DNA from: a virus
Taxonomy: Duplodnaviria; Caudoviricetes
Length of the DNA: 34,119 bases
IMG/VR virus record: IMGVR_UViG_3300010048_000027
Coordinates: 1-34,119 of that record
Strand: one strand, 5' to 3'
This document shows, piece after piece, positions 1 through 34,119 of the stretch. The first letter of the stretch is position 1. Each line of letters opens with the position of its first letter. A program made the translations under genes and the position numbers. Below the pieces are notes generated by a model. That model searched no databases and was not told the DNA's origin. It worked only from the letters and a program-made list of their open reading frames with translations.

Positions 1-1
1 G

Positions 2-883
2 GTGGTCACCGACACGGTTCCCACGACTTCCGATGCCGCAAAGACGCTTGCGCGGCCTTACTACAAGATGGCGGAAACATCTGGGGCGGGCTCTACCTCA
101 GAAGGAACCGATGCGATTATCGGGCTTGCTGAGGACAAGCTGCCGACCGGGCTTGTGGGAGAAGCACGAGGCGGTGCCGTCCCCGACTTCGTCAAATGGG
201 TTCAGCAGTTCAAGGGCAAGCCTCTGACCTATGAAGATCTGGATAACATCGATGCGGAGTTAGGCGAGCGTATCAGTGAAAATTACAAGTTCCCAGGCGG
301 ACTTTCACAGCAAGGCAAAGACCTGGAAGACATCCAGACCGCCATTCGTCAACGACTACTCAATCCACAGCAGGGAGATCTGACGGGCGATCCGAGTGCT
401 TTTGCTGCCAGGAAGGCCGGCGATCAGGCTTGGTCACAGTCCAAGAAGATGGCGGATGTAGAACGCATGTGGGCTAAGGCCCAGGACACACAAAATCCCG
501 ATACATCGTTCGCCAATCAGTGGAGAAATTACAAGTTTAGCGCTAAGGCGCGAGGGTGGTCAGACGAGGAAATAGCTGCAGGAAATGCCGCCGCGACAAG
601 CGGACGCGAGGCTCCGCTTATGCATATTCTCGGCAGCCGTCTTCTAACGGTGGGAATGACCACTGCCGGTACCGCTTTGGGCGGCGCGGCAGGCTCATTC
701 TTTGGGCCGCTCGGAACCTATGCTGGCGCAGCGCTTGGCGGCCCGGCTGCCGCCATTCCTTCATATATTGCCGGCAGTATCGCTAGGCGGGCGGCAACCG
801 GTGCAACCGAGCGTGGCGTGCAAAATGCCCTGACGGTGCTGGGGCGTGGTACACCGCCGTCAGTGCTGACGCCACCGCCCTAA
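2..883 (+). CDS. C-terminal part of a probable phage ejection/DNA-transfer (internal virion) protein, truncated by the window start
   Basis: Open frame from the window edge; Ala/Gly-rich helical sequence with a GxxxG-rich hydrophobic C-terminus; position at the end of a podovirus late operon. Confidence 0.55.
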   Translation: MVTDTVPTTSDAAKTLARPYYKMAETSGAGSTSEGTDAIIGLAEDKLPTGLVGEARGGAVPDFVKWVQQFKGKPLTYEDLDNIDAELGERISENYKFPGGLSQQGKDLEDIQTAIRQRLLNPQQGDLTGDPSAFAARKAGDQAWSQSKKMADVERMWAKAQDTQNPDTSFANQWRNYKFSAKARGWSDEEIAAGNAAATSGREAPLMHILGSRLLTVGMTTAGTALGGAAGSFFGPLGTYAGAALGGPAAAIPSYIAGSIARRAATGATERGVQNALTVLGRGTPPSVLTPPP

Positions 884-1170
884 AGGCTGAACCCAATGGC
901 CAGCATCGCTATCACGCGAAACGTTGTCATTATCGCCTTATGCCACCGGGTCTCATAGTGTGGCGTCTCGTAGTGTGACGCCTTGTAGTGTGGCGATGGT
1001 GCCTCAAAGTGTGGTTCAATCGCAGTCAGCGACAGAACTTCTTTCCACGTCATCCTATGCTGTTTGCGGAACTCTTCGGCCGCCAACGCAGCTGCATCAC
1101 GCTCGCCGGCCGAGTTGCTCCCCAGCATGCCGAGAATAGCCGCCAGCCGCTGGCGTTCTGCGCCGGTCAT
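880..1170 (-). CDS. Hypothetical phage protein with C-terminal TM segment
   Basis: 96 aa; N-terminal LAAILGMLGS..GERDAAA motif; PHY/SHY mini-repeats; ATGA overlap with the upstream gene. Confidence 0.6.
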   Translation of the reverse strand: MTGAERQRLAAILGMLGSNSAGERDAAALAAEEFRKQHRMTWKEVLSLTAIEPHFEAPSPHYKASHYETPHYETRWHKAIMTTFRVIAMLAIGFSL

Positions 1171-1382
1171 GGTGTGTGCAGCAGAACGGTGAGAAGATTG
1201 GGCAGCGAGCCAAGCAGAGCGCCTACCAGCGCCGCCAATGCCACCGCCAATAGTAGCCGCGGCTCGCGGCGGTACTTCAAAGCCTCCTCAGTCAGTTTGT
1301 TCTGTTCAGCCATCAGTTTACGCGTCTCGGCAATTATCCGGTCCAACTCAATCGCGTCGCGTTGCGTGCTTGATGCGCTCAT
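1167..1382 (-). CDS. Small coiled-coil plus TM membrane protein
   Basis: MSASSTQRDAIELDRIIAETRKLMAEQNKL..LLLAVALAALVGALLG; AAGGA upstream of the ATG at 1382. Confidence 0.6.
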   Translation of the reverse strand: MSASSTQRDAIELDRIIAETRKLMAEQNKLTEEALKYRREPRLLLAVALAALVGALLGSLPNLLTVLLHTP

Positions 1383-1387
1383 GGTTC

Positions 1388-1660
1388 TCAGTCCTTGTGG
1401 ACGGTGTAGTCCTTGCCGAGCATGCATTCGTCGTGGGCAGCCCTCATGGCGTTGTCATGGCCGGCTTGGGCAGCGGCGACGAAAAGCGGCGGTCCGAAAG
1501 CAAAGCTCTCACCAACGATCTGCTTTGCTTCGAGGGCGCAAGCCAGGTTATCACGGTGGAACTGCGCCTCAGTCGTACCGGGAGGCATGTCAAACTTCGT
1601 CGGCGCGCACGCAGCCATTGCCAGCACTGCGGCGAGTGCTGCTAGGGTCTTGATAGCCAT
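1388..1660 (-). CDS. Small lipoprotein (moron-like)
   Basis: Signal peptide with lipobox MAIKTLAALAAVLAMAA-C; two further Cys; AAGGA upstream. Confidence 0.7.
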   Translation of the reverse strand: MAIKTLAALAAVLAMAACAPTKFDMPPGTTEAQFHRDNLACALEAKQIVGESFAFGPPLFVAAAQAGHDNAMRAAHDECMLGKDYTVHKD

Positions 1661-1914
1661 GGGTCCAAGTTCCTTCCTTGGGTTTGTGGTCAGGGCCGTT
1701 GCTGTGGGGCCACCGCAGCAGCGGTCCGCTTTTCATCGATCAGGCGGCGCAGCAGCTCGCCAACGGAAATGCCGAGCCGCTGCGCCTCGCTATGCAGCCA
1801 CGCCAGCGCAGATTCAGGAAGTGCGAAGGAGAGCCGCCGCATAACGACTACCTCAGTAGTCGCTAGTACCTACCGTGTCCAGTGATATTCCTCTGACAAG
1901 CAGGAGCAAAACGC

Positions 1915-2565
1915 ATGCCTACCATCGACGTCGTTCTCGTTGGCAAGCTGACCACGCCGGATGTCAGCACCGGCCCGGTGCCCCCCCAGCCAGGCGTGCC
2001 TACACACCCGATTGTAATTCCGGAGCCACCGCTCTCGATATGGGGAGGGGGCAACGTGCCTTATCCCCAGCCTCCGATCTACATCCCTGTGCCGCCGCCA
2101 TCAGGAGGAGGCGAGCATCCGGAAAACCCGATCTACATCCCGGTCTATCCGGCACATCCAATCGTAATCCCACTGCCGCCGTTGCCGCCCTCCGATGCCC
2201 ATCCCGAGCACCCAATCGTGCTGCCGCCCGTCGTGTGGCCACCGCTGCCGCCGAAGCCGCCGCTGGGGATCTGGGGGCCGACGGATCCAAGGCCGTCGGT
2301 GCCGATCTATATTCCGGTCCAGCCGCCGCCAGTCGAAGGGCAGCCGCCGGTTCCAGCCCATCCGATCTACATGCCGGTGTATCCGGAGCACCCGATCGTG
2401 CTGCCGCCGGACGAGGGTGAAAAGCCAGAGCCGCCTCCTGGCATGATCAGCCCGCCGACCGGGCTGCCGGGGTTCTGGAGCTACAGCCCATTTTACGACA
2501 GCTATGTGTTCGTGCCGTATGCCGGGACACCTGGGGTGCCTCAGCCTCCTGGCGGCCGCCGGTAG
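1915..2565 (+). CDS. Proline-rich repeat protein
   Basis: 216 aa; RBS AGGAG; repeated P(T/A/E)HPI(V/Y)(I/L/M)P motifs; aromatic C-terminal segment. Confidence 0.75.
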   Translation: MPTIDVVLVGKLTTPDVSTGPVPPQPGVPTHPIVIPEPPLSIWGGGNVPYPQPPIYIPVPPPSGGGEHPENPIYIPVYPAHPIVIPLPPLPPSDAHPEHPIVLPPVVWPPLPPKPPLGIWGPTDPRPSVPIYIPVQPPPVEGQPPVPAHPIYMPVYPEHPIVLPPDEGEKPEPPPGMISPPTGLPGFWSYSPFYDSYVFVPYAGTPGVPQPPGGRR

Positions 2566-2646
2566 GCCAACCCGCCCTGCTGCAGCACCACTGGTGGCTC
2601 CTCGCCCTAGTGGTGCTGCTCGCATCGCTGATGATCGATTGACGGC

Positions 2647-2847
2647 ATGAGCGAGCCCCAGAATGGCCGCAATGGCAGCGTCGTGGGCATTGCGGGGCGC
2701 ATCGCAGCGTCGCTGCCGGCGCAATTCCTAGCGTTGGTGCTGATCAACGTCATCGTGCTCTGGCTGCTGTTCGAGCACCAGAGCAACCTGTCTGAGGCGC
2801 GAGAGCGCGTGCTGATTGAACTGATCAAGACGTGCAGCGCACACTGA
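2647..2847 (+). CDS. Small single-TM protein (holin-like position, unproven)
   Basis: 66 aa; hydrophobic FLALVLINVIVLWLLF followed by an amphipathic helix. Confidence 0.55.
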   Translation: MSEPQNGRNGSVVGIAGRIAASLPAQFLALVLINVIVLWLLFEHQSNLSEARERVLIELIKTCSAH

Positions 2848-2865
2848 TCGACCGCTTGAGCCACA

Positions 2866-4185
2866 TTATGCTGCCTCCCTCAGTTGGACGATGTTGCTGG
2901 GCTTGCGGTTGCCGAGCAATGAGTGTGCCGACGGCGAGCCGGGCGGCAGCAACAGATCTGCCCACAGTTCAGCCAACGGCCGGATCTTGCGCTCGTTTCG
3001 TGCTTGGTGCGTCCGGTTGTAGAGTGTGGCGACCCCGTCCTGAACGCGGTGGGCGATCATCGCCTGGAGCAGAGCGTCCGCTTGCGGATGATCAGAGTGC
3101 TCCCCGGTGATCGTCACCATGGTCGCTCGCCAGCCGTGTGCGACATGCACGCCCTTGCCCAGGACGAGGGCCAACTGGCGAGGAAGTGTGACGCGCCCAT
3201 AGGGCTGGTGTGCTCGTTCGACGTGACCTGGGAAGACATATACCGCGCCGGCTGGAGCCACGCTGCGGGCTGCCTCCAGCACGTCCATCGCCTGCGGGCT
3301 TAGGAAGACCGTGTGGGCCTTCTTCTTCCCCTGCGCGCCCTTCATCCTGCCGGCTGGTATGCGCCACACAGAGCCATCTATTTCGTCCCAGCGGGCACAC
3401 CTGACCTCAGTCGGCCGCAGCCCAGTGAGCGCGCCGAAGCGGTGAAGCAGTTTCAGCATCGCGCTGCAATTCGATGTCTCGAAACGCCGCAGGACATCAC
3501 GCGCCTCCTCGATCGTGCCCACGGCTGGCTGCTTCTCGCTCGCCGGCAGCCTGATCGCCTTACGCAGTCCGCTCGCCGGGTTAATCTCGACCAGCCCTGC
3601 GATCACCAGCGTGTCGAACAGGGCCACGAGATGCATGCGCACATTGTCGGCCTGATGCTTGCCGCTCTTCGTCTCGGCGGCTCTGAGCATCGGCAGGATG
3701 TCGCGCGGGCGCACGCCGGCGACTGGCATCTGGCCGATTGCTGGGAAGACGTGAGCGGTGAGACGCTGCATCGTCTGGGTGGCGTAGCTCGTGCTCCAGT
3801 TCCCCGACCCGATGTTGGACGCGTGCCACTCCAGCGCCTCGCCTTGCACCGTGCGTGCGTTGCTCTCCTGGCGCTCTTGCTTGGCAGCTTTCGCTTCGGC
3901 CACCGGGTCGGCGCCCATCGACACGTCGTGGCGCAGGAGTTCGCGGGCGAGGCGCGCTTCCTTCAGCGACATCGCCGGGTGCTTGCCGAGGATCTTGGTG
4001 TGGTGCTTGCCGCGCACGGTGTAGGCGACCATCCAGGCCTTCTGTCGGGGCGAGACCTCGAGGTAGAGCCCTTTGCCGTCCGACATGCGGTAGATGTCGG
4101 GCTTGTGCTTCGCGGCGTTCACCTGGGATTGGGTGAGCGGCTTGGCCGGTGGACGATAGCCGCTCTGATTGTCAGTGGCTGACAC
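2866..4185 (-). CDS. int: Tyrosine recombinase/integrase, P4-like with N-terminal arm-binding domain
   Basis: YRMSDGKGLYLEVSP..LGKHPAMSLKEAR arm domain; catalytic LTGLRPTEV (R), HGWR (HxxR), AH..Y; WRIPAGRMK motif. Confidence 0.95.
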   Translation of the reverse strand: MSATDNQSGYRPPAKPLTQSQVNAAKHKPDIYRMSDGKGLYLEVSPRQKAWMVAYTVRGKHHTKILGKHPAMSLKEARLARELLRHDVSMGADPVAEAKAAKQERQESNARTVQGEALEWHASNIGSGNWSTSYATQTMQRLTAHVFPAIGQMPVAGVRPRDILPMLRAAETKSGKHQADNVRMHLVALFDTLVIAGLVEINPASGLRKAIRLPASEKQPAVGTIEEARDVLRRFETSNCSAMLKLLHRFGALTGLRPTEVRCARWDEIDGSVWRIPAGRMKGAQGKKKAHTVFLSPQAMDVLEAARSVAPAGAVYVFPGHVERAHQPYGRVTLPRQLALVLGKGVHVAHGWRATMVTITGEHSDHPQADALLQAMIAHRVQDGVATLYNRTHQARNERKIRPLAELWADLLLPPGSPSAHSLLGNRKPSNIVQLREAA

Positions 4186-4228
4186 GCTGTTTCCTTCTCA
4201 GTTCGGGGCGGGGTTTGTTACGCTCTAC

Positions 4229-4456
4229 TACCCCCCATTACCCCCCATGTTGCCCGGCCCAGGATGGGTCCGGTTGCCCAAAGGGCGATAGTCTTGTCCC
4301 ACGTAACCCCTTGATCTACAAGTGTGTTGGTGCCGGTTAGCGTAGCTTGTGGAGCATGGCTGCGTTGCTCTTCTGAATGCTTCCTAGAGACTAAGTTATT
4401 GATTTCGCTTAGGTTCTCCTTTGGGCGGTGCTGCTACCCAGCATTCTCCCCACCAT
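4229..4456. other. Probable attP region (arm-type repeats and IHF sites)
   Basis: Non-coding DNA 5' of int; tandem TACCCCCCAT at 4229-4248 and related copies at 4435-4456; IHF consensus WATCAANNNNTTR on the minus strand at 4392-4404 (exact) and 4304-4316 (1 mismatch). Confidence 0.55.
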
Positions 4457-4547
4457 TTTGTTGATGCCGGTTGGGCTCGCCAACACTCCTTGACCATTTC
4501 GGTCATGTGGCTGAGTGTGATGGGTATGCTCATTGAGGATAAGTGTG

Positions 4548-4739
4548 ATGGGTGAGGATATCAGCGAATTGGTGGCTTCGATCCAACGGGATCTGACTAT
4601 GATGCAGAGACTGCTGGACGGTGCTGGGGATAATCGATCCCGATTGTTGGCAATTCAGGCACTCGCTGGATTGATTGCTGCCAATATCGGTGCATGGGAT
4701 GCCGGTATCCGTCGTTCAACTACAATCAAGCAGGAGTAA
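4548..4739 (+). CDS. Hypothetical protein
   Basis: 63-aa helical ORF with GAGG upstream; lower GC than its flanks. Confidence 0.45.
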   Translation: MGEDISELVASIQRDLTMMQRLLDGAGDNRSRLLAIQALAGLIAANIGAWDAGIRRSTTIKQE

Positions 4740-4929
4740 ACAAATGGCAACGCGCTGGCTGCACGCTCTTGCGCGGCTCAGGGAGACACGCCAGCACCCA
4801 CCACCGATCGCTCTCAGTGATCAGATGCGGCATCTGGCTGCGCATCGTCTCGCGCCGACCGCTGTCTCGACGGCGTATGTAGATCAGCCACCACTGACCC
4901 GCTGGCGTGTCATGGATTGCGTTGCTCAT
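4726..4929 (-). CDS. Hypothetical protein directly downstream of pentamer array 1
   Basis: RBS GGAGG followed by ATG at 4929; MSNAIHDTPAGQWWLIYIRRR.., 67 aa. Confidence 0.55.
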   Translation of the reverse strand: MSNAIHDTPAGQWWLIYIRRRDSGRRETMRSQMPHLITESDRWWVLACLPEPRKSVQPARCHLFTPA

Positions 4930-4940
4930 GTGGCCTCCGG

Positions 4941-5055
4941 TTGCGTTGCGTTGCGTTGCGGAGCGAAGCGGTGCGTTGCGGAGCGAAGCGCTGCGGAGCG
5001 AAGTGCTGCGGTGCGATGCGTGGCGTGGCGTAGCGCGGAGCCGTGTAGCGGAGCG
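4941..5055 (-). repeat. Pentamer array 1, (CRC-NN)x23; candidate guide ncRNA
   Basis: Plus strand reads NN-GCG/GTG/GAG in unbroken 5-nt phase for 115 nt; fills the intergenic gap. Confidence 0.9.
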
Positions 5056-5060
5056 ATGGT

Positions 5061-5570
5061 TCATTTCGCCGCCCGTTTAGGCGACAGCGATATCATCCAT
5101 TCGACGGCAGAAAACACCGGCAGATCGTTTGAGGTGCCGCGTGCCACCTTTTCGATCCGGCGCTGCGTGCTCCTGGCCAGGCTTTCGCGGGCGATCTCCC
5201 GAATGATGCTGTCGGTGGCAAACCTCGCCTGCTGGTGGATGTCCAGCTGGTCCAGTTCCACCACGTCGGCCTGACGCGCGCCGGCGCTGAGCTTGTTCCT
5301 CGCGCCAGACAGGAACCACCTGCGTTGCCGATCCACGATCTCCGGATCGTTCAGCCGATACAGGCATACACTCGGCGGAATACAGACCCAGACCTGGGCG
5401 TGCTCGCGCTCCAGAAGCCTGCGTGCATAAATGAGTTGATGCGTGCGTGGCGTGATTGGGACACCAACGATATTGCCCAGTTCGCGATACGGGACGCGCG
5501 CGCCTTTGTCGTGGGTGGCGAGATAGCGCACCAGGCCGGCGGTTGTCTCCGAGCGTTCAAATCGTTTCAT
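5061..5570 (-). CDS. Winged-helix-like protein associated with the RAMP gene and arrays
   Basis: 169 aa; VPYRELGNIVGVP..LIYARRLLEREH..VWVC..LYRL fits an HTH plus wing pattern, then a helical domain; flanked by arrays 1 and 2. Confidence 0.65.
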   Translation of the reverse strand: MKRFERSETTAGLVRYLATHDKGARVPYRELGNIVGVPITPRTHQLIYARRLLEREHAQVWVCIPPSVCLYRLNDPEIVDRQRRWFLSGARNKLSAGARQADVVELDQLDIHQQARFATDSIIREIARESLARSTQRRIEKVARGTSNDLPVFSAVEWMISLSPKRAAK

Positions 5571-5580
5571 GGGTCACCTG

Positions 5581-5827
5581 CGACGTTGCGTTGCGGAGCG
5601 GGGTGCTGCGGAGCGCGGAGCCGCGTAGCGGAGCGATGCGAAGCGAGGCGCAGAGAAGCGCGGCGCGGCGCAGCGTTGCGTTGCGGCGCGGCGTTGCGCG
5701 GCGTTGCGGGGCGTTGCGGGGCGTTGCGGGGCGAGGCGGGGCGACGCGCAGAGAAGCGCGGCTGCGGCGCGGCGTTGCGGGGCGTTGCGGGGCGACGCGG
5801 GGCGAGGCGGCGAGACGCGCTGCGGCG
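5581..5827 (-). repeat. Pentamer array 2, about 50 CRC-NN units in three phase blocks; candidate guide ncRNA
   Basis: 5-nt periodic G(C/T/A)G-NN on the plus strand; phase breaks at 5683-5688 and 5761-5769; begins right after the RAMP stop codon. Confidence 0.9.
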
Positions 5828-6415
5828 TTAGACATTCAGATCCTGCCATTCGACCTTGGTGACCCGGAACCTGCCATTGCTGCCGCCGTTGGCTGGCCGG
5901 TAGCGACCGATGCCGACGATCATCCCGCCGCTTTTCACATGGTGCTCGAAGATCTCCGGCGTGATGATGTCATCCACGATCGTGAACTCGGCAATGCCGG
6001 ACCATTTATCAAACGATGGAAAGCGGCGTTTGACACGCTTGCCAGAGCCTCTGACGCCATCGGCATTCGCATTGATGGTGACCATTGCCGCGTCCTGCGG
6101 TGTGATCGGCTTCCCGTTCGTTAATGGCATGTCGCCATTGCAGATGAACCCACTGGTGAAGAAGGACTTTTATGTGGCGCCGCGACGGCCGGGTACCTTC
6201 TCGCCCAGTTTCTGCGCGGCGAGATCAATGCACTGTTTCAGCGCCATTGCCGGCACGCACACCTGGCCGCCACCATTGGTGGTGCATTTGCTGCGCCAGG
6301 TGCGGATGTCGTAATCCTCATGTGATTCACGATCCAGCTTCGGATCTTCGTGTTGTGCGGACTGGCTGTATGGGGAGCCTGGGATGCTCTCGATGTAGAC
6401 CCTGCAGATTTTCAT
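5828..6415 (-). pseudogene. Stand-alone Cas7/RAMP-like (Vipr-like) gene with one in-frame TAA at 6170-6172
   Basis: RBS AGGAGA at 6421-6426; MKICRVYIESIPGSPYSQS..VCVPAMALKQCI..GAT*KSFFTSG..RRFPSFDKWSGIAEFTI..GMIVGIGRYRPANGGSNGRFRV; the two listed ORFs are in the same frame; C-terminal Gly-rich loop typical of RAMPs. Confidence 0.8.
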
Positions 6416-6426
6416 TTGGTTCTCCT

Positions 6427-6607
6427 GCGTTGCGTTGCGGTGCGTGGTGGTGCGGTGCGTTGCGGGGTGCGGCGGTGCGTGGTGGTGCGGTGCGGAGCGT
6501 TGCGGGGCGTAGCGTGGCGTTGAGGTGCGCGGCGATGCGAAGCGATGCGCAGCGGTGTGGAGCGGTGTGGAGCGGTGCGTGGCGGTGCGGTGCGTGGTGG
6601 TGCGGCG
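6427..6607 (-). repeat. Pentamer array 3, 36 CRC triplets and 35 NN in one phase; candidate guide ncRNA
   Basis: Unbroken 5-nt phase from 6427 to 6604 plus an extra CGC; lies between an upstream stop codon and the RAMP RBS. Confidence 0.9.
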
Positions 6608-6614
6608 AATGGTT

Positions 6615-6824
6615 TCACGATGCTTCCAGTTTTTGCTTGAGATCATCCGACACAAAACGCAGCAACCCCGGCAGCCGCTCGAGAAACTGCCGGTCCAGCG
6701 CACCGATCGACACGTCACTGCCCTTATTGCCGCCGATCACCAGCACGACGATCGCGGACGCGTCAGTGGCCCAGGCTGCCCACTGGCAGATGTCGTCATA
6801 GCGACCCAGCCCCAGCGCGCTCAC
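6615..6824 (-). CDS. Hypothetical phage protein
   Basis: GTG start overlapping the upstream TGA; ..GRYDDICQWAAWATDASAIVVLVIGGNKGSDVS.., 69 aa. Confidence 0.6.
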   Translation of the reverse strand: MSALGLGRYDDICQWAAWATDASAIVVLVIGGNKGSDVSIGALDRQFLERLPGLLRFVSDDLKQKLEAS

Positions 6825-6904
6825 AGCGCCGCCAGGACGGCGCACAGCACGATCCCCCCCCATGCCACGCCGAACAACGCCAACGCCGCCAGCACGCGTC
6901 TCAT
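6821..6904 (-). CDS. 27-aa hydrophobic peptide
   Basis: MRRVLAALALFGVAWGGIVLCAVLAAL; coupled at both ends (ATGA and GTGA overlaps). Confidence 0.5.
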   Translation of the reverse strand: MRRVLAALALFGVAWGGIVLCAVLAAL

Positions 6905-7182
6905 GGCTCCCTACGGGCTCCTTCCCATGCTTCAATGTCTGCCGTTGCCCAGCGCGGTTGCTGGGCGCTCAGATGCAGCGCTGGACGGGGGAACCGCCCT
7001 TCCTCCATCCAGCGATAGATCGTGCCGGTGCTGACCTGCACCCGTTCAGCGACGTCGCGCGACGTCAGGTAACGGCCTTCCGCCGGCACCTGTGGTGGCA
7101 GTGGCTCTGGCGCTAGGGCATCTACCAGGACATCGACTATGCGGTTGAGCGCCTGGCGTAATTCATAACGATCGACATTCAT
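6901..7182 (-). CDS. AlpA-family excisionase/regulator
   Basis: YLTSRDVAERVQVSTGTIYRWMEEGRFPRP..PRWATADIEAW. Confidence 0.9.
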   Translation of the reverse strand: MNVDRYELRQALNRIVDVLVDALAPEPLPPQVPAEGRYLTSRDVAERVQVSTGTIYRWMEEGRFPRPALHLSAQQPRWATADIEAWEGARREP

Positions 7183-7532
7183 CGCTTTAGAGCCTCGACC
7201 TGGGCGACGATGGCGGGCGGGACTTCGCCCCGTTCCGCCGCCCTCTGGAATTGCTGATTGATCGCGGTGCGGACGACGGTGGTCAGTTGCTGGCCGCGCA
7301 GGCGGGCGAGCCAGTCCAACTGGGCTCGTGTGTAAGCACCGACGCGGACGTTCAGTATTATGGGTTGCGGAGCTCTATCCGTCGCTGCTCGAGGTAGTCG
7401 TTGAGCTCCTCCTGTTCTGTGGGCAGCAATTGGTGCACTCGGCTCCTCCACTCGGCTGAGCTGTTGAGCTCCGCCAACCCGATCAAATCCAGTCGCTTGG
7501 CCTTTTCCTTTAGCGCTGCTAGTAGATCCCAT
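7179..7532 (-). CDS. Ribbon-helix-helix-like protein (start uncertain)
   Basis: LNVRVGAYTRAQLDWLARLRGQQLTTVVRTAI fits the RHH pattern; the 5' part overlaps the SSAP gene. Confidence 0.5.
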   Translation of the reverse strand: MGSTSSAKGKGQATGFDRVGGAQQLSRVEEPSAPIAAHRTGGAQRLPRAATDRAPQPIILNVRVGAYTRAQLDWLARLRGQQLTTVVRTAINQQFQRAAERGEVPPAIVAQVEALKR

Positions 7533-8335
7533 GTTTCCTCCTCACTGACGCCGGCTGGCAGTGGTTCGTCGGCCGGCGCCAGTTTTTCGTACGCTGCCTT
7601 GATCTGTGCGCGGATGTCGCGCTGGATGCGGAACGGTGCGGCGCCTGCTTCCGTGCCCAGTGCGGTCTGCACGGACGCGCGGTCTGCGATCTTGCGCACG
7701 TCATCCCATGTTTGGGCTGCATCGAGTGCGTGCTGCAGGCTGGTTTTCCAGCGCTCCCACTGATCCGGCTTAGCGCCATAGACTTCGGTTGCCTGCTGAT
7801 CGCTCACGGCCTTGCGGCCTGGTGGCGGCGTTGGCTCGCCGGCGTCGAATGTCTGGATGCTGCCGAGCGTGTCGAGCTCGCTCTCGTCCATGAAGCCAAG
7901 GCCGCAGATGCTGAGCGTCACCCGGCGCTTGGCTTTCGTTATGCATTTCATCAATGCATTGGCTTTGCTCTCGGACTGCAGTCGACCGATTGTCACGGCG
8001 CCGATGTCTTCGTCACTGCGGCCATCTGGGGTGCTGGCTTTGACTGTCACGACGTATACATCGCCATCCAGCCGCTGATCGGTGACCGACAGGGACACTT
8101 TGTGGATGCGCCGCAACTGGTCGCTGCCGTCACGAGTGAAGTACGGCACGATCTCGGATCCGAGCCGTAGGAACCTGATAGGCCGCGTGAATGGATTAAG
8201 GCCGATTGTTTGACAGACGCGTGAGACGTATTCGATGCGCTGGCCGGGCGTAAGTTTGGACAGGTCGCCGGTGGCGAGCACCGCCTCGAGGGTGGCGGTG
8301 GAAACGGCAGTGGGCGCGGTGGCGACGTCGCTCAT
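7358..8335 (-). CDS. Single-strand annealing recombinase (Redbeta/RecT/Rad52-like)
   Basis: GLNPFTRPI..ANALMKCITKAKRRVTLSICGLGFMDESEL; adjacent to a Gp157-like gene. Confidence 0.75.
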   Translation of the reverse strand: MSDVATAPTAVSTATLEAVLATGDLSKLTPGQRIEYVSRVCQTIGLNPFTRPIRFLRLGSEIVPYFTRDGSDQLRRIHKVSLSVTDQRLDGDVYVVTVKASTPDGRSDEDIGAVTIGRLQSESKANALMKCITKAKRRVTLSICGLGFMDESELDTLGSIQTFDAGEPTPPPGRKAVSDQQATEVYGAKPDQWERWKTSLQHALDAAQTWDDVRKIADRASVQTALGTEAGAAPFRIQRDIRAQIKAAYEKLAPADEPLPAGVSEEETWDLLAALKEKAKRLDLIGLAELNSSAEWRSRVHQLLPTEQEELNDYLEQRRIELRNP

Positions 8336-8874
8336 CAGCGGCTCCTGACGGTGAGCACAAGCGGCGGGTTGGACCACTCGGCCGGGGTATCGGGCTCGCC
8401 TGCGGCCAAGGCGTCGCTCAGTGCTATCTTGTTGGCCTCGTAGGTCACGCGCTGGAAGCGCTCAGGCAGCTGCTCTGCTGGCAGGGTGGGGATGACGTGG
8501 GGGCGTCCGGGGCTGATGGACGCGGTGTATTCGGGGCGTTCGAGGCTCCGGATATCCGCCTCGGCGAGCAAGTCGCGGGCGATTTTGCGGCGGCGGACGG
8601 CGGCGGCGACGAAGCGGTCGGCGCGGATGGCGAGATCGGCGCGGCGGTGCTGGACGGCTTCGGCGTCGGCCTCGTAATCGAGCGCGCCGGTGATCAGGCG
8701 GTCGATCAGGGCGAACGGGTCGCCTTCGGCCTCGCCTTCCATCATGTCGGCCCAGAGTTTGGGGTCTTCTTCGGCCATGTTGGGCTCGATGGCGCGCAGT
8801 TCGGTGCCGGCGCGGGCGAGCACGCGGCGGACGGCGGCGGTGGCGGCGGGGCTGGGTGGGGCATGGCGTGCCAT
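8335..8874 (-). CDS. Siphovirus Gp157-family protein
   Basis: DMMEGE, long coiled coil, LERPEYTASI..LPERF..NKIALSDALAAGE..LTVR. Confidence 0.75.
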   Translation of the reverse strand: MARHAPPSPAATAAVRRVLARAGTELRAIEPNMAEEDPKLWADMMEGEAEGDPFALIDRLITGALDYEADAEAVQHRRADLAIRADRFVAAAVRRRKIARDLLAEADIRSLERPEYTASISPGRPHVIPTLPAEQLPERFQRVTYEANKIALSDALAAGEPDTPAEWSNPPLVLTVRSR

Positions 8875-8913
8875 GGCATTCGCTCCCTGCTGTGGTGGCA
8901 GGATAGGCACGAC

Positions 8914-8930
8914 GTTGCCTGAAAGGCAAC
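8914..8930. promoter_or_regulatory. Operator GTTGCC-N5-GGCAAC over a probable leftward early promoter
   Basis: Perfect inverted half-sites; minus-strand TTGCCT-N18-TATCCT (8929-8900). Confidence 0.7.
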
Positions 8931-9135
8931 CCCTGGAGAGGCGCTGAGATTTCTGATTGACGTCAATCGCGGCTGGGCTATGATTTGCAGCTTACGAACG
9001 GACCTAAAGGGCAACGCAAACAGCTAGCCCATGCAACCTATGGCTTCAGTTTTCGGGAGCGTCGGGCCGTGAAGAACAAGCAGGATTATCCGTCGCGATT
9101 TTCGCAGCATGTCGCTGAGGACATGGAGCGGCTGG

Positions 9136-9462
9136 CTATGGCTCGCGAGCAGGGAGAACGCGGAAAGTCAGATCTGGAGCATGCAGGCGATGGAGCGGCT
9201 CGACCAGTTCCATCGGCATCCCCGGCGTCACGATCCCCCGGATCAGATAGTCCATCGAAGCGCCGGAAGCGTCGCAGATCGTAACCAGGATATCCAGGTT
9301 TGGCAGGCGTGTGCCGCTCTCCCACTTGTTGAGCGTCATCCTAGTGATGCGCAATCGCTTGGCCCATTCGACCTGGGAGTGGCCGAGGGCTTCGCGCAGC
9401 CAGCGCAGGCGGTTGCCGATCGCGGCGAGGCGTTCGTCGGTGACGGTGTCCTTGCGGGGCAT
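9136..9462 (-). CDS. XRE-family HTH repressor (CI-like, no peptidase domain)
   Basis: IGNRLRWLREALGHSQVEWAKRLRITRMTLNKWESGTRLP..SMDYLIRG; divergent from the cro-like gene. Confidence 0.9.
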   Translation of the reverse strand: MPRKDTVTDERLAAIGNRLRWLREALGHSQVEWAKRLRITRMTLNKWESGTRLPNLDILVTICDASGASMDYLIRGIVTPGMPMELVEPLHRLHAPDLTFRVLPAREP

Positions 9463-9510
9463 GCCGTTGGTATAAGCGTCGAGCACGAGCGCCTCCAAGC
9501 GCAATCTGTG

Positions 9511-9527
9511 GTTGCCCTTTAGGCAAC
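9511..9527. promoter_or_regulatory. Operator GTTGCC-N5-GGCAAC
   Basis: GTTGCCCTTTAGGCAAC in the cI-cro gap. Confidence 0.75.
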
Positions 9528-9595
9528 TGATCGTGCCGCAATTTGTATCCAATGACAAGCGCAATGATACGCGGATTTTGTGGCCTTGCTGAGGC

Positions 9596-9625
9596 TTGAC
9601 GTGTTGCCTGTGGGGCAACTAACCT
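9596..9625 (+). promoter_or_regulatory. Rightward promoter with an operator between -35 and -10
   Basis: TTGACG (9596-9601), 18 nt containing the operator at 9603-9619, then TAACCT (9620-9625); ATG 6 nt later suggests a leaderless mRNA. Confidence 0.7.
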
Positions 9626-9631
9626 GTGGTC

Positions 9632-9853
9632 ATGGACCATGCCGATATCATTGACCGGCTGAGCGAGGCGATGGGTGGCCAGCGCCCGCTGGGTGCGTGG
9701 TTCGGCGTCGACAAAACCACTGTCAGCCACTGGAAGACCGGCGATGGCATCCCGGCGCGCTATTGGCCGGAGCTGCTGCGGCTGGCGCGCTCCAAGCGAA
9801 TCCGGCTGTCGCTGGAGGACATCGAGCTCCATTCGCCGCTGCGCGCGGCTTAG
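9632..9853 (+). CDS. Cro-like HTH protein
   Basis: MGGQRPLGAWFGVDKTTVSHWKTGDGIPARYWPELL. Confidence 0.85.
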   Translation: MDHADIIDRLSEAMGGQRPLGAWFGVDKTTVSHWKTGDGIPARYWPELLRLARSKRIRLSLEDIELHSPLRAA

Positions 9854-9862
9854 GGGCGTACG

Positions 9863-10279
9863 GTGGGGGGGGCTGCGGCATCATCACGCCCGTATCTTCT
9901 GCCGGTTCCTGCCGCACGCGCCCACCCGGAGGACGACCTGCAAGCGGCAGTCATGGACTACCTGCAGCGTGCCCTGCCGCCCTATTGCATCGCGCACCAT
10001 TCTCCCGGCGAGGGCCAGCGCAGCAAGCGCGCGCAGCGGCAACTCAAGCGTAGCGGTTACCAGAAGGGTTGGCCCGATATCGAGATCATCTGGTTTGGGC
10101 ATCCCAATGTTTTCATCGAACTGAAGGCACCTGGCCGGGGTCCGGACGCGGACCAGCGCGCGATGCACAAGCGGCTGGCCTATTGCGGCTGCACGGTGCT
10201 GCTGTGCCGGACGCCCGAGGCGGTGGAGACAGAGCTGCGGGCGTTGGGCCTGCCGCTCCGAGCGAGGATCGCAGCATGA
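9863..10279 (+). CDS. VRR-NUC domain nuclease
   Basis: EDDLQ..GYQKGWPDI..FIELKAPG..Q..MH. Confidence 0.85.
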   Translation: MGGAAASSRPYLLPVPAARAHPEDDLQAAVMDYLQRALPPYCIAHHSPGEGQRSKRAQRQLKRSGYQKGWPDIEIIWFGHPNVFIELKAPGRGPDADQRAMHKRLAYCGCTVLLCRTPEAVETELRALGLPLRARIAA

Positions 10280-10866
10280 GAGCGCCGCATCTGCGCCCAG
10301 TTGCCATTACCGACATTCCGCGCGCTGATGCTCAGATCCGACGCACCATTGAAACCCTGCGCACCGCTCAGTTCGAGCAAGACCCGCTATGGAGCGCATC
10401 GGTGTCGTTCGCGAAATCGCTGCGCAGTTCAGCGGAAAAGCGTGAAGGCGTAATTTTGGAATGTGCCATCAAGGATGCTATTGAGCAGGCATCGCATTTG
10501 CGGTTGCTCGACGTCGATCATCAGCTAAAGCGCGTGCCGGATGTTCAGTTCGAAATACGCGACACTGGTTGGCTCGTTGCTTTAGAAATCAAGCGCGGTT
10601 CGCTGCATGATTCAGGCGCGAAGCGCCAGTTCCTCGCTGATCTGCGCGATATTCCGCCACTGCTACGTACTGCGCTCCCGCTGTTCCCGGCTGAATGCGT
10701 GCATTTTCATATCGTCTTCATTTCTGGCAAGCCGCCCCTAAAACAAGGCATTACGCTTGACGGTTTGACCGATCTCTACCGCCTCAATGCCAGATCGCAC
10801 ATTCTGACTGCCCGCCAACGTTATTCCGCCGCTGTGGACGCAGTCCTGAGAGAAAGGGGGTTATGA
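10276..10866 (+). CDS. Putative PD-(D/E)XK nuclease
   Basis: EGVILE..VPDVQFE..VALEIKRG motif spacing; ATGA overlap with VRR-NUC. Confidence 0.55.
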   Translation: MRAPHLRPVAITDIPRADAQIRRTIETLRTAQFEQDPLWSASVSFAKSLRSSAEKREGVILECAIKDAIEQASHLRLLDVDHQLKRVPDVQFEIRDTGWLVALEIKRGSLHDSGAKRQFLADLRDIPPLLRTALPLFPAECVHFHIVFISGKPPLKQGITLDGLTDLYRLNARSHILTARQRYSAAVDAVLRERGL

Positions 10867-10867
10867 A

Positions 10868-11875
10868 ATGAGCACTGCAATAGAGATTGTCCACGCTATG
10901 CCACCGATGCTGCGTTACGACGCTATGTGCCTCGCGATTGAGGCGGCCTACTCAATTGATGAAATCAAAGAAATCCATGACCAAGCGCTCGCCATGGAAG
11001 CCTATTTCAGGCAAGCCAAGAACCGGGAGAACGAACGCAAGGCGGAACGTATTCGGGTGAGAGCCGAGCGTCGATCAGGCGAGTTGCTTGCCGCGCGAGA
11101 GATGGCCAAACCCGGCGGCGACATGCGGCCAGAGCATCGGTCCTCGCGCAAGACCGATGCTCCAGAAACCCTCAAAGAGCTTGGTATCAACAAGAATCAG
11201 TCTACTCATTGGCAACAAGTTGCTGCCGTGCCTTCTGCTGTTTTCGAACGGGCTGTCGAGAGCGCCAAGCCGACCGTGGCGGTTAATGCCATCGTAAAAC
11301 GCAAGCGCCGCGCCGTCAGAGAACTCGGCTTAGCCGAACGTACGCGCCGTGCGGCTGCGCAACTTGGCAGCAAACTCTATGGCGTTATCTATGCCGATCC
11401 CCCCTGGCGCTTTAAGCCCTACGCAGAGGAAACCGGCTCAGATCGCGCCGCCGATAATCATTATCCCACTCTGACTATTGATGACATAGCCGATATCGAG
11501 CCGCCGGCCGCGCCGGATTGTGTGCTGTTTCTGTGGGTTACCATCCCAATGCTCGAGCTTGGCATCAAGCTCCTGCAGCGCTGGGGCTTCGCATACAAGT
11601 CGGCCTGCGTCTGGGCCAAACCACAGATCGGCACCGGTTATTGGTTCCGTAATCAGGTCGAGCTGCTGCTCGTCGGCACCCGTGGCAATGTCCCCGCCCC
11701 AGCGTCAGGCGACCAACCACCCCAGATCCAGACGCTGGACCGGGCAAGGCATAGCGCAAAGCCAGATGCCTTCGCCGTCATGATCGAGGCGCTTTATCCC
11801 AACGTGCCCAAACTGGAGATGTTCGCCCGCACCGAACGAATCGGCTGGGATGTGTGGGGAAACGAGGCTTCATGA
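10868..11875 (+). CDS. MT-A70-family adenine methyltransferase with N-terminal helical extension
   Basis: VIYADPPW, HYPTL, LFLW, WGF.YK, HSAKP, KLEMFAR..GWDVWGNE. Confidence 0.92.
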   Translation: MSTAIEIVHAMPPMLRYDAMCLAIEAAYSIDEIKEIHDQALAMEAYFRQAKNRENERKAERIRVRAERRSGELLAAREMAKPGGDMRPEHRSSRKTDAPETLKELGINKNQSTHWQQVAAVPSAVFERAVESAKPTVAVNAIVKRKRRAVRELGLAERTRRAAAQLGSKLYGVIYADPPWRFKPYAEETGSDRAADNHYPTLTIDDIADIEPPAAPDCVLFLWVTIPMLELGIKLLQRWGFAYKSACVWAKPQIGTGYWFRNQVELLLVGTRGNVPAPASGDQPPQIQTLDRARHSAKPDAFAVMIEALYPNVPKLEMFARTERIGWDVWGNEAS

Positions 11876-11893
11876 CGCTTCGGGGGAAACGCC

Positions 11894-12580
11894 GTGTCAC
11901 GACTGCGCTGGGGAAAATTCTACTGGTCCGATTGGGAAGGCGACACGGCACTGGCGCTCTGCTCGCACGCTGCACAGGGGCTCTGGATGCGGCTGTTGTG
12001 CATCGCGGCACAGGGCACGCCGTATGGCCATGTCACGGTGGGCGGGAAGCCGCCATCCGATGGCCAGATCAAGATCCTGATCCGCCAACCCAATATCCGG
12101 CTGCGCGATTTGCGCCGGCTGATCGACGAACTGGAGCGCAACGGGGTGGCCAGACGCACTGAAGCCGGGGTGATCTACAGCCTCCGGATGGTGCGCGACT
12201 TCGCCCGCGCGGAGCATGCCTCAAAGGCCGCGCGGGCTAGACACGATAACAAGCGCCCCCCGGAAAGCACTAACGAAAATCGCCACGCCACGACCACGCC
12301 AGAACCACGCCAGAACCACGCCAGAACCACAGAAAACGCAAAAAACGGCGGATTTGGCCGCGCAAATGTGGCGGGAGCAACCGTAGAAGCAGAAGCAGAA
12401 GCATCTTATCTCTCTCAAGAGAGAGATAAGATGCTTCTGCCACAAGAAACGGGTGAGCAGCGCGGCGTGCGCCTCAATGGCGCACGCGCCGCTCACCCGC
12501 TTCTCACAGAAGCCAAGGGATCGGACGAATACCTCCACAACCTCCTCCAGACCATCCAAGCCAACGGCAGACCATCATGA
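11894..12580 (+). CDS. Phage replication initiator/replisome organizer
   Basis: WGKFYWSDW..AAQGLWMRLLCIA N-terminal domain; internal direct repeats; EAEAEA linker. Confidence 0.75.
   Translation: MSRLRWGKFYWSDWEGDTALALCSHAAQGLWMRLLCIAAQGTPYGHVTVGGKPPSDGQIKILIRQPNIRLRDLRRLIDELERNGVARRTEAGVIYSLRMVRDFARAEHASKAARARHDNKRPPESTNENRHATTTPEPRQNHARTTENAKNGGFGRANVAGATVEAEAEASYLSQERDKMLLPQETGEQRGVRLNGARAAHPLLTEAKGSDEYLHNLLQTIQANGRPS
12281..12340. repeat. Iteron-like 11-bp direct repeats (CCACGCCAGAA), putative origin
   Basis: Three tandem copies at 12294-12326 plus degenerate flanks and an A-rich tract, inside the initiator gene as in lambdoid origins. Confidence 0.55.
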
Positions 12581-13017
12581 CCGACTGGCTCGCCTCAAAC
12601 CCTTCTCTCGCCTCCCTCGAACCAGAAGACCGCGCCTGGGCCACCAACTGGCTCCGTCACGCCTCAGGCGACTGGGGCCACAACCAACGCATAGGCAACC
12701 TCGCCAATGACCTCCACCGCGTCCGACGCTGGAGACCGCGCGCCCTCCTCTGGCTCCTCCTCAACAGCACCAAAGCCGCTCAGATCGCCGCCAACGCCGC
12801 TTGGCCAGACACCACTCCCTCCAAACAACAACCAACCCAGGACGAAATCGCAGCCGTCCAGGCTTCCCTCGCCGCTCTCAAGCCCGCAGATCCCACCCAA
12901 TCCACTCGCGAGCAACTCGACGCCCTCTCCGGTTCCAACCTCCGCCCATACCACCTCTCCCCTCAGCAACTCGACGCCGCAAACCCTCTTCCCAACGGCC
13001 GGAAACGCCCCCCATGA
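12577..13017 (+). CDS. Hypothetical protein
   Basis: 146 aa; ATGA-coupled at both ends. Confidence 0.6.
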   Translation: MTDWLASNPSLASLEPEDRAWATNWLRHASGDWGHNQRIGNLANDLHRVRRWRPRALLWLLLNSTKAAQIAANAAWPDTTPSKQQPTQDEIAAVQASLAALKPADPTQSTREQLDALSGSNLRPYHLSPQQLDAANPLPNGRKRPP

Positions 13018-13505
13018 AACCAACCACTCAACTCCTCCAGCACATCAACGCCATCGATCCCCCCGCCATCAATGCACATAACCGACGACCCTACTGGCGC
13101 ATCTCCTCCCGCCTCGCCGCTCTCCGCGACACCAGCGCCATCTCCGCAGACGAATACCTCGCCGCATGCGAATACCGCGCCGCTTGGGAACACGTCCTCG
13201 CATCCATCGTCCGAACTTCCCAACTCGACCGCACCACCACCCGAACCATCGCCGGCTATGGAAACACCGACGCCCTCCTCCGCATCACCTCCACCGTCTC
13301 CCGCATCCGATGCACCGAAACCACCCTCGGATCCCTCGCCAGCTCCCTCCTCTTCTGGCACGCCGTCGATGACCTCCCATGGACCGACATCGCCGCCAAA
13401 CTCCACCGACAACCTCGCACCGTCCGAAACTGGACCATCACCGCTCTCCACGCCCTCCCAGACGCCTGGGAGGCCGCTACACGCCACAAACCACCACCCC
13501 AGTGA
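13014..13505 (+). CDS. Late-gene regulator-like protein with C-terminal HTH
   Basis: ISADEYLAACEY..AVDDLPWTDIAAKLHRQPRTVRNWTITALHAL; located before the packaging genes. Confidence 0.65.
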   Translation: MKPTTQLLQHINAIDPPAINAHNRRPYWRISSRLAALRDTSAISADEYLAACEYRAAWEHVLASIVRTSQLDRTTTRTIAGYGNTDALLRITSTVSRIRCTETTLGSLASSLLFWHAVDDLPWTDIAAKLHRQPRTVRNWTITALHALPDAWEAATRHKPPPQ

Positions 13506-13759
13506 TCAACATCACCACTTGGCCAATACCCCACACTAGGCTCGATGGAGCCTCCTGTGAGTGGCATGGCCAGCAATGGCGCCTCAGAGCTCCCTCAGCC
13601 GTTGCGGCACTTGCCCGCACCCTCACCCTAGCCGGATGCCCTGACGGCCCCTGGCAAGCCCTGGGGACGGCTGGAAACAGGTTGTTCTGCGGCAATAGCC
13701 TCCACGGCCTCGCCCAACTCCACATCCGCGAAACCAAAGCCGGTATCCGGTGGCGATGA
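13502..13759 (+). CDS. Hypothetical protein
   Basis: GTGA overlap; ALARTLTLAGCPDGPW..SLHGLA. Confidence 0.55.
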   Translation: MINITTWPIPHTRLDGASCEWHGQQWRLRAPSAVAALARTLTLAGCPDGPWQALGTAGNRLFCGNSLHGLAQLHIRETKAGIRWR

Positions 13760-13907
13760 TTCACAGAATCGTGAGCCACTTGACAAACGCACGTTAATCG
13801 CTAGCAAATCACTATAATCAGCGAAAACAGGGCCTTAACAGAACAGCCTGCGACTGAGAACAGACGCAAACAGGCACACAAACAGAAAGGTTGAGGAGCG
13901 CGGCCCC

Positions 13908-14276
13908 GTGCCTCAGTTCGTCAAAGGCCAGTCAGGAAATCCAGGCGGAAGGCCGAAGAAGGTGCAATTCGCGCCCGGTGCCGTGCTCAGCAAACGTGAA
14001 ATCACCGCTCTGGCCCGCTCTCACGCGCCCGCCGCGATCGAAACTCTGGTGCGATGCCTCAACGATCCGCGCCATCGTGTCACCGCCGCAGCGACGCTCC
14101 TCGATCGTGGCTACGGCAAGCCAGTTGTGGAGGTTGGTGGCGCTGAGGATCGCCCAATCGCGATCCAGTTCACCTGGGCACCAGCGCAACAATCCGAAGC
14201 CAAGACGATTGATAGCGCTTCGTTGGAGAGCAAGGCGCTCGAGCTCGTGTGGGACGTAGCAAATGAGGGGGAGTAA
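13908..14276 (+). CDS. Terminase small subunit-like protein
   Basis: FVKGQSGNPGGRPK N-terminus and AAATLLDRGYGKP; RBS GAGGAG; upstream of TerL. Confidence 0.75.
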   Translation: MPQFVKGQSGNPGGRPKKVQFAPGAVLSKREITALARSHAPAAIETLVRCLNDPRHRVTAAATLLDRGYGKPVVEVGGAEDRPIAIQFTWAPAQQSEAKTIDSASLESKALELVWDVANEGE

Positions 14277-14361
14277 TGCTGGGTAGCGCGATTGGCTATA
14301 GCCAACGCATTGATATCATTAGCATTACAACGCCATGCAGCGTTCTTTGGGGGAATGCACC

Positions 14362-14553
14362 ATGAGCACGGCCAGCAACTTACGCCATGCGATGCACGAT
14401 CTCGCAGCTGCTTATGATGATGCATGTTCGGAATATGGTGAAACTAGTAATCGCGCGCTGCTCATTGCTGATGCGGTTGAGTTCATGCGGCGCTGGATGC
14501 TGCGGTATGGCACGCTGGCCCCGCGCCGGACGCTCGAGGCAGTGAGGGACTGA
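14362..14553 (+). CDS. Hypothetical protein
   Basis: 63-aa ORF between terS and terL. Confidence 0.45.
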   Translation: MSTASNLRHAMHDLAAAYDDACSEYGETSNRALLIADAVEFMRRWMLRYGTLAPRRTLEAVRD

Positions 14554-14705
14554 AAAGCCCGAGCGCGCCTGAGCCAAAGGGCCCCGGGGCATGGGCATTT
14601 CCCCTCGCGCCTCGCGATGCCTTGACACCCCTTCCTCGCAACTTTTTTGGGGTTTAGGGACTTGGAACGCACACGGAATGGCGTGTGGGATGATTGGTTA
14701 GGGAG

Positions 14706-16025
14706 ATGACGGTACAGCAGGTTGTGCTACCGTTTTGTCCGCGCGAATGGCAGCGTGGTTTGATTGATGATCCGGCGAAGCGGATAGTTGCGGTGGTACA
14801 TCGGCGTGCTGGGAAGAGCACGGCGTTATTATGGCGTGGTTTGATGAAGGCGATTACGACGAAGAAGCCGTTGCCGCGAGTTATACATATATTGCCGTAT
14901 GCTGTGCAGTGGTCGAGGACGGGGTTATGGGATCAGGCGGTACGGGCGGCTGAGAGCGTACCTGGTGCGGAGATTAGGAAGGCTGCGATGTTGATACGTC
15001 TTCCCAATGGGGGGACGTGGCAAGCTGGTGGAGCTGACAATCAGGACAGTTGGCGTGGTGGGTATGCAGACGAGTGCATATTGGATGAGTATGATGACAC
15101 GCCGTCGAGTATGGTACCGTTGGTTATTGAGCCGATGTTAGCGGACCGGGATGGGGTGTTGGTGCGCTCTGGCACTCCTAAAGGCAAAGGTGTATTGCAG
15201 GCGGCGTATAATCGTGCGCGGGACAATGCGGATTATAGCAGCTATTTGCTTGACTACACGAAGACCAAAGCCCTGAGTGAGGAGGCGATACGGCGGTTAC
15301 GGAACGAGATGAGTGAAGAAGAGTTTCGGCAGGAGCTTTGTTGCAGCTTTGAGGCGCCGAACTCGGGCTCCTATTATGGTCGTTTGATGCAGGATGCGGA
15401 GGATGAAGGTCGGATTACGCTGGTGCCGCATGAGCCGACGCTGAGGGTGTGGACGAGTTGGGATTTGGGGATAGATGATGCGACGAGCATATGGTTTTTA
15501 CAGACATTGCGTAGCGGTGAATGGCGGTTCATCGACTACCTCGAGGGAAGTGGTGAAGGACTGGATTATTACGTGCGTTTACTGCACCAGCGGGGGTATG
15601 CATATGAGAAGCATATACTACCCCATGATGCGCAAGTTAGAGAGCTTGGATCTGGACGGACCCGGACCGAGACTCTACACAGCTTGGGAGTGAAGCCGAC
15701 GAAGGTGATACGGCAGCACAATGTGGCGGACGGGATTAATGCGGTTAGGTTAGTTTTGCCGCGTTGTTGGTTTGATGCGTCGCGGTGTGTGGAGGGGATC
15801 CTGGCGCTTAGGCATTATCGGCGCGAATGGAACGAGAAGGCTGAGACGTGGCGCTCGCATCCGGTGCATGATCATGCGAGTCATGGAGCGGACTCGATGC
15901 GGTATATGGCGTTGGGAGTGAGGGAGGACCAGGGTCGGCAGTTGGCGGTTCCGATGTTTGGCAGTCAGTATGAGAATGTGGTTGTTGGTCCTGGTGTGAT
16001 GGGATCGCACTGGATGGCGGCGTGA
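14706..16025 (+). CDS. terL: Terminase large subunit
   Basis: Walker A HRRAGKST, Walker B ILDEY, SGTPKG coupling motif, nuclease WDLGIDD..SHGADSMRY. Confidence 0.95.
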   Translation: MTVQQVVLPFCPREWQRGLIDDPAKRIVAVVHRRAGKSTALLWRGLMKAITTKKPLPRVIHILPYAVQWSRTGLWDQAVRAAESVPGAEIRKAAMLIRLPNGGTWQAGGADNQDSWRGGYADECILDEYDDTPSSMVPLVIEPMLADRDGVLVRSGTPKGKGVLQAAYNRARDNADYSSYLLDYTKTKALSEEAIRRLRNEMSEEEFRQELCCSFEAPNSGSYYGRLMQDAEDEGRITLVPHEPTLRVWTSWDLGIDDATSIWFLQTLRSGEWRFIDYLEGSGEGLDYYVRLLHQRGYAYEKHILPHDAQVRELGSGRTRTETLHSLGVKPTKVIRQHNVADGINAVRLVLPRCWFDASRCVEGILALRHYRREWNEKAETWRSHPVHDHASHGADSMRYMALGVREDQGRQLAVPMFGSQYENVVVGPGVMGSHWMAA

Positions 16026-16026
16026 G

Positions 16027-16320
16027 ATGGCGTTATATGCGGCGAACAGTGCGACGCAGCAGTTGACGGTGGGTCAGACGGCGGTGAATGCGTCGATTAA
16101 TCCGAATGATCCGGTGTTGTATATATTGAATGCGGGAAATTCGGTGATCAATGTAGCGATAGGGAAGGGTCCGCAGACGGCGACGAGTGCGGCGCTGGCG
16201 GTTCCGTTTAATGTACCGATGTATATCCCGACGTTTAGTGGGGCGGACACGATCAGTGCGATCAATTTAGGGACGGGGAATGAGACGGTGTATATCAGTA
16301 CGGGGACGTATGTGGGGTAG
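16027..16320 (+). CDS. Small beta-rich protein, paralog of 25635-25913
   Basis: Shared LTVG..IG.GPQTAT..SGADT..AI..G..T.Y..TG. Confidence 0.7.
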   Translation: MALYAANSATQQLTVGQTAVNASINPNDPVLYILNAGNSVINVAIGKGPQTATSAALAVPFNVPMYIPTFSGADTISAINLGTGNETVYISTGTYVG

Positions 16321-16327
16321 GGGTGGC

Positions 16328-16510
16328 ATGATAGAGCTTCTGGTAACGTTGCTGGTGGTTCTGATCATCTTTGGGGTGTTTTACTACATCATCACGTTGT
16401 TACCGCTGCCGGCGCCGTTTCCGGTGATTGCGCAGTTGGTATTGCTGGTGATTTTGCTGTTGGTGTTGTTGCGGTATTTGCTGCCGTTGGCGCATGTAAG
16501 TTTGCCGTAG
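16328..16510 (+). CDS. Small two-TM membrane protein
   Basis: MIELLVTLLVVLIIFGVFYYIITLLPLPAPFPVIAQLVLLVILLLVLL. Confidence 0.7.
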   Translation: MIELLVTLLVVLIIFGVFYYIITLLPLPAPFPVIAQLVLLVILLLVLLRYLLPLAHVSLP

Positions 16511-16752
16511 TGGCGAAGCACATATGGAGTGAGGCCGAGGAGGGGGAGATACGGCGCCACTTCGCTGCGGGATTGTCGCATCGGGAGATTGCGCTAGCGA
16601 TGGGTCACAGCAAGTTTAGTGTGACGAGCAAGTTGGAGCGGCTGGGTTTACGGCGTGTGGATCCGGTGAGCACGAACCCGCCGAGGCGCGAGGAGCGGCA
16701 GCGAGCTGGGAAGGTGACGTTGCCGCCGCTGGCGAGTCTGAGTGATGAGTGA
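16510..16752 (+). CDS. GcrA-like N-terminal HTH protein
   Basis: WSEAE..IRRHFAAGLSHREIALAMGHSKFSVTSKLERLGL resembles the GcrA DNA-binding domain. Confidence 0.7.
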   Translation: MAKHIWSEAEEGEIRRHFAAGLSHREIALAMGHSKFSVTSKLERLGLRRVDPVSTNPPRREERQRAGKVTLPPLASLSDE

Positions 16753-16964
16753 TGGCGCCGACGCACGCTGAGGGTCGGGCGGCGTCGCAGCGGGTGAAGG
16801 CGGCGAACGACGCCGGCGAGATGGCCGACACCTGGGACCAGATCACGATGACGGTCTATCATCTAAGTCTGCTGATGCGGACGGTTCCGGAGCCACATCG
16901 GATGGCGCAGGCGCTGCGTCTGGCGCGGGTGCTGGTAGAGAACACCAAGGAAAGCATGGGGTAA
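16749..16964 (+). CDS. Hypothetical protein
   Basis: 71 aa; coupled to its neighbours. Confidence 0.5.
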   Translation: MMAPTHAEGRAASQRVKAANDAGEMADTWDQITMTVYHLSLLMRTVPEPHRMAQALRLARVLVENTKESMG

Positions 16965-16973
16965 TGGCGCCTG

Positions 16974-19900
16974 ATGGCTCGTCCTAAGCGCGGCGACGCG
17001 GACGTTCTCAGAGAAGCGAAGAAGCGATTTGAGCGGTGTGTGACGTGGGAGTCGACGGCGCGGAGCAATGCGCGGATTGACCGGCGTTTTGCCAATGGGG
17101 ACGCGTATAACAACTGGCAATGGGATCAGACGGTACGGACGGCGCGTGGGGACCGGCCGTGTTTGACGCACAACAAGGTGCGGCAGCACAATCTGCAGAT
17201 TATCAATGATGCGCGGCAGAACAAGCAGTCGATTAAGGTGACGCCGGTAGGCGGGAATGCGTCGTATGAGGCGGCGCAGGTGTTTGAGGGTATTATCAGG
17301 CGGATAGAATATCAGAGTAAGGCGATTGACGCCTACAGCACGGCGACGTTTCATCAGGTTGAGACTGGTATTGGGTATGTGTCGGTGGACACGGATTATG
17401 TTGACCAGGATGGCAGTTTTGAGCAGGAGATTTACATTCGGCGGCATGCGGATCCGGAGACGATCTACATGGATCCGGATTGCAAGCTGTATGACAAGTC
17501 GGATGCGCGATTTGCGTTTGTATTTGAGGACATACCGAGAGAGGAGTGGGAAGCGGAGCACGGTGAGAACAAGGCGCCACCGGGGCCGGCGCTGGACATG
17601 CCGCGCAGCAACGACTGGGTGACCAAGGATCATGTTCGGGTGGCGATCTACTGGCGTCGCAACGAGGACGAGGACAAATTGCATATGCTGCGTGACGGGC
17701 GTGTCATCAAGGAGGGTGACATGGACGATGCGCAGATGGAGATGCATCGGCCGTTGATTGAGCGGACGCGGACGACGAAAGAGACGAGTGTGGAGTGGTT
17801 TAGGATTGAGGGAGACAAGATAGCGGATCGGGGCGAGTGGGCGGGGATTTACATACCGATTGTGCCCTGGATTGGCGAGGAGGTGGTGATTGACGGTCTG
17901 CTGGATCGCAAGGGGCACACGAGAAGCCAGATTGATGCGCAGCGGATCTATAATTACTGGGCCGCAACGAGTTTGCATACCCCCCTGCCGACGCCAACCG
18001 GCTGGACGACGATGGGCGAAGTCGAGGCGGGGGATCTGCTGCTGGATGAGCAGGGGCGGCCGACGACGGTTCTAGGCAAGAGCCCAGTGTATCTTCACAG
18101 CCGGTGTTTCCGCGTTGAGTTTGACGATGGCTCGCATGTTATTGCCGATGCGGGCCATCAGTGGCAGGTGGAGGAACGCGGCAAGGCGATTGCTGGCGGA
18201 TGGCAATGGACCGATAAGCAGGTGACGACGGAGCAACTGACACCTGGCACGCACTTCATTCACATGGCAAAGCCGCTGGACTTGCCAGAAGCGGATTTAC
18301 TTATCGAGCCTTATCTGCTCGGCATGTGGCTTGGCAATGGCCGCACGGCGGCAGGAACCATCACCAACCATACGCAAGATGTCGATGAGACGCGGCAATA
18401 TCTGATGGAACTCGGTTACCGCTTGGGTCCGGTGTATAGGGACAACAACGCGAGCACATTCGGCGTCTATGAACTGGCTGGCGAATTACGCGAATTGGGC
18501 TTGCTTGGCAACAAGCACATTCCGCAGGCATATTTGCGCGCCTCGGCGGCCCAGCGCTGGGCGTTGCTGCAAGGATTGATGGACACCGATGGTTCGGCCA
18601 ACCGGCGTCTGTTCACCTGTGAGTTCACGACCTCGCGGCCAGCTTTAGCTGAAGGCTTTGCGGAATTGCTTAGTTCCTTGGGGCTGAAATCGACGCATCT
18701 GCGTCGAGCTGCGACGCGGCGAAAAATGCCGGGGGGCGAGTGGTCTGATGTGCTCGCGCATGATCAATTCACGTTCTCTGCGCCGCCGGATGTGCAGGTG
18801 TTCCGGTTGCGGCGCAAGCGAGCTGTGCAGGAATACGAGCGCACGACGCATTGGCGACGCACCAGGCGGTTCCGCATCAAGGCGGTGTTGCCGGTGCCGT
18901 CTGAGCCAGTGCAATGCTTAGGAGTAGATGCACCCTCGCATCTATTTCTGTGCGGTCCTTCGATGGTGCCGACCCATAACTCAGCGGCGGTGGAGCAGGT
19001 AGCGCTGCAGAGCAAGGTTCCGTATGTGGGTGTGGTGCAGGCGTTTGAGGGGTTTGAGAATTATTGGAACACGGCGAACCTGAAGAATTTTGCGTATTTG
19101 CCGTATAATGGGAAGGATGACGACGGCAATCCGTTGCCACCGCCGCAGCGAGCGCCGCCACCCGAGATGGCGAGCGCGTATATCCAGGGGATGCAGATTG
19201 CCAGGCAGGATCTGCTGGATGTGACGGGGCAATATCAGGCTGAGTTGGGCATGCCATCAAACGAGCGCAGTGGCGTGGCCATTCAGCAGCGCCAGCGTCA
19301 GGGCGACAATGCCACGTATCACTACATAGACAACCAGAGTAAGGCGATCCGCCAAGTTGGGCGCATTCTGCTCGACCTTATTCCCAAGATTTACGACACC
19401 ACCAGGGTCATCAAGATCCTGGCGCAGGACGGAACGGATCAGGAGGTGGTATCGACGCCGAATGCGCCGGCCGCGCATCAGCGTGTGCGGATGACGCCGC
19501 AGGGGCCGGTGCCGATCGGGCCGCAACAGGCGGGAGCGGACCAGGAAGAGGACAATCTGCCGGATCCCCGGATCATATTTAACCCGACGGTGGGTAAGTA
19601 TGATGTGGAGGCGGACGTTGGGCCGACGTTTGGCACGCAGCGTCAGGAGGCTGCGAACGCGTTCACGCAGATCTTGGCGAATAATCCGGCTGCGTTCGCG
19701 ATTGTTGGCGACTTTTGGGCGAAATATCAGGATTTTCCTGGGGCGGAAGAGTTGGCGCAACGACTGAAGCGTGGCTTGCCGGCGCAATACAGGCCAGGGC
19801 CGGATCCGCAGCTGCAACAGGTGATCCAGGCGGGTCAGCAGATGCAGCAGCAGGCTCAGCAGCTGCTGAAGCAGGCCGATGCGGAGATTGCGCGGCTGCA

Positions 19901-20264
19901 GGCGGACAATATGCGGCTGAAAGAGCAGGGCGCCGAGAAGCACGCATCGATTGCGATCGATGAATACAAGGCCGAGACGGAGCGATTGAAGGCGGTGGGG
20001 CAGATTGATCCGGCATCGCTGCAGGTGATTGTGCGTAAGATGGTGGGCGAGATGTTGCAGACGGACTTGCCGCACTGGCTCGAGCACCATGGGGCATTGG
20101 AGCAGGCGTTCCAGGCAAATATGCAGCAAGCGCAGCCGCAGGCCCCGAACGGGAATGGCAATGGCGGGCAGGCGCCAGCGGGCAATGGTGGGGCGCCGGG
20201 CAATGGCGGCATGCCACAGCCACCGAATGGCGGCGGGATGCCGCAGCCGGCGGCAGGACCATAG
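16974..20264 (+). CDS. P22-like portal protein containing an intein (about 757 aa after splicing)
   Basis: RPCLTHNKV, GIGY, YIPIVP..G, DAQRIYNYW, SGVAIQQRQRQG, GKYDV..DVGPTFGTQRQE; C-terminal Gln-rich coiled coil. Confidence 0.93.
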   Translation: MARPKRGDADVLREAKKRFERCVTWESTARSNARIDRRFANGDAYNNWQWDQTVRTARGDRPCLTHNKVRQHNLQIINDARQNKQSIKVTPVGGNASYEAAQVFEGIIRRIEYQSKAIDAYSTATFHQVETGIGYVSVDTDYVDQDGSFEQEIYIRRHADPETIYMDPDCKLYDKSDARFAFVFEDIPREEWEAEHGENKAPPGPALDMPRSNDWVTKDHVRVAIYWRRNEDEDKLHMLRDGRVIKEGDMDDAQMEMHRPLIERTRTTKETSVEWFRIEGDKIADRGEWAGIYIPIVPWIGEEVVIDGLLDRKGHTRSQIDAQRIYNYWAATSLHTPLPTPTGWTTMGEVEAGDLLLDEQGRPTTVLGKSPVYLHSRCFRVEFDDGSHVIADAGHQWQVEERGKAIAGGWQWTDKQVTTEQLTPGTHFIHMAKPLDLPEADLLIEPYLLGMWLGNGRTAAGTITNHTQDVDETRQYLMELGYRLGPVYRDNNASTFGVYELAGELRELGLLGNKHIPQAYLRASAAQRWALLQGLMDTDGSANRRLFTCEFTTSRPALAEGFAELLSSLGLKSTHLRRAATRRKMPGGEWSDVLAHDQFTFSAPPDVQVFRLRRKRAVQEYERTTHWRRTRRFRIKAVLPVPSEPVQCLGVDAPSHLFLCGPSMVPTHNSAAVEQVALQSKVPYVGVVQAFEGFENYWNTANLKNFAYLPYNGKDDDGNPLPPPQRAPPPEMASAYIQGMQIARQDLLDVTGQYQAELGMPSNERSGVAIQQRQRQGDNATYHYIDNQSKAIRQVGRILLDLIPKIYDTTRVIKILAQDGTDQEVVSTPNAPAAHQRVRMTPQGPVPIGPQQAGADQEEDNLPDPRIIFNPTVGKYDVEADVGPTFGTQRQEAANAFTQILANNPAAFAIVGDFWAKYQDFPGAEELAQRLKRGLPAQYRPGPDPQLQQVIQAGQQMQQQAQQLLKQADAEIARLQADNMRLKEQGAEKHASIAIDEYKAETERLKAVGQIDPASLQVIVRKMVGEMLQTDLPHWLEHHGALEQAFQANMQQAQPQAPNGNGNGGQAPAGNGGAPGNGGMPQPPNGGGMPQPAAGP
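17964..18980 (+). mobile_element. Class 3 intein (339 aa) with LAGLIDADG homing-endonuclease domain
   Basis: Starts ATSLHTPLPTPTGWTTMG; block B ADAGHQW; block F VQCLGV; ends VPTHN/S; LLGMWLGNG and LLQGLMDTDG motifs. Confidence 0.9.
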
Positions 20265-20277
20265 CAAGGAGAGAGCC

Positions 20278-20961
20278 ATGCGCAGCATCACACTGGCGAC
20301 CCTGACGGCAGCGAGTTTGCTGGCATCCGCGGCGTGGGCGGCGCCGATGAGCGTGGCGCAGTTCAGCCAGAACACCGGCAACAATGATGTGACGATCGCC
20401 AACAACGGCGCGCTGATGGGCAGCACCGGGGCGACCACGATCAGCATTGCGGACGCGACGGCGAACATCAGCCAGTTGCTGGACAACGTGACGCCGATTG
20501 ACGGGATCGACGTGACGCTGAATGCGACGAGCATTGACAATGCGGCGACGGTGGGGGCGACCGGCATCCTGCAGCATTTCAATGGCACATTCTGCCTGTC
20601 GTCGATGGCTGGGTGTGGCGGCATCGTGTTTCTGAGCGGCAGCTTCAGCGACGCGGCGTTTGGTACCGCGACCGGGAGCCAGTTGACGGTGAATGTGGCC
20701 AATCCGCCCGATGTGCTGAACCTAACCAGCAGCGTGATCCCGGCGAGCCAGTTGCAGGCGCCGTCGAGCCTGAATTTTGCGTTCACAGCGGTGAACCCGG
20801 CGCTGTTCATTGACAGCAATAACAGCATCGGGGCGGCAACCGGGGCGTTCTCGGGCAATGCCAGCGCGACCGCCGTGGCGACGCCGGAGCCGGGCACGGC
20901 GGCGCTGCTCGGCGTCGGGCTGCTCGGGCTGGTGGGCGTCACACGGCACCGTAGGCGGTGA
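20278..20961 (+). CDS. PEP-CTERM sorting-domain protein
   Basis: Sec signal peptide, Ser/Thr/Asn-rich body, C-terminal TPEPGTAALLGVGLLGLVGVTRHRRR; RBS AAGGAG. Confidence 0.9.
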   Translation: MRSITLATLTAASLLASAAWAAPMSVAQFSQNTGNNDVTIANNGALMGSTGATTISIADATANISQLLDNVTPIDGIDVTLNATSIDNAATVGATGILQHFNGTFCLSSMAGCGGIVFLSGSFSDAAFGTATGSQLTVNVANPPDVLNLTSSVIPASQLQAPSSLNFAFTAVNPALFIDSNNSIGAATGAFSGNASATAVATPEPGTAALLGVGLLGLVGVTRHRRR

Positions 20962-21155
20962 CGGGCAGCTTGGCGGCCCCTGAGACGCTGGAGCAGGCGC
21001 TGGCGGGTGCTGACTGATGGCGCTGGGCGCGTATTCGGATCCCACCAACGCACTGTCAGGAGCGCCCAGCTGGGCGTGGAACCGGGATCGGCTGACGGAC
21101 GCGGTGACGGCGCCGCGGAACCAGATCCTGGGGCCGGCGGCAGGCGGCCGCAAGG

Positions 21156-21404
21156 ATGACAGCGGAAGCTGATCTGCCGGCCCAGCTACGGGATGAGGGC
21201 ACGCCGCTTGCGGTAGCGGCGGCGGACGAGATCGAGCGCCTCCGGGGCGAGGTGACGCACCTCGAGGCGAAGTTGGCGCTGACCTTGGGCGGCATGCACC
21301 GCCACCAGCGCGACGAATACGAGACGATAACCTTCGAATGGAATGTGCCGCCGAGCGGGCCGGGGCACGAGGTTTCACGTGAAACGCCCGGCAAGGAGGA
21401 CTGA
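21156..21404 (+). CDS. Hypothetical protein
   Basis: AADEIERLR coiled-coil motif; AAGG upstream. Confidence 0.55.
   Translation: MTAEADLPAQLRDEGTPLAVAAADEIERLRGEVTHLEAKLALTLGGMHRHQRDEYETITFEWNVPPSGPGHEVSRETPGKED
21372..21385. promoter_or_regulatory. parS-like site GTTTCACGTGAAAC
   Basis: Exact 14-bp palindromic core of the chromosomal parS consensus TGTTTCACGTGAAACA. Confidence 0.7.
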
Positions 21405-21407
21405 GCC

Positions 21408-21653
21408 ATGGCGCTGCATGTGACTACGCCGCACGCAGAGGTGCCGACACCGGGCCCCGGCGGCATCCAACAGCCGAGCGCGCACAAGCGTGAGCCGCTG
21501 CCGCCAGGCGTGTTGCCCGGTATCACCGACACCGACCCGCCACCGCTCAACCCCGCGACCATCATCGAGAACGGCCGGGTGTGGGTGGACGAGAGCAAGC
21601 TGCACCCGCAGCCGCACCATACCAGCCATGGGAGCGCGCCAGCGGCACACTAG
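21408..21653 (+). CDS. Hypothetical Pro/His-rich protein
   Basis: RBS AGGAGG; 81 aa. Confidence 0.55.
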   Translation: MALHVTTPHAEVPTPGPGGIQQPSAHKREPLPPGVLPGITDTDPPPLNPATIIENGRVWVDESKLHPQPHHTSHGSAPAAH

Positions 21654-22367
21654 ATGAGCGAGACACAGACTGAGGCGCTGGAGCCCCAGGCCGCTCCAGC
21701 GCCCTCTGAGGCCCCGGAAACACCATCTCCGGAGGAACAGGCCGCAGCGCAGCAAAGCGCGCTCGAAAAGCGCGTCGCGACCATGTCGGCGCGCATGGGC
21801 AACCTGGGGCGCGAGCGTGACGAGCTCCGCGCCAGGGTGGCCCAACTCGAGGCGGGCTTGCGCACCCAGCAGCCCAGCCAGCAGCTGGACCCGCAGATCG
21901 CCGCCGCCATCCAACAGCAGGCCCAGCAGATCAGTGCCGGCGAGCGGACGCAGGAGAAGATCCGATCGTTTCATGCGGCGGGGAAAGAGGCGTACCCGGA
22001 CTGGGCACAGCGCTGCGACGACCTCCAGGCGATGGGCGCGGATCCGCAGTTTGCGGAACTCCTCGTGGAGATGGACCAGGGGCATAAGGTGGCGGCGGCG
22101 TTGCGTGACGATCCGGAGCAACTGGAGCGTATCGCGTCGCTGCGCGGGGAACGAGCGAGAGCGATCGCGCTCGGGCAGTATGCGGCGAAGCTGGATGCCC
22201 AGCCGACACGGGCCGTCAGCAAAGCGCCGCCCCCGCCAAAACCGATCCAAAGGGGCGGTGGCGTCGCACCGGCTTTCAACGAGTATGGCGAAATCGATGC
22301 GTCCAGCCTCGCAGACTTCTACTCTCGCCAGGATTTGGAAAAGCGCAGGGCAATCAACCGGAGATAG
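21654..22367 (+). CDS. Probable capsid scaffolding protein
   Basis: Acidic/Pro N-terminus, coiled coil, YPDW, VSKAPPPPKPI; lies between portal and coat. Confidence 0.75.
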   Translation: MSETQTEALEPQAAPAPSEAPETPSPEEQAAAQQSALEKRVATMSARMGNLGRERDELRARVAQLEAGLRTQQPSQQLDPQIAAAIQQQAQQISAGERTQEKIRSFHAAGKEAYPDWAQRCDDLQAMGADPQFAELLVEMDQGHKVAAALRDDPEQLERIASLRGERARAIALGQYAAKLDAQPTRAVSKAPPPPKPIQRGGGVAPAFNEYGEIDASSLADFYSRQDLEKRRAINRR

Positions 22368-22371
22368 CGAT

Positions 22372-22569
22372 ATGGCAAGGGACATGCGGCGCGACACCGC
22401 GAAGAGCGGCGATGGCAACGACACCAAGATGCCGTGGCATGATTATCCGTCGTTCAGCAGCGGCGGCAATGAAGCTGGCGGCAAAACCGAGAGCATACAC
22501 AGCAGTCGGGCAAGCAAGTCGGCAACCACGCAGCGAGAGGAGATCGAGGTGATCCGGAGAATGCCGTGA
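22372..22569 (+). CDS. Hypothetical protein
   Basis: RBS GGAG; 65 aa. Confidence 0.45.
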   Translation: MARDMRRDTAKSGDGNDTKMPWHDYPSFSSGGNEAGGKTESIHSSRASKSATTQREEIEVIRRMP

Positions 22570-22744
22570 TGGCAAAGCTGGTCGCGACTGGTACTGTCCG
22601 CAGAGGCGATACCGGCAAGCCAGTGGCACGCTTCGCGGCGGTGCCGAAGGCAGACGTGAGGGATAAGGGCAAGGTCGGCATGGCGGCAATGCGGAACACA
22701 TTGGCAAAGGCCGATGAGCGATATCAGCGCAAGGGGAAGAAGTG

Positions 22745-22987
22745 ATGGGCAACGGCAAAAAGGACGCACCGCCGTTTGGCGATAAAGGCACCACCAGCGG
22801 CACCGCACGGGCAATGGCAAGCCATGCCAAAGCGTTTCGCGGGCGGCTGGCGGGGTTGGACACGTATAAGGCCCCAGCCGATACCGGTAGCAGCGGGCGT
22901 ATGCCAAGCGCCAACAGCCGTGGCGATACCGTGAAGCGGCTTGGTGGTAATAGCGGGCCGCGCAGCTTTAGCCCGATCAAGACGTAG
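22745..22987 (+). CDS. Hypothetical basic Gly-rich protein
   Basis: 80 aa in the head operon. Confidence 0.45.
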   Translation: MGNGKKDAPPFGDKGTTSGTARAMASHAKAFRGRLAGLDTYKAPADTGSSGRMPSANSRGDTVKRLGGNSGPRSFSPIKT

Positions 22988-23489
22988 GACGAGGACGCCC
23001 GCGATCTGCCGAACTGATAGCACCATGTTTCTTGATGTCGGTGAGTTGTAGGTTCTCGATGCGATTATCTTGCGGATCGCGATTGATGTGATGGACATGC
23101 TCAGCAGACAAGAGCGTACGGCCAAGGTGACGTTCCATTATGATCCTGTGCAAAAGCTTCCTCTCGCCGGCAATCGTGACACGCAGATAAGGCTTTGGCG
23201 GCGGTCCTGCTGAATAGGCCAACGAGCGACATTGTATGCTACAGAATTTTCTCTGCTTGAGCCGAGATGGAGGTGTCGGGACGGCTTTGCCGCATTGGGC
23301 GCAGGGCACGCTGGTTGAAGCATTGTTATGTGCTTTCTTCCCCCTGATTGCGGCAAGACGCCGGTTCTCTCGGTTGGGACGCGTGGCGATGGAAGTACAT
23401 CTGCGAGAGCAAAACCGCGCCGTGTTGCGTCGATATGGCTTGATCGAGAAGCAGCCACCACAGTATTCGCATTCCAATAGGAGTGGCAT
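22977..23489 (-). CDS. HNH homing endonuclease with two Cys-rich repeats
   Basis: [48 protein letters not shown]. Confidence 0.9.
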
Positions 23490-23491
23490 GG

Positions 23492-23626
23492 ATGCCTCTT
23501 AAGACCGGAACGAGCAAGAAGGCCTTCAGCCACAACATAAAGACCGAGATTGCTGCTGGCAAGAGCCCCAAGCAAGCAGTGGCAATCGCCTATAGCAAGA
23601 AGCGCGCGAGCCAGCGCAAGAAATAG
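23492..23626 (+). CDS. Small basic phage protein (44 aa)
   Basis: [44 protein letters not shown]; RBS AGGAG at 23479-23483; below the ORF-track cutoff. Confidence 0.75.
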
Positions 23627-23938
23627 GATCCCTGCCGGGAAGGGGTTTTCGCGCTCCCCTGAACGGCGCCGTGGTCCCGTGGCGTTCCCGGCTAGGGACG
23701 GGGCAAACGCTTCCGGCGAGCGTCATCGCCGTGTGTCCGCTCCGGTGACGGCTAAATCATCGTGTGGTCCTGCAGGCGGACCCGGAAACTCCTGTGCAAC
23801 CACAACGTGCCTATGACTTCTTGATCCAGCCAGCGGGCGGCGCAGCGACCTCCTCCCGACTGCGCCGTCCCGCAACTGGATCAAGATCACGAAGCTGGAG
23901 CCTGAAGCCGTTGGCACTCCACAACACAGGAGTGACAG

Positions 23939-25129
23939 ATGGCTGTCGCGAGCAACACCCTACTCAACATCAATATGATCACGGCAAAAGCGCTCGTGAT
24001 CTTGCACCAGAAGTTAAATTTTGTCGGGTCGATCAACAGACAGTACGAGGATAGCTTCGCACAGGCCGGCGCCAAGATCGGATCCAGCATCCGGATCCGT
24101 ATCCCGGTGCAATACACCGTCAGCACCACACCAGCGCTCGCGGTGCAGAACTCAGTGGAAACGAATACGACGCTGACACTGAGCAATCAGTACCACGTCG
24201 ACTTCAGCTTTAGCTCCGCTGAACTCACGCTGAACATCGATGACTTTGCGGCGCGGTACTTGGAGCCTGCGTGTACGGTGCTGGCCGCCAATGTCGAAGC
24301 ACAGTCGTTGCTGCAAGTTGTGCCGGCAGTCTGGAACATGGTCGACGGCCACGGCGCCGCGCAGACGTTCCGCAACGTGCTCACGGGGCGCAAGATCCTG
24401 CTTGATAACCTCACGCCGCAGGATCTGCAGTGGCAATTGAGGATCAACACCCAAGACAACGTCGATATGGTGGACACGCTGAAAGGCCTGTTCCAGCAGC
24501 AAACGCAGATCGCACGACAATACGTCGATGGCGTGATGGGGCTGTCAGGCGGCTTTGAGTGGGCCGAGAATACCCACCTCAACACCTACACGCGCGGCGC
24601 CCAGAGCGGCTATCTGGTGGGCGCTGGCGGCCAGACGGGTAGCACGCTGGCAGTTACGACAGGAACCGGCACCGGCAATGCTGGCGACGTGTTTACGATC
24701 GCGGGCGTGTTCAGGGTCCATCCGGAAAGCAAGGTGGTCACCAACCAGTTGCAACAGTTCGTGTTGACAAGCTCAGCCGCCGCTGGTGCCGGAACGTGGA
24801 ATATCGCGCCGGCCATGACGACGACCGGTCCGTATCAGAACATCAACGCGTCCCCCGGCGCAGGCGTGGCAATCACGTTCCTGATGGCGGCCAGCACGGC
24901 TAGTGGGCAGAGCATTTGCTACCATCCGGATTTTGCCACATTTGGGACTGCCGACCTAGTCATGCCCGGCGGCGTCGATATGGCCGCAAGGGCGCAGAAG
25001 GACGGCCTGTCGATCCGTGTTGTGCGGCAATACGACATCAACAACGACGTGCTGCCGTGCCGCTTGGACATCCTCTGGGGTGTCGCCGCTATCCGCCCGC
25101 AACTCGCGTGCCGGCTGATCGCGAACTGA
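23939..25129 (+). CDS. Major capsid protein, P22 gp5-like
   Basis: GAKIGSSIRIRIP, FSSAELTLNIDDF..RYLEPA, GDVFTIAGV, CRLDILWG..IRP; RBS AGGAG. Confidence 0.92.
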   Translation: MAVASNTLLNINMITAKALVILHQKLNFVGSINRQYEDSFAQAGAKIGSSIRIRIPVQYTVSTTPALAVQNSVETNTTLTLSNQYHVDFSFSSAELTLNIDDFAARYLEPACTVLAANVEAQSLLQVVPAVWNMVDGHGAAQTFRNVLTGRKILLDNLTPQDLQWQLRINTQDNVDMVDTLKGLFQQQTQIARQYVDGVMGLSGGFEWAENTHLNTYTRGAQSGYLVGAGGQTGSTLAVTTGTGTGNAGDVFTIAGVFRVHPESKVVTNQLQQFVLTSSAAAGAGTWNIAPAMTTTGPYQNINASPGAGVAITFLMAASTASGQSICYHPDFATFGTADLVMPGGVDMAARAQKDGLSIRVVRQYDINNDVLPCRLDILWGVAAIRPQLACRLIAN

Positions 25130-25139
25130 GGAGGGCGAC

Positions 25140-25553
25140 ATGGCGCAATATCCCACTGTCACCTACCCGTCAGGACGGGCGATCAACTACAATCTCGGCA
25201 CCGGCATGCACGACCTGACGGCAATGGTGAACGGCGCCGGATGGACGGCAAATACCTATACCGCTCGGGCAGGCGGTGGCCGTGCCAATGCCACCATCCT
25301 TAATGCTGCTGTGAACCTGATTGCGGTGTGCGCCACAGCGGCGGATAGCGTGAAGTTGCCGCCGGCCGTTGGTGGTCAGGTGATGTGGATCATCAACGCC
25401 GGCAGTGCGGCATCGCAGATGTTCGCTGCCGATGGCACCACCGACACGATCAACGGTGTAGCGGCGGCAACCGGGGTGTCACTCGCAGCCGGCAAGGCGG
25501 ACGTGCTGATGAGCCCGCTGCCAGGGGCGTGGTTCTCGGTGACGGGCGCATGA
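25140..25553 (+). CDS. Probable virion/head decoration protein
   Basis: Follows the coat gene; DSVKLPPA.GG..DTING beta-rich pattern. Confidence 0.6.
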   Translation: MAQYPTVTYPSGRAINYNLGTGMHDLTAMVNGAGWTANTYTARAGGGRANATILNAAVNLIAVCATAADSVKLPPAVGGQVMWIINAGSAASQMFAADGTTDTINGVAAATGVSLAAGKADVLMSPLPGAWFSVTGA

Positions 25554-25634
25554 GCGAGAAGCGTCGGTGGATACGCCGACGCTGCGCGGCACCGCTGGTG
25601 GCGGCCGGGGCTTGGGCCACTAGAAGGGAAAGCG

Positions 25635-25913
25635 ATGTTCAGTCCAAGCAGTAGCACACAAACGCTAACCGTTGGCGCGAGCTCGGTGTCGTGTCCGATC
25701 GACCCGAGCGATAGTGTGGTATCGTTACTCGCAGTCGGAAACGCCGTCGTGTTCGTTCGCATCGGCGCCGGGCCACAGACGGCAACGATCACGGATTATC
25801 CGATACTGCAACCGACTCTCCTGCCCGCCTACTCGGGGGCAGATACCCTGGCCGCCATCAGCCCCGGCGCCGGCACCGTGACGCTCTACGTCACAACGGG
25901 GCATGACGTGTGA
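25635..25913 (+). CDS. Small beta-rich protein, paralog of 16027-16320
   Basis: Direct alignment by eye. Confidence 0.7.
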   Translation: MFSPSSSTQTLTVGASSVSCPIDPSDSVVSLLAVGNAVVFVRIGAGPQTATITDYPILQPTLLPAYSGADTLAAISPGAGTVTLYVTTGHDV

Positions 25914-26674
25914 TCTCCACTGTTGGCGACCTGATAAACATGGTGCTCAAAGTGTCGGGCATCCTGGGCGTTGGCCAAACGGCCGTGCCCGATGACTTGA
26001 CGACCGGGCTGGACTGGCTGCGCGCGATCATCGGCCAGTGGCAGAAAAAGCGCTGGCTGGTGTTCGTGGAGCAGACCGTGAGCGTGGCGAGCTCCACCGG
26101 CGCGCAAACCTACAGCATCGGGCCGGGCTGCGATTTCAACATCGGCGGCCGGCCTGATCACATCGCCCGCGCCTATGTCAGGATCATCCCCGGCGTGCCG
26201 CCGAACCTCGTGGATATGCAGCTCGAGGTGATCGAGGCGCGTGAAGATTACGAGCAGATCAGCATCAAGACCCTGCAGACGACCCCGGCCATGGTGTTTT
26301 ACGAGAGCGGCTACCCGACCGGGCGAGTGTATTTCTGGCCAGTGCCACCGGCCGGGCAATACGGACTGTATCTGACCCTGAAGCTGCCGCTGCCGACCTA
26401 CATTTCGCTGGCCGATCCGATCGCACTGCCGGACGAATATCTCGAGGCGCTCATCTGGTCGATGGCTTGTAGAATGCAGGCGTCGTACGGATTGCAAGTA
26501 CGGCCAGACCATATGGCGCTTGCTAAGCAGGCAATCAACACTTTAAGGCAAGCGAACTCACAAATTCCTCAATTGGCAATCCCTGCGCCGGTGGGACGCA
26601 TTCGAGGAGACACATCGCTTGTTGGGCCGGGATTGGGACGTGCATTCGTGCTCGACCAGGGCGCCGTCCTTTGA
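25910..26674 (+). CDS. Head-to-tail adaptor (P22 gp4-like position)
   Basis: TVGDLINMVLKVSGILGVGQT..GLDWL..W; YFWPVP; LPDEYLEAL. Confidence 0.75.
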   Translation: MISTVGDLINMVLKVSGILGVGQTAVPDDLTTGLDWLRAIIGQWQKKRWLVFVEQTVSVASSTGAQTYSIGPGCDFNIGGRPDHIARAYVRIIPGVPPNLVDMQLEVIEAREDYEQISIKTLQTTPAMVFYESGYPTGRVYFWPVPPAGQYGLYLTLKLPLPTYISLADPIALPDEYLEALIWSMACRMQASYGLQVRPDHMALAKQAINTLRQANSQIPQLAIPAPVGRIRGDTSLVGPGLGRAFVLDQGAVL

Positions 26675-27214
26675 CTATCGGAATGGGCTGTAATCGCCAA
26701 AGGCGGCTTTGGATGCCAACTTATATGCCTCATGTGCCAGCTCAGCAGTATCAAACACGCCGATGTGGCGCATCCTTGGGCCATCCTTGATCTGTGCTCT
26801 GAATTTACCGCCAGGCAGGAGACTGACGCCAGGAAGGCCGCCGCTTCCTGCCGGTTTGATGGCATTCATGCGACTTTGCCGATGGTTCACGCTCCGTAAG
26901 TTCTCAATGCGATTGTTTGAAGGATTGCGGTCGGCGTGATCTACGAGATGCGGCTCTGTGCCGTGATGCATCTTCCATATAATACGAGACACAAGGATCT
27001 TGCGATGGAGCAAGTTGGTATAAAAGTACCCATTTTTGAATGGTGCTCCAGCCGGTTTGCCGGCTTGCTTGGCATTCCAAGCATTAGATGCATGGAGGCT
27101 TCTGAAGTGCTCTCGTGGTCTTTCCCGCCACCGCAGAATGCCGGTGTCTGGCGCATAGTCAAAACACTGGCGCAGATAATCGGCGGCTGGCAGCGTGCGA
27201 ATAACCTTGGGCAT
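26675..27214 (-). CDS. HNH-AP2 homing endonuclease
   Basis: FDYAPDTGILRW..VDHADRNPSNNRIENLR..PGVS..FRAQI..IGVFDTAELAHEAY. Confidence 0.9.
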   Translation of the reverse strand: MPKVIRTLPAADYLRQCFDYAPDTGILRWRERPREHFRSLHASNAWNAKQAGKPAGAPFKNGYFYTNLLHRKILVSRIIWKMHHGTEPHLVDHADRNPSNNRIENLRSVNHRQSRMNAIKPAGSGGLPGVSLLPGGKFRAQIKDGPRMRHIGVFDTAELAHEAYKLASKAAFGDYSPFR

Positions 27215-27289
27215 GGGTGTTCTCCATCGCTCTTGGCCAGGATGCGGCTGGGCGGTCGCTCGCCCACCGCATCCGCGGGAATATAGCAC

Positions 27290-28891
27290 ATGATCACAGC
27301 AGACGGCACGGCGGTCTACCCGTGGAACCACGGCGAGACGCTGACAGCCGCTGCGCTGAATGCCGCTTTCGCGCAGTCAACCGGGGCCTATGTCGGCACC
27401 GGAGCTCCCGGCGCGCCGGCCATCGGCACGGTCTGGTACAACAGCGGCACCGGGCTGGTGTCGATCTGGGACGGCAGCGCCTGGCAGCCCACCGGTCCTG
27501 CCACATCCGTTGGAACTACGGCGCCGGCATCGCCCATCGTCGGCGCGCTCTGGTTCGATACCACGGGTGGCCTGCTTTACATGTGGTACGACGACGGCAA
27601 CTCGAAACAATGGATCAACGTCAATAATTACAATGCGCCGTCTCCGGCAACGGGAGCGTATCTACCGCTGACCGGCGGCACGCTCACAGGCGCCCTGGCC
27701 GGCACCACGGCATCGTTCAGCGGCAACCTGGCAGGGCAAGTTACCTCTACCGGTTCGTCGACCGCGCGACTGCTGGCGGATCGCTGGCACGATGTGGTCA
27801 ATGTCAAGGATTACGGCGCACCGCTAAATGGCACGACGTTCGATGACACCGCATTTCAGAATGCCAGAGCGGCGGTCGGAACTGATGGCTCGGTGTATGT
27901 GCCCTACGGCAACCAGCGGGTCAGCGCAGCACCGACAACAGGACCAACAACGCAGGTACTGTGGCGTTATGACGGGACACACATCGGTACTGGTACGGCT
28001 ACCCCAGCAACCGGCCTCGGCACTGATGTGGTGGAGAATTTCTTCCAGGGCAACAAGTTCTTCGGGCGCAGCAACAGCTTCGCGGCGGTCAGTCCGGTGT
28101 TGCGCATCGACAGCACGGTCAATCACTCGGGCGGATCGGCAGCCAACAACATATCAGCTGTCAAGGTGAATGCGACCAATTCCGGCACGGCAGGCGAGAG
28201 CACGATCGGCATCGCTACGGTGCTAACAGAGAACCGTGGATCGCTCGGTGCGAATGCCACCAGCGTCGCGGTGACCGGATATACCGTGCGGACAGCTAAT
28301 ACCAATATCCTGAGCTACGGCGCCAACTTCTACATCAACGATACGACCGGCAATGCATCAGCCACCAGTGGTCAGGCAGTCGGCGTTGAGATGGATGTAC
28401 TGGCGAATGGATTGGATAATGGCGGTCTGGCTGGGCCATATGTTCCGGCGGGGCAAGGCATCCGTACGATTTGTAGCGTTATCGGCGCGCAATCCAATAC
28501 CGGAGGAGCGGATACTGAGATCGGCTGGGGCGTCGCTGTCGGGCCAACCAGCGGATCGTCGCATGTCATCTTCAAGCGGGCAATTGCGGTAACCGGCCAG
28601 TTCAATATCGCGGCGTTTTCGACACAGTATGCCGTGCAACTGGCCGGTGCGAATGCGGTTTGGCTCAACACCGGGCACATACTTGCCATGGACATCGCCG
28701 GCACCGGTGGCGCGGCCAATCTCAGGTTATCATCGAATGGCAGTGTGCTGACCGTAGCCGGTGGGCAGGTGGCGATCAGCGCGCTGCCCGGTACGGCGTC
28801 TTATGCTAACGATGCAGCGGCGGCGACCGGCGGCGTGGCGGTGGGCCAACTCTATCGCAACGGCTCTGCGGTAATGGTGAGGGTCACGTAA
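27290..28891 (+). CDS. Tail fibre/spike protein 1
   Basis: GALWFDT..LYMWYDDGNSKQW module, YLPLTGGTLTG, VVNVKDYGA..DDTAFQNA (start of a beta-helix-like region). Confidence 0.75.
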   Translation: MITADGTAVYPWNHGETLTAAALNAAFAQSTGAYVGTGAPGAPAIGTVWYNSGTGLVSIWDGSAWQPTGPATSVGTTAPASPIVGALWFDTTGGLLYMWYDDGNSKQWINVNNYNAPSPATGAYLPLTGGTLTGALAGTTASFSGNLAGQVTSTGSSTARLLADRWHDVVNVKDYGAPLNGTTFDDTAFQNARAAVGTDGSVYVPYGNQRVSAAPTTGPTTQVLWRYDGTHIGTGTATPATGLGTDVVENFFQGNKFFGRSNSFAAVSPVLRIDSTVNHSGGSAANNISAVKVNATNSGTAGESTIGIATVLTENRGSLGANATSVAVTGYTVRTANTNILSYGANFYINDTTGNASATSGQAVGVEMDVLANGLDNGGLAGPYVPAGQGIRTICSVIGAQSNTGGADTEIGWGVAVGPTSGSSHVIFKRAIAVTGQFNIAAFSTQYAVQLAGANAVWLNTGHILAMDIAGTGGAANLRLSSNGSVLTVAGGQVAISALPGTASYANDAAAATGGVAVGQLYRNGSAVMVRVT

Positions 28892-28892
28892 G

Positions 28893-30182
28893 ATGCTGGA
28901 CTTCCCTGGTTCACCAACACTCGGTCAGCAATTCACCGGACCGAATGGGATCTTCGCGTGGGATGGGGGGAAGTGGGCGCCGGCCGGCGTAGGTGCCTTG
29001 CCATTTCTGCCGTTGGCCGGGGGAACGATGACCGGCCCGCTGACGCTCTCGGCCGATCCTGCGGCGGCGTTGCAGCCGGTGACGCTGCAATATTTCAACG
29101 CGCATTATGCCGGGGGCACTGGTCCGTATCTGCCGTTAGCCGGTGGTACGCTCACGGGACCACTGAACGCCGTTGGTTTGTCGGCTAGCGGCACGGTGAG
29201 CGGTGCAGGCTTCACGACCTTGCTTGCGCCTTATGCGCCATTGGCATCACCGGTATTGACCGGCACGCCTGCGGCCCCGACGGCGACCGCTGGCACCAAT
29301 ACCACTCAACTTGCCACGACGGCCTTTGTCACCACGGCGGTTCCTGTCGCATCCTCTACACTGCCGATTATGGACGGGACTGCCGCAGTCGGCACCGGTG
29401 CGACATGGGCGCGTGCTGATCACGTGCATCCGACTGATACAACGCTCTATCCAATGAGCAATCCGTCTGGCTATGTGAATGCAGCAGATGCAGCTACAGC
29501 CGCTCCTGTGCAGTCAGTGGCTACACGTACTGGTGCAGTTACACTTACCCATACGGATATCACCGATTGGACCACAACATTAGCAGCATATGCACCGATA
29601 AACTCACCGACATTTACCGGCACCGTTGCACTTCCCGGTAGCTTCGCTTCAACAGGAGGCGGCTTCGATTTCACCGCTGCCTCCGGCGTTGTGGCAATGC
29701 ATGTGGATGATCCGACTGCGGCGCATCCCGGCCTGCGATTTTCTTACTCCACCGCGTCAAACACGTGGACTTTGAGTGGAACCAGCAATACGAATATCCT
29801 CATCGCACCCGGTGGTGCTGCTCAGTTCCAATGTGCCAATGTGCTCATAACAGGTGGTGCGATCAGCGCTACCACGATAGCTGCCACCACGTTTACGACA
29901 GCCTATTCCGCCAAGTCTGGCACATCGTATTCGGTGGCGGCCGCCGACTGTTCCCTGGTTATTACGCCGACTGCTGCCTTCACAATAACATTGGGAACCG
30001 CTACCGCTGGTCGTGTCCTTAACCTCTTAAATCAGGCGGCGTTTGCAATATCTAGTGCGACCGCAAACGTTGTGCCATTGGCAGGAGGCTCCGCTGCGAC
30101 AACGCTACTTGCAGCGACTGCGGGAAAGTTCTGCACGTTGCAAGGAAATGGCACCAATTGGCAGATCATGAATGCTAACTGA
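28893..30182 (+). CDS. Tail fibre protein 2
   Basis: MLDFPGSP..WDGGKW, LPLAGGT repeats, APTATAGTNTTQLATTAFV, ARADHVHP. Confidence 0.8.
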   Translation: MLDFPGSPTLGQQFTGPNGIFAWDGGKWAPAGVGALPFLPLAGGTMTGPLTLSADPAAALQPVTLQYFNAHYAGGTGPYLPLAGGTLTGPLNAVGLSASGTVSGAGFTTLLAPYAPLASPVLTGTPAAPTATAGTNTTQLATTAFVTTAVPVASSTLPIMDGTAAVGTGATWARADHVHPTDTTLYPMSNPSGYVNAADAATAAPVQSVATRTGAVTLTHTDITDWTTTLAAYAPINSPTFTGTVALPGSFASTGGGFDFTAASGVVAMHVDDPTAAHPGLRFSYSTASNTWTLSGTSNTNILIAPGGAAQFQCANVLITGGAISATTIAATTFTTAYSAKSGTSYSVAAADCSLVITPTAAFTITLGTATAGRVLNLLNQAAFAISSATANVVPLAGGSAATTLLAATAGKFCTLQGNGTNWQIMNAN

Positions 30183-30193
30183 GGAGAACTGAC

Positions 30194-31861
30194 ATGGCTG
30201 CGTTAGATACGACCGGTGGTACGATAACTCCTGGCACATTGAATTTGGCGGGTACCGTCGGTTCGTGGGGCGCCTACAACTATGGTCAACAGCTTCTGGT
30301 GACCGGACCCGGCACCAATCCAACAACAGCCATAGCTGACTCCACAGGAGCAAATTGGCTTGCGTTCACAAATTCTGCGGGTGGGTTGTTGATTTCCGGA
30401 ATGCCTGCAACGTCGGACTCTACGACACCGCCTGTACAATTAGCTGGGCTGTCTGCTGGCGGACAATTCTCCGTTGGATTTAATTCGCAGCCAGGAGGAA
30501 CTAAGTTACAGATTGGTCCGGTAACCGACTCATCAAGCAGTCCTGGGTACTTCGTATCAGTACAGAAGACGTTTTCGGGAACGGGAGGAACAACCGGAAC
30601 TGCCCCAGCAACTTTACGCGTTCAAGGTAATGTAACAGGTGCGTCACCGAACTTCAGCGTATACAACGTCAGCTCTGTTATGACGCTTGCGACGACAGGA
30701 CTGAATTCCAATACTCTGCCGACTGGGATTAATTCTCTGGTAACACGCACATCCGGCGCGACAGCATCCTGGCAATATCAGGGCCAGACAATAGACCAAA
30801 CAGGACTTCCACCATCTGCATCCGCGCAGTCCGTCGGCATGGCTTTGCAATTGCAGCAGAATGGTCCTGATGGAGCTAATGTATACTTTAATCCCGCATC
30901 CGGTGGACGATCCATATTAAGTTTGAATGCTGCAGATTATATCCCGCCTTCATGGGCTGCGCTTACTGCTTATGCTTCTGGTGCAGTGGTGACGCCGGGA
31001 AATGGATATGTATATATTGCAACCACGGGAGGAACATCTGGGAGCACGGCGCCGACTTGGCCCACATCGTCAGGAACAGTAGCTGACGGTACGGTAACCT
31101 GGTCGTTCGGCACAACTCAAGCAAGCGTTGTGAGCCGTGCCTTGTCCATAGGAGGCCCAACATTTGGCGCTGCAATTCTTGCCAATGCAGCATTTACGAA
31201 TGCTGTACTAGACTTCAGTCATTCTACGCTGGCAACTTCTGTGAATGCTAATGCCGCTGGCATTCGTTTAACATCAAATATGCCTATCGATTTTTCTGCT
31301 GACGGTACAGCCGCGGGACAGAACGTTCGAGTGCTGCGATATAATTCTAGCGCAGCTGCTTTCCAGTACGTCAAGTCAGGAACAGTTCAGTTTTCCATAA
31401 GCGATACTGGGAGTGTTACTATTACTGGCGCGCTGGTAAACCAGACGTTTACAGGTACGACCGATCTTGGTAGTGGCTCAGTCACGGGAGCAGCCTTGGC
31501 ATCTTATCTTGCATCTCCTCCGAACATTGGTGCAACGGCTCCAGCGACGATCGCTTGCACTTCGTTCACGGCAACTTGTTCTATGCAGACTGGCACAAGC
31601 TATACCATAGTCCCAGGAGACTATTCGTTAATCTTCAATCCAACGGCTGCTATGACGATTAGTTTGCCAGCGGCTTCTGCTGTTCCGGGACGTACTCTTG
31701 TCATGAAAACCATTGCAGCTTTTGCTGTGAATAGTAGTTTCAGCAACGTTGTCCCGCTAGCCGGAGGAGCAAACGGGGTTGCGATCCTTCCAGCGGCTGT
31801 AGGGAAGTGGTGTATACTTCAGAGCAATGGTGTCGCTTGGCAGATCATGGCAGCCAATTAA
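30194..31861 (+). CDS. Tail fibre/receptor-binding protein 3
   Basis: Thr/Ser/Gly-rich; WAALTAYASGAVV..YVYIATTGGTSGSTAPTWP carbohydrate-binding-like module; C-terminus homologous to that of fibre 2. Confidence 0.7.
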   Translation: MAALDTTGGTITPGTLNLAGTVGSWGAYNYGQQLLVTGPGTNPTTAIADSTGANWLAFTNSAGGLLISGMPATSDSTTPPVQLAGLSAGGQFSVGFNSQPGGTKLQIGPVTDSSSSPGYFVSVQKTFSGTGGTTGTAPATLRVQGNVTGASPNFSVYNVSSVMTLATTGLNSNTLPTGINSLVTRTSGATASWQYQGQTIDQTGLPPSASAQSVGMALQLQQNGPDGANVYFNPASGGRSILSLNAADYIPPSWAALTAYASGAVVTPGNGYVYIATTGGTSGSTAPTWPTSSGTVADGTVTWSFGTTQASVVSRALSIGGPTFGAAILANAAFTNAVLDFSHSTLATSVNANAAGIRLTSNMPIDFSADGTAAGQNVRVLRYNSSAAAFQYVKSGTVQFSISDTGSVTITGALVNQTFTGTTDLGSGSVTGAALASYLASPPNIGATAPATIACTSFTATCSMQTGTSYTIVPGDYSLIFNPTAAMTISLPAASAVPGRTLVMKTIAAFAVNSSFSNVVPLAGGANGVAILPAAVGKWCILQSNGVAWQIMAAN

Positions 31862-31872
31862 GGAACATATGA

Positions 31873-32100
31873 ATGCTACCGACGCCGACTATACAAATTC
31901 CTCCTGATGCTCGGTTATCTGTCAGTCTAGAGCTAACGGCACAGCATTGGATTGAGGTAATGAATATTTTAAGCAACGGACCATACCGGATCGTGATGCC
32001 AGTAATTGATGAGATACAAAAGCAGTGTACCGATCAAGCAAAAGTTCCACGAGAAGGACGTATTATGGCGTCAGTAGACGGAAATAATCACGATGCTTGA
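31873..32100 (+). CDS. Small protein, possible fibre chaperone
   Basis: LTAQHWIEVMNIL..IDEIQKQC; similar to the next gene. Confidence 0.6.
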   Translation: MLPTPTIQIPPDARLSVSLELTAQHWIEVMNILSNGPYRIVMPVIDEIQKQCTDQAKVPREGRIMASVDGNNHDA

Positions 32101-32194
32101 TTTTCCCAATGCGCCATCAAACCGCGTCCGCTGATCTGTGACCTATATAAGTCTGGCTCGAAGCGCAGTATCTCAGAACATAAAGGAAAGTGAC

Positions 32195-32413
32195 ATGAGC
32201 GGGACACAGATCGAGCCGACCACGCCGTTGCTGGTCACGCTGCCTGCACGGCAATGGAATAGCCTACTAACGGCTGCCGGCGAGGGCATGAATGCACTTG
32301 CTAGCATTATAAACGAGGTGCAGCGCCAGTGCATGCAGGCCTCGATGGTTGAGGCCGAGCCAATGCCCATTCCACGCCGCGAGCTGCGCCCCAACGGCGA
32401 GGCCAATGCCTAA
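32195..32413 (+). CDS. Small protein, paralog of 31873-32100
   Basis: LPARQWNSLL..IINEVQRQC; RBS AAGGA. Confidence 0.6.
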   Translation: MSGTQIEPTTPLLVTLPARQWNSLLTAAGEGMNALASIINEVQRQCMQASMVEAEPMPIPRRELRPNGEANA

Positions 32414-34119
32414 ACTCGCCCTGACCGGTGGCAGCTATCAGGCCCGCAGCGTCATCGCATCGGCCCAACGCTGCCTTAACTTGTTCCCGGAGCCGATGCT
32501 GCAGCAACAGGGCGAGCCTGCAGCATTCGCGCACTACCCAACGCCAGGCCTACGGTTGCTCAGCACGCTGCCGCAGGGACCGATCCGTGGTATCCGCCAG
32601 GCGACCACCGGCCAGATCTACGTCGTGGCGGGAAGCGGCGTCTATCTGATCGATCCCACGGCCTGGACTGGCTCGCTGCTCGGCAGCATCACCTCCGGCG
32701 TCACCACGCCAGTCTCGATGCAGGACAACACCCAGTCGATGGTCATCGTGGACGGATCGGCCAATGGCTGGACGATCGATCTTACATCCAACGCATTTGC
32801 GACGATCAGTGACCCGAGCGGCCTGTTCGCTGGCGCCGACCGGGTCGATTACATCGACACCTACTTAGTCTTCAACAAGCCAAACACGCCGCAATTCTAC
32901 TCCAGCGACAGCCTCGCTGTAACGTTCGACAATCTGAACTTCGCCAACAAATCATCCTACACTGACAAACTGGTGACCCTGGTCGTGGCCAAACGCGAGA
33001 TCTGGCTGCTTGGCGAGCGCACCACGGAGGTCTGGTACGACCTTGCCGCCGGCTCGAGTGGCGATATCTCAGCCACGTTCCCATTCTCCGAGATCCCGTC
33101 AACCTTTATCGATCACGGCTGCGCCGCGAAATACAGCGTCGCGACATACGACAATTCGGTGTTCTGGCTCAGTCGCGATCGATCCGGTCAAGGGATCGCC
33201 ATGCAAGGCGCAGGCTATCAGAATAAGCGCATCTCGACTTTCGCAATGGAACAGATCTGGGCGGATTATGCGACCGTCAGCGATGCGATCGGCTTCGTGT
33301 ATTTGCTCGGCGGCCACATCGTCTATGTGCTCACGTTCCCAACTGCGGATCATACCTGGGCCTACGACGTGTCCACTAATCTGTGGCACGAGTGGCTGTG
33401 GACCGACAGCCTGAACAACGAACATCGGCATCGTGCGAATTGCCATTACCACGTCAACGGTCTGAACGTGGTGGGTGACTGGCAGAGCGGAGCCCTATAC
33501 GCACTCGACCACAATGTATTCGATGATGCCGGGCAACCGATCAAGCGGCAGCGGGCATTCCCGCACATCCTGAACGACGGCAAGCGCATGTTCTATCGCG
33601 AGTTCCTCGCCGACTTCGAGACCGGCAACGCCGGCCCCTATCCCGATCATCCGCAAGGCATCACCTCATGCACCTTCGCCGCTCCCGATGGCACCTTGCT
33701 CGAGAACTACGCGCCGCACGCAACCGACTTCCAGGCGACATGGACGCAGCGGGCAGGCTCGGTGCAGATCACGGGCCAGCAGGCGGTGCAGGTCACGGGA
33801 CCGGCGATCTATCAACTCAACGCCGTCCCATCGCTGACGGACTACAGCGTGGCCTTCCGCGTGGTGCCGCTGACGCCCCTTCTCAACGATAGTATCGCTA
33901 CACTGATCGGACGATCGCCGGATGGTGCCAATGGCTACGGCGCCGGCATTGAAATATCCGGCGGCATCTATTACGCCATGCTGAGCGGCTACGCTGCGGT
34001 GTCCTGCGGCTCCGCGCCGCCTGATGGGTGGTTTGACCTGTCGCTGACCATGGTCGGGCCGCTCATCGCGCTCCGCGTGCAGCGCTCGTCCGATGGACTT
34101 TATCTGCACCCTGACGGGA
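32406..34119 (+). CDS. P22 gp10-like tail hub/DNA-stabilization protein, running off the window end
   Basis: MPKLALTGGSYQARSVIASAQRCLNLFPE..YPTPGL..IWLLGERTTEVWY..TWAYDVSTNLWHE; absent from the ORF track, consistent with no stop inside the window. Confidence 0.85.
   Translation, partial: MPKLALTGGSYQARSVIASAQRCLNLFPEPMLQQQGEPAAFAHYPTPGLRLLSTLPQGPIRGIRQATTGQIYVVAGSGVYLIDPTAWTGSLLGSITSGVTTPVSMQDNTQSMVIVDGSANGWTIDLTSNAFATISDPSGLFAGADRVDYIDTYLVFNKPNTPQFYSSDSLAVTFDNLNFANKSSYTDKLVTLVVAKREIWLLGERTTEVWYDLAAGSSGDISATFPFSEIPSTFIDHGCAAKYSVATYDNSVFWLSRDRSGQGIAMQGAGYQNKRISTFAMEQIWADYATVSDAIGFVYLLGGHIVYVLTFPTADHTWAYDVSTNLWHEWLWTDSLNNEHRHRANCHYHVNGLNVVGDWQSGALYALDHNVFDDAGQPIKRQRAFPHILNDGKRMFYREFLADFETGNAGPYPDHPQGITSCTFAAPDGTLLENYAPHATDFQATWTQRAGSVQITGQQAVQVTGPAIYQLNAVPSLTDYSVAFRVVPLTPLLNDSIATLIGRSPDGANGYGAGIEISGGIYYAMLSGYAAVSCGSAPPDGWFDLSLTMVGPLIALRVQRSSDGLYLHPDG

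Follow-up and report, generated by a model that had tools for sequence, protein, structure and literature searches.

A probable VIPR-type locus with a C-based guide scaffold in a temperate soil phage

A RAMP-like gene set among arrays of five-nucleotide units in a phage genome raises the question of whether such a locus is an RNA-guided system and, if so, what its guides recognize. We addressed this question for a window of 34,119 bases, which is the whole of virus record IMGVR_UViG_3300010048_000027 and represents ~57% of a complete genome. The reading we favor, to which we assign a probability of roughly 0.85, is that the window contains a VIPR-type phage locus built on a C-based scaffold, in which three arrays of CDC/NN units accompany a RAMP-fold Vipr gene and its Vap1-like partner, and that the guides of this locus likely silence genes of competing phages. 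This reading draws on what was observed in the window and its clade, namely the anatomy of the locus, a model-based fold, homology to a validated Vipr, linkage between gene and arrays, and matches between the arrays of relatives and phage DNA when one base is skipped per unit.

The record belongs to a temperate soil phage. The VIPR cassette is part of a leftward block on the minus strand (2866..9618) that also includes a tyrosine integrase (2866-4185), an excisionase-like gene (6901-7182), a Gp157/Gam-like gene (8335-8880) and a cI-like repressor (9136-9618), while the plus strand carries terminase, portal and capsid genes, named by eye from their translations. The same phage is represented by a second record (L112, L222; 99.96-100% identical), with which the genome closes at ~40.7 kb and which includes a fourth array, an orphan located outside the window. 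Among genomes, the nearest relatives of the Vipr protein come from MAGs whose titles name Acetobacteraceae (81%) and Xanthobacteraceae (75%), which suggests that the host is likely an alphaproteobacterium. A promoter scan returned a single site, located on the opposite strand, a number no greater than expected by chance. None of the sequencing runs listed as carrying the sequence is an RNA run. As the original prediction had stated, the gene is accompanied by neither a CRISPR array nor other cas genes. Specifically, no CRISPR-like direct-repeat family is present in the window, and Pfam, NCBIfam and PADLOC searches of this ~57% complete record yielded no other cas gene or family. One Vipr-like gene is present in the record. 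What the record holds at this stage of completeness is a minimal phage locus of the kind that VIPR, taken broadly, denotes.

With respect to the central gene, vipr (5828..6415, minus strand) spans 195 codons, encodes a single-RRM RAMP protein with the sequence motifs that had been quoted for it, and is interrupted by an in-frame TAA at codon 82 (6170-6172). We found 536 homologs of the protein. No family in Pfam, NCBIfam, PADLOC or Rfam matched vipr, its partner or the arrays, the sole match being phrog_4652, to which no function is assigned, and the ESM Atlas returned only unnamed viral clusters. The fold was modelled on an intact relative, P0002, that is 87% identical to the window protein (pLDDT 87.5). 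When used as a tblastn query, P0002 gave zero matches in phage and plasmid collections and one further, distant match among 401 genomes of the class of G001. The best Foldseek matches of the P0002 model were type VII Cas7 and Csm3 (E ~1e-6), and VIA aligned it to Csm3 at Z 11.1 with an rmsd of 4.3 over 157 residues, so the predicted resemblance to the Cas7/Csm3 family was borne out. The RRM core, thumb and G-loop of a small RAMP are all present in the model and are common to it and the Class 1 CRISPR RAMPs Csm3, type VII Cas7 and Cmr4. The fold-search library ends at 2026-04-08, and the absence of a Vipr chain among these matches thus carries no information.

Homology to the validated Vipr of Escherichia phage SUSP1 emerges through intermediates. 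Neither phmmer (E 1.6) nor a first profile (E 0.32) gave a significant match to chain 36pp, the SUSP1 Vipr. Once distant members were included, a profile built from 73 locus proteins scored 26 bits against SUSP1 Vipr (E 6e-5, Z=177,635) and also matched the Vipr genes found beside GGY arrays in phages LESphi2 (E 3e-12) and DSL-LC04 (E 3e-9), and the intermediate L088 protein reached Felixounavirus/SUSP1-like genes by tblastn. Judged by these profile comparisons, the gene at 5828-6415 is a Vipr homolog, in keeping with the VIPR-like identity first proposed for it. In a tree of 107 proteins, the window sequence falls inside a clade of 101 (support 0.91) that is separate from the GGY Viprs.

This separation extends to the residues expected to contact the guide. 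According to the accessible text of 10.64898/2026.04.26.720927, the guanines of the SUSP1 guide are read by H17, D177 and R138; at these positions, the window protein and most members of its clade have Q, R and F. By comparison, R179, which belongs to the pyrimidine pocket, is invariant in the clade. At the position of D177, an Arg is found in 100/102 proteins encoded beside CDC arrays, and an Asp in 4/4 encoded beside GGY arrays. The replacement of these three residues together with the retention of R179 fits a protein that would have lost guanine reading and kept a pyrimidine at position 3 of the scaffold. The D177R change alone is insufficient as a cause of the G-to-C scaffold switch, as L088 and L098 share the Arg and Phe yet have GRC or mixed GGC/CGC arrays.

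The gene had been described as solo, a claim that does not stand, as a conserved partner of 169 aa, vap, lies directly downstream (5061..5570, minus strand). We found 140 vap homologs, and vap is near vipr in 57/61 of the loci with enough downstream DNA. An iterated vap profile matched SUSP1 Vap1 at 14 bits, compared with 2.5 bits for the best unrelated ORF. The vap model consists of a winged-helix-like head plus long helices, and its Foldseek matches were weak, consisting of wHTH regulators at E>=2e-3 only. We therefore describe vap as a predicted winged-helix accessory protein that is weakly similar to Vap1. A further ORF of 67 aa (4726..4929, minus strand) matches no family and is at most a putative member of the cassette.

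The arrays occupy the three gaps around these genes on the same minus strand, each beginning right behind a stop codon and continuing as far as the ribosome-binding site of the gene that follows. Array A1 (6425-6604) consists of 36/36 C[GAT]C-NN units in one phase; its last two units are CGCAA CGCAA, and it continues into the ribosome-binding site of vipr. Array A2 (5586-5824), between vipr and vap, is composed of three blocks, 12, 15 and 20 units long, separated by two shifts of phase, and contains an internal duplication, and array A3 (4941-5055), between vap and the 67-aa ORF, contains 23/23 units and closes with four CGCAA. Overall, each array closes in two to four CGCAA units before the next ribosome-binding site. 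The prediction that five-nucleotide arrays fill three consecutive gaps is thus confirmed for all three, except that A2 does not keep a single phase throughout. The proposed GGY/NN scaffold was not found; the fixed triplet is instead CGC, CAC or CTC. Outside the arrays, the longest C[GAT]C-NN run in the window is 5 units, and when the window was shuffled 100 times with dinucleotides preserved, runs were likewise no longer than 5. Rfam gave no match for the arrays, including no ribozyme match, and the array 3′ ends fold worse than shuffled sequences (z +1.3, +1.5 and +3.1) with a folding tool that does not model pseudoknots. The period of 5 and the phase breaks rule out the arrays as coding sequence. 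An antisense reading (GHG/NN) is unlikely, as it would put a purine in the pyrimidine pocket and the GGY relatives have their arrays on the coding strand. Target matching does not distinguish which array strand is the guide, and we infer that it is the coding strand.

Gene and arrays are closely linked across the clade, as the original prediction had proposed. Among 88 distinct vipr genes, 83 lie within 1.5 kb of a CDC array on the same strand; the other five comprise two with GRC-type arrays and three without an array, two of these on cut contigs. When the array motif alone was used as a query, 150 viral loci were returned. In the 79 of these with 4-kb flanks (55 groups), a count that leaves out the 71/150 without long flanks, vipr was found in 43 groups, vipr or vap in 46 and neither in 9. 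The window's own record (L026) was left out of the locus counts and target sets, and duplicate arrays and targets were merged. Over 6008 units, with the window included and a C[AG]C rule used to call arrays, the scaffold triplet is CGC in 76%, CAC in 12% and CTC in 7%, and NN entropy reaches 3.89 of 4 bits. The dinucleotide AA is enriched in the final three units of arrays, which reach as many as 79 units uninterrupted by spacers, and arrays differ between near-identical strains, as seen at joints and loose ends.

To read the NN strings, we compared them with array-masked DNA of related phages on both strands, allowing 0-3 skipped bases. In a first set (283 arrays of at least 10 units; 695 kb), 10 arrays gave a 10-unit match of at least 19/20 at skip 1, compared with 0 at skips 0, 2 and 3 and 0-1 in shuffles. 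The 974 kb around capsid/terminase relatives taken alone gave 0 matches of at least 19/20 (0 and 2 in shuffles) and 18 matches when the threshold was at least 18 (5-12 in shuffles), and the 541 kb of remaining genome parts alone gave 1 match (0-1 in shuffles). When the sets were pooled and a local score (+1/-2) of at least 17 was required, 16/310 arrays matched at skip 1, as against 2, 0 and 2 at skips 0, 2 and 3 and 2, 1 and 2 in shuffles. A separate group of 258 new arrays searched on 2.35 Mb gave 7 at skip 1, versus 0, 2 and 0 at the other skips and 2 and 1 in shuffles; its best matches include 24/24 and 25/26, and two of the seven are flawed, one being of low complexity (L401) and one a self-match (L269). 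Across all sets, 23/568 arrays matched versus 14/3150 controls (Fisher p 8e-11; 2.0-2.35 Mb, the arrays not being fully independent). Skips 0, 2 and 3, with control-level matches only, are ruled out as the code. For over 95% of arrays, no target was found in the DNA searched.

The skip-1 matches also have a defined register. Under a longest-ORF rule, the skipped base is the wobble base in 19/21 distinct matches versus 94/232 shuffled matches (p 3e-6); one match (L034) is in the wobble register by this rule alone, and without it the count is 18/21 (p 3e-5). Matched stretches span 9-15 units, from which it follows that long arrays likely hold several guides. The targets lie in vipr, vap, terminases, primase, helicase/polymerase-like, Gp157-like and portal-like genes and serine recombinases of related phages, the names other than vipr and vap having been given by eye from translations. 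Two unrelated guides match the same helix of serine recombinases on opposite strands, and two others match arrays of other phages (24/26 and 18/18; controls no higher than 15). The classes of target correspond to those given for SUSP1-family guides in the accessible text of 10.64898/2026.10.15.759431. Taken together, these matches show that the NN strings of the clade skip one nucleotide per unit when reading DNA, that targets lie on either strand and that the skipped base is mostly the wobble base, and the proposal that they encode gapped targets in competing phages holds at the level of the clade.

In light of these matches, two alternatives to DNA targeting can be weighed. That the complex instead targets mRNA, by antisense pairing and a block of translation, would agree with the fact that 11/21 strong matches are antisense to the gene, with the RNA-targeting nature of the closest folds (Csm3 and type VII Cas7), and with a gap that the window's clade shows where it is aligned to the DNA-clamp region (K33, R39) of the SUSP1 protein. 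We nonetheless consider it very unlikely, as the strong matches fall on both strands (11 antisense, 8 sense), which makes DNA the likelier target, and those in sense orientation (24/24, 20/20, 21/22 and 23/26) are ones with which an mRNA could not pair; the SUSP1 Vipr, moreover, needs a DNA third strand, as the accessible text of 10.64898/2026.04.26.720927 has it. Even less probable, to the point of being nearly negligible, is that the arrays carry no targeting information and are protein-binding operators for autoregulation of the operon only, or slippage microsatellites. Local duplications of units are indeed seen, and array ends abut a ribosome-binding site in 122/359 cases versus 232/3000 random 40-mers. 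These features are set against an NN entropy near the maximum and matches to foreign genes that are skip-1 specific and wobble registered. The third of array ends that abut a ribosome-binding site would allow for a putative translational autoregulation, which may be a role added to targeting and not a replacement for it.

A different matter is whether the copy in the window is itself functional. The system could be real in the clade and this copy a Vipr-null remnant, in which the stop codon would be genuine and the arrays would be either decaying or solo guides that borrow the Vipr of a co-infecting phage; we regard this as possible but rather unlikely. In its favor, the stop at codon 82, an NN entropy for A1 that is the lowest among 56 arrays of 30-42 units, and the phase breaks of A2 may be signs of decay, and vipr-null phages with solo vrRNAs are described in the accessible text of 10.64898/2026.10.15.759431. 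For the window's own guides, likewise, no target above chance emerged from the DNA searched, and to that extent the targeting originally proposed was not borne out for this copy. Specifically, the five array blocks scored 10-15 in 2.35 Mb of phage DNA, within the shuffle range, comparison with 102 kb of other arrays stayed at background level, and the match of block 5765-5824 to L160 (17/18) is within the shuffle range as well. Against the remnant reading, vap, every ribosome-binding site and the scaffold bases of every unit are intact. Furthermore, the column of the TAA is Tyr or Phe in 117/117 homologs, and contigs of near-identical strains from runs X2 and X3 have a sense codon at this site; in the best holder, run X1, no contig spans it and the depth beside it is 2.5-6. 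The invariant Tyr/Phe and the sense codon in near-identical strains thus point to the stop being an assembly error or a rare allele.

Returning to the favored reading of a VIPR-type system, the locus can be placed among those already described. The type II VIPR of SUSP1 and of a Pseudomonas fulva prophage (10.64898/2026.04.26.720920 and the accessible text of 10.64898/2026.04.26.720927) likewise has a single-RRM RAMP of ~195 aa. Features shared with SUSP1 include the wHTH-like Vap1-type partner directly downstream of vipr, 5-nt arrays on the coding strand and, in the clade, a 1-nt skip, wobble register and use of both strands, as well as targets in rival phages that include vipr, arrays and recombinases. 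Unlike SUSP1, the window has a C-[G/A/T]-C scaffold in place of GGY, the Q, R and F substitutions described above, and a shorter helical bundle. Its arrays, moreover, are interleaved between genes, reach great length in the clade without spacers and end in (CGCAA)2-4 leading into the next ribosome-binding site, with no structured 3′ tail like the SUSP1 pseudoknot. The locus is therefore VIPR in the broad sense and not type II proper, given the lack of GGY, the lack of a structured tail and the replacement of the guanine-reading residues. It also differs from Class 1 CRISPR-Cas, as the record has no CRISPR array or other cas gene and the code is a gapped one of 5 nt in place of contiguous spacers.

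Non-canonical VIPR units are already in print. Repeats of the form NNNGG, YNNNG and NNNNG have been reported (10.64898/2026.04.26.720920), and CGC/NN read as CNNCG fits the second of these. In addition, the accessible text of 10.64898/2026.10.21.760802 describes 21 clusters with non-canonical triplets such as GAC/NN and CAC/NN and reports C-based triplets beside Vipr-like folds, as in the window. We found no mention of a CGC/CDC scaffold or of decoded non-GGY targets in the accessible published text, whose repeat logos and type tables may cover the clade, and the window's clade may thus be among the published types.

In terms of mechanism, the arrays, vipr and vap would most likely be carried on a leftward transcript, the position of which suggests early expression, possibly under the repressor control originally proposed. 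By analogy with the SUSP1 papers, Vipr would polymerize with one subunit per 5-nt unit, burying the CDC triplet and presenting the NN pair, such that ~10-12 successive NN pairs could read dsDNA with one skipped base each. The resulting triplex R-loop may then block transcription of rival phage genes with the help of Vap. A bolder extension, which we put forward tentatively and think doubtful as a whole, is a large soil-phage VIPR branch whose own CDC scaffold would be read by the Q/R/F surface and would hence be orthogonal to GGY. Its guides would never be released as small RNAs with tails; long arrays lacking spacers would remain within the vipr-vap mRNA with several 10-12-unit guides per filament, and coating of the array up to the ribosome-binding site would throttle translation of Vipr itself and of Vap. 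The copy studied here would, on that proposal, be Vipr-null and cheat by providing guides for the Vipr of its rivals.

VIPR is a compact programmable DNA-binding system that was described only in 2026 and has been tested only with GGY guides. A large clade that keeps the skip code with another scaffold and other RNA-contact residues is a candidate orthogonal VIPR for multiplexed repression, and it constitutes a natural experiment on the residues that read the scaffold. Its tail-less, gene-interleaved arrays also raise the question of how guides are delimited. For the phages themselves, the decoded guides offer a way to read phage-versus-phage conflicts in soil, in which vipr, vap, arrays, terminases, primases and recombinases are the genes at issue.

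The VIPR cassette looks like a variable module, because contigs from three sequencing runs diverge from the window sequence at position 4738 and because, in one near-identical contig, the vipr end is joined to an array tail without vap. The second record of the same phage carries a fourth array of CDC pentamers, an orphan distant from vipr, on the minus strand (L222:9277-9321, equal to L112:14061-14106). This array is flanked by tail-region genes and falls in 6.6 kb absent from the window. Elsewhere in the window, a repetitive, proline-rich 216-aa ORF (1915-2565) with PxHPIVIP motifs lies beyond the integrase, and the portal-like gene (16974-20264, 1096 aa) looks by eye as if an intein that includes a homing endonuclease interrupts it.

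In some of the related viral loci (L001, L016, L020 and L023), a recurring U-rich linker follows CGCAA-CG and sets one array apart from the next; this linker, which the window lacks, is a candidate site of processing. With respect to the constant triplet, CGC arrays also adjoin more remote Vipr proteins that do not belong to the CDC clade (L306:2795-4050 and L337:480-2194, the latter with hairpin tails at the array ends), in which the position of D177, the guanine-reading residue of SUSP1 Vipr, is N or T. These are possibly independent scaffold switches. Mixed GGC/CGC or GRC arrays occur within the clade at L098:430-950, where hairpins lie between arrays, and L088:1290-1375, making these loci candidate intermediates of scaffold change.

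In terms of targets, two unrelated guides converge, on opposite strands, on a single conserved helix that belongs to serine recombinases, as named by eye from translations: L023:11996-12185 matches L252:5407 at 24/26 variable bases, and L284:5689-5778 matches L327:4085 at 21/22. For the guide of L269:3931-4045, the match (19/20) falls on the codons that encode the G-loop in its own vipr. A different phage carries a related guide (L405:236-345), which matches this same G-loop site at 24/24. Taken together, these two matches may reflect self/non-self tuning or autoregulation.
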